Shown here: positions 1 through 64,000 of the stretch, piece after piece
Position numbering within the stretch: the first letter of the stretch is position 1
Layout of the letters: the number at the start of each line of letters is the position of its first letter
DNA from: Octopus vulgaris
Taxonomy: Eukaryota
Direction: 5' to 3'
Length of the DNA: 64,000 nt
NCBI GenBank assembly: GCA_951406725.2
Contig: OX597834.1
Coordinates: forward strand, 40,920,001 to 40,984,000
Made by a program: the position numbers and the translations under genes
Notes under the pieces: generated by a model
What the model was told of the DNA's origin: nothing
The model's input: the letters and a program-made list of their open reading frames with translations, nothing else
Database searches by the model: none

Positions 1-117
1 TAGCACTTGCATGTGCAAGTTGTTTGCAAGACATCTCTTCGAAGAAAGGAGACAGGATAGATAAGGGGTAAACAAATGGGGGTAAATAAAGAGAATGAGA
101 GTAGAGGAGATACTCAC

Positions 118-136
118 CATCTGTAAATCAACAATA
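118..136 (-). CDS. vav: Vav 19-nt microexon in DH-PH linker ((S)IVDLQM), phase 2 to 0
   Basis: ttgtttctctttgcag|TATTGTTGATTTACAGATG|gtgagt; continues the phase-2 frame to give ...IQN-S-IVDLQM, resembling Vav SIENL. Confidence 0.8.
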
Positions 137-878
137 CTGCAAAGAGAAACAAAACAAAAATAAAATCATGTTATATAAAAACAGGAGCTGCTTAATTCGA
201 AATGACACACAGCCATCACTGTTGTCATGCTACCGTTATTACAGACGCACTGAATTACAGCCAACCATCATCACTCTTGGGGCAAGGAGGGCTTGGTAAC
301 ATGTATCATGCTTTTGCTAATTGCTTCAAATTTATCAGCATTGACCCAGTGAAATATCCAGGATGTGACAGGAGGAGGAGGAGGAGAGAGAGAAGAGAGA
401 GAGAGAGCTGCACCAGCATCCCACTGGTACTCATTACAGTTGAGTAGGCTGAATCACCATGCAAGCAAATGAAAGACAAACCTCTATCTACATAGAATGT
501 CGGTCTATAACAAACTACATTTCACATAAGGTACATGTTCCTACAAATAACTAGGTGTGAACTGAATCAATGTAGAATAAAATGTTCTATTCCAGAAACA
601 CAAAACACTTGCAGCAAACTTACGACACAACAGCAAGCAGTCCAATATCTTATATATATAAAGCTGAAGTTGTCTGTGTATGGCAGGCTTGGTAGCCTTC
701 AACTAACACTATCTCCTCCGAGACAGTGTTAGCTGGGATATGGTGCAAGAGAATCCAAATGAACACTTGTTAGCACCACAACATTATTTAATTATCAATA
801 TCACAAATTTAATGTATGTGTGTTGTTTAATGCTTATAGCTACAGAAGTCTCTTTAAAGATATATAGTGTTAGAAAAA

Positions 879-1303
879 CACAGATAGGGAACTTCAGGCC
901 CATAACTCTGCTAAACACAGAGTTAAAGATTTTGGCCAAGGTGCTAGCGAAAAGGTTGGCGTGGGTCATGGACAAACTTGTTGGGGAAGCGCAAATGTGT
1001 GCTATCCCGGGTAGGACGATCCACGAAAATCTCCACCTTATATGCTACTCCTTAGAGAGGGTGGGAAAGCTGTCTGGCGTAGTGGGGACACTGGTACATT
1101 TAGACCAGTCTAAGGCATTTGATAGGGTCGACCATCAGTACTTGGCGGCGGTGCTCGAGAAGGCTGGTCTGGGCCCGACCTTCCACGGTTGGATTGCTGC
1201 GTTGTACAGCGACATCGAGTCCATCGTAAAAGCAAATGGTTTCCTTTCGAAGCCATTCAGGATCGAGCGCTCAGTGCGTCAGGGGTGTCCCCTGTCCCTG
1301 CTT
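879..1303 (+). mobile_element. L1/Tx1-like LINE reverse-transcriptase fragment
   Basis: GC-richer block inside ORF 740..1339 with RT motifs NFRPITLLNTELKILAK, LDQSKAFDRVDH and VRQGCPLS; truncated at both ends. Confidence 0.85.
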
Positions 1304-1954
1304 TCAAGGCTAGGCAAAACGAAATTGTCTTGGAAGTGAAACAGAAAGAACAACAGATAATATTGCAGTTTTTGCCGCTTGTTGGTGCTGTGTGCTCACT
1401 CCACTCCCCAAACGCATCTGCAACGCCAACCAGAAGTATATATAACTAGTCTCTTTGACAAAATACAACAGTTACAAGTTTTTAACAAAACACATCCATT
1501 AAGTATGTAATGTTGATGAAGTTTACAATACAGAGTTGCTTCTAATGCAAAATTTGAATGTTCACATGCTGGTGCCATGCAAAAAGTACCCAGTACACCT
1601 TATAAAGTGGTTGGCATTAGGAAGGGCATCCAAGGGTAGAAACTATACCAAAATGGCCAGTTGGAGTCTGGTGCAGATCTCCAGCTTGCTGGCTTCTGTC
1701 AAAACATCCAACCCATCCATGCCAGCATGGAAAACAAATACTAAATTATTACATGATTATGATGATGATGATGGTGTAATAATTTTACAAGTAGCAGTCT
1801 AGCCACCCAACCACTGACATAACCATCACACAAACTTACCGCTTCTACCATAACCACAACCATTTCCCCCCACTGATACTACTACTAATAGTACTACCAC
1901 CACCACCACCACCACCAGACTAATATCAGCAACAAGGATGGAGAGGAGTCCTAC

Positions 1955-2028
1955 CTGTTTTGAATTTCTTCAATAAGGTCAACAGCTTCATTGTCACGCT
2001 TCACTTCATTTACATATAATGATAAATC
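1955..2028 (-). CDS. vav: Vav exon, DH C-terminus (DLSLYVNEVKRDNEAVDLIEEIQN+AG), phase 0 to 2
   Basis: tctctttcag|GATTTATCA...CAAAACAG|gtagga; 74 nt; VNEVKRDNE is the Vav DH-end signature. Confidence 0.96.
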
Positions 2029-2808
2029 CTGAAAGAGAGAGAGAGACACACTCAATAATTATAAATGTGTGTGGTGTGAATATGTGTGTGTGTGTGCACA
2101 CGCATGCATGCAAATAAAAATCCAGAATCCAAAGAAGCTAGCAGTGGTGATAAGATATAAATTTCAGTAAGTTTTATATGCTTTTGTGCGAAGAAAGCTC
2201 TAACATGATGGACAAAGCCTTTAAGACAAAGAGATTTAAAAACAAAAAAAAAACAAAAAAAATTGTATCTTTCAGGTTATCAATATCTGGCAGTAAAGAA
2301 TTTAGATTCTATGGATTTGTGTGTGTGTTTGGGGTAGGAACAGAGTACTTGAGTTTGGTACTCTTTTTGCATTTTATTTCATTCTATATACACTACTCAC
2401 ACCAACAACAAATATACTCACAGCAAAACAGACACATAGACAGCAAAACACACACACAAAGACCACAATATTCAATGGATTTCCATTAGGTTTCGACAAG
2501 GAATATTCCAGTTCTCAAACTCAACTGTTTGGTCAATGAGTTGTAATGCATGTGGCTGAGTATTCCACAGTATTGTGTGATGAGGCTAACTCTTTGAATT
2601 ACAGTATGTAATCATGAGTTCCCAGGTTATGAAACCCAGGGCCTCAGGATTTCAGAGCTAACTCCTTTACCACACACCCCTGCCAGCATCTACACTACGC
2701 ACGTACAGTAGTATAGCACAATCATGGCTACAAATGCAACACAGCAGCATCATCATCATCATCAACATTTTGATTACACAGCAAAGACACTGAGTAAAGA
2801 TGCTTATA

Positions 2809-3186
2809 GGTGCAGGAGTGGCTGTGTGGTAAGTAGCTTGCTTACCAACCACATGGTTCCAGGTTCAGTCCCAGTGTGTGGCACCTTGGGCAAGTGTCTT
2901 CTACTATAGCCTCGGGCTGACCAAAGCCTTGTGAGTGGATTTGGTAGATGGAAACTGAAAGAAGCCCGTCGTATATATGTATGTGTGTCTGTGTTTGCCC
3001 CTCCCCAACATCACTTGACAACCGATGCTGGTGTGTTTACATCCTCGTAACATAGCAGTTCAGCAAAAGGGACCGATAGAATAAGTACTGGGCTAACAAA
3101 GAATAAGTCTTGGGGGTCGATTTGCTCGACTAAAGGTGGTGCTCCAGCATGGCCGCAGTCAAATGACTGAACCAAGTAAAAAGTAA
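2809..3186 (+). mobile_element. tRNA-derived SINE, family A (Octopus-type)
   Basis: Head GGTGCAGGAGTGGCTGTGTGGTAAG (A-box) and GGTTCAGTCCC (B-box), internal (TA/TG)n, tail CAGTCAAATGACTGAA...; near-identical copies at 4571-5047 and 58741-59153. Confidence 0.85.
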
Positions 3187-3239
3187 AAAAAAAAAAAAAA
3201 GTAAAAATAATATATTTTAGAAAACTTATAGAGACTGAC

Positions 3240-3311
3240 CTGCATAGCTTCCAAAGCTATTTCTAGATTCTTCCGATCATCATCCGTTTTATCTGTTTGC
3301 TTAATTAATTC
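3240..3311 (-). CDS. vav: Vav DH exon (ELIKQTDKTDDDRKNLEIALEAMQ), phase 0 to 0
   Basis: tctctgcag|GAATTAATT...GCTATGCAG|gtcagt; 72 nt. Confidence 0.95.
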
Positions 3312-3688
3312 CTGCAGAGAGAAAATGTTTAAAAGAAATAAACATAAAGACAAAGTAAGTGTGTGTGTGTGTGTGTGTGACAGAGAGAGCAAGAGAGAGA
3401 GAGAGAGAGAGACGGAAGGGGTTTATAATCCAAGCTGTGTCCTCATGAATGCAGTTAACATGTGTATAACTATTATCATATTCATAGTATTATTATTATG
3501 ATAAATAATAATTTTTATATTGGTTATGTATTTCCAATACTGTGATGAAGCATGTGTAATATAGAATTAAAAATACACAAAATTTTCCAGTCTTTGAATG
3601 TGTGTGTATGTGTGAGTATGTGTGCGTGTGTGTACAATTATATATACAATATAAAGAGAATATGAAGACAGAGTGTTTAAGGAGTATG

Positions 3689-4100
3689 GGGAGAGTTTAT
3701 GGAAGAAAACAAAAGACGAAGACGGGTGGTGTACAAAACAAACAAATGTATTAGTATAACGCTCAGGAATAGAAAATGTATTTTACGTTTCCAGCCTACG
3801 CTCTTCTACAGAAAGGGACAAAGAAAAAAACAAGAAGAGAAACAAGGAGAGAAAAAAAATTGTGTAGTGGCTATATATATATATATATATATATATGGAG
3901 AGTTTATGGAAAAAAAAAATGACGAAGACAGGTGGTGTACAAAACAAACAGATGTATTAGCATAACACTCAGGAATTGAAAAAGTCTTTTACGTTTCGAG
4001 CCTACGCTCTTCTACAGAAAGGGACACAGAAAAAACAAGGAGAGAAACAAGGAGAGAAAAAAAATGTGTGTAGTGGCTAACGATCTATCATGGCGACTCA
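3689..4100 (-). mobile_element. Two tandem copies of a ~200-bp (TA)n-associated repeat with a hammerhead-like fold (third copy at 6521-6726)
   Basis: 3689-3870 and 3897-4100 are clearly homologous and separated by (TA)n. Minus strand of copy 2 reads CUUU-CUGUAGA-A-GAGC GUAG GCUC-GAAA-CG-UA-AAAG. Confidence 0.7.
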
Positions 4101-4114
4101 TTTAAGGAGTATAC

Positions 4115-4210
4115 CTTCAGTAACAGATGATATTTGAGGACACGCTGCATCGGCACAGAGAGAAGGTCTCGGAGACGAAATTTTCCATCATTTGCTCTTG
4201 TCTGACACTC
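4115..4210 (-). CDS. vav: Vav DH exon ([32 protein letters not shown]), phase 0 to 0
   Basis: cttcaaag|GAGTGTCAG...CTGAAG|gtatac; 96 nt; near-identical to the Vav CR3 signature [18 protein letters not shown]. Confidence 0.97.
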
Positions 4211-4570
4211 CTTTGAAGTTTGAAAGAAGATTATGGAGAAAGAAAGAACAGAGTTAGATAAAAGCAAAAAAAAGAACAAGAATTTAGTCAATGATCAGTG
4301 ATAACAGAAGCAACGGAATCAAATTTGCAATAAATATATAATCAGTAATTATAATGGGGGACTTGAAACATTGTTTATCAAACAAAACATACATGTTTAA
4401 TGGCTGGTGTCAAAGTAGAGAACCAACAACATGTTGCTAATGTTTCTATTATAACTGTGTAGAGGGGGAAATTCATGGCTGATATTCAGTTTTGGAGTGT
4501 TACTCCCTAATACTTATAGTGCCAATAGACTTGCTTCTGGTCCTCTCAAGATATTTCAAATTTCCGCATA

Positions 4571-4814
4571 GGCGCAGGCGTGGCTGTATGGTAAGTAGCT
4601 TGCTTACCAACCACATGGTTCTGGGTTCAGTCCCACTGCGTGGCACCTTCAGCAAGTGCCTTCTACTATAGCCTCGGGCCGACCAAAGCCTTGTGAGTGG
4701 ATTTGGTAGACGGAAACTGAAAGAAGCCCGTCGTATATATGTATGTATATATATATATATACAAATTGAGATAGGGGTTGTGAATGCAACCCTCCATGGG
4801 ATTACATATATCCA

Positions 4815-4850
<36 letters not shown>

Positions 4851-5047
4851 CTGTTCCCCCAACATCGCTTGACAACCGATGCTGGTGTGTTTGCATCCCT
4901 GTAACTTAGCGGTTCGGCAAAAGAGACCGATAGAATAAGTACTAGGCTTCCAAAGAATAAGTCCTGGGGTCGATTTTCTCGACTAAAGGCGGTGCTCCAG
5001 CATGGCCACAGTCAAATGACTGAAACAAGTAAAAGAGTAAAAGAGTA
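4571..5047 (+). mobile_element. tRNA-derived SINE, family A
   Basis: Same head, body and tail as 2809-3186 and 58741-59153, with an expanded internal microsatellite. Confidence 0.85.
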
Positions 5048-6048
5048 TACATTGTCTTGCATGACCGTATGTCTAGGATTTTACGACTTCTAACCTTCTC
5101 CCCCAAACATCTCAACAAATCTCAGTACATTGTATGTGGTATATGCCTGAGTAAATTCAACAGGTAACAGATACATCATTTTATCACTGTCAGACAATTT
5201 CACACAATTTTTTTAATATCCAGTATGTAAGAAATAGTAAATGTAGGAAAGAAGACAGCAAACTTTCCTGCAGTTTCATGCAATTCAACTTGAAACCAGA
5301 AGCTTTCGGACACATTACATATTCCAAATACTGAGAATTTCTTGTGTAAACTAGTAGAAACTGGATCAGGAGAAATTTATAGGTGTAATTCCCTTTATCA
5401 TGATTTTGAAGGTGGCTATCTATATTGTAATGGAGAAATCTGCTTATTAATTAGGTATGTAGCAGTTAAAAAGAAAGCAATTATCAAAGGCTTGACCATC
5501 TGGAAATTTTTTTTATAATTTCATGTTCCAAGAAATTTCTTGCAATTTTGATTTCTGAAGTTTATTGAATATTTGAACTACTATTTGTTGCATTCACTGC
5601 AGAGTAGCTTTTAATATTAAAGATTAAGATTAATTAACAAACAACAATGACATTTATGCAAGTCAAAACAAAAAAGATGGCATTTTTGCACACTAAATGT
5701 AGTTGGACTACCTTGATGTTTGTTTAAAAAAGAGAGATTATGACTGTGATACAATGAAAGCAATATTTACTAAGCAAGTGAGCACTATTATACAAAGATA
5801 TAATTAGACATAAAATATCATAAAAATTATTAGAATTGAGAATCAAATGTGAAAAGCGCCTAGCAGAAAGCTGCCCAGAGAGCAGTTTTTTTCTGCTAGT
5901 TTGGCAAATGTTTCCAGAACTATGATCAAATATCGAAGATATTTTGGTAGTTCACAAGAGAGTTTTTCTGAACTAATGAAAGATGAATAGGCAACTGTGG
6001 AACAAACAAAAAATAAAAAAGATTTAAAAAGCAAATCAAGGAACTTAC

Positions 6049-6249
6049 TTCAATGGAATTTCTCACTAATTCACTACGCTTGCATGCTTCATCAATGAGG
6101 TCTTGTGCCTGGGGCAAGTTGGAACAAAAGTCCCCATAAATGAGAAATTTGGGTTTATGTTTAATGAACACCTCACTAATTTTAGGTACACCTTTCGAGC
6201 AGGCCTTCAAGAGTTCACTGTGAAAGGCCTGATGAACTTCCAAAAGAGG
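6049..6249 (-). CDS. vav: Vav DH exon (PLLEVHQAFH...FLIYGDFCSNLPQAQ...LVRNSIE), phase 0 to 0
   Basis: tccttattcag|CCTCTTTTG...ATTGAA|gtaagt; 201 nt; overlaps ORF 5926..6243; CR2 motif FLIYG.FCS. Confidence 0.95.
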
Positions 6250-6352
6250 CTGAATAAGGAGAAAGAAATAGAAACGTTAAAACATAGATGCAAGATACAA
6301 AATGCTGGAACAGAAATTTAGTTGGGGCGAAAAATATAAAGATCCCTCTTAC

Positions 6353-6421
6353 TTCTATGTGCTTGAATATAATTTCTCGCTCTTGTGGAGGTAAAACATT
6401 TCGAAGAGGTTTACTAAAATG
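6353..6421 (-). CDS. vav: Vav DH exon (HFSKPLRNVLPPQEREIIFKHIE), phase 0 to 0
   Basis: tcttttcag|CATTTTAGT...CACATAGAA|gtaaga; 69 nt; HF.KPL...L...E..IIF..IE DH motif. Confidence 0.95.
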
Positions 6422-6520
6422 CTGAAAAGATGTGGAAAAAAAAAAAACAATAATGTTTCAGACTGTTAACGTACTCTTTAGAGGTGAAGCATTTTTTTTA
6501 AAAGAAATATTTATATATAC

Positions 6521-6726
6521 ATGAGAGTTTATGAAAAAAAAAACAAAAGACGAAGACAGGTGGTGTACAAAACAAACAGATGTATTAGTATAACGCTCAG
6601 GAACAGAAAGTCTTTTATGTTTCGAGCCTATGCTCTTCTACAGAAAGGGACACAGAAAAAACAAGGAGAGAAAAAAAGGAAAGAAAAAAGGAGAGAGAAA
6701 AATGTGTGTAGTGGCTAACGATCTAT
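6521..6726 (-). mobile_element. Third copy of the 3689-4100 repeat family
   Basis: Shares GAGAGTTTATG...GACGAAGACAGGTGGTGTACAAAACAAACAGATGTATTAG...TTTCGAGCCTA.GCTCTTCTACAGAAAGGGAC...GTGGCTAACGATCTAT. Confidence 0.75.
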
Positions 6727-7065
6727 GTTTCAATCAACTCACTCTCCAACTGATATCAAGTGTCTTATTCTGGACACAGTGTATCAGAGTGAATTTGAAT
6801 GCATTATCATCATTACTGTCTTAACGTCTACTTTTCTAATGCTTGCATGGATTGGATATAGTTTATCGAGGCAAATTTTCTACAGCTGGATCCCTTTCCT
6901 GTTGCCAACCTTCACATGTTTCCAAGCAAGATAACATTTTTCCCCACGCCCAGATATGCTTTTGCAGAATACTGGAAATGAATGATACTGCTTGTATGAC
7001 ACTAGCCTTCATTCACAACTTTCATGCAATGTCAAGGAGACAGAGACACACACACACAGAAGTAT

Positions 7066-7110
<45 letters not shown>

Positions 7111-7790
7111 GTGTATATATATTCAACTTGGCAAGGTGATTTCACTAGGCAAAATGGTTTAACCAAGACAATAAGTGAACTGTGTGTTCAAGCTGGACAT
7201 TCCTACCACACTGATACTGTTCCAATATTTTCATCCCTCAGCTTGAGATCTAACGCAGAGTGTTCTACTCAGATAAACACTACGAGTATATTTGAATTTA
7301 TCACCCATAAAGAGGTTGCATTTGGGTCTTATCCACCTGACCTCTACTGTGTCAGAACTGAAATATGTAAAGTGGGGAATGAGGCATGTTTCAACTGAAC
7401 ATCAACCATAGCAATTTCAACAGTCTGAGAAAAGCTGACAAGGGTCGTGTGTACTTACCCTTTCGTCCAGACTATCTTACAAAAAGGAGAGAAAAGAGAA
7501 AAAGAAAGAAAAAGGAGAAATAAAGAAGGAAGGAAGAATGGTTTAGACATTCAGAGATCAACTCACAGATGCTCAAACTGAACATCAGCCAAAGTGATCT
7601 CAATGGCTAAGCCAGGAAGAAAGGGTCAGTGCTGATGATACTGATCCTCATCTCCTGACTCAAACATTCACGAAAAAAAAAGAAAGGGATGTATTCTCTT
7701 CCTTCTATTCTATATGAATGGAAGGCAGGGAGGTGGACCCCTGCTCCTTTTCAACTTAATACTGAGTCACTGAAAGAATAAATTACTTAC

Positions 7791-7889
7791 ATTCACAATC
7801 ATTAATAGGGCTTCAACATAATTTTTCTCTGTGTCAACCAACTCTTTGAGGCAGTGGTCCCGTTTTGTGGTTGGAGGTGGCATTCCCGT
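7791..7889 (-). CDS. vav: Vav exon, start of DH domain (TGMPPPTTKRDHCLKELVDTEKNYVEALLMIVN), phase 0 to 0
   Basis: cttacttacag|ACGGGAATG...ATTGTGAAT|gtaagt; 99 nt; DH CR1 motif KR..CL.E...TE..Y...L. Confidence 0.95.
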
Positions 7890-8749
7890 CTGTAAGTAAG
7901 CAGAAAGAAGCTATAAGACAGATTAACTATCGTAAAATGGCTACAATGCATTTCATAAATACCAATTTCATTTTACAGGGAATTTTATCATTATTATAAA
8001 TTATCATCATCTTCATCATCATCATCATCAAAGTCAGACTAAAATAAAATTTTAAAAAAAACAAATAAACATCTCAAATCATTTTTAAATGATATTAATA
8101 AGTTTGATAAAATTTTAGAAACTATTAACTATATCTTAAGGGATGAAAATGTTTTCATATTAATAATCAGCTTTATCTCTTGTCATTACTTGGTGTCTTA
8201 TTCTTGGAATATGTACATAGGAATTGATTTCCATTGGTTTCAACAATGAGCGTTCAGTTGTTTGATTAACTGAACTGCCAGGCTCATCGTATCAGTATCA
8301 GTAAGTAACTAAGCACTAACTACACAGACACATGTACCTTTGACATAATTCTAAGGCAGGATTTGTACAACAGGGTAACAAAACAAGATCCTTAAATTTC
8401 AGGTACAATCCATTCAACAGGCTCCCAAACAGCTTCTGTCCACCCATTTTCACTCATAAGGCTTGAATCAACCTGAGACTATGTTTAAATGACACTCTTA
8501 CCCCACGATGCCACACTTTAGAGAATGTGTTAGGGGTTGAAATGTAGATGAAGGGAGAAGTTGACAGGGCAGAGCCCCCTCGTGGACAGGCAAGTACATT
8601 GGATAATATAATGCTAGATACACTACGACTGGATGGTAAGGTAAATGAATTTCTGTCAGTTTCAGTAATGAGTAGTGAATAATTTGATCAACTGGACTAC
8701 CTGCTCAGTGAATTAGAATATGTGTGCCTTCAGTGTAATTCACACATGG

Positions 8750-8788
<39 letters not shown>

Positions 8789-11173
8789 ATGTGTGACAAG
8801 GCTCTATCTTTGAATTACAAGTGTAATCCATTCAATAAGATTCTTGCCCAAGACACCAAACAGATTGAACACAGGACCTGGTAATTACAAAGCTAGCAAC
8901 TTAACCATTTGTCCATGCCACATCCACTCTTAACCATTCGGTCAAGCTGTTTCCATAGATACGACTGAAGGACACTTTGGATACTGTAGTCCTAGAGGCA
9001 GTGTCTGAATAAAAAGCAAGATTAATCACAGCTTGACCACCATTGATCAAAGGTCTCTGATAGGAGTTTGAACAAGTTCTATCAATTAATCTAAGATTTA
9101 ATTATCAATTTGCAGTACAACCAAAAAAAAAAAATCTATATGCAATACAAATAAAATTGCATGTCTTATATCATTAATATCCCACATGTCATATATGTAA
9201 CATGACACATGTAATATGAGTAATATCGCATATAAAATATCACACATGCACTATAAATAGTAATATGTGTCTATATTTTACCAAAGTTATCTTGATTTAT
9301 TTCATATTCAATAAAATCTCATTTTTCATATTTATAAGCACACTATGTGTGTGTATGCATGTGTGTGTAGAAAACAGGCCAGTTGAAGTTGATTAAAAAC
9401 ATGTATCAATTATATAACATAAGATTAATATATTAGAGATAATATAAGATAATGTATTAAACCTAATCTGAGAATGGGGATGGCCCAGTGGATAGGAGGT
9501 GAGACAAGCAGCCAGGTGGTGATGGGTTTGTGTCCATGACAACAGCATTAAATACACTGTCCCTAACAAGAGTAGGAACACCTTGTATTGTTATGAGCGT
9601 AGTTATATTGTTAAGAAGTCCTCTTTGCATATACATGGTCCAGAGGTTCAATCCCATAGCACAGTACTTAGGCAAGTGCTTTCTTGCCTTGGGTTTAACT
9701 ATGCTTCATGAGTGAACATTGGTGTACAGGAACTTAACAGAAGCTCTGTGTGTGTGTTGTGTGTAGAGAGGGGAATAGTATATAGGTAAAAAATGGCAGT
9801 AAATCTAGTGTTTTCAAACACTTTGGGGTATTTTTTCTACTCGTGTAAAACAGGCTCCCCTTTATCACTCGTGATATCATATCACAAGTTGGAAACACAG
9901 AACCAGCCTTGCTATCATTCACAAAATGCAAGATACAAAGAAATATATTTAAAAAATATAACCTGCAGCTGTAAGCTGAGGCAATGCTGACAAGCTGACA
10001 GGTGTTCCATTAGCCTTCTGTGCTAAAATAAACTCTTTTTTTTTGAGAGGTAATATAGTTTTGAGAGGAATGTAAACTTCCATACAGCCTTTTACTCCTC
10101 TAGAGACACACTGCATGAAGAAAAATTACTTAATGGTACCCCAATGATATAATGAGGAAGGAATGACAGGTGACCGTGGCAGAATCTCAACTCAGAATGT
10201 AGAGGTATAGAAAAATGTAGAGCAAGGTATTTAGCACTGATTCTCAGGTGTTTTGACTTAGTGGTACACTGGAGATGAAACAAAGAAATTACTGATGCAA
10301 TTCATTCAGGAAGTTACATATAGAAAACTAATGCTTACCTTGTTTTATTTATCGCATTTGTGAATAATAATAATTACAAGTCTCCAAGATGCTCAAATAT
10401 TAATACAGATTTCTGTAAAAATTTATGGCAGTACTTTTGAGAAACATAGCTCTAATGTTTCTCTAAATTAACATTAGTGAATAGAATTTTTGAGCACTTA
10501 TGTAGATTTTAAAAAAATATTCATGCAGTCCTAACACTTCTCAACATCATATAATCATCCAATGTAATAAGAACATCATATCAGGTGTTATCTACCTCAG
10601 GTGTTTGGGTAGCATCCAGTGGATAATGTGTAAGTACAGCAGATATCAAGAAAAAGCTTCCATAATAATAATTGTTTCTAGTTTAATAATAATAATAATA
10701 ATAAATAACATAATTATAGTGATGATGATGATGATAACAATAAATGGTAATAATAATAATAATGAAGATCTATAACATTGGCAGAGGGTCATACATTTTA
10801 GGGAAGAAGAGATAGTTAATTATATATACGCGCACACACACACACACACATACATACAATATACAGGCCTCAGCAACCAGAAGGATACTTTGTTTTATCG
10901 AGTCTTGGCAGTTAGAAAAATCACTTTAAACCCAGTGAGATTGTAACTTTCTAGCATAGCCACAAGGTTTGAAATTTAGGGGAAGCAGGTGGTTAGTCAA
11001 TACCATCAGCCCAGTATTTCGTTGGTATTTAATTTTGTCAAACCCGAAAAGATGAAAGGCACAGATAACCCTGGTGTGGTTTGAACTCGTAACAAAAAGC
11101 TGGGAAAAATAACAAGAGGCATGTTATGCAATGCTCAGATCATTCTGCCAACCTATCAACCTCTATGTTAATA

Positions 11174-11314
11174 TAAGGTTGTCCCAAAAGTTCGTATAAA
11201 GTCTTGGAAAATAATGGTCTTTATTTTGAGGAATAATTTTTGTTGTTTTTGTTAGTACTTGGCGAGTAAAAATTCAATTTTCGCAAGTGTTTACAAACTT
11301 TTGGGACAACCTAA
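11174..11314. mobile_element. Tc1/mariner-type MITE
   Basis: Terminal inverted repeats TAAGGTTGTCCCAAAAGTT / AACTTTTGGGACAACCTAA flanked by TA on both sides. Confidence 0.75.
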
Positions 11315-12753
11315 TAATAACAAGCCCTCATATTGGGTGGTATAGAGGTGGACGAAGTCAATTAAATCAATTCCAGTACTTTGTCAAACCCAGATGGGTG
11401 AAAAGCAAAAAGTTGACCTCAACAAAATTTAAACTCAGAACATGAAGACCCAGAAGAAATACTGCAAAATATTTTGCTTGATGCTCTAACATTTTTGGCA
11501 ATCTATGAGAAAAGGGTAGTCATAAAAATAATAATAATTCTAATTTTGACACAACGCCAGCAATTTTTATGGAAAGGGATTAGTCAATTTCGTTGCCTTC
11601 AGTGTTCGACTTGTACTTATTTTATTGATCTCGAAAGGATCAAAGTTGATCTTGGTAGAACCTGGACTCAGAGTGTAAAGAGCCAAAGGAAATGCTGCTA
11701 AGCACATTGTCCAATGCACTACCAATTCTGCCAGCTCACTGCTATTATTATGCCCTGATGCAGTACCAGGCAGTAGCTCTTGTGGCCTTCTGATCTTAAT
11801 TGATTGGAAGTGTTATCATGTACATTGTTTTGTCTTGGTATAAAAGATGGTCTGCAGCAAATATTCTGCTCAATACCACAGATTTGCTTGTCAGTTGTTT
11901 GACCTTAACCAGTTGACCATGTCCCTTAGTGGCTGACAATATGTGCACCTCTTGGGAACAGTAAGAGGGTTCTGAGCACTTGATGGACTTAATGGAACCA
12001 TAGGGATATCTAAGGGAACAGGTAGTAACCACCCACATAAATTCTACCAGAAATAAGATCAAGAAGAAGAAAATAATAATAATAATAATCCTTTTTACTA
12101 TAGGCACAAGGCCTGAAATTTGGTGGGAGGAGACTACTCAATTATATCGACGTCAGTGCAGAACTGGTACTTGTTACATCGACCTCGAAAGAATGAAAGG
12201 CAATGTCAACCTCCGTGAAATTTGAACTCAGAATATAAGGACAGACAAAATGCTGCTAAGCATTTTGCCCAGTGTGCTAACAATTCTGCCAGCTCACCAC
12301 CTTAATGATGATGATGATGATGATGATGATGATAATAACAATAATAATAATAGTTTCAATTTTAGAATTACATCAACCCCAGTGTTGAACTGGTACCTAT
12401 TTCATTGACCCTGGATGGATTAAAGGCAAAGTCAACCTCAGCAGAATTTGAACTCAGAACATAAATAATTATAATCATAACTTGGGTGCAACTTAGCAAC
12501 TCACATAAACTAAAGCAAAACCAAAACATAATAATAATAATAATCCTTTCTACTATAGGCACAAGGCCTGAAATTTTGGGGGAGGGAGTCAGTCGATTAG
12601 ATCAACTCCAGTACACAACCAGTACTTAATTTACTGATCCCAAAAGAATGAAAAGCAAAGAAAACCTCAGCAGAATTTGAATTCAGGACATCAATTATAA
12701 TCGAGAGTTGGGTGGAACTTAGCAACTCACATAAATTAAAGCAAAGCCAAAAC

Positions 12754-12793
<40 letters not shown>

Positions 12794-13282
12794 TAATACC
12801 AGCAATTTTGAGAAAGGTCTAATTGATTAGACTGACGGCAGCAGTTAACTGATGCTTTATCATGAGAACTTTAATACGGATGAAAAACAAAATCCAAAAC
12901 AATCAAACAGCATTATTTAAAAGATTTTAACAGGAAGAAAGCTGCAGACCAAGTAGTACCGAATTATAAATGCTGAAATTATTAGTCTAAATTTTTAGCC
13001 ATTGTAACCCCACCCCCACCCACTCAGTTCTAGAATTAATATGAAAGAAGAGGAAGAGAGGAATGAATCTAACATTTGTAGACAAAGCGGTTTAGAAGTT
13101 CAATCGCAATACTCGGGGAGCATACATATGGAAAATATTACTTTAGTTGCTACGTTCAATTGTTATTTATTCCCAGGTCATTCCTGCGTGTGCAGACAGA
13201 GATACAAAAGTGTTCCAACCATGACCATCCAGTCATTTTTTTCTCTTTCTATATATATATTTTTTTCTATATCTAAGCACAG

Positions 13283-13669
13283 ACATGACTGTGTGGTTAA
13301 GAAGAAGCTTGCTTCCCAAATCAAGTGGTCCCACTGACCAGTACCTTGAGCAAGTGTCATCTACTACAGCCCGAAGCTGATCAAAGACTTGTAAGTGGAT
13401 TTGGTCGATGTTAAACTGAAAGAAGCCCGTCATGGGTATGTGTGTGTGGATGTATGTATATACCCACGTCTGAATATTGCATGATGGTTGTAAAAGGGTA
13501 TCATTATCATATGAGGTTGTTTGTTTCCAGTCTTCCAAGAGAAAATACTTAGATATGAGAAACAGGTGAGGGTTGGCAACAGGAAGGGCATCCAGCCATA
13601 GAAAATCTACCTCCACAAAGTCCATCTGACCCATGCAAACATGGAAAAGTAGAAGTAAAATGATGATGA
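13283..13669 (+). mobile_element. Degenerate tRNA-SINE with family-A head and a (GAT)n tail
   Basis: Head similar to family A; 3' GGAAGGGCATCCAGCC...CCATGC..CATGGAAAAG...TGATGATGA. Confidence 0.65.
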
Positions 13670-14682
13670 CCCAGGCTTACATTGTACAATATTATTTGTT
13701 CCAATTTTTTTTTAAGACACAGGGTGCGATTCAAGATAGATTTAGCCAGTTGAATGACTATACAGAGGCCCTTTTCTTGGCTCCCTAATTTATCTTTTAT
13801 CAGCTAAGGAATTTCTCAAGAAACTTAATATCTGAAAATAGGTTCCTGCCAACATAACAACAACAATGTGACTACATTGTACTGGCCTCTTTAAAAATAA
13901 AGGACATATTGAAAAATATGCTCTGAAATAAATTGTCTCAGAATAAAACGTGAGATCATGATAGGAATATCTTGGGTTACAAGTCTACAGAGTCAAGGTT
14001 GATTTAAAGCTAAATAACTAATTATTTCTTTAAGGCAGAATTGTTAGCATGCCAGGCAAAATGCTTCGCAGCATTTCATCCATTTTTACGTCCTGAGTTC
14101 AGATTCTGCTGAGGTTGACTTTGCCTTTCATCCTTTCAGGGTCGATAAAATAAGTACCAGTTGAGTACTGGGGTCGATGTAATTGACTTACCTGCCTCAC
14201 CTGAAAATAATGGCCCAGTGCCCAAATTTGTAAGCAATATTAGTTGACATCCTAAAAATAGCACTGAAATCCTGCCTCATATCACACTATACTGTTTTAA
14301 AAAGATGGGGGCATATTGGATAAAGTAACCTGGAAAGTCAAAGATGGTCATGGTTGGAAGATCGTTGATTATAGACCTATAAAATTAAGCCAGACCTGGA
14401 TCTAAACAACAACAACTGATCATCATCATCATCGTCCTTAAAAGTTTGCAATATGGTCTTATCAACATATTTCTGTCATTTCACCTGAAAGGGGCAACAT
14501 GCTCACATTTGACCCCCTAATTTCTTCTCCATTTTCACAACTATCTTGCAGCACCAACCAACCAACCAACCAGCCAGCCAGCTCATGGCAGTTATCATCC
14601 ATCCACATCCATGGATGATAACTACAGCTATACCTCTGACATAAATCAGTTGATACCTTTAATACTCAATCATTCTCTCATT

Positions 14683-15066
14683 GTGGAGGCACAATGGCCC
14701 AGTGGTTAGGGCAGCGGACTCGCGGTCATAGGATCGTGGTTTCGATTCCCAGACCGAGCGTAATGAGTGTTTATTGAGCAAAAAACACCTAAAGCTCCAC
14801 GTGGCTCCGGCAGGGGTTGGTGGCGAACCCTGCTGTACTCTTTCACCACGACTTTCTCTCACTCTTTCTTGTGTTTCTGTTGTGCCAGTAATTCAAAGGG
14901 CCAGCCCTGTCACACTCTGTGTCACGCTGAATATCCCCCGAGAACTACGTTAAGGGTACACATGTCTGTGGAGTGTTCAGCCGCTTGCATGTTAATTTCA
15001 CGAGCAGGCTGTTCCGTTGATCGGATCAACCGGAACCCTCGTCGTCGTAAGCGATGGAATGCTAAC
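14683..15066 (+). mobile_element. tRNA(Arg)-like SINE, family C
   Basis: Head GGAGGCACAATGGCCCAGTGGTTAGGGCAGCGGACTCGCGGTCATAGGATCGTGGTTTCGATTCCC with A/B boxes and a TCG anticodon-like loop, followed by a ~300-bp CpG-rich body; no tRNA acceptor-stem closure. Confidence 0.7.
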
Positions 15067-15879
15067 AAGACATTCTCTCACTACACCAATGCTCTTGTAA
15101 TAATGTCAACTTTAGCATCAGTTTTATGAAATGTTCGCTCATTATTGAGGGAATTCAATATGAGGAATTAGAATTGGTTTAGATATAGAGGTCGATAATC
15201 TAGGCCATGATTTAATCAAGATCTGTTATTAAACCAGCAACAATGTTAAAGTTGAGAGATCTTGGTAAAAAAAATTTTTTTAAATAACAACGCTACTAAA
15301 ATATTGGCATAAGACCAGAAAGATCGGAGGGAGCGGGGTTAGGTAGCTTTCATTAATCTTAGTGCTCAACTGGTCCTTATTTTATCAACCCCCAAAAGGG
15401 GTGAAAAGCAAAGTCAAATCTTAGCAGAATTTGGACTCAGAATGTAAAGACAAATGAAACACTGCAAAGCATTTTGACCAACACACTAACGAGTCTACCA
15501 GTTCGCTACCTTAACAACACTAATCAGCAACAGTTTGATTTAGTCTGGAGAAGTGGCTGCAAGGTTGATGGCATAGTCAGATCGGTCAGGTAAGGTGGGA
15601 GGGCAGGTGGCAAACAATAGATCTGAGATATACATTAACAAAAAAAAAAAAAAATTTTTTTAATAGAATAAAACAAATAACAAACAATAAGGAAACCATA
15701 CAATTTCTTGTTTAACACCAAGCAGAACATGCTTACTAAGAAAAGGAAGTGATCGGTAACACTGGTGAGGGACATGAATGTGAATGAATACATGCAAACC
15801 ACGACATATTGACTGTTTCCAGGATGAGACAACATCAGCTTTGATGTTCTACCATATTATTTAAGAGAGGGAGGGATAA

Positions 15880-15920
<41 letters not shown>

Positions 15921-16249
15921 CTAACAGTAAAAACTGCCATGAATATAAATCCACAAAGGGGATTGTATTTAGTAGTTCAACCTACTAAATACACAGCAAC
16001 TAAATCTCCCTCAAATTGCACACCATCGTTATAAAAATAAGTAATGTATACATTGGATAAAGCACACCTCTAAAAACAAGACAAGGTTGATCACAAATCC
16101 TCGATCAGGACTGACCTGGGGCTACACAACAATCTCATCGATAAAAAAAACTACCGTTCACCGAAAAATGTGTATGATGTAAAATGTCCTGGGCTGCCTA
16201 CAGTGTCTTGGCTTAGGAGATGAGATGATCCTTTCAATGTTATATCTGT

Positions 16250-16478
16250 TTCTTTATTGCCCACGAGGGGCTAAACATAGAGGGGACAAACAAGGACAGA
16301 CAAACGGATTAAGTCGATTACATCGACCCCAGTGCGTATCTGGTACTTAATTTATCGACCCCAAAAGGATGAAAGGCAAAGTCGACCTCGGTGGAATTTG
16401 AACTCAGAATGCAACGGCAGACGCAATACCGCTAAGCATTTCGCCCGGCGTACTAACGTCTCTGCCAGCTCACCGCCT
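16250..16478 (-). mobile_element. SINE family B (GGCGGTGAGCTGGCAG head; GTCGACTTTGCCTTTCATCC central domain)
   Basis: Best-preserved copy. Degenerate copies at about 11540-11740, 12090-12303, 14030-14240, 15300-15512, 22100-22325 and 62360-62710. Confidence 0.75.
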
Positions 16479-16781
16479 TGTTCAATGTTATATCTGTTTA
16501 TCATCCTCTGTGGACCCACTGAGGTAAACTGAATGAGAGAGCAAAGTACAAGTTCCAGCTTCACTTGACCTATTTCAACAGTTTGGTCTGATTTACAGTT
16601 CCAATGGCACCATGCTATACATACATACATACATGTGGTTGGCGTTAGGAAGGGCATCCAGCTGTAGAAACTTTGCCCGATCAAGATTGGAGCCTGGTGC
16701 GGCCGTCTGGTTCGCCAGCCCTCAGTCAAAATCATCCAGCCCATGCTAGCATGGAAAGCGGACGTTAAACGACGATGATGA

Positions 16782-16816
<35 letters not shown>

Positions 16817-17238
16817 TAACACAACGTTTATATGTAAAACCAAGCTGTATATGATACAGTGTATTGTGTCACATCTGTGTGACACCATGGTTAAAAACTA
16901 CCATGTCATATGTAACACCATCCAATATGTAAAACCATAAAGTTTGTGACACCATGTTACGTGTCATACTGTGCCATGTGACACAAGTCATTATGCTGTA
17001 ATGTGACACAGTGTTGCAGGAGGCATTCTGCCGTGAGACCGAGTCCCTTTTGCCACCATATTGCTAGAGACAATGCATTTGTTATATGTGACATTGTACT
17101 ACATGTGATGGTTAAATTTAATATAGTTTTAAAAGGGTGTAGATTGGGGTGGGGCGAGGGACCAGCAGCTGCCTGAGGGGGGTGGGACATGGGGTGGGGG
17201 TAATGTGAGAGAAGGAAATCTTTTCTGTGCTGACTTAC

Positions 17239-17347
17239 TGTGGAGAATCTTTGATGTCGAATACACAAGTGTTCATAAATCTGTTCATCTTCCTCGCCGT
17301 CGTACACAACATCATATAAATCCTGGTTATCATCCAAGTCATTCTCA
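17239..17347 (-). CDS. vav: Vav acidic-region exon 5b (ENDLDDNQDLYDVVYDGEEDEQIYEHLCIRHQRFST), phase 2 to 0
   Basis: gttgttgtatatag|TGAGAATGAC...TTCTCCACA|gtaagt; 109 nt; DLYD (Y160-like) and QIYEHL (Y174-like) motifs. Confidence 0.88.
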
Positions 17348-18750
17348 CTATATACAACAACAACGACAACAACAAAGCTTATATGGATTACAACAACTAA
17401 CAACAAACAAACAAACACCTACTATCAAAACAACAGCAGCAACAACAACAAAAAAAAACAGCAAAAAATAAAAAATATAAAATTAGAAATCAAGAATACA
17501 AAATAAAATAAAAATAAAATAAAATGAAAAGACAACATTGATCAAACAAAATAAAACAAAAAAAATTATCAAAATAAAAATTAAAACTAAAAAACAGTAA
17601 ATAAAAAGAAAAAAATAATGAAATGAAAAATATAAAAAAAACTGCAAACAAATCACTGGAAAGGAATTTCTTTAAAAAAAAGAGGGAAAAAATATAATTA
17701 AAAAATAAGAGGGGGAGGAAGAACAGATGTGGTGCAAGGTGGTGGTGGTGGTGGTAACATCAGACTGAGGTGAAGGGCAAGACTGGAAAGGAAGGGTGAA
17801 CATATTAATTCTATGTATAGTAGCAGAAAGGTTTGTGGACGATGGTCAGATTGTGGTAGTGGTGGTAGGAGGAGGAGAAGAAGGAGGCTGAAGACAAAAA
17901 CTTGTGATAAATTACGAAAACAACAAGTGTAAAAACAAAAAATAAAAGACAAAATAAAACAACATAAAAAACTAATGAGAAATTGTATAGTTGTTGTTGT
18001 TGTTATAGTTTATTCTCCCCCCATCCATACACACACACACTACCACCTTCCCCTCTGCCCAGTCCTGTCCCAACCCAACAGACGTATGAAGGTGATCGTA
18101 ATGGTGTTGGTGGCACGACTGTCTTTAATTATGGTGTTGTTGTTGTTTACTCTCAAGTTCTTCAAACTGCAAGTAGACCTACAATCAAAGGCGTTCCAGC
18201 CACGACAATCCCATAGTTTATCTTTTTTTCTTTTTTTATGATTTTTTTTTTACGGCTCAATCAAAAGAGAAAAGCAATCCTTCATCTCAATGTTCAAAAA
18301 ACATCTAAGACTGTGGGAGTTGAGAGACTTGATTCACATATTTGCACCAGAACAGACAGACATGGCTAAAGGCACAGGAACGCCAAGTGGTTGTGTTAAA
18401 CTGTATGACAGAATTAGAACTGCCACCAAATTTAAGACTACAACATCCAATGTGTGTTTCTTTTTCTAAGACAATAATGCAATTTAAGGGAGATTTGGCT
18501 GATATATATCTCGCAACCCAAAAGATTGTGAAGATGTTCCTTCTATGACTTGAAATTACCATGAACAGGCTGTCGTCCCATTTGCTTCTGTGGTGATGGT
18601 GATTATATTGTTAAAGATCAATGTCAATGATGCAGGCATAGAAATGACAGAGCTTTATTATAAGAAATAACATAAGAATGGTTAATTGCCATTTGTGAAC
18701 AAATTGACAGGATGGCGGCAAGAATTTGTCAAAAAAATGAACTTCTAGAA

Positions 18751-18969
18751 CAGTGCTTTTCAACATTTTTGCTGGAGCGGAACCCCAAGAAAACATTCCA
18801 CTGGCTCGAGGAACCCCTGTGCAATAATTTAATAGTCTTATGCACACATATCTGCACAGGAGAAATAAAAATTACTGCCGATTTTAGCAGTTTTGTAACT
18901 TCTTGCGGAACCCCTGGACTGTACTGGCGGAACCCTAAAGTTTTGCGGAACCCTGGTTGAAAACCACTG
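18751..18969. mobile_element. hAT/Charlie-type MITE
   Basis: TIRs CAGTGCTTTTCAAC / GTTGAAAACCACTG with a perfect 8-bp TSD TTCTAGAA at 18743-18750 and 18970-18977. Confidence 0.9.
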
Positions 18970-20414
18970 TTCTAGAATATAGCATGAGTTTCTAAATCCA
19001 ATCACTTGTTTGAATTTTGTATGCATGTGTGTGTGTATGTGTGTGTGTGCATGTTTTAGCATTAAAATTACATGGCAGTTTCCGTGATGATAAGAGATGA
19101 AATTTAAGACATTTATGCATTATCAGAGCTATTATTTCTATGGTTGAATAACCGTGTTCGTCACTCAACAACAAAGTAAATATGGAACCCGTTCTCAGCC
19201 TGGCAAGGTAATTTGCCTTGAACAGTGGCACATCAGACATTTAGAAGCAACTCTGATATCTGAATACTTCCTTTTCATCTCTAGTATATCATCTATCCAG
19301 GCACAAGTCAGGTATCATACATATACAAACTACACTCACAGAACATAAATCAGTGAGTGAATCTCTATGCAGTTACCCAACCTGCAAGAAATTGCAGCCA
19401 AATCTCTCTTATATTACACCCTATAATCTTAAATAAAGAATGTAACACTTAATAACGTAGCCTCACATATATACAAGGAGACAAGATTGTCAAAGCTGAA
19501 ATGTCTTTTGAGTGTAGCTCAAACCAGGCTGAGTTGAAGCTAAGCAGCAATAGACACGGTACAAATTGTTTGTATTTCAGAGTAATCTATTTACTGAGAG
19601 GAATGCTGGACCACTTCAGAGACATCTTGATCACAGGTACTGACAGGTAGTGTCAATTATGACACATGAGCTGCATACTACACAACCTGCTAACTTAGAG
19701 ACCTTGATCACCAATGGTCTTTACAACAGAAATCCCAAATGAGGTAGTCCCAGATATGCTACACTGCCCAATGCACTGAGCAGAAGCTAAATATAAACTA
19801 TGTCATATTGGAAAATGTAGTGTGAGGTAAGCAGAGGTGAATATTCCTGTCACACTGGATAATGTAGTCTGAAGTATTGCAGAGGTGAATAAAAGACAGG
19901 TAGCAATACCTTTTATTATCAGGACTAACCTGAAGCTAAACAAAAGCAAGTATAGTGGAATAGCCATTATTAATTCATAGAAAGTTTATCAACAAGAATT
20001 TTGTCAGTGGTACCAACTAAACTACAGTAGATGTCCAATATTATCATCATCAATTTTACGCCTGCTTTTTCCATGCTGGCATGGGTTGGTCAAGAGTCAT
20101 TCCACATCCAGATGTCCTTCCTGTTACCAGTTCTTGTTTCTCAGGTTAATATATTCCACTTATCTACACACACGCTAAAACCATCCCCCAAGATAACTGC
20201 TAAGCTACAGGACATATTGTTTACAAGGGACCTAAGCACTCACACTGTGTTTATTCATACAGCGACAATGTGAAAGCAAGAAAATAGTTACACACACACA
20301 TACATACGTACACACACACACACACACACACATACATAGGTACACACACACACACATGATGGCTTCTGTACTATATTTGTGTACCAAATTCCACTCACAT
20401 GGAATTGGTTGCAC

Positions 20415-20706
20415 CAGTGCTACTCAAACTGGTGGTTCACAGACCAATGCCAGTCTGCGAGCCATCAGCCACCGGTACGTGGCGAGTTTCCAGAAAAGAA
20501 AGAAACATTATAAAATGCTTATGTAATATTGTATTATTTGTTTGCAAAATAGATATAAGATAAAAAAGATTGTCGACTTTTATTATATTCAGTATATATA
20601 TTGTTTCCTGTATAAATTAATATTTCTAAGAAATATTACCGATCCTTGGCACACTGAGAAAAAAAAAACTGCCGGTATGCCACATCAGATGGGTTGAGAA
20701 GCACTG
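20415..20706. mobile_element. hAT-type MITE nested in an old minus-strand SINE
   Basis: TIRs CAGTGCTACTCAA / TTGAGAAGCACTG; imperfect 8-bp TSD GGTTGCAC/GGTGACAC; SINE-like sequence continues on both sides. Confidence 0.7.
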
Positions 20707-23184
20707 GGTGACACCATACTTGCTAAAAGTGCAAACCAATGGGATGGAATCCAAAATTACAGAATTACAAAGTGAACTCGTTAACCAAACAACCATGCTC
20801 ATGTCTAAAATAACCAGAATAATATATTTGAACCCTTAACATACTGCACTGGTGGTGTATACGTATCTTTCTTATCTATTATCTGGTGGAGGAGGGTGGG
20901 GTGGAATTACACAGAGGAAGAACTGTAGCCACAAACTATGCAGGACCTCTACTGGGTTGTGAGAATGGGGTGATGTGAATCCATCTCTTCATCGTACATG
21001 GCTGAATAGAGATGGCAATGGATTGAGTTGCTCTCCCAACTTTCTTTTCTCTCTCTCTCTCTCTCACACACACAGAGACAGATTCTATGGTGTCAATCAC
21101 AACTCGACTATGACTGTTGTTATGTCATATCTGTTGTAAACATAACAGTATCCTCTGTATGGATAGATGTCTTGCCCCAAATCTTTGTACAGATCCTCAA
21201 ATTCTGGAACTGAAGCCCTGTGGTTGCAAAACAAGCTTCTTAACTACACATCTATTCTACTATTGATGACTTCCATCATCTGCTTTTGATCTGAGTTGTT
21301 ACATATTTTCATAACCTTCATTTCCAAAGTGCTTCACATTTCTGAGGAGAAAGAAGCCATCCCTTAAACTGAGCCAGCAGCTATAAATAGGAACACAAGA
21401 ACAGTGAACAGGAAACTATTTAGAGTGAAAAAAGCAAATAATTGGATTCATAATTCTGAAAATTTGAATTACTACAAACACGACAAAGTACTTAAGACAT
21501 TTCAGCAAATTAGAAACATAATGCCTATATTTATAAAAATTCTTTAGTTGGGAGAATTGGAACAATAACTGAATTCAAATTAGATTTGGGAAATACTGAG
21601 GAATTTGTATAATACAGAACTTAGAACATATTGCATGTGTTTTGTTTGTTTCTGGGATGTTTTAGAGTGAAACAAATGAGACCATAGCTAATATGAGACA
21701 TTTGGAATGAGGAGACGTGGGTGATAATGCCATAAAGTAAGAAGCAGAAAATGAATTACATTTCATTGTTATGGGGACAATGCTGAAAGGAAATGTGTAA
21801 CATTTGGGGACCCAAGTTTTTCATCAGAGAAGATACAACAGATTGCCAAGTCTAATGAAAAGCTCATCTACTCACACCAGTCTAAAATACCACCCTTTTT
21901 TACCTTTTCTTTCCTTGGGCCTTGATCTCCTTAAATTACATTTTATTATATAGAGTAGAGCACTAATACAGAGAAGGGTGTATATCACTGAACTTGGGGG
22001 GGGGGGTAAATCATTTATTAGAAATCACTACTCTGAGTTTGTTGCTTCTCTTTTTTTTTTTCTATAAGGGACATTTTAGCTCCCAGTTAACAGTTCTTTC
22101 TAGTATATGCACAAGGCTGGGAATTTGGGGAAAGGGCACTAAACGATTACATCAACTCAAGTGCTCAACTAGCATTTTATTTTATTTTATTTTATTTTAT
22201 CAACCCTGAAAGGATGAAACACAAAGTAAACCACAACAGCATTTGAACTGTGAATGCAGAGAACTGGAAGAAATACTGCTGAGCTTTTTGTCCGGTGCCG
22301 TAATGATTCTGCCAGCTCACCATCTTTGTTTTTTTTTTCCTTTTCTTCTTTTCTTTAATATAACTACATTTTGGTATTGAGTACTTCCTCATTCACACTT
22401 AAGTATACATGTATGTATACACACACACACACAAGATATATTAAAGATAAGAGAGTATGACCAAGGGTTTACAGACAGATGGAATGTTACTAGATATTAT
22501 CATTGAGAGAGAGAGAGAGAGAGAAAAAGGGAGAGATTATCCATATATTATCAGAATTGATACCTTTTATAAAAAGAATGAAATGAAAATATTCTGAAAA
22601 TATCTTATATATTTAAAAAAGGGGGAAAAAAGGCAATATTTGTATATCACATAAAATCATTCTAGATAAAGATAAATCATGGGGAAAGTCAGTTATCAGA
22701 ATAAGTACACTGTTAAAAACACATGCTACATTATTTAAGCAGAACATTATTTTGTTTGTTTTATGTAAGAGAGATTTTTTTTTTCCTGATAAATCCATTT
22801 TCTTGTTAACTCATTCTATCCTACCTGTATTAAAGTTTAGCAACATGATTGGGTACAAGTAACACCACAGACAAGTTGGAAGCTACTTAGACATTTTCAG
22901 TAAGAAGTTAAAATTCAATTAGAAAGAGAACAAAAAAAAAATCAACACATTCCACCCCCACCCCCACTTAGAAAATTACAAAAAAAAAAAAAAAGAAAAG
23001 AAAAGAAAATACTAAATTTCAATGAAATAACATTACATTTGAAAATATTCATATTTGGAAGAAAAATGAATTAACATTTCTTCCAAAATAATATAAATTC
23101 TTCTAAGATTAAGAAAAATAACATAAAGGAAAATTAAATTAAATGAGAAAGGGGCTATAGAAGAGTATGTATATAAAGATATGC

Positions 23185-23217
<33 letters not shown>

Positions 23218-23276
23218 TACGCACACACATATTGGTGTGAGCTTATGCGTATGTATTTGCATATACATATATATAT

Positions 23277-23325
<49 letters not shown>

Positions 23326-23525
23326 CACATTTGTACATAGAAAGCAAGAAATATTAAATATTTGTTTAAACAAAGAAAAGAAAAAAAGAAAGACAACTGA
23401 ATTAATAATAAACATGCTTCAAGGCCCAAAAAAAACAATGAAAAACAAAAAAAAAACACTTCAGTGACTGACTGATTTGGCACAACAATTATTATTTCCT
23501 TTTTTTGTTTGTTTTTTTTTTTTAC

Positions 23526-23628
23526 CTGTGAAGTGGATTTGCGTTTAAGCGAGCACAAATCCTCATATATCTGCTGATTATCATCTTGTGTTTCTTTGTT
23601 ATACACTTCATGGTCATCTGGTAAGTCA
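23526..23628 (-). CDS. vav: Vav acidic-region exon 5a (DLPDDHEVYNKETQDDNQQIYEDLCSLKRKSTSQ), phase 2 to 0
   Basis: ggctttttccag|TGACTTACCA...ACTTCACAG|gtaaaa; 103 nt; IYEDL is the Y174-type autoinhibitory motif. Confidence 0.85.
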
Positions 23629-24771
23629 CTGGAAAAAGCCAAACAACAGCTGACAAGGGGCAGCAAATAGACATTTCTAAACAAGCCAGGTTTAGTTAGT
23701 ACCATAGATGTCATAATACAGAGAGGGGAAGAGAAGAGACAGGGAGGTGGGAGGAGAACAACAGGAGATCAAGAAGACAGACAATATTTAATGAATGGCA
23801 ATTAACAGGATATCAGATACACACAATTTATATATATATCAATACACACACACACATACACACACATGCATCAGACATTGATCTACAGGTGTTCACTTCT
23901 GTAGAAGGATCTTCTAAGGTGATAGGCACTATCCATCATGCCCTTACTAATGTGTGTCTGTGTGTATATGCGTGTGTATGTACATCAAAATGTCAAAATC
24001 AAAATAGTAAAAGATATCTTAGCCCTTGTTTGCACACAGTTTTCATTAAAGCACAGGAACCAGAAGTTATTCGATGATAACTCACTGAAAATCAGTTACA
24101 GCTGCAAAACCAACATTAAAAATATCTAAATGATTTACAAATTCTCCAAGAAATAATACAGGGTGCATATGCAAAAATAAAACTATGCCCCCTTCCCTCA
24201 AACAGAAATGAAAGAAAAGCAGCAATCTATTCTCCTAAAGATAATACTGGACAATTTCAAAACCTTGCTTCAAATTTATGAAACATAACAAAGAGTAATG
24301 CCACAGTCCTTTCAAGCTATATAAGGAAACTGAAAGACAAGAAAATTAACAAACTGCACATCTTTTGGGATAAGCTAAACCAAAATAAACCATACACTAA
24401 TGATTTCAATATTTGTACCCATATCATGGTAAGGTTTTGTGTGTATGTGTGAGTGTTTACTTTAAATGACCTCAAATGTTCACCAAATACAGACATATTA
24501 ACAAATTCCTCCAAGCTAATTTCAATGCATAACTGAAACCAAAAACAAAAATTTTACAATATACTGAACTTCCACTTTTCATATTTTACATTTCACACTT
24601 TCACATCCACAGGCTTCTGATCCCACTGAAATCAATGCCACATACCAAACACTATATTAAGATTAGCACATTCAATCTTTGAAACTCTCCCACTGTGGTG
24701 CAAAACAACCTATATGTATCATAATACAAATATCACATGTATACATGCATACATACCCATAAATACATACA

Positions 24772-24805
<34 letters not shown>

Positions 24806-26700
24806 TTAGTGTTCAAGTGTGTGTCCGAACCTGTTATTCAACACCCTCTTCTACTGACATTTTACCATGCATATACCTCAACAGAAATTAATAACATGGT
24901 ACCCTAGATGGAGAACACTTAAACAAAATCATTATTTGAAGAAAGAAAATCATCAAGTCAATTCACATCCATTTGAAGAAAGGTCAACTTAGTAAGAAAC
25001 TTGAAATCAAAGAAAAGTAATATTATCCACACTATTATAATAAATATATTCAATCTACCCAACATATTAAATATTCTCATTTTTGTTTATGTAACTACTT
25101 ACAAATTATCACACACACACTCAAACACAAATATACTCAAATAGAAAGCAAAAGCATTTAAATGGTTTTCATATGACTTTTTACAGAGAAAAAATTTTGA
25201 AATATTTCTATCGTACTAGAGAACAACCTAGAAAAATTCTAGTGGGGCAAATTTTACCTTAAAAAAAAAAAAAAGAGAGATATAAATAAATAAAAATGTG
25301 AGAGAGGAAAATTTGGAAGCTAAAAAAAATTCAATGGTTTCTTCTGAATTAAATGGAAATATAAAAGAGAAAGTAAAAAAGAGTTTAAATAATGAAGAAT
25401 GGGAGTAGAAACAGAGATTGAGGGATAAAGGGTAGAGGGAGGAAAGTAAAGGGAGAGAGAAAGAAAAGAAAGGAGAGATGGATAAGGAGATAATTAAATT
25501 TGGTATGGGTGTAAGGAGATTGAGGAGGATGACGAAGAACAGATTAACGAGAATGGAGCGGGTGGAGGAGAGGTTGTCAGATGGAGAAGGGAATTAGAAA
25601 ACATTACATTTGGTTTTAAAGAGAACAGGGGAAAGAAGGAGAAGAAAAAGGAGAGAGAGAGTGAGTGAGGGAGAGAGAGAAGAGAGTTAAGTGGTTGATG
25701 AAAACAAATGAATGAATAAAAGGGAATCAATGTTGAAGAGTCAAGAGTAAGGGGGAGGGAGAAGAGGATTATTTTTCTCTGACTTTCTCTAATGAAAAGG
25801 AGGAATCGAAGCTCCTGAGGCTCATTAATTTTTACCTCACTGCTCAAATAGGGATTACAATGAATTATGTAGGGATTCCTTAACAGTTAAAAGCAAAAAA
25901 AAAAAACAAAAAAAAAAAAAACTATACAGAAAAAAAAGAAAGAAGAAAAGGAGAGGTGAAATCTATGCAGGGAGAAGGGGTTGAACAAGTTAGCCCTGCA
26001 ACTTTTATTGCAAATTTCACTTAAAAGAGATCTCATATCATCCAATGTCTGCAGTATAAAAAGTGTAACTTGGTACATGGAAGTTATGAGGATGAGGCCA
26101 AGGCTCTAACTGCTTACAAGTCAACTATAGTATGGAAACTAAATAGTTGGTATGACTGAGCCTCAGATTGCCATTAATCTTGCAGATGTATGATCAAGGG
26201 CACTCCACTCATGATCTTTATTCAGAGAGAGAGAGCACATCTCAGACCACATTATCTGATTATCTGACCTTTGTTTTACTTTTTTTGCTTTTTTAAACAA
26301 TAAGGTTGTTTGAAGGAAGATTTGGTTGCTATTTCTAGGATGATGAATAGGTAGAAGTGGGTTCCTTACAGATACAGTGCAATGTTCAATCTGAAGTCAG
26401 CCCTATTCCAGTAAACATATGATAAAGGACATTTTAGCTATGATCAACATGTCCTTTATTCAGGCATATCTAGTACTACATAATCTGACATATCCTTCTT
26501 TATCATTGTTTGACCCCTAGTCAACTCTAATTCAGCAGATATATGATCAAAGACTATCTAACCATGTTCTTATTCAGACATAGTGTATCCAGAACTATAT
26601 TACCCACTGTGTTCTTTTTCCCTTGAACAGTAGCATGTGATCTCAGTGAGACAAGGCTTCTATTTCTTGTAGCTGGCTCAAACCAGTAGCAACAGCTGCT

Positions 26701-27185
26701 TTAACCCTTTCGTTACCAACCCGGCTGAAACCGGCTCTGGCTCTGAGTACAAATGTCTTATTTTCAAAAGTTTTTAATTAAAATCTTCCACCAAACCTTA
26801 GTCACAATTTATGTTCCTAACACTAAGCTTAATGATAACTAAGTTATTGTACTAAATTCTTTGTTATATTTAAAATTAATTGAAAGAAACAGAGAGCATC
26901 TCAAAATAAATATGGTAACAAAAGGGGTAAACAATATATAATAGAGAAACAATTCTTAACCCTTTTGATACCAACCCAGCTGAAACCGCCTCTGGCTCTG
27001 TAGTACAAATGTCTTGTTTTCATAAGTTTTTAATTAAAATCTTCCACCAAACCTTAGTCACAATTTATATTCCTAACACTAGCTGAATGATAACTAAGTT
27101 ATTTTACTAAATTTTTTATTATATTTAAAATTAATTGAAAGAAACTCAGAACATCTCAAAATAAATACGATAACAAAATGGTTAA
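26701..27185. mobile_element. piggyBac-type MITE, head-to-tail dimer
   Basis: Two ~230-bp units, each TTAA-CCCTTT...AAAGGG-TTAA-like, joined by a 25-bp spacer. Confidence 0.85.
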
Positions 27186-27344
27186 TTAATACTATATGGC
27201 TATCAAGCAACTTTAGCTATATATTATATTTATAAATATACCAACAAAACAATGTACCCAATAACACTTCCAATCAATTCAGATCAGAAGCTGTGAGGGC
27301 CATTGCCTGGTACTGCACTAGGGCAATTATTATTATTATTATTA

Positions 27345-27572
27345 TTAACCATTTTGATTCCAACCCAGCTGAAACTGCCTCTGGCTCTGTAGTATAAATG
27401 TCGTTTTCATAAGTTTTGAATTAAAATCTTCCACCAAATCTTAGTCACAATTTATGTTCCTAACACTAGCTTAATGATAACTAAGTTATTTTAATAAATT
27501 CTTTGTTATATTTAAAATTAATTGAAAGAAACACAGAGCATCTCAACAGAAATATGGTAACAAAAGGGTTAA
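27345..27572. mobile_element. piggyBac-type MITE monomer, same family
   Basis: TTAA ends; body nearly identical to the units at 26701-27185. Confidence 0.85.
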
Positions 27573-30500
27573 GTCAGTAACAATACTGTAAAATTGACTG
27601 CTGTTTTGTTGGTTTATGGCACTGAGTTCAATTCTGCTTGCTGAGAAATATAAAAAGCTAGCTGCCAAGCCTGAAGAAATTTTGTCATACATCTGCTCAA
27701 CACTAAAGAAACCAAAAGTACCGGCTGACTGAATGGCGCAGATTTGTAAAATAATATCCAATATGATCTTGATAGACGTGAGAAGATTGAAGAGACCAAG
27801 AAGATAAATCAGGGACCATATGCAGGACCTAATTCTAATAAAGGAAGAGGGTAATGTGCTTGACATTTTGTAGGCCTTCACAGATTAGAGAGATTGGTGT
27901 GGCAGTGCAAAGTCTGTAAGAGGATTGAATACAGGGGGGGAAGGAAATTGTGGATCTGGCTTGACAGCTTACAACAGGGTGAACTCTACTAAAGACACCT
28001 AAGATGCTAATTCATGCAACATATTAAAAGACACCCAAGACAAGGTAGCAGTGTTAAACTGAATGACGTTAAGCCTACCATCCAACACACCTAAGCACTA
28101 TGTAGTTGTGTTAAACTGGGGTGGCATGCCAGGCATTCTACCACAAAGCAATCAAGGACTAAGAAGTGAGGATAGACCAGATACTATGTTAGGTATACCA
28201 CTGGAAAAGCACTCAAGGACCAGCAAGTAGCGCTAAATGCTAAATCAAGCATAGTTTGGACAGAGATTTACCTTCTAGAGCCTCTCTCTCTCTCTCTTTC
28301 TCTCTGACAGACAAATAGATGTATTACCTGCTTCATTTTATCCTCAATTCTTCATTAATAAACCATATGATTGTCTTTCAAAATTGGTTCAACATGGTTT
28401 AGACAGACAGGCTCGGAATTCAGATATGAAGGATGGCTGCAGCTAAATTCCAAATCATACAATGAAATTTTGCAAAAGCAAGCCACTTTACATGTATACT
28501 TACATCCAAGATTTTGGATCAGTGGTTGTTTAGCTGGAATGCCTGCTTTTTTGCTGTAAGTCTGCTAAAGTGCAACCAACCTGGAACCCCCATCCACCAA
28601 CCCCAAATAAAAGCACACATACACCTCCACAACAACAACAACATTAGTGAAAGAAACAAACAGCTTAACTCCAGTATGATTTGAACTAAGAACCAGTTCT
28701 TAATTATCCCTGATTTAGTTAAGCATTCCACTAATGAGTCATCCATCATTCCCAGTTAATCCACCTAATACATGTGAATGGAGCAAGATTAAATAGTAAT
28801 CCTTGTCTCACAAAAGTATTTTCCATAAAAACCTTGATTCCCAAGATTTTCTCATTTTCTAAGAGGTGAATATCAGAGAAATATTTCTTCACTTGGCTCT
28901 TCCTCATTTCCCCTCTCCAAACAATCTAACTTAATCTTGACCACTGAACCACAGATCTACTGCTTGGAAATTTAGACAGAAATGAGGCGTCCAGAATCTG
29001 ATTGTCAGATATTTCAGACTTCTCATGACCAGCAGTATCCATTATTGGTTGATCAATCTCCTATTATCTTCTACATTAGACCAATAGAGCACTAACCTCT
29101 TTTAGTTCCTACAACCACACACAGCACAAGTAGAACTCAGCAAGAATTGAGCTCAGTATGCTACAACCGCCACAGAAGCAGATGAACTCAGCTAAACACA
29201 CATATTGTCACTGTTCTTATGTTGTGGAGCCTATTTACAGCCAAATATCTTAGTCATATACACAACAAAGCACCAGTGACTGGATATGTACTTCCAACCT
29301 CTCAGATGATTGACTGGCAGCCCATTGTTTAGCACCCTGTCGATAGATAAGTCACTTCAGTACCCTACAGGCAGGTACTCCTTTATTCAGTATCTTATTG
29401 AATGCTAATTCCTTGTTCAGTACACAAAAGAAGGCGTGTGAATTAGTGGTTAGGGCAATCGGCTGACCAAAGGGTTTGCAAAATTTCACTCACGAGGATT
29501 AATCAACCTGAGGATATGATAGAAGACACTTGCCCAAGGAGCAGTACAGTGGAATCGAACTCTTAAAGCCATATGGTTGCAAAGCAAGCTTCTTAACCAC
29601 ACAGCCATACCTGCGTTCTTTCTTTTCTTCTACAAAGTTCAAACAGATGAACAATTAACCTATCCTTCCAAACTTTTATCAGATGCTGTCCTTTTGGTGT
29701 CAAAGACAGTGCACACGTGTATGTAGTGAGGGTAGAATCATAATATTCAATTCTCACTGCATAGACATGAAGGTTTAACAAAAGTTTGTGAAATGCACCT
29801 GGAAGTCATTAATTAAGCAAAGCAAAAATTTTGCAACACTAAGCTGTCAAATTCAATTAACTTCCTCTTCATTAATTAATTTGTCTACTTCAAAATGGTG
29901 GCCTTCTTGCTTACTTCTCTCTACTACACCATTCAATACAATACTACCTCCACTACACTAACACCACATCCTACAACTGCCTCTCTACAACAACTACTAC
30001 TACTACTACCATTATTATCACACTACACCTGTGACACCCCACTACTGCCTTACACTGTCACTTTGCACCTCTGATACACTCCACTACTGCAACATTCTCT
30101 CTCTCTGCTACACCACTGCCACACTGCACACAGCATACCTCAGTACTGTTTTTCTACTGCATGACTATCTCTCTCCCTACTACTAAAACTGCTCTATTTA
30201 TTATACACCTGACTACTGCCTAACATGTCCAACCATAGACCACCACTGCCTCTACCATGTCCTTTCTCTATCAGATTCCTGAGACACTCAACCATTATAC
30301 ACCTTATCTCACTATACCTTAAAATAGGGACCAGAGTAACCAGTGCCACCACATGGTCCAGCCCTTGCTGCAGTATAGTAGCTAGTGTGCCTCAATAACC
30401 CTGAAGACTATGCTAGTGGAATGCAAGCTGCTGGTGGGGCCACCATGCTGGACAGGCCACAGAACAGAGGCCAAACAGATATGGACCACCAAATAGCAGA

Positions 30501-31846
30501 GGTAAAAATGGATTTGCGCACAGCCAACAACCCTACCTAGAAAAAATGCAAATTACAGAAATATCGATGACAACTCAAAATCAACAAAACCTGGGAGAGG
30601 ACAATCCAAAAGTCAAGAAATATGGAGAAAAGTCATCAATCGCCAATACTCTGCAGAGAGCAAAATGCTTAAGTATGTATGAGCAATAATTGAGATAATT
30701 AACAAAGTTCTTTGACTTGCTCACAACACTACCCAAATATTCCACAACCATCAGCTTATTGTCTTGTCTAATGTAACACTTATTCATTTATATTATTTTG
30801 AATTAATCATGCATTATCTTGCAGCTTTAAAATTTCAATGATGTGACAATATTTTTTATAGAATGACATCATAGGATTGGTGCAAGAGGCTGGATCTGGC
30901 TGGTTTGAACATTTAATAGGTAGAATATTTGGGCTCGATATGGCCAGTTTAAATGCTAAAGGGTTAATATTTATGTGTTAGAATAAATGGTCTCAGTCCT
31001 AAATACTAGAACCAATACTTCCTACAACAAAGATGATTGGACATGGCTAAAAACATTGATGCAATGTCTTGTTTGGTCTACTCTCTTTGAAACATGGGGC
31101 TTGCCATATAACTGAGTATAACTTAGTGGAGAAGGGCTACCTAACAAGACTGATGAGCGAGTAGGCATGCACACACATATGCACACATATACAGAGATTG
31201 GTTGATATATTTTATATCTCTCGCATGAAATATCTTCTGACAGAAAGAAAAAAAAATCATCCTAGTGCAATAACCAAACAGACCATTTTTTAAGAACAAT
31301 GTTGCTGAACTACAGGGAATTAACTAACACAATGTGCTTAACGACTAATTTGGCACATGCAAATTCTAACACCCAGTCTTCAACATCGTAACAAGGCAAA
31401 TAAATAAAACATATACAGGCTGATGCTAAATGAACCCCTTGATGTGAAAAAAAAAAAAAATAATGATAATAATAATAATTCTCTCGGCAATCACTGTTAC
31501 TAGAACCTTCCAACCATTAGTTCACATCAGCATCAATATGAGAGAGATAGCTCACTGCATAAAAACAGCATCCAACACACTCCAGATTACCATTAATGCC
31601 CAGACCCACTTCTCCAGCTTCCTGTCTCACACCAACTGTAGTTATCTTAAGAACGGTTGCAGGAAATCTACTAAGAGGGATGATACTGTGTTTAGGCTTT
31701 TCTTTTTTTTTTCTCTTCTCTTTTATTAAAGCATAAATCAAGACTGGCTACTATTAGTTTGCCAAGCAATGTAGATATTTCAATTACTCACAGATTAGAT
31801 AAACGGCATTTTTATGTGTGTGTTTGTGCACATGTGTATCATTCAG

Positions 31847-31900
<54 letters not shown>

Positions 31901-32049
31901 TATACATGAACACATGCATAAAAATGTCATTCATATATATATATATATATGCGTGTGTGTGTACATATTTTCAGCCTCCCAGCTTGCCAGTCCTTAAACC
32001 ATCCGACCCATGCCAGCATGGAAAGCGGATGTTAAACAACAACAATGAT

Positions 32050-32081
<32 letters not shown>

Positions 32082-32149
32082 CATACATACATACATACAT
32101 ACACACACACACATATATATGATGTGTATATATATATACATATATATGA

Positions 32150-32205
<56 letters not shown>

Positions 32206-32764
32206 GTATACATATAAAATGTACAAATATGTAAATAATTCCCTAATGCAAAGTTTTGATTCATGAGATATCCTGTTGGTTGGTTGTGAGGAGGAAGGAG
32301 AGGAGGAGAGAGATTGGCAAAAGGAATCTGGCTGACACTCTCAGAACTTATCTGAAATGGAAGTAGTATTACAAAGGGTTAATGAATTCACGGTATTGTT
32401 TGGTGCAATCGAGGGGGAGAACCACTCGAAATATTTTGGCAATCCAATTAATCAGAGAACAGATGACCGACCCAGAAGAAACGAGCTTGTTTTTGTTCAT
32501 TATTTTGCTTTTGTTTTTGTTGCTCTTTTTATTTTATTTTTGTTTTTCTTCTTCTTTGTTTTCTTTTTTTTTTTACCTTTCCACAATAATATCAGCAAAC
32601 AGTTTTTTTCAAGTTTGAACTCATGGCTTTGACTCCATTTCATCTCTGAAACTAAAGTACAGAACAGCACAGCATGATGGTATGGTATGGTATGTTATGG
32701 TCAACGTACTTAGAGTTACTGTTTAATCCATCACAACAACTATACATATATACATACACACACA

Positions 32765-32890
32765 TAATACAAATAAGATAATGGAGAAGCAAATTTAGTT
32801 TGTTCATCAACTTACGGATATTAGAATATTCTAATATCTGAAAGTTGATGAACAAACTAAATTTGCTTCTCCATTTTCTTATTTGTATTA
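32765..32890. repeat. 126-bp near-perfect palindrome (fold-back element)
   Basis: 63-bp arms, 3 mismatches, no spacer (centre GAATATTC); lies between (CA)n and (TA)n tracts. Confidence 0.95.
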
Positions 32891-33062
32891 TAAATTTACG
32901 GTAAAAATATGTCTTTACCTTCACCTGTTTAATACAATAAATGAGTTAATTGCATTGCAATTAAAAACATTTATGTATTAAGAATCTGAGTACTTTACCA
33001 ACAGTATGTTGGATAAATGATATCCCATAGTGGGTTACACCCATAACCCCCATATTACTTTG

Positions 33063-33123
<61 letters not shown>

Positions 33124-34217
33124 TACATACACACACAGTACTAAGTCACAACATTCAATTTAATTTTAGTTCAGTTTTTAAATAAAGATTTTCAAGGTCT
33201 TGTTCATGACAGACACTGTGAACTTGAAAACTCGTAAGAATTTTCAGAGGGAGGAGATGATAGAAGCAGATACAGAAGATGAATTCAAAAGATGACTGAA
33301 GAAGAGAAAGCAGAAGGAAAAGGAGGAGGAAAACAAAAAGAGATTAAATTCATTAATTTGCATAAATGATCTTATTGTTCTTTTTTACCCCTTTCAACAA
33401 GGAAAAATGATCTCTTATGCTCTTGCTAAACACCTGTAAACAGTTTCAGGTAGAAGAGAAATTAAATGAAACTGCTGCAGAGATGTTCTGCCAAAGAAGC
33501 TTTTATTGGCAAAGAAAATTGTAAATTAGGATAATAAGATAATGGTGGAGTGGGATGGGGTGGGTTTAGCTGCTGCTGACTCCGCAGCGAGGGAGCAGGG
33601 GATGAGTTCTTCTTTACTCAGCATTGTGCCAATGCATGAGAAACGGAGAACAAATACAGAAAACAATGGAAATCGGAGAATTGCTTCCAAAAGGGTAATA
33701 ATGATGAAAAACAAAAGAAAAAAAAAGAGCTTTCAGTAATGGGAAGTAAAAGTCAAATTAGCAGCAATAACATCAACAACAATATCAGATCAATACACAG
33801 CATGGGAATCCAAAGACTGCAAGAAATCCTCTCAGAATTTTCAAACTCTGTAAACATAGTTTTAACAAAGAAAATTTTCTATAATTTTCAGAATAACATT
33901 TATTCTAACGTTTGTCATTGATAAATGAAATAACAAGAAAAAAAAAAAAAAAAAAGAAAATTATATTCTAAGCTTGTTTTTAAAACTTCAATGTTTCTCT
34001 ATTCAGAAGCTGTTAACTTGGTGAAACCTATAAACCTATGCATCATAGCATGACTTTAAGGAATGAATATATTTATGTAAAGAGAGAGATTTTCTTTTTT
34101 GCAATTTTGGTTTCATTAGTTTGTTTAAATCTATTCAAATTCAAAACACTGACTAAAATATACACACATAGAAATACAGAAGATATATAAGCAAAATTAA
34201 AGTGCTTAAGAACACAG

Positions 34218-34256
<39 letters not shown>

Positions 34257-34464
34257 TATTGTATATTATATATATTAAATATATATATATATATATATGT
34301 ATATAGAGAGAGAGATACACATACACATTTTTTTCAATTATCAAAACATTATTTACATAAACATTGATGACATATAAAAGATAAATACATAATATATATA
34401 CATACATTTTTTCAAATATCAAAAATTTATATATATTACATCAACAACAAATATATAAAAAATA

Positions 34465-34709
34465 TATTTATATATATATACATATACATACATACATATA
34501 TACACATTATATATATATACACATTACATATATATATACACACATTACATATATATATATATACACATTACATATATATATACACACATTACATATATAT
34601 ATATAATATATATATACACATTACATATATATATACACACATATATATATATACATATATATATATACACACATTACATATATATATATGTACATATTAC
34701 ATATACATA

Positions 34710-34773
<64 letters not shown>

Positions 34774-34785
34774 CATACATACATA

Positions 34786-34855
<70 letters not shown>
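34465..34855. repeat. Compound microsatellite with ACACATTACATATAT higher-order units, just 3' (transcript sense) of exon 4b
   Basis: Repeated CACATTACATATATAT blocks followed by (TA)n. Confidence 0.9.
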
Positions 34856-34991
34856 CAAATTAGCATATAAAGAATACGTACAGAATACAAATTCAAAAAG
34901 TAGGTTCAAGGTTCAACTCCCCTTCCCAAACAGAAGATAGAAATTTACAAAGTCACTTCCAAGATTGTCTGAAGGTTCAAAGAATACTTAC

Positions 34992-35069
34992 AATGCCATC
35001 TCTTTGAGGTTACTGTAAATGTCTTCATCCTCATCGTATTCTTGGGTTTCTACGAAGGGTGGAAACTCG
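34992..35069 (-). CDS. vav: Vav acidic-region exon 4b (EFPPFVETQEYDEDEDIYSNLKEMA), phase 2 to 2; carries the Y142-equivalent DEDIY motif
   Basis: ttgctttctag|CGAGTTTCCA...ATGGCATT|gtaagt; 78 nt; resembles Vav1 PFPTEEESVGDEDIYSGL (recalled). Confidence 0.9.
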
Positions 35070-36691
35070 CTAGAAAGCAAACGAAGTACACAAAAGCTAA
35101 GCTAAGACAAGACACATGATCACAGGTTCCACTTCCAAACAAAGTGACCCACCACCAACAACCATCGCTTCAGAGCCAGCTGCCACTTCTGCTATTCCAT
35201 TGCATCAGACCAAACAACAACAACAGACTGCGGAAGTTTGGAGAGAGAGAGAGTTGACAAACTTATTTAGATTTGAAGAAAACACATGCCCAAACACGCA
35301 CAAACACACAACAACAACAACACAAACAATAACACACACTCAAGAACGGTCAAACTAGAAATTAAATGTTCATACAGGTTAGAATAAAGCGAATATTCTG
35401 ATTGGTTGAAATGCAGTTCTTTGTTATATTTTCGTTTCGTTTTATTTTTCTCATCCACTCAGATTAGTTATTAGTATCGTTTCGATGTTAAAAGTTGAGG
35501 GTTAAAAGAAGAATGGTTACAAGAAGCATGGATCAGTACCTGATACCTGAATTAGAATGTGACTATCTTATTACATCCATGGTGGTTGTTGCAATTATTA
35601 TTATTATTAAGAATGTAGTTAGCTGATAGAATTGTTATCATACTGGACAAAATACTTGGTGGCATTTCATCTGCCTTTATGTTCTGAGTTCAAATTCTGC
35701 TGAGGTTATCATCCTATCGGAATCAATGAGATAGAAACCCGTTAAGCATTAAGACCAATGTAACTAACTAACCCCACATCGTGTAAAAAAAAAATCTAAG
35801 TAAAAAGGATTATTATTATTATTATAGTAGAGGGGATTATCATTATTATTATTATTTTCCTCTTTGGCCAAGGGCTCATCAACTTTTTCAAGTTTCACTT
35901 GAAAAGGAAAGTGAGGGTGGATAGGAGAGTGTTGTCATCTAACAGGTTTGCTGAAAGGTGGGTGAATGTCCAGAAAATGGCCAGTGTCAAAGGAACGGGA
36001 TTGCCTTCAAAATATCTGACCATTAACCACATTTTTGATCCCCATCAAGTGTCTAATTCCTAGATATGTACACAGAAACAGTCTGAATTTGAACTAGAAA
36101 CCCTATTTAGTAGAAACAGTTTCAATTCAGTCAAGTACCTTTATTTCGAAACTAAAGGTAATAAAAATATATAAAGGTTCCCCACTTCAAATTCATTTTA
36201 GTACTATGTACCTATCCAGACACCTGATGATGATGAGTGTAGCTGAAATTGTCTGCAACACTGAATAGATGCAATTATTAAAGTTTCATTTTTAAACACA
36301 AGATTAGTAAAAAAATTCTTTATTTAGGAAATGTTTTAGAGAACAAGTGGTGTAGTAGTCTGTAAAGTTCACTTATCCCCAAATTTCATACTTATACCTA
36401 GCTAGCTCTGGGGTCAATTGGATAAGAGATTAATATCCCCATGGAATACACCACCAATCACAGGTAATATTCCTAGATCTGGTATCTATCTATTCACTGA
36501 AGACAGCTTTTTTTAGTAATTAAGCACTCAAATATTAAATATTATAGCAGTCAGCTAATCTATTCCATAGCCAGATCTGATGGCTGGTTTAATAAACAAA
36601 TGAACTGGTAGTCTAGTTTTCTACCAGACTACCAGATGATCTGGTGGCTTCCTACTCTATCAGACAACCAAACGAATTAGTAACAAAACAC

Positions 36692-36778
36692 TCTATCAGA
36701 CTACCTGTTGATCTGGTAACGAGCTATTCTATCAGACTACCTGTTGATCTGGTAACGAGCTATTCTATCAGACTACCC
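36692..36778 (+). repeat. 36-bp minisatellite (CTATCAGACTACCTGTTGATCTGGTAACGAGCTATT), ~2.3 exact copies within a degenerate array at about 36600-36930
   Basis: Direct repeats read from the sequence. Confidence 0.8.
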
Positions 36779-37744
36779 AGATCATCTGGTCGATAACCAT
36801 TACACTAAATAACCAGTTGTCCAGGTAGCTTGCTATTCTACTCGATTACCAAGCATTTTGAGAGCTAGCTTTTTTATGTAACAGTTAGATCTGGTTGCTA
36901 GTTATTCTCTCAAGCAACCAGATATTGTACCCAACAGGTAAATTTTCAAATCACTATTACACATTGGTGCAAATGAAACTACAAAATACCAGCAACAGAT
37001 TTCAAACAACTCACACCAGGAGCTGGTCATCAGTGTTATACCTTAATCCGATCGAACTCAATCTGTTTGTGACTAACCTAAAAATATCTGCTGTGTAAAT
37101 CTTATCAGAACAACCATATCAATGTTCACGCCAAAATGAACTTAAGACTTTTGATAAACAGAAATCGACAGAAAAAAACTGCCCAACAAAGTATGGGAGA
37201 AGGTTGCAACTTTGATCTAATCAACTAAAATCACTAAAAGTGATAAGTGCCAGAATGGTTGAAGTCCAAGGATTGAAACCAATAAAAGAATCAAGGAATA
37301 CAAGAATACACAGCAAACATTAACTTGACTCAATTCTGTCTTTGGAATACAGAAACTTTATTAAATAGCTACACAGTTAGCAGTTGTTATTAAGCCCAGG
37401 GCCCAACCTAATCAAAGGTTATCCAGCTCTGATCGTCCCATCTTTTCATGGATATGTTGGACTAGATTGTCTACAAAATATGAATTACACCTATCTTTTG
37501 ACAAATAGGTGTGTTTACACCAATTTATCTACAGCAAGAATTCTTCTCTATGACAAAATACAGTGAATGACTTTCTTACAGATTCCATTATATCTTAATT
37601 ATATTTGAACTGGTAACAACTTTAGATTGTCTATAATATTCTTTCTATGTTTAAGATGAAAGTCTCCTTCCTTTATTGAAGATGGATGCAATTCAAGAGT
37701 GATTTGACTGCCATTTCTAACAGATTGCTAAATATAGTCAGGCA

Positions 37745-37965
37745 GGTTCATTTAAAGAGGAGTTACTCTTTTGTTCTCCTGCTGACACAGCTACCAAGAC
37801 TGAAGATATTCTGGAAAAAGTTTCATTTTGTCTGACATTCATGGGATTAGAGAATATTTTATGGGATAATGTCTGTAAGTGCTGCCTAGATGGAGCATCA
37901 ACCTAAAATACTGGGAACAAAATCTGAATTTTAAGATAATGTAAGGAAGCAAGCTTCAACTGTAA
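37745..37965 (+). pseudogene. Fossil hAT (Buster/Charlie-like) transposase fragment
   Basis: Translates with frameshifts and stops to GSFKEELLFCSPADTATKTEDILEKVS...LWDNVCKCCLDGA...LGTKSEF*..VRKQA, matching the EEFLFC...W..C..ICTDGA..M.G..SGF pattern; hAT-like end GGTTGAGAACCACTG at about 38624-38638. Confidence 0.65.
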
Positions 37966-38049
37966 AAAGGCCTCAAAAACACTTCCAGTGCAACTAGGTT
38001 ATAAAACTCCATCATAAAACATCATCCTAATTAAAGTATACGTATATGT

Positions 38050-38358
38050 GCCAGTGGCACGTAAAAATCACCAACCGATCGTGGCCGTTGCCAGCCTCCT
38101 CTTCTCCCTGTGCCGGTGGCATGTAAAAATCACCAACATATGGTGGCCGTTGTCAGCCTCCTCTTCTCCCTGTGCTGGTGGCACGTAAAAAGCACCCACT
38201 ACACTCACTGAGTGGTTGGCGTTAGGAAGGGCATCCAGCTGTAGAAACACTGCCAGATCAGACTGGAGCCTGGTGCAGCCTCTTGGCTTCCCAGACCCTG
38301 GTCGAACTGTCCAACCCATGCTAGCATGGAAAACGGACGCTAAACGATGATGATGATG
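38050..38358 (+). mobile_element. Repeat with internal GTGGCACGTAAAAAGCACC subrepeats and a (GAT)n tail (SINE-like; tail probably shared with an RTE LINE)
   Basis: Homologous copies at 16635-16785, 54270-54650, 57585-57870, 53300-53475 and, on the opposite strand, 60150-60325. Confidence 0.7.
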
Positions 38359-38944
38359 TATTAATTCCAAAAAAATAAGAATTTCAGGAAGAAAGCCCTA
38401 AAACAGCACACATTCTCTCCTAATGATCCCATAAGCTTGCTAGCAACCAGTATGCAGAGCTTTCAACAGGTAGCACGTGCATCTGCAAGTTGTTAGCAAA
38501 AGAGAAAAAATTGCATATTATTTAAATGCGACTTTTGACTCTCACAATCTTGAAAAGGAGAGAATAGGATTTTGAAACATGATTTAAAGGATGGATGGAG
38601 TAAAAAAAGACAGAAAAAAAAAGGGTTGAGAACCACTGATGTATAAGCTTCTTTGTTGCTTTCAATAACTGATAGTCGTGGTCGCATTACATTTGAAAAT
38701 GTTCTAAACTGTAATGTTGGCAGGACTCTTCACTTCTAATTCTATTAGAGTTTATAAGGAACAGTTGGAGACTTGCCTGCAATCTTTATAGATACATCAG
38801 TTGCCAACATAATTAGGTCTTACCATTCCACCAGACCCTTCCCATCTCTCTCTCTCTCTCCAATTTTTTTCCTTTTTTTGGTTTTACACATACATATATC
38901 TCTCAATTCATAATTTGTTGCCAGAAAGTCAGATGAATATTGTG

Positions 38945-38979
<35 letters not shown>

Positions 38980-39142
38980 CTTTACATGTATACACACACA
39001 TAGACTAAGAACAGGCAAGGTTGAACATTCAATAAGTTAGCTGTATTTGGTAAGTTAGCCACAAGTTCAATCCAATTGCACAGCACTTTGGACAAGTATC
39101 TTCCACTATACCACTAAGTCAACTAATGCCTTGTAAGCCCAT

Positions 39143-39176
<34 letters not shown>

Positions 39177-40060
39177 TTTCTAATCTGCATTGAGTTACAC
39201 TACAGGTGGTGATGTCACCATTTGTAACTAAACATCGACCAGTGACATTTCTTGACATTTCCCGTCATTAACTTGTCCACTAGCTCTACACTTTCAAATT
39301 CCTCTGCAATTAAAATTTCCTTGAAAAATTATAATGATTGGTTGCAGCAAGGGCATCCAGCCTCACAAATCTTACCTTACATCCTTTCCCCATCAAATCA
39401 TTGCCAGCATGGAAAGACAGACACACAAATGTCAAACTGTCTAACCCATGCCAGCATGGAAAGCGGATGTTAAACAATCATCAATCTATCTGTGTGGGAG
39501 CCCTTTCAAGTGGTCGTTTGTGCTCACACAGGTACCACTCAACAACTACCCAGGTCCCCTAATTATCAGTGTACCATGCAACATGTCAGGCCTATCTGAT
39601 TTGATTCAGACAGTATTCGACAATAAAGTGCTTTACTCCAGTTCTTTCTCTGATCTGCTTGTTTCAGATGTGATCTCTCAAGGAAATAGTATATACAATG
39701 TATATCATATACAAGCAGGGCCATCTACCTGAAGTGATTTGTCTACCTTCCTTCTTACTAAGACTTTGGTTTTGGCTAGATTCACTCCAAGGCCTTTCAA
39801 TTCTAGACTTTGCTTCCACACCTGAAACTTCTCTAGTTCTGATAGTGTCTAAGCTATTAGAGCAAGGTCATCAGCATAGAGGAGCTCCCAGGGGTATCCT
39901 GTCTTGAATTCCTCCATTATTGCCTGGAGGATTATGATAAGAGAGGGCTGAGGAATGATCACATTTAGATGGTGCTTCACCAGATGGAGTACTTTATTTT
40001 GTTGATCATACCTTCATGGAATGGTATAATGTAATGTAATATAATATATATATATATATA

Positions 40061-40519
40061 TAGAAAAGAAAAGGAATGGATGAATAATAAACAGTGAGAA
40101 GTTGATCATTGGTATTAAAAGGTCGTAGTTTAATTGTAGTTCAGAACCATTTACAGCTGTTTCTTTTTATCAAATCAAAGTAAATTTGCATTTATCTTGT
40201 TCCATTTAACAAACATCATCAGAATGATGTAAAGGAATATAAATAGGAGCAAAAGGAAAAAGTTTGTTAAGTCTTTAGGCTACATTTTAGTGACCTTTTG
40301 GGTTCCACATGTGTGTATGTTTCTTCAATTAGAAGAATGTAGTAAGGGGGGGGGGAATGACTAGTTGACCGGCGGTGTTAGTCAAAGGAGTTATACCTGG
40401 TGGAGATATCCCAGTGTTGATAATTATCATATATAATGCTGTTAGTGACAATTAAACTATGACCTTTTAATACCAATGATCAACTTTTCCTTGTTTATCA
40501 TTGCTCCATTTCTTTTCTA
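40061..40519. mobile_element. Microsatellite-embedded element with ~75-bp imperfect terminal inverted repeats, containing a hammerhead ribozyme
   Basis: Arms 40061-40137 and 40448-40519 (GTTGATCATTGGTATTAAAAGGTCGTAGTTTAATTGT / ACAATTAAACTATGACCTTTTAATACCAATGATCAAC); flanked by (TA)n and (CA)n(TA)n. Confidence 0.8.
40146..40228 (-). ncRNA. Putative type I hammerhead ribozyme with canonical core
   Basis: AUCAUU-CUGAUGA-UGUUUGUUAAAU...AUUUGAUAAAAA-GAAA-CAGCUG-UA/AAUGGU: 6-bp stem I, ~12-bp stem II (one G.A mismatch), palindromic stem III ACAGCUGU, GUA cleavage triplet. Confidence 0.65.
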
Positions 40520-40871
40520 CACACACACACATATATATATATATATATTAAACCACAGTTTTACCTTTAAATTACCAACTACTGTATACCCTAGAGCTAG
40601 GACTATACATAGTAAGGTAATACACCAGTAATGCCTACAGATACATTTATCCCTTAGACGGTTGCATAACCTCTAACTCATATTTTACCTATATATATAC
40701 ACACACACACACCTTTATATTTCAGATCTGAACCAATTCAGATGGTGTCTTGTGCTGATTTTTCTTTTTGTTTCCCATTATAATCAATATAATTCAAACA
40801 TCCTAATGATGTACATGCATATGTCTATATTAGTATACATGTGTGTGTGTGTGTGTGTAGCTGTATACACT

Positions 40872-40883
<12 letters not shown>

Positions 40884-40925
<42 letters not shown>

Positions 40926-41066
40926 TATATACATATATATACATATATACACATATATACATATACATACATATATACATATATATATATACATACATAT
41001 ATACATATATATACATATATATACATATATATACATACATATATACATATATATACATATATATAC

Positions 41067-41113
<47 letters not shown>

Positions 41114-41136
41114 CATATATATATACATATATATAC

Positions 41137-41197
<61 letters not shown>

Positions 41198-41242
41198 CAT
41201 ACATATATATACATATATATACATACATATATATACATATAT

Positions 41243-41289
<47 letters not shown>

Positions 41290-41332
41290 CAAGTGTGTGT
41301 ATAAGTAGACACACACATATATATATATATAT
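40884..41332. repeat. Long compound (TA)/(TACA) microsatellite
   Basis: Low-complexity tract that generates spurious Y/I/H/T ORFs. Confidence 0.95.
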
Positions 41333-42003
41333 GTATAAGTAGATGTGTGTGTGTGTGTGTATAAGTAGATAGAGAGAAAGGAAGGGACTGATAAAACAAA
41401 TAATATAGAAAATGACTGAGATATAAGTGAAAGAGAAAATGTTTAGTGATAAAAAGATTTCTGAATGCAGTGTTAATCTAAGAAAATTCCAAAGTAGAAT
41501 TAGAACACAGAGAGAAAGAAAGAAAGGTGGTGGTGGTGGTGGTGGTGGTAGCAGAGTGTTGAATATCATGCTACATGGATACTTGAAGCAATCAAAGAAC
41601 ATGAACACCGACAGAGGAACAGTTAGTTTAGAAATAGCATATGAAGACATTATTGTGTGTGTGTATAATATATATATATATGCATACATATATATATACA
41701 TATATATATATACGTATATACACACACTTCCAAAGAACTTGTGTTCCATACATAGCAAAGATTGGGAAGGAAACATTGCTGAACATCATTAAACTGATTA
41801 AACACATAGAGAGGAGAGGGAAGAGTTCCTGTGTGCGAGGAAGTGTGGGTAGAATAGACAGACGGACAGACAGACAGTTGTAGATTGTGTGTGTATATAA
41901 ATATTTGAGTGCATTGATAGACGTAAATTACATATGTCTAAGCCTCTGTGTGTGTGTGTGTGTGTGTGTATCAGTAGAGAAATAGATGCAGATTATGAGT
42001 GCA

Positions 42004-42036
<33 letters not shown>

Positions 42037-42037
<1 letters not shown>

Positions 42038-42271
42038 TTTATTTAAAAGCAGCAGAAAATTCAACAAAACCTGTTACTCTGAGTTTCACGTTTCCGTTCG
42101 TCGGACAGTTTTTGCTATTCTAGAAAAAACTGTCCGACGAACGGAACGTGAAACTCATAGTAACAGGTTTTGTTGAATTTTCTGCTACTTTTAAATAAAG
42201 CATATTACTCTACCACTGGTATTTGAGTACTCTTATTTCCACCTTGTTTCACATTTATGTGTTTACTCCGG
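42037..42271. mobile_element. (TA)n-embedded fold-back element: 164-bp palindrome (42037-42200) plus ~70-bp tail, with a hammerhead-like fold in each arm
   Basis: Arms reverse-complementary with few mismatches; each reads CUGU-CCGACGA-ACG(GAA/GAAA)CGU-GAAA-CUCA(U/G)AG-UA-ACAG outward from the centre. Confidence 0.8.
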
Positions 42272-43137
42272 TATATATATATATATATATATATATAGGT
42301 AGGTAGATAACTATATACATGTCTGTCTGCCAGCCTGTCTGTCTGTGGTGAAGAAGTTCGTTTCACAACAAGGATGTGATCTCTGATCCAGTCTCACTGC
42401 ATTACATCTGGAGCAAGTGTCTAATACAATAGCCTAATGCCTAGGTGTGTGTGTGTGTGTGTGTGTATGTATACATGTATGTATGTAAGTACACTGTATG
42501 TGCATGTCTTTGTATGTGTCAGTCTCTAGGCCCTGTCTTTACACTGACACACATGAAAAAAAAACAAGGTTTTGTTTTTTCGTCTTGTAACAAAATAGTC
42601 CAATACATATTGATAAGATAAGTCTTAGACTTAAAAATCAGTATAAGATTGAATATGACTGACTAATATTCTTCAAAGTGATTTTCCTCAATAAGACCAC
42701 AATCCAATTACTGCAAGCAGACTGGAGCATGTGTAGGTGTGTGTGTGTTAGGTTACAGCTACAGCTTATAGCATCATGATAATTGAAGTTTCATGTCCCT
42801 TGGACATTCTTCAAACCTGAAAATTAATTGTTAGAACTGTTACTTTCTCACAGTGGATCAAGTTCTAAAAGTTAATATTCTTGTCTGAAGAATGTCCAAA
42901 CTACAGAAAATGTTAAGGTATTAGAGTGTTGAAAGCCAGAATTGTAACTTAACATTTTAAATATATGCTCTAACTTAAGTACTGAGTACTTTTTTTTTTT
43001 GCTTGTTTGCTTTTTTTCTTAATTTGTTCCTAGTTTTAGTGTATGTGATGTCACACAAATTATTGTGCACATATACACACACACACACACACATGAAAAA
43101 CAAATATGTAGGAATATATGTATGCTTTTAATATGTT

Positions 43138-43162
43138 TATACACACATACATACATATATAT

Positions 43163-43193
<31 letters not shown>

Positions 43194-43527
43194 CATACAT
43201 ACATATCTATATACATACATACATATATATATATATATACATACATACATATCTATATACATACATACATATATATATATATACATACATACATATCTAT
43301 ATACATACATACATACATATATATATACATACATACATATATATATACATACATACATACATATATACATACATATACATATATATATACATACATACAT
43401 ATATATACATACATACATATATATATACATATATACATATATATATACATACATACATATATATATACATATATATACATATATACATACATATATACAT
43501 ATATATATACATACATACATACATATA

Positions 43528-43593
<66 letters not shown>

Positions 43594-43604
43594 TAAAAAA
43601 TATA

Positions 43605-43640
<36 letters not shown>
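43138..43640. repeat. Long compound (TA)/(TACA) microsatellite ending in poly(A)
   Basis: Low-complexity tract. Confidence 0.95.
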
Positions 43641-43655
<15 letters not shown>

Positions 43656-44274
43656 TACAGGACAGCTCAGATTACCAATCTCTACCCACATCTCTTTCTT
43701 CAACAAGATGAGGTATTGAAGGACGAAAAGAAGGAAGATAGAGAGGAATAATAGAGAAGATGGGGCAGGGGCGAGGCCTGGAAGAGAGAGAGAGAGAGAA
43801 AGAGAGAAAGATATGGGAGAGGCGGAAAAGAGAAATATGTGAGTGACAATTTGAAATAGAGTGTAAACAGAGGGAACAACAAATGTTGTCAGCTTTATTA
43901 CATCTTCACCACCACCAAGATCAACAACATTACCACCACCACCACCACCAATACCATTACAAGAAAAATCCAGGACAACAAACCAAGCAGGGAGCTTCAG
44001 CTTAGTTGCTCAACCATTGTAAGAATCGTTGCAAAGTCTCCCTCCAACGCCACTCTATTATTTTATATAACACTCCATTATCTTATAAATAAGAAAAAAG
44101 TGAAGATAGAATGATGTAGCCCTAAATACATTATGCTTTAAGAAAAAATGGGCAGGTCATGGGTGGAATGCCTTTGATCACATGTCAGTTGGATCAGAGC
44201 TGACTTAGGCTAAACAACTGGCTTTGATAAGTTTTTGCTTCCTTTAGGACAGTGTAATCTCTCTCTTAAAATCA

Positions 44275-44752
44275 TTAACCCTTTCGTTACCAACCCGGCT
44301 GAAACTGGCTCTGAAAACAAATATCTTGTTTTCATAAGTTTTGAATTAAAAATCTCCCACCAAACCTTAGTCACAATTTATGTCCCTAACACTAGCTTAA
44401 TGATAACAAAGTTATTTTACTAAATTTTTTGTTATATTTAAAGTAACTGAAAGAAACACAGAGCATCTCAACAGCAATATGGTAACAAAAGGGTTAAATA
44501 ATATATAATAGAGAAACAATTATTAACCCCTTTGATACCAACCTGGCTGAGACTGCCTCTGGCTCTGTAGTACAAATGTCTTGATTCCAAAAGTTCTGAA
44601 TTAAAACCTTCCACCAAACCTTAGTCACAATTTATGTCCCTAACACTAGCTGAATGATAACTAAGTTATTTTACTAAATTCTTTGTTATATTTAAAATTA
44701 ATTGAAAGAAACACAGAACATCTCAAAATAAATACAGTAACGAAAGGGTTAA
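44275..44752. mobile_element. piggyBac-type MITE dimer, same family and same spacer as 26701-27185
   Basis: TTAACCCTTTCGTTACC...GGTAACAAAAGGGTTAA, spacer AATATATAATAGAGAAACAATT, second unit ending GAAAGGGTTAA. Confidence 0.85.
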
Positions 44753-45762
44753 CACTTAGTAACTGTAAGCTATGAGCGTCTAAGAAAGATAGTGCAGTGC
44801 TCATAGGGCTCACAATCCTTCCTCTTTCCCCTACAGTATCTATGGGAGAAGACAAATGCAGTGCCCAATTAGGATTCCGGTCCCTCACCTTCCATATGAC
44901 TAAAGAGATTGATATGATAAATTAATTATTGTCCAGCTTGAATTTCTCCGAGGGTTGACCTGATTAAATATAAACAAACCATGCGCTTATTTCAGAATAG
45001 AAATATAGAAGTAATAAATATAAAACTTGTTGTTCTTGCAATTGTCTTATTGTTGTTGTACCTGATAGTCTACCTGTGTTTATTACTGGAAAATGCCATT
45101 TCAACCGTGAAAGTTTAGTTCTGAGTTAACATGTAATTTATGCACATGCTTGCTTGTATTATGCACATACACAAATGCACCAAAAGACAAGATTAGTATA
45201 ATAACAAGGTTTATATATATATATAAGAGCATACATGCAAACAAACCCACATATATACACATATACCTACAAGAGTTAGTAGTGATTAGTCTTTCAGCAA
45301 TTAATAATACAGATTTTGTGACAACTTCCTTTTTTGCTCTGCTGTGCTCTGCCACTGAACATTTGCACACATGATGTGATGTTGATGTCACCAGCTCCTC
45401 CAATACACAGCTAATACTACTGCTACTAACACTACTACTACTACTGCTACTACTACTGTTAGCAAATGCAAAAAAAAAAACACAAAAATAAACTTTAAAA
45501 AAAAAATTATAAAATGATGAAAACAACAGACAGCAGAAGGGTAGGCGAGAGACACAAATTAAGGATAAACGAACGAACGGATAGACGGACGGACGGACGG
45601 ACGGATGGACGGAAGGACGGCTGGACGGATGGATGGATGGATGGATGGACTGGTGGTTTGGGAGGAGGATTGAGGATGGGTGACATTGATCCTTGAACCC
45701 ATAAAAGTGAGTGTATGATTATTGAGCAGGCTTGGGTGACAAGGACTGCATCAAGCACTTAC

Positions 45763-45837
45763 GTTGCAAGATCCTCCAATGTGTTGTAATAATCATGTTC
45801 AATAGTGAGAGGTCTCGTATCAGGAGGAGAGAACCCT
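45763..45837 (-). CDS. vav: Vav acidic-region exon 4a (GFSPPDTRPLTIEHDYYNTLEDLA), phase 2 to 2; paralogue of 34992-35069
   Basis: ctctcctttttctcaattgtag|AGGGTTCTCT...CTTGCAAC|gtaagt; 75 nt, open in the phase-2 frame left by the CH exon; F-x-P...D-x-Y-x-x-L-x-[DE]-x-A pattern shared with exon 4b. Confidence 0.8.
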
Positions 45838-48800
45838 CTACAATTGAGAAAAAGGAGAGCAAAAGAACGGTAAGAAACCAAGGGGCAACGAAGGTCAAGG
45901 GTCAGCTAACAGAGGAAAAAAGAAATTGGGAAAAAAAAAATTTTTAATAAATATATTAAAATATTACTTATTGATAATAGTAAGATATTTTTTTTTTTTT
46001 CCTTTTTTTTTTACTGTAACTTTTGTTCTTTTTAAAGAATATTTCAGTAATTATATTTTTCAGATTTTCAATTAAAAAGAAGAAAAAAAAAGAAAGAAAG
46101 AAAGAAGTTTACCATTGAAATAGATTTAATGTGTTTTTCTCTTAAAGTGGATTTCAATTATTTCTTTTAATTTTTTTTCTGTTTGTATATATACACACGC
46201 ATTCCAATATGCATACATGTGTATGTATACACACACATACACACATATATAAATGCATACATATAGACATGTTTGTGTATGTGTGAGTGTGTATGTGCAT
46301 AAATATATTTAAACATATACATGTATACCTAAATACATATATATATATGCATATATTTATATTTGCACACATATAAATACATATATACATACATTTATAC
46401 ATATGAGTATACATTATATATGTATTCTATAATATATAATATGCACACACACACGTGTGCACATGCGTATATGTACATACACTCACATGTGTGTGTGTGT
46501 GTGCATGAATGAGCACTTGCATGTATGTGTGCATAAACACACATATTATGGCAGGGGTTTGGGTGTTTGGGATGAGGGGAAGCTATAATATTGACCCTCT
46601 TTCAATAACTGACCGATTCCAGACACCAAATGTCCAATGCAACATGTGAAACCAGCCAAAGCTGCTAAGATTCTCGAGTAAATCTGAAATTCTAGGACCT
46701 TCTACCTTGATATTTAGTCACACTTCTGTGCCCCGATTTCACACAGTTCCAAAATGAACTTTTAGGACTTCTGCCTATACAAAGTACAAATTATCTCAGA
46801 ATTACTATTACTACTAATACCACTACAACTTTCAATTCTGCTACTGCTATATAGAGCTGCAGGGGGGTGGGGGAGTCGATGAAAAATATTTCATTAGTAG
46901 ATAACATTCATGCAAGTAACTACGCAGCCCAGCTTATCTCTAGATTCCCAAAGCTATTTCCTCCACTACACTTAGCTTTTTATGCAAGACACATGCACAA
47001 TGAAAGAACCAAGACAACGAGCATTGGCACTAATCCCGTGAGAAATACAGAAATCTAGGAATGGTGAATGGCTTAAGCCATCCCGCCCCCTTTCTTGTGG
47101 GCTTTCTTTGGGTGTTTCTCGCTCATGGTTGCTTTAGTAGAAACAACTGTGTTCTTTGATAATAGATTTGTTCCATCAACCAGATTGACACCACCATTTG
47201 GTTCTTGGGTGCCTTTCGTGGAGTCCACTTTTTTGCAAGCAAACATTTAGACCAAGTCTCTGATCTGAGGATGACCAATAAGATCCGATCCTTCACCAAC
47301 CAGTCTCTCTCAGAGACCCTGGAATAAGATACTAGGCACTGCCCTTCCACTTCTAAATAAGCTATATAGCATTTTTAAAAAATAGAACACTATAAATAGC
47401 CCCAGAGATTATTTTAGCACAGCAAACTGCTTCCCCACTAGAGAAAAAAAAACTTTTAATCTACTTCACAATAACACTCTTATGACGTAAACATCTCTCT
47501 GATTACAAGTGCAATCTTGTGCATCATTATCATCATCATCATCACAGTCTTACATTCATTTACAGTTGCCATGGGCCAACAGTCTGAAGTAGCATGCCTC
47601 ACACAAAATGTCTTCAGATGCTGTGGAAGAATCTCTGTATACGACAGTGCTCCCTCAATCACACTGCTAAAGCTTGCTTGGATTTGAACCACTAGAGTTT
47701 CTATGGAGTTGTTCTACCCAGTAGAAATAGCAACAAAATCCTTCCTTAAATAATCTCTAAAACAAAAACAGTAGGACACACTCAATGAATGTAAAAATTA
47801 GCTAGACTATGACTTTCATCATAGGTTTACTAGGTCAGGACCGACTCGGGGCTAAACTACTGCTACTACTCAGGTAGCAAATCGGCAGAGTCATTAAAGC
47901 AGAAGGTAAAATGCCTGGGAAGTATTCATTCCAGTTCTCTGGAAATCCTACCAAAGTTGACTTTGCTTTTCCTCTTTTTGACATTGACGAAAAACATATC
48001 ATTCCTGAACTGGGGTCAATACTTATCTTTCATTTTGTCTCTGGAAGAAATCAGCTGTATTCACACATAGTAAGGGACAGGCTGTGTATTAGGCTAAAAA
48101 TGCTCAAGACACAACATATGTCAGGACAGCATCTCTAGATCTATCAGGAGTTAAACCCACCATCACTACTTAAACATTATCACCAAAACAGGACCGTTAA
48201 TAAGAATTTCTTTTCCCTTTCTTCTAGCTCTGCAATTTACCAAGAGATAGAAGGAACATAACCAAATGCAGTTTCCAACTGCCCCACCCCAACAAAGGTT
48301 CTGGAGGGTTACTGCCACCCTACCCTACTGCATCTTATTGTTTACATTTGTTAATATTCGTCTTAAGGAATACAGAGCAAAGTTCTGGCAATTACGACAA
48401 AGAAATGTTACTTATGTTAGCAGCATATACGATAAGATGTGTCCACTACATCTCCATTAGCATTATTTCATTAACAGTTGTACTAAGAAGCTGAGAGGTG
48501 TCAATAATTGCTAGAAGCTGATTAAGTCAAATAATAATAATAATAATAATAATAATAGTAATAAATCATCTGACAATAATGTTTAATAGAAGACAATTTT
48601 CAAGTGGTAATAGAATCAATTATACAATAGATTACATTAACATTCAGGATTACAAACACACACACAAATATACACATAGACATTTATATCTAAATTCATG
48701 CATACATTCATAGACACATATATTCACATACAGACATATATATACACATACATATTTATATATACACACATACATCGAAACATGCACATTTATACACACA

Positions 48801-48844
48801 TACAAAGAGAAACATGCATATATACATATAAATAAATACATGCT

Positions 48845-48884
<40 letters not shown>

Positions 48885-50085
48885 TAGTTCCAGGCTTTTG
48901 TAATGGGTGATAGTTAAAAATACATGAGATGCAACACAACGACTTATGTGCGCATGCACGTGCACACATGAATTGGCCAAACAATAGAACACTAAGGCTA
49001 ATGTTATCATAAACAGTGTTTTGTGAGAAACCAAAAGTTTGTGCAAAAACCAACAACACAAAACAGAAAGTATAATATTGTAGAGTAATTTACGAGGTAG
49101 TTGGGTGGTTGCTTTCAATGCTAGTCAATTCTGAAGAGAACTTTTGTGATCAAAGTACTCAAACCAAGATCACTGCAGCTTTTTTTTCTTTTCTCTTTTT
49201 TTTTTTCCCATTCAAACACAGCATATCTAAGACATCTGTATTATCCAATGTACCTTTTGTTAGGTAATCCTAGGTAAACCTGACGAAGAAGAATTACGAT
49301 CAAAGTTCTTTCAGCTATGACCATCTCATCTTTCCCCACTCTCCATCAGGGACAGTTTTTCTAAGACCACATAATCTAATATATCCTTCTTTGTCACAGT
49401 AAAAGACCTGGCCTGTGATCTTAAGGCATTCTAGTCGGACTGTTCTGTGTTTTTATTTTTACTCTTTTGACAGGATCTCAATCCACATTATTTAATGTTT
49501 CTTTTCTTAAGATCATACAGTGTGATTTCAGGGAGATGTGGCCTCTATTTCTAGCAGCAGTAATAGTTTAGTCCCAGTTCAGTTCTGATCCCATAGACCT
49601 ATTGTATTTAGGGCTTTATCATCAAATGTATTCTTCCCTTTTTTCTTTCTAAGAAAGTAGGGTGTGATGTGAAGGAAACCTGGTTGCTATTTCTAGCAGA
49701 CTGAGTACCCATGTACAAAGGAACATCCCATCTTGCTCACATGTCTAATATATAATAATATATAGCATTCCTATTTGTTGTTTAGCCCAAGGTCAGCTCT
49801 AATCCAGGGAGCTACCTTTTTGTTTTAATATATAGTTTACCCAGGACTACATTGTCATATGCATGTTTTTTTTTTCTTTTTAAGTACAGTAGGGTATCCT
49901 TTTAGTTTGATTTGGTTGCTCTTTCTAGCAGATTCAGAAACGCTAAATAATACTGATTCTGAAAATGTTACAAAATACAACACCTGAAGACAGCTAAAGA
50001 GTGCAATGACTGAATTCTAACTATAACAATCAAGATCATGACACTAGTCCAAATTTATCCATGTAAAATAATAATAATAATAATA

Positions 50086-50118
<33 letters not shown>

Positions 50119-50338
50119 ACAACAACAAGAGCGCTCAGAGCCTTACATTGTTTTTATGCTCCTAGAATCTGATTTTAAATCCCTCCGTGATAAACTTTGT
50201 TTTGCATCCCTCCAGGATCAATAACTTAAGTACCATGAACAAACAAGGGAGTAGCTAAGAGGTGGCTCAACCTGCTACACATAACAGCCAAACCACTCTT
50301 GGATCAAACAACAGAAAAGACACATAGGAGAATGCTAA

Positions 50339-50737
50339 TCTTTATATATAAGAATGAGGTTGTGTGCTGTCTGTCTCCTACGATTTAGATTCCTAACTAC
50401 TCCCACATTTTGCGGTGCAGTTTAACCAAAACCGGGTATCTTATAGTCGTGATTCATATCGAACCCTTCTGGGTATTAGCGTGCATCTATGATGAGTCTA
50501 CGATTTAAAAAAAAATTTACCATCAATTTTTCCCATTTTTAATGCATTTTTGGCATATATAAGGGCAGTAACTCTCTAAAAGTTTATTATTAAATCTCAG
50601 AACGTAAAAAGCTACAGTAACACCCCCCTCCCTTTGTGGTTAACCATATTGAGATGGCTATTATACTTTACATCTCTAAAAATGCTTATATAGTTATTTC
50701 CCTTACAAACCCGAGCAACGCTGGGCGATACTGCTAG
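50339..50737 (+). mobile_element. Non-autonomous Helitron-like element
   Basis: 5' TC(TTTATATATAA), 3' hairpin CCCGAGCAACGCTGGG then CTAG, inserted at A|T with no TSD. A similar 5' end occurs at about 648. Confidence 0.7.
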
Positions 50738-52007
50738 TTTGATATAGAAAAGCAGAATGGATATGACTGGATTATCTTTGGTCATAGGTCTGTCCAAACA
50801 GGACTGACTTGAGGCCAAAACCACCACCACCACCACCACGACCTTAGTGTCAAGCAAGTAAGCATTGGGAAACGATACAACTGACTTTATTCTTTACCCT
50901 TTCAAATGTTAGGTCTTGTGAAAAATACTTATTCCTTACTAAACACTATCATATTTCTGAACACTGTTTTTTGTTTTTTTTTTTAGGATTTGTTTGTTCC
51001 ACATTCTTGTTTGTAGCCTGTAGAAGCCCCTCCCTTTGGTTAACTGCGATTAAGTCTGCTAGAAAAAGAAAGGTTTCCGTTTTATTTTCCCAGAATATGA
51101 AGGAAACATTATGAGCGAGAGGAATCAATTGCTTCAACGAAATCGGTTAGCAATGCTAACAAGAAGAATATTGTGGTAGAGAAATTACAAATTAAACGAG
51201 AACTCGTTAACGAGAAACAGAAAATTGTTAGGGAAAAATAGCAGAGAGAATCAAGGCAGAAAATTGTTTAATTAAGGGAGGGGAGGCTGTAATTAACATA
51301 ATATGGCCTGAAGTGTAATAGTTTTTTGGCAGTGCTAGGATGGGTACTTTTGAAACAACAGGGCAGGGGTATATGTGAGTCAGCTGAGAAAAGCTTCAAA
51401 ATTATTGCTGTTGTTATTTAACCCTAGGTCAAGCCAAAGAGAGCAAACTCAGGATCAAAAATATTTTGGTAGTAATCATCCCATCTTCTTGTATGTCAGG
51501 GACTATACTGTCCAATATATCTTTCTTCATTTAAGTTGGTAAGGGGTGATTTGAGGGGAAAGTTGGCTGTTATTTCTAGCAAGTCAAATGACCTTGTAGA
51601 AGCACTCTCATTGGTTCGTTTTGAGAGTTTTAAATTTTCTCATAGTAACAGTGATGGGAGGGAAAAGGGCTGTTAGAGATAATTAAGGCAGGAACTAATT
51701 ATTTTATAATAAAGTGTAAAAGACAAAAGAAATTGCTAACACTTTGTCAGATTCTTATACAGATGAGGGCCTCCTAATCCTTTCTGTAAGGGGACATTGT
51801 GGGAGTGGAATGAAAACTTCTGCGGATGAAACAGGAAAATTAAACAGACTGGGGGGGATAAGATAGGAAATGAGTATTTGCTTTTACTACTTTCAATCGT
51901 GATGATGGTTGAGAAATAAAATTGACTTTAACAAGATTTAGACCCTGAAACTATTGACCCAACCAGTTGGAAAGCAACAGTGACTTTGGTATTATTTGAA
52001 CTTATAA

Positions 52008-52355
52008 TCATCATCATCATCATTGTTCGACCGTGGTCGAGACAATAGAATTTACCATGTTACGCCAGACTTCACGGTCCATCATGGCATTACGGAGGTC
52101 CTGTTGCTGGATGCCTGTATCCCTGGAGATTACATCAGGGTAGGAGAGTGTGCGTCCTCTGGTATCGCGAGTAGATGGCTTCCAGAGGAGAAGAGTAGAA
52201 ATTACTTCTTTTTCAGCTCTACAACAATGTCCAGCAAACTGGACTCTCCTACCTTTCACAAGAGATGATACAGGTGGTAATTTCCCATATATTTGTACTT
52301 TGGTTGGATGATGCTTCCACGAGAGATTTTGAGCTCTCATAAGGAGGCGAGTGTA
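52008..52355 (-). mobile_element. RTE-like LINE 3' end
   Basis: ORF 52020..52340 (RRVQFAGHCCR...RGRTLSYPDVISRDTG...AMMDREVWR) followed by a (TGA)n tail. Confidence 0.8.
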
Positions 52356-52719
52356 AGGAATGTAAGGAACTTATAAACTAATTATAACTTATAAAATGGA
52401 ATTCAAACTACAGCATGTTTGTTGGCACTTCATTTCACAAAGATTTAAATTTGGAAATACACGAGAAGTTTAATTTCAGGCACCATAACAAAAAAAAACC
52501 AAAACAAAACAACTTACTAACCTAATTTTGGCAATTACATATCTTGAATAAATCTCTCATTATCAAGAATGTTGCAGTTGCATCAGTATTTTTAAATATC
52601 AAAACAAAAGCTTGGAACACACAGATATTTCAGAAAAATATTTTTACAGAGTATCATTGGTACCATTGGTAACACTAAGTGCTGTATTTTAATAATGCAT
52701 ATCAATTAATTATACCAAT

Positions 52720-52960
52720 TAATATCAATGATGATAACATTTTATTTTACAACATCATGAATAATGTTAGTATGATTTACAATCTTATCAATGGTACTGG
52801 TTCATTTTACAATATCACCAACAGTAACAATACATTTTACAATATTACCAATGGTAATACTACATTTTACAATATAACCAATAGTAACTCTACAGTGTAG
52901 ATTATTACCAATGGTAACACATTCACATAACTACCAAGCAATAATACTATTGCAAATTAC
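52720..52960 (+). repeat. Degenerate 30-bp minisatellite (ACATTTTACAATATTACCAATGGTAATACT-like)
   Basis: 10-aa periodicity FYNITN.N.T in ORF 52679..52900. Confidence 0.7.
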
Positions 52961-53949
52961 CAATGTGACACTAACAGTATTCATTAAACACCACTCAGAC
53001 ACGGATGACACAGAAAGATACCACAAATACATACACACACCACACAAACACAATGATTAAATTATTGTTTGATGCTAATTTAATAAGAAGCAGATAAATA
53101 ATAATCACAGTGGACAAAGTTTGTAAAGAAGACATTATCGAGCACAATATCTATAAAAGCACATTATTTAAAACCACAGATTTTGTTTGTTTTTTTAATC
53201 TTATGTAAAGCCTCTATTCTCAATACTACACCCACTTCAACTGAAGCAGCTTGCTTTGCTAGTTACTTGGTAACATCACAAGGGCCAGTGCTGCCAAAAA
53301 AAATGCACTCAGTACACTATGGAAAGTGGTTGGTGTAAGGAAGGGCATCCATCTATAAAAACCATGCTAAAACAGACATTAGGGTTTGATGCAGCCCCCT
53401 GACTTTCCAACTCCTACTGAACCATCCAACCTATGCCAACATGGAAAATGGATGTTAAACAATGATAATGATGATGGCGAGGAGAAGACAGAGGCCCTAT
53501 GAAATATCTAACTTTAGATAAGTAATTTCTTAGAAAGACACCAGGTTATGAGGTTTCTGTTAAACTCTGGTTTTATGGCCTCTGATGGAACCAAAATCAA
53601 TAGTACCAATGGATAGGATTCCAGTGTGTCATAGTTAGCACTCCAGAAAATGTGTGTATTCTCCCACCCATACAAGCATACATCACCGACCAGGTGTATT
53701 GTGTCTTTATTTAAGGACACAATAAAAACAACTTAAGTGGATTCAACACAGGACTTTTGGGTTGGTAGTCCTATACCATATCCACTTGGCTGTTTCTTTT
53801 GAAACACAGGGGTTCATAAGGTCATGAGTTAGTACTAGTTTGCAAAGTGAAACAATGAAGAATTTGCTAACAGGAAAATCTATGGAGATGACACCAAGCT
53901 ATTTCTAGCAACATTCTTAGATCTAGTACAATAACAACTCCAGAGTTGT

Positions 53950-54135
53950 TATCTAGCCAAGATAAACCTCTATACTTGGCTTTTGTTGACTTGGAGAAAG
54001 CCTTTGACAGGGTCCCCTGATCCCTTATCTGGTGAGCGATTGGAAGCCTTCGAACATTGGGCCTCACAGAGACAATGACGAAAGATTGAGACCTCTGGAG
54101 ATATGCTGTGACTGAGAAGACCTGGCAAGGAAAGT
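53950..54135 (+). mobile_element. Degenerate RTE-like LINE fragment
   Basis: Translates to KPLYLAFVDLEKAFDRVP*SLIW. Confidence 0.7.
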
Positions 54136-55111
54136 GAGATCACATCTGTAGCCTACACCAGTGTTGCATAACCAGCCCATTTAAAAAGGGCCTTTGAATC
54201 ATCAGGCAACATTCTGTGCTTGAGTCAAGTAAATCAAAATCAAATGTAGTTATAGCTATTACCAGTGCTGGTGGCACACAATAAGCACCATTCATGCATG
54301 GATCGCTGCCAGAGCTGCCTGACTGGCTCCCCATGCAGGTGGCACATAAAAAGCACCATCCAACCATGGTCAATGCGAGCCTTTAGCCTCACCGGCTCTT
54401 GTGATGGTGGCACGTAAAAAGTACCATCCAAACGTGGCTGGCACCAGTGCCGCCTGACTGGCTCCTGTGCTGGGGACATGTAAAAAGCACCCACTACACT
54501 CTCGGAGTAGTTGGCGTTAGGAAGGGCATCCAGCTGTAGAAATATTGCCAGATCAAATTGGAGCCTGGTGTGGCTCCCTGGCTTGCCAGACCCCAGTCAA
54601 ACCGTCCAACCCACGCCAGCATGGAAAACAGACGTTGAACGATGATGATGAGAGTAAAGAGACGTGGTGCAGTGAAGGCACAATAAAATAGCTAAAGCAG
54701 GATATGAACTTGTGGCCCAAAGACCAGCAATTCTGCACCTCAACTACTCAGGTGATAAAATTGAGATACTTCAAATATAATGAAAGCATTTCAAGACCAA
54801 AATGTATTTGTTTTTAATGTCACATATTAGATATTTACTTCATGGTGATGATGATGATGATGACAGTGGTGTGGTTGATGTGAAAACTGGCAAGAAAACA
54901 CAGGAAGACACCTTCTCCACGTTACTAATAAAGATCATTATGTGGTTGCTTATCTTGCTAGAAATCACAGCCAAATCTCAATCAATTCACATTCTGCCAA
55001 CCTTAAAAAGATTGGATGGTTGTGATTAGAATGCTTTTATTAATTTTGTCTGTTCATCCAAGATCTGAACCCTAGCATCATTACAGCAGAGTTTGTGAAA
55101 AACAACTCTTT

Positions 55112-55342
55112 TTAACCCTTTAGCATTCAAATCAGCCCATATCCAACCCAATTATTTTCTGAATATTTTATGTTCAAACCAGCCAAATTCGGTTTCTCAT
55201 ATGTATCTTACAATGTCATTATAAAAATAAACAATTACACCATCAAAATCTTAAAAGTTAAAGAGGATGTGTAATTAATTCAAAACGATGTGGATAAATA
55301 AGCATTACATTTGACAGAGAAATCTGAATGCCAAAGAGTTAA
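55112..55342. mobile_element. Second piggyBac-type MITE family (partial inverted copy at about 30765-30966)
   Basis: TTAACCCTTTAGCATTCA / TGAATGCCAAAGAGTTAA termini. Confidence 0.7.
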
Positions 55343-55429
55343 AGGCAGGAGATAAATAATGTGCTCAGGAAAAAAAAAAAAAAATAATAATAATAATGAT
55401 AATAATAATAAAGTTATTAAAAAGCATAC

Positions 55430-55485
55430 CTGGCAGTCTTTTGAGCTAGTTCTGTTTTAGAAAGTTTCGACAATGTGTACAAAAC
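55430..55485 (-). CDS. vav: Vav GEF exon, end of calponin-homology domain (VLYTLSKLSKTELAQKTA+AG), phase 0 to 2
   Basis: Minus strand reads ttttctcctatccag|GTTTTGTACACA...ACTGCCAG|gtatgc; 56 nt. Translation resembles the last CH helix of Vav1 (VIYTLSALSWTPIAQ, recalled). Confidence 0.9.
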
Positions 55486-56416
55486 CTGGATAGGAGAAAA
55501 AGAAAAAAAATCCAATAAAGAAAATAATATTAACAAGTTCTTCATAATAAAATCTTAACAATATTTTTATTGTTTCCTGTGGTATTGGTAGAGAGGAATG
55601 AGGAGTGCGTGTATGAAGCCTGGAGAGGTATTTGTATGAGGGGAAGGGTTTGACAGGCAGGGTAAATGGTAAAGAGATTTGGGAAACACGCAACAGACCC
55701 TACTCTATCAGTCAAGCTAACTTTTGACAAATACACTGCTATGCCAAACACACAGGCCATGGTCAATTATACGAGTACATGTGTTGGATATACAGAGGGC
55801 ATATGTCAAATATGCAAGGTACATGTAGCAAATATAGTGATTATGGATATTGAATATAGAGTACATAGGTCGAATAAACAAAGTATTGATGTGGAATGTA
55901 CAGGATAAAGATGCCAAATTTATAGAGGGCATATGTCAAATATAAAAGAGTACTTGTATCAAACATACATTGTACCAGAGTCAAGTATACAGGGTGCTGA
56001 TGTCAAATATCTAAGATAGCAATGTCAATGAGATAAATATACAGCTCTAAAATATATGATGAACCCTTTGATAAAATATCTCACTGGTCTTAGTCACCAA
56101 TAGCAACTAGAGACTCCCTAATACTCTTGATCTACACTCAACTTGTATCTCCAATACACACACACACTTTATAGGTATTTTCTTCCAAAGTGACAATCTT
56201 CGCATTATTTCTTAAAGTCTAAAGATAATTGTTTAGTTCCAGCTCAGCCCTGATAACAGTAGGTACACAATTGAATACCATATCACTTATACTATTGATG
56301 TACTTTGATCTAAAATTACATTCTCTAAAATCTTTTTGCATTTTGTTTTTCCCAAGGTGATTGTAACTAATTTAAAATAAGCTCGTGAGATATCCACTAT
56401 GCAATTAATTGACCTG

Positions 56417-56716
56417 CAAGAAGACAATATGGTATGCAAAAAGGTATGGCTGTGTGGTCAAGAAGACAATATGGTATGCAAAAAGGTATGGCTGTGTGGT
56501 CAAGAAGACAATATGGTATGCAAAAAGGTATGGCTGTGTGGTCAAGAAGACAATATGGTATGCAAAAAGGTATGGCTGTGTGATCAAGAAGACAATATGG
56601 TATGCAAAAAGGTATGGCTGTGTGATCAAGAAGACAATATGGTATGCAAAAAGGTATGGCTGTGTGATCAAGAAGACAATATGGTATGCAAAAAGGTATG
56701 GCTGTGTGGTCAAGAA
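56417..56716 (+). repeat. Seven 42-bp tandem units fused to the 5' end of a SINE
   Basis: Unit CAAGAAGACAATATGGTATGCAAAAAGGTATGGCTGTGTG(G/A)T starting at 56417, 56459, 56501, 56543, 56585, 56627 and 56669; the last unit runs into a family-A-like SINE body. Confidence 0.95.
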
Positions 56717-58740
56717 ATTCACTTTGCAACCACATAGTTTTGGTTCAGTTTCATTGCATGACATCTTGGGCAAGTTGCTTCTACAAAAGCTTTAGGCCAG
56801 TCTATACCTTTTGAGTGAAAAGTGGTTGATGGAAACTGTGCAGAAACCTGTCATTCATGTATTTGTGTGCAATGTGTACAAGATGTAGATTCAGGCATGG
56901 GTGTATGGTAAGAACATTGCTTCTCAACTAGGTTCAACCCCTCTGCATGCCACTTTGAGCAGGTGTCTTCTATTATAGCCCTGAGCCAAGCAAAGCCTTG
57001 AGTGGATTTGGTAGACAGAAACTGAAAGCGCATCACAGATGTGTGTGTATGTGTGTGTGTGTGTGTGCATGTGAGTGTCTTTGTGTCTGTACCCCACTAC
57101 CACTTGAAAACCTTGTGGGCATCTTTACATCCCTGTAACTTGGCAGTTCACCAAAAGAGATCAATAGAATAAGTACCAGGTTCTGATATATATATGTCAG
57201 TAGATATCTTTTATGGACACACATAATATATATTGTGCAGGTAGTTAGGATAAATCCCATGTATGTGTGTCCCCTTTTTTTCCTTTACTGGGGCTGTCTG
57301 TGCTGCTCCTGATTACAATCTAAATATAAATGCTTCACTTAAATGTAAAATTTGGATTATTTAATTTTTTGTCTGAAGAATTTCTAATAGGAAATTCCTT
57401 ACATGTCTATTTAACATGTAAAACTCCATAAATCCTATTAGCAAATGAAACATGTGTAATGGTGAATAAATAACATCCAAAAATTTCCAATTTTGCTACG
57501 CTTATGATATGTATGTATATACTATTGAGTCAAGTACATCAGCATCAAAATAAAAATCAAATGGAAATTGTAGTTGTGACACCCGTACCAGTGGCACCTA
57601 AAAAGCACCATCTAAACGTGGCTGATGCCAGCACCACCTTGGCTGGCTCTGTGCTGGTGGCACATAAAAATCACCAGCCGATCGTGGCTGTTGCCAGCCT
57701 ACTCTGGTCCCTGTGCCGGTGGCATGTAAAAAGCACCCACTACACTCACAGAGTGGTTGGCGTTAGGAAGGGCATCCAGCTGTAGAAACACTGCCAGATC
57801 AGACTGGAGCCTGGTGAAGCCTCCAACCCATGCTAGCATGAAAAACGGACGTTAAACGATGATGATGATGATTATTATACATGTGACATACTCGTACAAT
57901 ATACACATAGTTGACAGACTCATGCAGGCATGCATGCTTACTTGTATGGGTCTGTTTTTACATAGATACCATTTGAAAACAAAGCCTTTGTTTATGTCTC
58001 ATAACTTAGCAGATCAACAAATAGAGATTGATATGTACCAGGTGTAAAAATATGTACTAGGATCAATGTGAATGACTGAAACCCTTCAAGCTGGTAGCTC
58101 AGCACGGCTGCAGTCAAATGATAGAAGCAGTGAAAGTGTATCATCTTATTTGTAATTAGTTCAAATGGAAAACAATACTCAACCACTTGTGTATAGACAT
58201 TAAAATATTAGCTATAACGAAAGACATACGAATGTACCACAAAACTACAATTGCCTAGGTCTGTAAGTGTTGTTAATTACATAATTAAAGGCATTATGAC
58301 AGTTTAAAAAAAGTGTCCCTCATCCCATTTTTAATTGGCTCTGCTGGAATGATAAACAACCACTTTTGTAGATACATTGGCAGATTGCCTAAAGAGATAG
58401 ACTTAGGCATGTTCCAAAAAAATAGTGAGATTTATAGATATTGCTGGGGCATATTCACACAGTATTTGCTAACCTTGAACACTCTCTTATGCATGTTTAC
58501 CGAGAAATAGCTGTTTCCTTTTGATGCAAAACAAGGTGCAATACACTTGATCTATTTCTCAAACCGCAAATTGAAGACATCATAAAAATTTCTGACAAAT
58601 GCATGCACAGAGCCAGAAATTTGAGGAGAAAGCCTGAGTAGATTAAATTTACCTCTGTACACCACTGGTACTTAACCATTCACTCAGAGATAAGAAAGAA
58701 GGATGCAACTAACAGCTAAACCCAGCAAGATTTGTATGTA

Positions 58741-59153
58741 GGCGCAGGAAGTGGCTGTGTGGTAAGTAGCTTGCTAACCAACCACATGGTTCCGGGTTCA
58801 GTCCCACTGCATGGCATCTTGGGCAAGTGTCTTCTGCTACAGCCCCAGGCCGACCAATGCCTTGTGAGCGGATTTGGTAGACGGAAACTGAAAGAAGCCT
58901 GTCGTATACATGTATATATATGTATATGTGTGTGTTTGTGTGTCTGTGTTTGTCCCTCTAGCATTGCTTGACAACCGATGCTGGTGTGTTTACGTCCCCG
59001 TCACTTAGCGGTTCGGCAAAAGAGACTGATAGAATAAGTACTGGGCTTACAAAGAATAAGTCCCGGGGTCGATTTGCTCAACTAAAGGCAGTGCTCCAGC
59101 ATGGCCGCAGTCAAATGACTGAAACAAGTAAAAGAGTAAAAGAGTAAGAGTAA
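58741..59153 (+). mobile_element. tRNA-derived SINE, family A
   Basis: Full-length copy ending in an AAAAGAGT-repeat tail. Confidence 0.85.
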
Positions 59154-61796
59154 ATAAAGACAACTAGATACCAGAAAGGGTTTTGTTAGATATTTTAGCA
59201 TTCCTGCCACAGTGCTACTACTCCTGCAGTAGTAGTAGTAGCAGCAGCAGCAGCAGCAGCAGCAAATAGCTACAGTAGTAATTTGGATGAAATAATAAAA
59301 ATTACTATTTCTGTAGTTGATTTACAAAGATAAATAAATAAATAAATAAGAAAACTTATTTAATGATGACAAAGTGTCATTTCCTGTCAGCGTGTATACT
59401 GGTAAGGAACCGAATTTGGGAATTTCATTCCTTTGAATGAGAGGGGAGTGAGGTAACAGTTGGAAAAAAAAAAAAAAAAAAACACCCGTTTTCTCTAAAC
59501 AAAACTAAGCAGAGACCCTTCATAGAAATTAAACAATTTGCTTCACCTTTATTCTAAAGAAAGAAAAAAAAACGGATGATGGGGGGGGGGGCTTACAAAC
59601 ATGCCCAACTTCTCCATCCCCTTCGTTTATTCATTACCTTGATGTTCTCCCCACCACACACCCTACTCACTTTCATTGAAAGCTACATTTCCAAATGATT
59701 CCCTTTTCCCACTGAAGAAATTAATGAATTCAAGCATTTTCCTAGTGAGACAAACCAAAACTAAACTTTGACATATTTTATAGGAAAGAGAAAACTGTAA
59801 GGCGAGGCGGCAGGAGGAGTTGCAGAGAAGAGAATGGAATCAGATACAGCAGGGGAATAGGCATCATCAAAACTGTACCTCCACCCAGATTGATTTAGTA
59901 CCTCTAATTGATGGAGATGTAGGGGAACTGGAAATTAGCAAGATAGCTGAGAAACTGCCTTCCATCTGCAACACCACCATTACCAAGAATAATGGACAGA
60001 AATAATTATACAAGTAATGTTTTCTTTACTAAATTGCTTCTGTTTAAACAAAAGTGGTGGTAATGATGACGATAATCCTAATTCTTTCAGAGCAAATACT
60101 CATTAAGAATTTGTATACATCATCATCATTATTATTATTATTATTATTATTATTAGCATCCATTTTCCATGGTGACATGGGTTGGACAGTTTAACAGGAA
60201 CTGACAAGGCCAGAAGCCACACCAGTTTCTGCTGTTTGCTTTGGTGTGGTTTCTACAGTTAGGGCTTTCCTGAATGCCAACCACTTCACAGTGTGTCCTG
60301 GGTGCTTTTTATGTAGCACCGGCACCATATCTGTAGAGTTCATCTCAAACTGGCAACCTTAGATGGTACTGCCTACAGTTGCCTGTTTGAGATAAACTCT
60401 ACAGAAAACCCAGTGGTATTAGCCTGGCTTGTTTGATACAAACACAGAAGAATGAAACCATTCTGCTTGCACTTGTTCTTTACTGACTTGCAGAGTTGCA
60501 TCAAACACCTGTTATTGCATGTCAGATGGATCTGGCAGTCAGACATGCTCATTGTAGAGACTGACCCACTGCCTTCTTTTGATATGGAAAAGCAGGCAGT
60601 TTTCCACTATCTGACTGATGCATATCAGAGGTTCTCAGCCAGGATTCATATTGGCCCTTGGCGGTTCATGTAAGATTTTCTTGTTAAAATTGGCTAAGAA
60701 GGTCCCCCCATCCCCAGTAAAATTGGAATGAAAGGGGTCCATAGGTAAAAAAAATAGTTGAGAAAACTGGTGCATATGGTAAAAAAGGTAATATGAAGGG
60801 TAAATTGTCAAGACCTCATTTTCAATTACCATTTGAAAAGAAGGGTTAAAATAGGGCGAGAAGTGCTGCCCTCCAGTAAATTTGCTGAAAGATGGTGAAA
60901 GCAGTGAATCTGATGCAGCTACAGGGCTCCATTTGTAATTTCATTAATAATTTCTAGCAGGCAGAAGATACTTATCTTAGCGTTGAAGAGCATTTATGGA
61001 TTTACGGGGCTGCCCCCTGTTATTCTAGGCAACAATCTCCCTTTTGGAACATATGTTTCTACATCTTCATATTTTGTTTTCAACACATCCATTTATTAAT
61101 TTTTTTTTTCATTTGATGGCAATTACATAATTACATGTTTTTGTACCCCACATTTGTAATGTTTTTGTCACAAATAAAGAACTGATAATTATTATTGTTG
61201 TTATTTCATAATTGAGAGAATAGCATGACAGATCATTAGGACACCAGATGAAATGCCTTGTGATAATTAGTTATGCTAATTTTTAGCTCTTGAGTTTTAC
61301 TTCTGCCGAGGTGAATGTTATATTTTTTCTGGGGCAAATAAAATAAATACCAAGTCAAGTCACATGCTGAGGCCAACCTAACTATGCTAGAAATCATTAT
61401 CAGTTATAAAACTTTGTGAGTAGAATTTGGAAGGCGGAGATTGTGCAGAAGCACACGCGTGTGTGTGTGTGTGTGTGTGTGTGTCTGTCCAAGCCTGTGT
61501 TTATGCTTGCATCAGTCTCAAAATTGGTGTTTAGTGTCTCTTCATAATCCCGTAACTTAACAATTCAACAAATCAAGACTGATAAAATAAATATCATACT
61601 GAAGTAAGAACTGGGATTAATATGATCAACAAAACCCCTAAAGGTGGTGTTACTGCATCCTCACAGTCCAAGAACTGGAACTGGTTGATGTTATCTAGCA
61701 CCAGGTCAGCACTGACACACCAGATGCTTCCAGCTGAGACCATTTCATATTCACATTTAACCCAGATCATCTCTAATCAACCAGATCCATAAGAAT

Positions 61797-62213
61797 TTGT
61801 CTTATGAAGAAAGGTTGAAGATGCTCGACCTTTATTCTCTAGAAAAACGACGACGCCGTGGTGATCTCATTCTCGCTCACAACATCATAAGCGGAAAGTG
61901 TAACCTCTCGAAAGAGCTGTTCTTCACTTCTGCTCCAGAGCGTCGGATGCGGGGTAATTCCGAAAAGCTCTATCTGCAACGATTTCATCTCAATCGAAGG
62001 AGAGGGGCTTTCTCCGTCTGAGTTGCGGATCCGTGGAATAAGCTGCCAGACGAGATGGTGAAGATGCCGACGACCACTCGGTTCAAAGTCTCCCTTGACC
62101 ACAAGTGGCCTGAATTCTTTACATGAACACCACCCTATACATAACTCCATGTCCCCCTATATGGCCTTACTTTTTGCTTTTTGAGCCAAAAAATTAACAA
62201 ACTAACTAACTAA
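61797..62213 (+). mobile_element. CR1-like LINE 3' end
   Basis: SYEERLKMLDLYSLEKRRRRGDLI...AFSV*VADPWNKLP, then a 3' UTR ending in (AACT)n. Confidence 0.85.
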
Positions 62214-63955
62214 TCAAAGGCATTGTAGCAATGATCATCCGGATTCTACTCAATATCCTGAACTACATAGTTTAATGTATCCTTTATAATTTTTTAAAGG
62301 CAAAATGGTGTGATGACAATTACTGTTTTTATTATTATTGTTATTATTAATAACATTAATGTGGTGAGTTGGCAGAATTATTAGCAAGCCAGACAAAATG
62401 CTTAATGGCATTTCATCTGCCTTTGTGTTCTGTGTTCAAATTCCGCCAAAGTTGACTTTGCTTTCATCCTTTTTTCCATTCTTTTGGGGCCGATAAAATA
62501 AGTTGAGGGGTTGATGTAATTGACTAACTCCTTCCCACGAAATTCCAGGCCTTGTGTCTATAGTAGGATAAATTATTATTATTATGCTGCCAAGGTCAAC
62601 TTTGCCTTTCATCCTTCCAAGATCAGTAAAATAAGTACCAACTGCGTACTGGTGTCGATGTAATCAAGTAAGCCTCTCTCCTATAATTGCTGACCTTGTG
62701 TCACAATTTGAAATCATTATAAATAATAATAACATTCGTATACTGATATAAGAGGCACGGCAGATGGAAGTAAGAAGGCCATTGACCATTATATCATTAT
62801 ATCTTAATATTTCTGTCAGAGAATCAAAGAACAAAGTTGCTGTTGATACAGTTTGTTCAGGCTTATAACTTAACACATGCACAGACGTACAAGTGCATAC
62901 TTATGCATGGGTGTATTATACGTGCAGTGTGTATTGCATCACTTCCGAACGACATCCCACACTAACAATCTCAAGAGCCCTCGAGGCAAGCACCTACCTC
63001 ACGTGCACCACCTCTAATTGTTATTACAGCTATCAACACCAACATCATCAATATCACTGTTACAACCGCTGCCGCCACCACCACCACCACAAAAACACCA
63101 TCCTCATTATTCCTGTAAACATCAGCATCACAACCACCAACAGCATCATCATCATCATCATCATCATCAACACTAGCACCAGTGAACCAACAATGGAGCC
63201 AGTCACTCATCTTGCTAGCAATAGCAGCCAAATCTGCCTCAAACCACATCCCACCACCTTAAGAAAAAAAAATGGACACAATGGATAATATAATCCAAGA
63301 TACACTAGGTCTCAAAAGAAGGATAAATCTACTCACTCAGCATCAGCTTGGAGCTAAACACCACCACCACCGCTATAACCAGCACTATTACTACTATTAA
63401 TCACAACTACCAACACCGTCACCACCAACATCACCGTTATAACAACTATCACCTCTATCACTATTAACACCTATCACTGCTATCAATCACTACTACCACA
63501 ATTACCACTATGACTACCATAACTGTATCACCACCACCACCATTATTGCAACTACCACCACCATAACCACCACCACCACCACCAACACTGGTATTAAATA
63601 TTTCCACCAAAACCTCACTAAAAGTTTGAAGATGCTTTTAGATACAGTTTCCTGTTTTGAAGCTTGAAACATCAATTAGTGTACGGTAGATAATGGTGTG
63701 TAGTGTAGGAGGTGGTGGTGGTGGTTTATAGTTGTTTGGTGGTGGTTGGGGATGGGTGGATGGCAGTGTGTAGTGGTAGCAGTGTGTAATGGGGGATGGT
63801 AAAGTGTGGTGTTGGTGGTAGTTGTTGTGTAGTGATGGTGGTGATGTTTAGGATAACAGTGATGGCAGTAGCAATGATGGTGATGGTGTTTGAAAGGAAT
63901 AGTAACGGCCCATATGAAGTGTTTATTTACATTTCAGTAAAAAAAAGGAAGTTAG

Positions 63956-64000
<45 letters not shown>

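What the first reader, a model, noticed from the sequence alone, without database searches (positions are those of the whole stretch)
17239..23628. Obligately mutually exclusive paralogous exons encoding Vav's Y160/Y174 autoinhibitory segment
Seen: exons 5a (23526-23628; DLPDDHEVYNKETQDDNQQIYEDLCSLKRKSTSQ) and 5b (17239-17347; ENDLDDNQDLYDVVYDGEEDEQIYEHLCIRHQRFST) align motif for motif (DL.D...Y....D..QIYE.LC..[KR]..S). Both have phase 2 to 0 boundaries and intact GT-AG sites. Splicing 5a to 5b gives CAG|TGA, an immediate stop, and skipping both shifts the frame, so exactly one must be used. Established: this segment carries the tyrosines (Vav1 Y160/Y174) whose helix blocks the DH active site and is released by Src/Syk-family phosphorylation. 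Inference: one invertebrate vav gene makes isoforms with different phospho-switches (5b more acidic with three Tyr, 5a with two and fewer acidic residues), enforced by frame/NMD. This could parallel by splicing what vertebrates achieved with Vav1/2/3 paralogues. I do not recall this being described.
Basis: partly seen in the sequence, partly recalled or inferred. Interest (0 to 1): 0.88.

Follow-up and report, generated by a model that had tools for sequence, protein, structure and literature searches.

The report
Swappable off-switch exons in octopus Vav
The single octopus vav signalling gene carries two ancient, both-expressed copies of the exon for its phosphotyrosine-controlled off-switch and uses one per transcript, as clams and arthropods also do, which likely lets splicing tune how easily the protein is switched on.

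Summary
Observation confirmed. Exons 5a (23526-23628) and 5b (17239-17347) of the single octopus vav gene are paralogous, share phases, and give a premature stop if joined or both skipped. Both appear as spliced units in contigs of presumed RNA runs from three organisms; a unitig simulation fits two runs only without a joined 5a-5b form. All 26 of 26 cephalopod Vav proteins covering the region use exactly one. Not supported: that it parallels Vav1/2/3 (all three are 5b-like), and that frame/NMD is the selector (the commonest backstop of such exons). A functional difference is inferred, untested; AlphaFold models did not separate the forms. The isoforms are already in public gene models; ten literature searches found no description; this scan noted the same pair earlier in another, insect-like genome. 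A real, old, apparently undescribed member of a known kind.

The parts
55430..55485 (-). vav exon 3, end of the CH domain (56 nt, ends phase 2)
   Evidence: CH exons 1-2 lie upstream of the window
45763..45837 (-). exon 4a, 75 nt, phase 2-2; one of two paralogous exons for the Y142-equivalent segment; not exclusive with 4b
   Evidence: (4a/4b z = 3.95); loose end of a 5a contig in run X9 equals the end of 4a
34992..35069 (-). exon 4b, 78 nt, phase 2-2; aligns to the Vav1 Y142 segment
23695..23701 (-). perfect TACTAAC branch-point-like heptamer about 70 nt upstream of the 5a acceptor
   Evidence: function inferred
23526..23628 (-). exon 5a, 103 nt, phase 2-0; divergent, less acidic copy; Tyr at -12 and the Y174 equivalent (IYEDL)
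17239..17347 (-). exon 5b, 109 nt, phase 2-0; canonical acidic copy (LYD motif = Y160, Tyr at -9, Y174 equivalent IYEHL); weak TAG acceptor after a (TTG)n tract
7890..7910 (-). 21-nt in-frame extension from an alternative acceptor of exon 6 (adds 7 residues between the inhibitory helix and the DH domain)
   Evidence: (7 of 26 proteins)
7791..7889 (-). exon 6, start of the DH domain, phase 0-0
6353..6421 (-). exon 7, DH domain
6049..6249 (-). exon 8, DH domain
4115..4210 (-). exon 9, DH domain
3240..3311 (-). exon 10, DH domain
1955..2028 (-). exon 11, end of DH domain

Best explanation
Exons 5a and 5b are an old tandem duplication in the single octopus vav gene, spliced one per transcript, each supplying the Y174-type helix, and they likely give Vav two differently tuned autoinhibitory segments. 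Shown: both are spliced between exon 4a or 4b and exon 6, never together in 26 protein models, and both are conserved across cephalopods. From established Vav biology: the Y174 helix blocks the DH pocket and Y142/Y160 plus acidic residues hold the CH-Ac unit on DH-PH. Inferred: 5b keeps the full ancestral clamp, while 5a keeps the helix but weakens or rewires the Y160/acidic half, so 5a isoforms would have a different phosphorylation threshold or kinase/SH2 preference. Inferred: regulated splice-site choice selects the exon (introns of 6-11 kb rule out steric exclusion), with frameshift and NMD removing errors. With 4a, 4b or both, and two exon-6 acceptors, up to 12 acidic-region variants are possible.
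For: Frame arithmetic and paralogy. Contigs ending exactly at exon boundaries in runs X1, X2, X9 of three organisms and three studies; simulated k=31 unitigs match X1 exactly (129, 57, 57, 109) and X2 within 1 nt only without a 5a-5b path. 26 of 26 cephalopod proteins use one exon, 10 with 5a and 16 with 5b. 5a 29/34 and 5b 29/36 identical between octopus and a decapodiform, against 742/855 for the whole protein. Twelve same-gene isoform pairs (octopus, 5 bivalves, 6 arthropods) differ at this segment and are identical over the next 200 residues. Y174 equivalent invariant in 74 of 74 aligned Vavs; Y160 equivalent absent from the divergent form in 5 of 6 bivalve genera and 7 of 7 arthropods examined. 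Both AlphaFold models place a helix over the Y174 equivalent. Roles of Y142/Y160/Y174: PMC4601183 and PMC8591544 passages.
Against: No activity, phosphorylation or tissue data. Octopus 5a itself still has a Tyr at -12 and keeps Vav1's YEDL motif whereas 5b has YEHL, so the direction of any effect in octopus is open. The AlphaFold models do not separate the forms: the Y160 half is below pLDDT 50 in both, and the helix block scored higher for 5a (74) than 5b (52). The runs are only guessed to be RNA and are contigs, which drop rare forms, so a rare joined transcript is not excluded. No second form was seen among listed models of 5 gastropod genera or a chiton, so the pair may be dispensable. Vertebrate paralogues show no a/b split.
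Confidence: 0.62

Rival explanations
1. A real mutually exclusive pair whose two products are nearly equivalent for GEF autoinhibition; the difference lies in adaptor function (which kinase or SH2 protein engages the phosphotyrosines) or is kept for regulatory reasons only.
For: The core IYE.LC helix is kept in both; both models give the same fold; octopus 5a keeps an upstream Tyr; PMC5740500 argues such exons modulate rather than alter function (passage).
Against: Each copy is separately conserved with its own signature across cephalopods and bivalves, and the divergent copy repeatedly loses the Y160 equivalent and acidic residues, which point at the clamp.
Confidence: 0.3
2. The pair also serves as an on/off or truncation device: transcripts with both or neither exon are degraded (regulated NMD) or are translated from the ATG in exon 6 into a Vav lacking CH-Ac, which would be constitutively active.
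For: Both mis-spliced forms hit a stop before or in exon 6; exon 6 has an in-frame ATG at its third codon and one O. bimaculoides model starts there (P0007); Vav1 delta 1-189 is used as a constitutively active control (PMC8591544 passage).
Against: No joined path is needed or fits in X1 and X2; the other two O. bimaculoides models listed also start late (P0013, P0017), which points to incomplete annotation.
Confidence: 0.06
3. One exon is a dead or rarely used duplicate.
For: Run X21 holds 5a while the index finds next to none of the 5b-region words.
Against: Both exons are in the same runs X1, X2, X9 and both are over 80% conserved across cephalopod orders.
Confidence: 0.02

Closest known systems
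Tandem-duplicated (homologous) mutually exclusive exons, as catalogued for human in PMC5740500
   Same: Neighbouring paralogous exons, same phases, similar length, bridging junctions for each, frameshift on joint inclusion (60% of human clusters have lengths not divisible by three).
   Different: Here the exons encode a mostly disordered phospho-regulatory linker with one helix rather than part of a folded domain, and sit next to a second, non-exclusive duplicated exon. No VAV gene was found in that paper's held supplements.
Autoinhibited Vav1 acidic region (PDB 3KY9, 6NF1, 1F5X)
   Same: Same domain order and the same three tyrosine positions: Y142 in exon 4b, Y160 and Y174 in exon 5.
   Different: Vertebrate Vav1/2/3 each showed one, 5b-like version of the segment in the records retrieved; here one gene encodes alternatives.
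Annotated Vav isoform pairs of bivalves (Crassostrea, Mizuhopecten, Pecten, Mytilus, Mercenaria) in NCBI gene models
   Same: Same segment swapped; divergent forms group with octopus 5a at 88/98 support.
   Different: Most bivalve divergent forms lack the Y160 equivalent, octopus 5a keeps a Tyr at -12; an independent cephalopod duplication is not rejected (p-AU 0.19).
Annotated Vav isoform pairs of arthropods (ticks, spiders, horseshoe crab, barnacle; earlier scan note e1-7593968 for insects)
   Same: Same segment swapped within one gene; one acidic form with upstream Tyr and one without; the divergent form lies upstream in two read-through gene predictions, as 5a does here.
   Different: The arthropod divergent form has its own signature (basic residues, extra Tyr at +5); common origin with mollusc 5a is neither shown nor rejected (p-AU 0.44).

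Membership tests
Homologous mutually exclusive exon cluster | Neighbouring exons are sequence paralogues | tested here: met
   10 identities, z = 5.2, p about 0.0002
Homologous mutually exclusive exon cluster | Same reading frame, compatible splice sites, similar length | tested here: met
   103 and 109 nt, phase 2-0, AG/GT
Homologous mutually exclusive exon cluster | Junctions from each exon bridging the other | tested here: met
   4a-5a read directly as a loose end; 4x-5b, 5a-6 and 5b-6 deduced from contig lengths by simulation and present in gene models
Homologous mutually exclusive exon cluster | No productive joint inclusion | tested here: met
   Joined form stops at once; 0 of 26 proteins hold both; joined path does not fit X1 or X2; rare joined transcripts cannot be seen in contigs
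Homologous mutually exclusive exon cluster | Exclusion by steric hindrance or docking/selector RNA pairing | tested here: inconclusive
   Steric: excluded, intron 6178 nt. Pairing: 2 of 8 flank pairs beat shuffles, both microsatellite-driven; only about 450 nt of each flank, one species
Homologous mutually exclusive exon cluster | Tissue- or stage-regulated choice | tested here: inconclusive
   X21 holds 5a in an unbranched 1469-nt contig and next to no 5b words, X1/X2/X9 hold both; tissues are not given and contigs cannot rank levels
Homologous mutually exclusive exon cluster (applied to 4a/4b) | No productive joint inclusion | tested here: not met
   Both lengths divisible by three; 6 of 26 cephalopod models hold both: duplicated cassette exons, not an exclusive pair
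Vav family RhoGEF | CH-Ac-DH-PH-C1-SH3-SH2-SH3 architecture | tested here: met
   Pfam scan of P0002; window exons identical to named Octopus Vav records
Vav family RhoGEF | Y142/Y160/Y174 equivalents in the acidic region | tested here: met
   Alignments to 6NF1/3KY9; Y174 invariant 74 of 74
Vav family RhoGEF | Y174 helix occludes the DH site and is released by phosphorylation | not testable with these tools
   Helix predicted in both models; docking and release not measured
Splicing equivalent of Vav1/2/3 paralogue divergence | Vertebrate paralogues split into 5a-like and 5b-like segments | tested here: not met
   VAV1, VAV2, VAV3 representatives all keep the [LI]YD motif and net charge -11 to -15

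The most novel reading that the evidence does not exclude
The exon-5 swap is a single, protostome-ancestral switch kept from octopus to ticks and insects: a tissue-regulated exon choice makes a Vav that keeps the Y174 helix but drops the Y160/acidic clamp, so splicing sets the activation threshold of the only Vav; molluscs and brachiopods add a second duplicated Y142 exon, making the whole off-switch combinatorial.
Probability: 0.25. Interest if true: 0.75.

Novelty: new member of a known kind. Interest (0 to 1): 0.5.

Why it matters
Vav autoinhibition is a textbook multi-site phospho-switch, and a 2014 review says nothing is known about the signalling specificity of Vav splice isoforms (PMC4601183, passage). 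Here nature offers conserved alternative versions of exactly that switch, including forms without Y160, in the only vav gene of molluscs and arthropods. They are ready-made reagents to test what Y142, Y160 and the acidic residues contribute, positions that are hit by human lymphoma mutations (PMC8591544, passage), and they mean invertebrate vav genetics should be read per isoform. The splicing mechanism itself is ordinary.

Tried and rejected
Third copy of exon 5 in the window: none. Second vav gene: none, the only other hit had E 0.003 and a stop. Docking/selector RNA pairing: the two strong duplexes are (TA)n/(TG)n microsatellites. First read-laying over 16 kb was swamped by repeats; its joints table showed only repeat joints and X4 showed only intronic pieces. 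The loose ends at the 3' side of 5a were dropped by the tool's repeat filter, so the 5a-6 letters were not read directly. No holder is on record as RNA; kinds are guesses. Trees on 35-36 columns cannot date the duplication: independent cephalopod (p-AU 0.19) and bivalve (0.087) origins are not rejected, nor is a mollusc-arthropod link (0.44) or an arthropod-only origin (0.29). AlphaFold models did not discriminate the isoforms. No complex prediction was obtained, so no verdict on peptide-DH binding. dN/dS was not possible: no orthologous DNA was held. No dipteran Vav was retrieved, so Drosophila is unchecked. Literature: 10 searches gave no description; supplements of PMC7954323 (6 files), PMC5740500 (10 files, possibly cut) and PMC3923563 (1 file) hold no vav entry. 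The Drosophila mutually exclusive exome paper (Hatje and Kollmar 2013) and Yu et al. 2010 were not held and could bear on novelty and on contact residues.

Full report
1. Observation. Both exons are present on the minus strand at the stated coordinates with AG/GT ends: 5a is 103 nt and 5b 109 nt, both read in the same frame, phase 2 to 0. Joining 5a to 5b gives CAG TGA; skipping both gives a stop inside exon 6; either alone is open. The peptides share 10 identities (z = 5.2 against 5000 shuffles), and a profile built from 43 exon-5 peptides finds only these two copies in the window. The introns around them are 11363, 6178 and 9349 nt.

2. The gene. A DH exon of the window is 100% identical to named Octopus vulgaris and O. 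sinensis Vav proteins; the gene is single-copy in the window's genome. Exons 3 to 11 map in the window, exons 1-2 upstream. The full proteins have the Vav domain order and align to autoinhibited human Vav1, placing Y142 in exon 4b and Y160/Y174 in exon 5. I also found a second paralogous pair, 4a and 4b (z = 3.95), both in-frame cassettes, and an alternative exon-6 acceptor.

3. Use in transcripts. Of 28 cephalopod proteins held (only 15 of 29 members of the largest cluster were listed), 26 cover the region; 10 use 5a, 16 use 5b, none both, none neither; 6 carry both 4a and 4b (my notebook entry says 5, the recount is 6). These are public gene models and assembled transcripts; I did not see the evidence under each. 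In contigs of runs guessed to be RNA, 5b is a piece laid exactly on 17239-17347 in X1, X2 and X9, not listed for X4 (table cut); 5a ends exactly at 23628 in X1, X2 and X9, with two upstream partners in X1 and X2 and a loose end equal to exon 4a in X9. Simulated k=31 unitigs reproduce X1 exactly (129, 57, 57 and 109 nt) with 4a-5a, 4b-5a, 4a-5b, 4b-5b and the long exon-6 acceptor, and X2 to within 1 nt; adding a joined 5a-5b path breaks the fit (103 nt); my X9-like set fitted 5b but not the long 5a contig. X21 holds 5a in a 1469-nt contig running unbranched downstream while the index finds next to none of the 5b-region words, a weak hint of sample-specific choice. Contigs drop rare forms and give no levels.

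4. Conservation. Octopus versus a decapodiform: 5a 29/34, 5b 29/36, 4a 23/24, 4b 19/25, whole protein 742/855. Twelve same-gene isoform pairs swap a 32-45 residue segment here: octopus, five bivalves and six arthropods. In a mollusc-plus-outgroup tree the eight divergent forms are one group (88/98, not starred), but independent cephalopod duplication is not rejected (p-AU 0.19); in the wider tree that group is not recovered and the arthropod link is unresolved. The Y174 equivalent is invariant in 74 of 74 aligned proteins. The divergent form lacks a Tyr at the Y160 position in 5 of 6 bivalve genera and 7 of 7 arthropods examined, but octopus, the decapodiform and Crassostrea keep one. Only one form was seen among listed models of Haliotis (14), Littorina (8), Patella (7), Gigantopelta (8), Biomphalaria (6), a chiton (4), Lingula (6), Asterias (7) and Ptychodera (13); absence from models is not absence from genomes. 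Of 365 proteins with a DH start, 2 hold two Y174 motifs, both chelicerate predictions with intron-like text between, divergent form first.

5. Mechanism. Shown: one exon per productive transcript, both expressed and conserved. Established (PMC4601183 and PMC8591544, passages only): the Y174 helix sits in the DH GTPase-binding surface, Y142 and Y160 with the CH domain stabilise the closed state, and phosphorylation opens it. Inferred: 5b is the ancestral full clamp; 5a keeps the helix and alters the Y160/acidic half (net charge -5 versus -10), so threshold or kinase/SH2 preference likely differs. AlphaFold models of 4b+5a and 4b+5b both put a helix over the Y174 equivalent (170-180 and 173-184) and leave the Y160 half below pLDDT 50; they do not separate the forms; the 5a model's best structural matches are inhibited Vav1 entries, expected from homology. 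Exon choice is likely made by splicing regulators: steric exclusion is impossible at 6 kb, no credible RNA pairing was found, 5a has a perfect branch-point heptamer and 5b a weak acceptor. The frameshift is a backstop.

6. All three vertebrate paralogues are 5b-like, so the pair does not mirror Vav1/2/3. Frame-incompatible exclusive exons are the majority type (377 clusters, 60%, in human; joining reads in 22% of them; PMC5740500 passage). 5a, not 5b, keeps Vav1's YEDL.

7. Novelty. The isoforms are in NCBI/UniRef gene models of many species. Ten full-text searches found no paper describing the pair (listed under Tried and rejected). A 2019 evolutionary review of Vav has no occurrence of 'splic', 'isoform' or 'exon' (PMC6562523, term counts and passages); a 2014 review says only that splicing yields isoforms in all species and that their specificity is unknown; a 2008 proteomics paper mentions an unannotated Drosophila vav variant without detail (PMC2614494, passage). 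PMC3342872 and PMC5499878 (passages) add nothing on vav exons. The Drosophila exclusive-exome paper was not held, and subscription papers are not searched, so prior mention is possible. This scan noted the same kind of pair in another, insect-like genome (e1-7593968); I had the arthropod pairs before reading it and did not check its insect accessions.

8. Verdict. Real, expressed, old and apparently undescribed; an ordinary splicing mechanism acting on an unusually informative element. New member of a known kind, interest 0.5; the bold reading (one protostome-wide, tissue-regulated threshold switch) has probability 0.25 and would deserve 0.75.

Noticed in passing
window 45763-45837 and 34992-35069: Second duplicated exon pair (4a/4b) for the Y142 segment, usable singly or together; both types also appear in models of bivalves, gastropods, a chiton and the brachiopod Lingula, so it is probably older than molluscs.
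   Followed up: partly
window 7890-7910: Alternative exon-6 acceptor adds 7 residues between the inhibitory helix and the DH domain; a scallop model has a similar short insert at this place.
   Followed up: partly
outside the window, downstream part of vav (proteins P0001, P0016, P0017, P0025 versus the others): A third swapped segment between the first SH3 and the SH2 domain, with both versions in Octopus and in Sepia; exon structure not mapped.
   Followed up: no
protein P0007 (starts at the ATG in exon 6, window about 7883): An O. bimaculoides model begins just before the DH domain, which would lack CH-Ac; probably incomplete annotation. Several spider, tick and mite models also start after the CH domain.
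   Followed up: no
proteins P0174 (Owenia) and P0175 (Tubulanus): An annelid and a nemertean also show a second version of the Y174 segment, in short or partial models.
   Followed up: no
window 17348-17450 and 16939-17238; 45463-45762: 5b has a weak acceptor after a (TTG)n tract; 12 and 14 YCAY motifs lie in the 300 nt downstream of 5b and 4a; no chance control was run.
   Followed up: no
window 707-1336 (+): Open frame resembling a reverse-transcriptase fragment of a LINE-type element (label recalled, not searched); high-copy repeats fill 11400-16800.
   Followed up: no

What the first reader, a model, noticed from the sequence alone, without database searches (positions are those of the whole stretch)
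34992..45837. Second duplicated pair: two versions of the Y142-equivalent acidic exon
Seen: exon 4a (45763-45837; GFSPPDTRPLTIEHDYYNTLEDLA) and exon 4b (34992-35069; EFPPFVETQEYDEDEDIYSNLKEMA) are both phase 2 to 2, 75 and 78 nt long, with strong pyrimidine tracts and gtaagt donors. They share an N-terminal F-x-P and a C-terminal D-x-Y-x-x-L-x-[DE]-x-A. Neither appears in the ORF track. 4b keeps the canonical acidic DEDIY site; 4a replaces it with a much less acidic EHDYY. Inference: these are alternative, probably mutually exclusive, exons. Because both are symmetric, frame does not forbid double inclusion or skipping.
Basis: partly seen in the sequence, partly recalled or inferred. Interest (0 to 1): 0.75.

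Follow-up and report, generated by a model that had tools for sequence, protein, structure and literature searches.

The report
Twin tyrosine exons in octopus Vav
The octopus gene for the signalling switch Vav carries two old copies of the exon for its first regulatory tyrosine and splices in one or the other, with both together annotated in related animals; one copy carries a highly conserved Tyr-Tyr-Asn motif that is predicted, but not shown, to add a docking site for the adaptor Grb2.

Summary
Both exons are real and lie where stated, in the octopus vav gene (minus strand). They are paralogues of the exon holding Vav1 Tyr142. Spliced contigs join 4b directly to the CH exon in 3 of 3 spliced runs whose junction letters were shown, and no contig joins 4a to 4b. 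Exon 4a is spliced too, and is conserved in cuttlefish, bivalves, chiton and the brachiopod Lingula (11 of 13 core residues identical). Exclusion is not strict: 36 of 122 mollusc/brachiopod proteins, from 7 species, are annotated with both exons, while 14 of 14 transcript-assembled proteins hold one. The choice tends to go with the next pair (4a+5a, 4b+5b). The notable feature of 4a is an invariant H-[DE]-Y-Y-N. YYN also occurs in tapeworm and orthonectid Vav, and just before an intact Tyr142 site in nematodes. It resembles the Grb2-binding YYN of Shc; docking is untested. The isoforms are in automated annotations; no paper describing them was found. The scan noted a related Vav exon pair in another genome (e1-7593968), apparently the exon-5 pair. 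Verdict: genuine, ancient, moderately interesting member of a known kind.

The parts
55430..55485 (-). vav exon 3, last CH-domain exon (56 nt, phase 0 to 2); common upstream exon
   Evidence: its last 28 unshared letters are the loose end upstream of 4b in spliced contigs
45763..45837 (-). exon 4a: Tyr142-equivalent exon with H-D-Y-Y-N motif (75 nt, phase 2 to 2)
   Evidence: contig piece with exon-exact ends in run X5 (record 24); single match in the genome; conserved to Lingula
34992..35069 (-). exon 4b: canonical acidic D-E-D-I-Y exon (78 nt, phase 2 to 2)
   Evidence: spliced exon 3 to 4b to 5b in X6, X10, X11
23526..23628 (-). exon 5a: Tyr160/Tyr174 exon, less acidic version (103 nt, phase 2 to 0)
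   Evidence: also in bivalve proteins
17239..17347 (-). exon 5b: Tyr160/Tyr174 exon, acidic version (109 nt, phase 2 to 0)
7791..7910 (-). exon 6, start of DH domain; two acceptors, 7889 and 7910 (the latter adds 7 residues)
45879..45887 (-). 9-mer shared with the region upstream of 5a (23654-23662); weak candidate for a coupling element
   Evidence: only two copies in the window; 138 of 20000 pseudo-acceptor pairs share such a word; found after the fact

Best explanation
Exons 4a and 4b are tandem duplicates of the Vav exon that holds the Tyr142 regulatory site; they are spliced as alternatives, likely one at a time in most transcripts with a minority holding both, and 4a is predicted to change how the switch is read by trading the acidic Tyr142 context for a YYN site. 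Shown: both exons are spliced; exon 3 joins 4b directly; 4b runs on to 5b; 4a is under strong constraint across molluscs and a brachiopod. Inferred: the choice tends to be coupled with the next pair, giving a canonical acidic linker (4b+5b, net charge -18) or a half as acidic one (4a+5a, -9); selection is likely by splicing factors, since frame, spacing and flanking RNA pairing do not enforce it. Predicted, untested: in the 4a form Src-family phosphorylation of the tandem tyrosines both loosens the CH-acidic clamp on the DH-PH core, as Tyr142 does in Vav1, and creates a pY-x-N site for a Grb2-type SH2 domain, as at Shc Tyr239/240. My odds: alternative splicing of a duplicated pair about 0.95; mostly either/or but leaky about 0.7; coupling with exon 5 about 0.6; SH2 docking about 0.35.
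For: Paralogy. Exon 3 to 4b to 5b junction letters in 3 of 3 spliced runs, one contig each; unbranched from exon 3 to exon 6 in X6 and X11. In X5 the 4a and 4b pieces each end exactly at the donor and extend over the AG shared with exon 3 (letters not shown). Proteins: 74 4b-only, 12 4a-only, 36 both, 0 neither of 122; 14 of 14 Logan-assembled proteins single, 1 as 4a+5a and 13 as 4b+5b; bivalve 4a-only forms go with 5a in 3 of 3. Conservation: mean pairwise identity of the 13-residue core 73% for 4a, 60% for 4b over 7 genera; YYN in 10 of 10 distinct 4a variants. YYN in 8 of 66 distant Vav linkers at the same distance from the CH domain; shuffle mean 0.59, 0 of 5000 reach 8. Tyr142 role: PMC4601183, PMC6562523. 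YYN and pYxN as Grb2 sites: PMC11342145, PMC11630764, PMC3514216.
Against: Contigs drop rare variants, so neither the share of double inclusion nor tight coupling is measured. Double inclusion rests on automated gene models only. Coupling has exceptions: 4b+5a in 10 of 74 4b-only proteins, 4a+5b in 3 of 7 cephalopod 4a-only proteins, and the X10 and X5 contigs stop 30 letters into the next exon, as at a branch. Octopus 4b also has a Y-x-N, as do most molluscan 4b exons, so pYxN is not unique to 4a; octopus Vav also has a P-x-x-P-x-R motif that could bind Grb2 without it. No 4a form among 15 Mytilus and 14 scallop proteins listed. No phosphorylation, binding or tissue data.
Confidence: 0.55

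Rival explanations
1. Strict mutually exclusive pair; the annotated double-inclusion forms are rare mis-splicing multiplied by isoform-building software.
For: No 4a-to-4b join in 3 of 3 runs nor, by contig ends, in X5; 6 of 6 listed O. vulgaris proteins and 14 of 14 Logan proteins hold one exon. PMC5740500 notes that a single joining read can wrongly reject a true pair.
Against: Double inclusion is annotated in 7 species from cephalopods, bivalves and a brachiopod; nothing in frame or spacing (10.7 kb) forbids it; nematodes carry YYN and the IY site in one chain, so the double form looks tolerable.
Confidence: 0.2
2. 4a only retunes autoinhibition: His and the extra Tyr pack against the CH/PH surface or change kinase preference, and YYN is not an SH2 docking site.
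For: The second Tyr and the following L-x-[DE]-x-A are in Tyr142 register; conservation covers the whole 11-residue stretch, not only YxN; a proline-rich Grb2-type motif is already present.
Against: In nematodes YYN lies 5-6 residues before an intact IY site, so it is kept where it does not replace Tyr142; Asn follows YY in 8 of 14 YY-x words in the distant linkers.
Confidence: 0.3
3. 4a and 4b are two independent cassette exons, and the form with both, which carries both tyrosine modules as nematode Vav does, is a major regulated isoform.
For: 36 of 122 proteins hold both; composite motif in nematodes and a YNN variant in Priapulus.
Against: Counts of gene models are not abundances; 0 of 122 skip both, which independent cassettes would allow; no double form in any contig or Logan protein examined.
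Confidence: 0.12
4. 4a is a dead or chance exon-like sequence, or both exons are constitutive.
For: None.
Against: Exon-exact contig piece, 11 of 13 identity to Lingula, direct exon 3 to 4b joins.
Confidence: 0.01

Closest known systems
Tandem duplicated exon substitution events / mutually exclusive homologous exons (PMC9741552, PMC5740500, PMC9013439)
   Same: Adjacent homologous exons of like length and phase, used as alternatives, ancient and conserved.
   Different: Double inclusion is in frame and annotated; two clusters follow each other (4a,4b,5a,5b) with a tendency to coupled choice; the swapped part is a phospho-regulatory linker, not a folded domain. 'vav' does not occur in the main text of these three papers.
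Vav1 acidic region Tyr142/Tyr160/Tyr174 autoinhibition (PDB 3KY9, 6NF1; PMC4601183, PMC6562523)
   Same: Same domain order; 4a/4b align with the Tyr142 segment and 5a/5b with Tyr160/Tyr174.
   Different: The solved Vav1 chains have one version of the segment; octopus has two versions of each half; 4a has Y-Y-N in place of I-Y-S.
Shc Tyr239/240 YYN Grb2-binding motif (PMC11342145, PMC11630764)
   Same: Tandem tyrosines followed by Asn in a disordered linker of a tyrosine-kinase substrate.
   Different: No homology is claimed; binding and phosphorylation of the Vav motif are untested.
Insect vav isoform pair
   Same: Alternative versions of a Vav acidic-region exon.
   Different: Those proteins differ in the Tyr174 exon, not the Tyr142 exon; their exon-4 segment has no YYN; orthology of their versions to 5a/5b was not resolved.

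Membership tests
Tandem duplicated exon pair | Adjacent exons in one gene, homologous in sequence | tested here: met
   8 of 5000 peptide and 6 of 2000 DNA shuffles reach the score; both align with the Vav1 Tyr142 segment
Tandem duplicated exon pair | Similar length and same reading phase | tested here: met
   75 and 78 nt, both phase 2 to 2
Mutually exclusive exons (criteria of PMC5740500) | Junction from upstream exon to the second exon, bridging the first | tested here: met
   Exon 3 to 4b letters in X6, X10, X11
Mutually exclusive exons (criteria of PMC5740500) | Junction from the first exon to downstream exon, bridging the second | tested here: met
   Logan-assembled protein P0004 (a related cephalopod) is 4a+5a; 12 of 122 proteins are 4a-only, 2 of them O. 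vulgaris; junction letters for this species were not seen directly
Mutually exclusive exons (criteria of PMC5740500) | No junction joining the two exons unless it shifts the frame | tested here: inconclusive
   Absent from contigs, which drop rare forms; present in gene models of 7 species. Not filed as a strict member.
Mutually exclusive exons with competing RNA structures (Dscam type) | Docking site pairing with selector sequences beside each exon | tested here: inconclusive
   0 of 25 donor-flank/acceptor-flank duplexes beat random windows (best 45 of 100); deep intron sites and cross-species conservation not examined
Vav family GEF | CH-acidic-DH-PH-C1-SH3-SH2-SH3 architecture with Tyr142/160/174 sites | tested here: met
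   Pfam domains and names; E 1.5e-138 to Vav1 structure chain
Grb2-SH2 docking site (pY-x-N) | Asn two residues after a tyrosine | tested here: met
   First Tyr of YYN in 10 of 10 4a variants; rule from PMC3514216 and PMC11342145
Grb2-SH2 docking site (pY-x-N) | The tyrosine is phosphorylated and binds the SH2 domain | not testable with these tools
   No phospho-peptide modelling or assay available

The most novel reading that the evidence does not exclude
The protostome ancestor's Vav linker carried two tyrosine modules, a Shc-like YYN docking site and the acidic Tyr142 clamp. Nematodes and priapulids keep them in one stretch; spiralians hold them on two duplicated exons, so that splicing, coupled to the next exon pair, switches the single invertebrate Vav between a canonical GEF, a Grb2-recruiting form and a form with both. 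Tapeworm and orthonectid Vav would have kept only the YYN copy, and deuterostomes only the acidic one.
Probability: 0.2. Interest if true: 0.7.

Novelty: new member of a known kind. Interest (0 to 1): 0.42.

Why it matters
Vav is a textbook case of layered phospho-autoinhibition, and invertebrates have one vav gene (PMC6562523). Here natural variants swap exactly the two exons that carry Tyr142 and Tyr160/174, and have been kept from brachiopods to octopus. They give ready-made variants for testing what the Tyr142 arm does, and point to a conserved YYN element in protostome Vav that the reviews read here do not mention. A 2014 review states that nothing was known about signalling differences between Vav splice forms (PMC4601183).

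Tried and rejected
Structure prediction of the 4a+5a and 4b+5b forms (11 and 14 aligned sequences): nearly all of the acidic region had pLDDT under 50, so nothing is drawn from it and no fold search was run. RNA pairing between exon flanks: no signal. Laying four runs on the 11-kb stretch holding both exons was swamped by repeats; 95 joint rows were hidden. Run X3 covers 4b unspliced and tells nothing on splicing. No run was on record as RNA; the spliced junctions themselves show that X6, X10 and X11 hold cDNA. Contig depths were not used to rank exons. A degenerate 4a pattern found nothing in metagenome contigs. A region search with the Lingula 4a segment returned only Lingula. Orthology of mollusc 5a/5b to insect versions: scores mixed, unresolved. 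The idea that YYN replaces a lost proline-rich Grb2 site was dropped for molluscs: 7 of 9 proteins checked have P-x-x-P-x-R, the two nematode ones do not, one of them partial. No complex prediction was sent, since a phosphopeptide cannot be modelled. Yu et al. 2010 (Vav1 structure paper) was not held; it is known here only through reviews.
Full report
Gene. The window holds the middle of a vav gene on the minus strand. A DH-domain exon matches proteins named Vav of Octopus vulgaris and O. sinensis at 100%, and these map exon by exon onto the window: exon 3 (55485-55430), 4a (45837-45763), 4b (35069-34992), 5a (23628-23526), 5b (17347-17239), exon 6 (7889 or 7910 to 7791) and further DH exons. 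Exon 2 lies about 19 kb beyond the window; exon 1 was not found in the 40 kb fetched.

Observation. The two exons are homologous: 8 of 5000 peptide shuffles and 6 of 2000 DNA shuffles reach the observed scores, and no third copy appears among 19 candidate symmetric exons in the region. A degenerate pattern for the 4a core matches once in the 2.8-Gb genome, control 0. Alignment with human Vav1 from PDB puts the second Tyr of 4a at Tyr142 and the exon-5 tyrosines at Tyr160 and Tyr174.

Splicing, direct evidence. Four of 24 listed runs were laid on 4b. Three gave a single contig covering exactly the exon; the loose letters are the end of exon 3 on one side and the start of 5b on the other. In X6 and X11 the contig runs on for 139 letters, which equals 5b (109) plus 30, so it is unbranched from exon 3 to exon 6. 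In X10 it stops 30 letters into 5b, as at a branch. The fourth run is unspliced. In one search (four runs, 11 kb) run X5 gave one piece exactly on 4a and one exactly on 4b, each extending over the AG that exon 3 shares with the acceptor; the bin holding 4a had cover in 4 of 4 runs. So 4a is skipped when 4b is used in these contigs, and no 4a-to-4b join was seen. That 4a then goes to 5a in X6 and X11 is inferred by elimination. The tool warns that contigs drop rare variants, so a minority of double inclusion is not excluded.

Splicing, protein records. Of 146 proteins examined, 19 were dropped (partial, or anchors not matched, among them the brittle-star rows) and 5 are insects. Of the 122 mollusc and brachiopod proteins left, 74 hold 4b only, 12 hold 4a only, 36 hold both and none holds neither. 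Both occur in gene models of O. sinensis, Sepia pharaonis, Solemya, Ostrea, Crassostrea virginica, Magallana gigas and Lingula. All 14 proteins assembled from sequencing runs hold one exon (1 as 4a+5a, 13 as 4b+5b). At most 15 members a cluster were listed, and model counts are not abundances. Coupling is a tendency: 64 of 74 4b-only proteins have the 5b-type exon (4 of them from species where only one exon 5 was seen); 4a-only goes with 5a in 3 of 3 bivalve and 4 of 7 cephalopod cases. By the criteria of PMC5740500 the two bridging tests are met and the no-joining test is open, so I do not file this as a strict mutually exclusive pair. 5a plus 5b together (212 nt) would shift the frame; 4a plus 4b (153 nt) would not. 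Spacing of 10.7 kb rules out steric exclusion, and flank pairing showed nothing, leaving splicing factors as the likely selector (inference). A 9-mer shared upstream of 4a and 5a is a weak lead (138 of 20000 by chance).

Conservation. The 13 residues around the Tyr142 position of 4a are 11 of 13 identical between octopus and Lingula; mean pairwise identity over 7 genera is 73% for 4a, 60% for 4b and 37% between the paralogues of one species. The duplication thus predates the split of molluscs and brachiopods. H-[DE]-Y-Y-N is invariant in 10 of 10 distinct 4a variants. No 4a form was among 15 Mytilus or 14 scallop proteins listed: loss or missing annotation.

The YYN motif reaches further. A profile search returned 150 representatives; 66 of the 149 new ones had both anchors of the CH-DH linker, and 8 of these hold YYN, 7 of them 24-29 residues after the CH-end motif (octopus 26; the eighth was mis-anchored by the script and reads about 26 by hand). 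Shuffles give a mean of 0.59, and 0 of 5000 reach 8. The profile was built from 4a-bearing isoforms, which may favour such hits a little. Named carriers: the tapeworm Schistocephalus (3 of 3 members) and the orthonectid Intoshia have YYN in the 4a register with no IY site; the nematodes Romanomermis, Trichuris and Ascaris have YYN 5-6 residues before an intact IY site; a mite has YYN with Phe at that position; Priapulus has a YNN variant before IY. Two carriers are unnamed. The annelid Owenia, the insect proteins and the brittle star examined lack it. Exon boundaries in these animals were not available, so whether one composite exon was duplicated and split, or an older pair fused, is open.

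Mechanism. In Vav1 the CH domain with Tyr142 and Tyr160 clamps the DH-PH core, and the Tyr174 helix blocks the GTPase site; phosphorylation opens it (PMC4601183; PMC6562523; PMC6767298). The octopus exons give linkers of net charge -18 (4b+5b) or -9 (4a+5a). I infer that the 4a form has a different threshold or kinase preference. YYN is also the form of the Shc Tyr239/240 site, which Src can doubly phosphorylate and Grb2 binds (PMC11342145; PMC11630764; Asn at +2 rule, PMC3514216). Against a special role: most molluscan 4b exons also have Y-x-N, and octopus Vav has a P-x-x-P-x-R motif. Structure models were uninformative for this region. Docking is therefore a prediction at about one in three.

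Literature. Ten searches of the held library listed no paper on alternative Vav acidic exons in any invertebrate; four aimed searches gave 0, 0, 0 and 1 irrelevant hit. Subscription papers are not searched. Seen: passages of PMC4601183, PMC6767298, PMC11342145, PMC11630764, PMC3514216, PMC5740500, PMC9013439 and PMC9741552 (plus its one held supplementary file, no 'vav'); passages and section 4 of PMC6562523; other papers as listings only. Gene lists in supplements not seen could include insect vav. The isoforms themselves are in automated NCBI and ENA annotation.

Verdict. Real, ancient, alternatively spliced duplicate exons, mostly either/or and probably leaky: a new member of a well-known kind. 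The added interest lies in the second, partly coupled cluster and in the conserved YYN element. Interest 0.42.

Noticed in passing
window 23628-23526 and 17347-17239 (-): Second pair, exons 5a/5b (Tyr160/Tyr174); joint inclusion would shift the frame. Both versions occur in oysters, mussels, clams and scallops; Mytilus, Ruditapes and scallop 5a lack a Tyr at the Tyr160 position. Owenia also shows two versions.
   Followed up: partly
window 7910 and 7889 (-): Two acceptors 21 nt apart for exon 6; the upstream one adds 7 residues between the Tyr174 helix and the DH domain, annotated in O. sinensis and O. bimaculoides.
   Followed up: partly
window 45887-45879 and 23662-23654 (-): Same 9-mer upstream of 4a and 5a, nowhere else in the window; 4b and 5b have UG-rich upstream introns instead.
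   Followed up: partly
window about 23700-23694 (-): Perfect TACTAAC branch-point-like word about 70 nt upstream of 5a; label from recall.
   Followed up: no
proteins P0007, P0013, P0017: The three O. bimaculoides models listed lack the CH domain, starting at the end of 4b or in exon 6; assembly gap or true CH-less, potentially deregulated forms.
   Followed up: no
proteins P0001 versus P0004, PH domain (outside the window): Octopus proteins have 7 extra residues in the PH domain that the related cephalopod protein and Vav1 lack; possibly a microexon. The region after the first SH3 also differs between isoforms.
   Followed up: no
window 707-1336 (+): Open frame of 210 codons that looks like a fragment of a LINE reverse transcriptase (label from recall, not searched).
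   Followed up: no
window 56381-56744: Tandem array of a 42-nt unit, about 8 copies, upstream of exon 3 (seen as repeated translation).
   Followed up: no
window about 35640-35870, 37870-38610, 44175-44916: Interspersed repeats that draw thousands of contigs from the runs.
   Followed up: no
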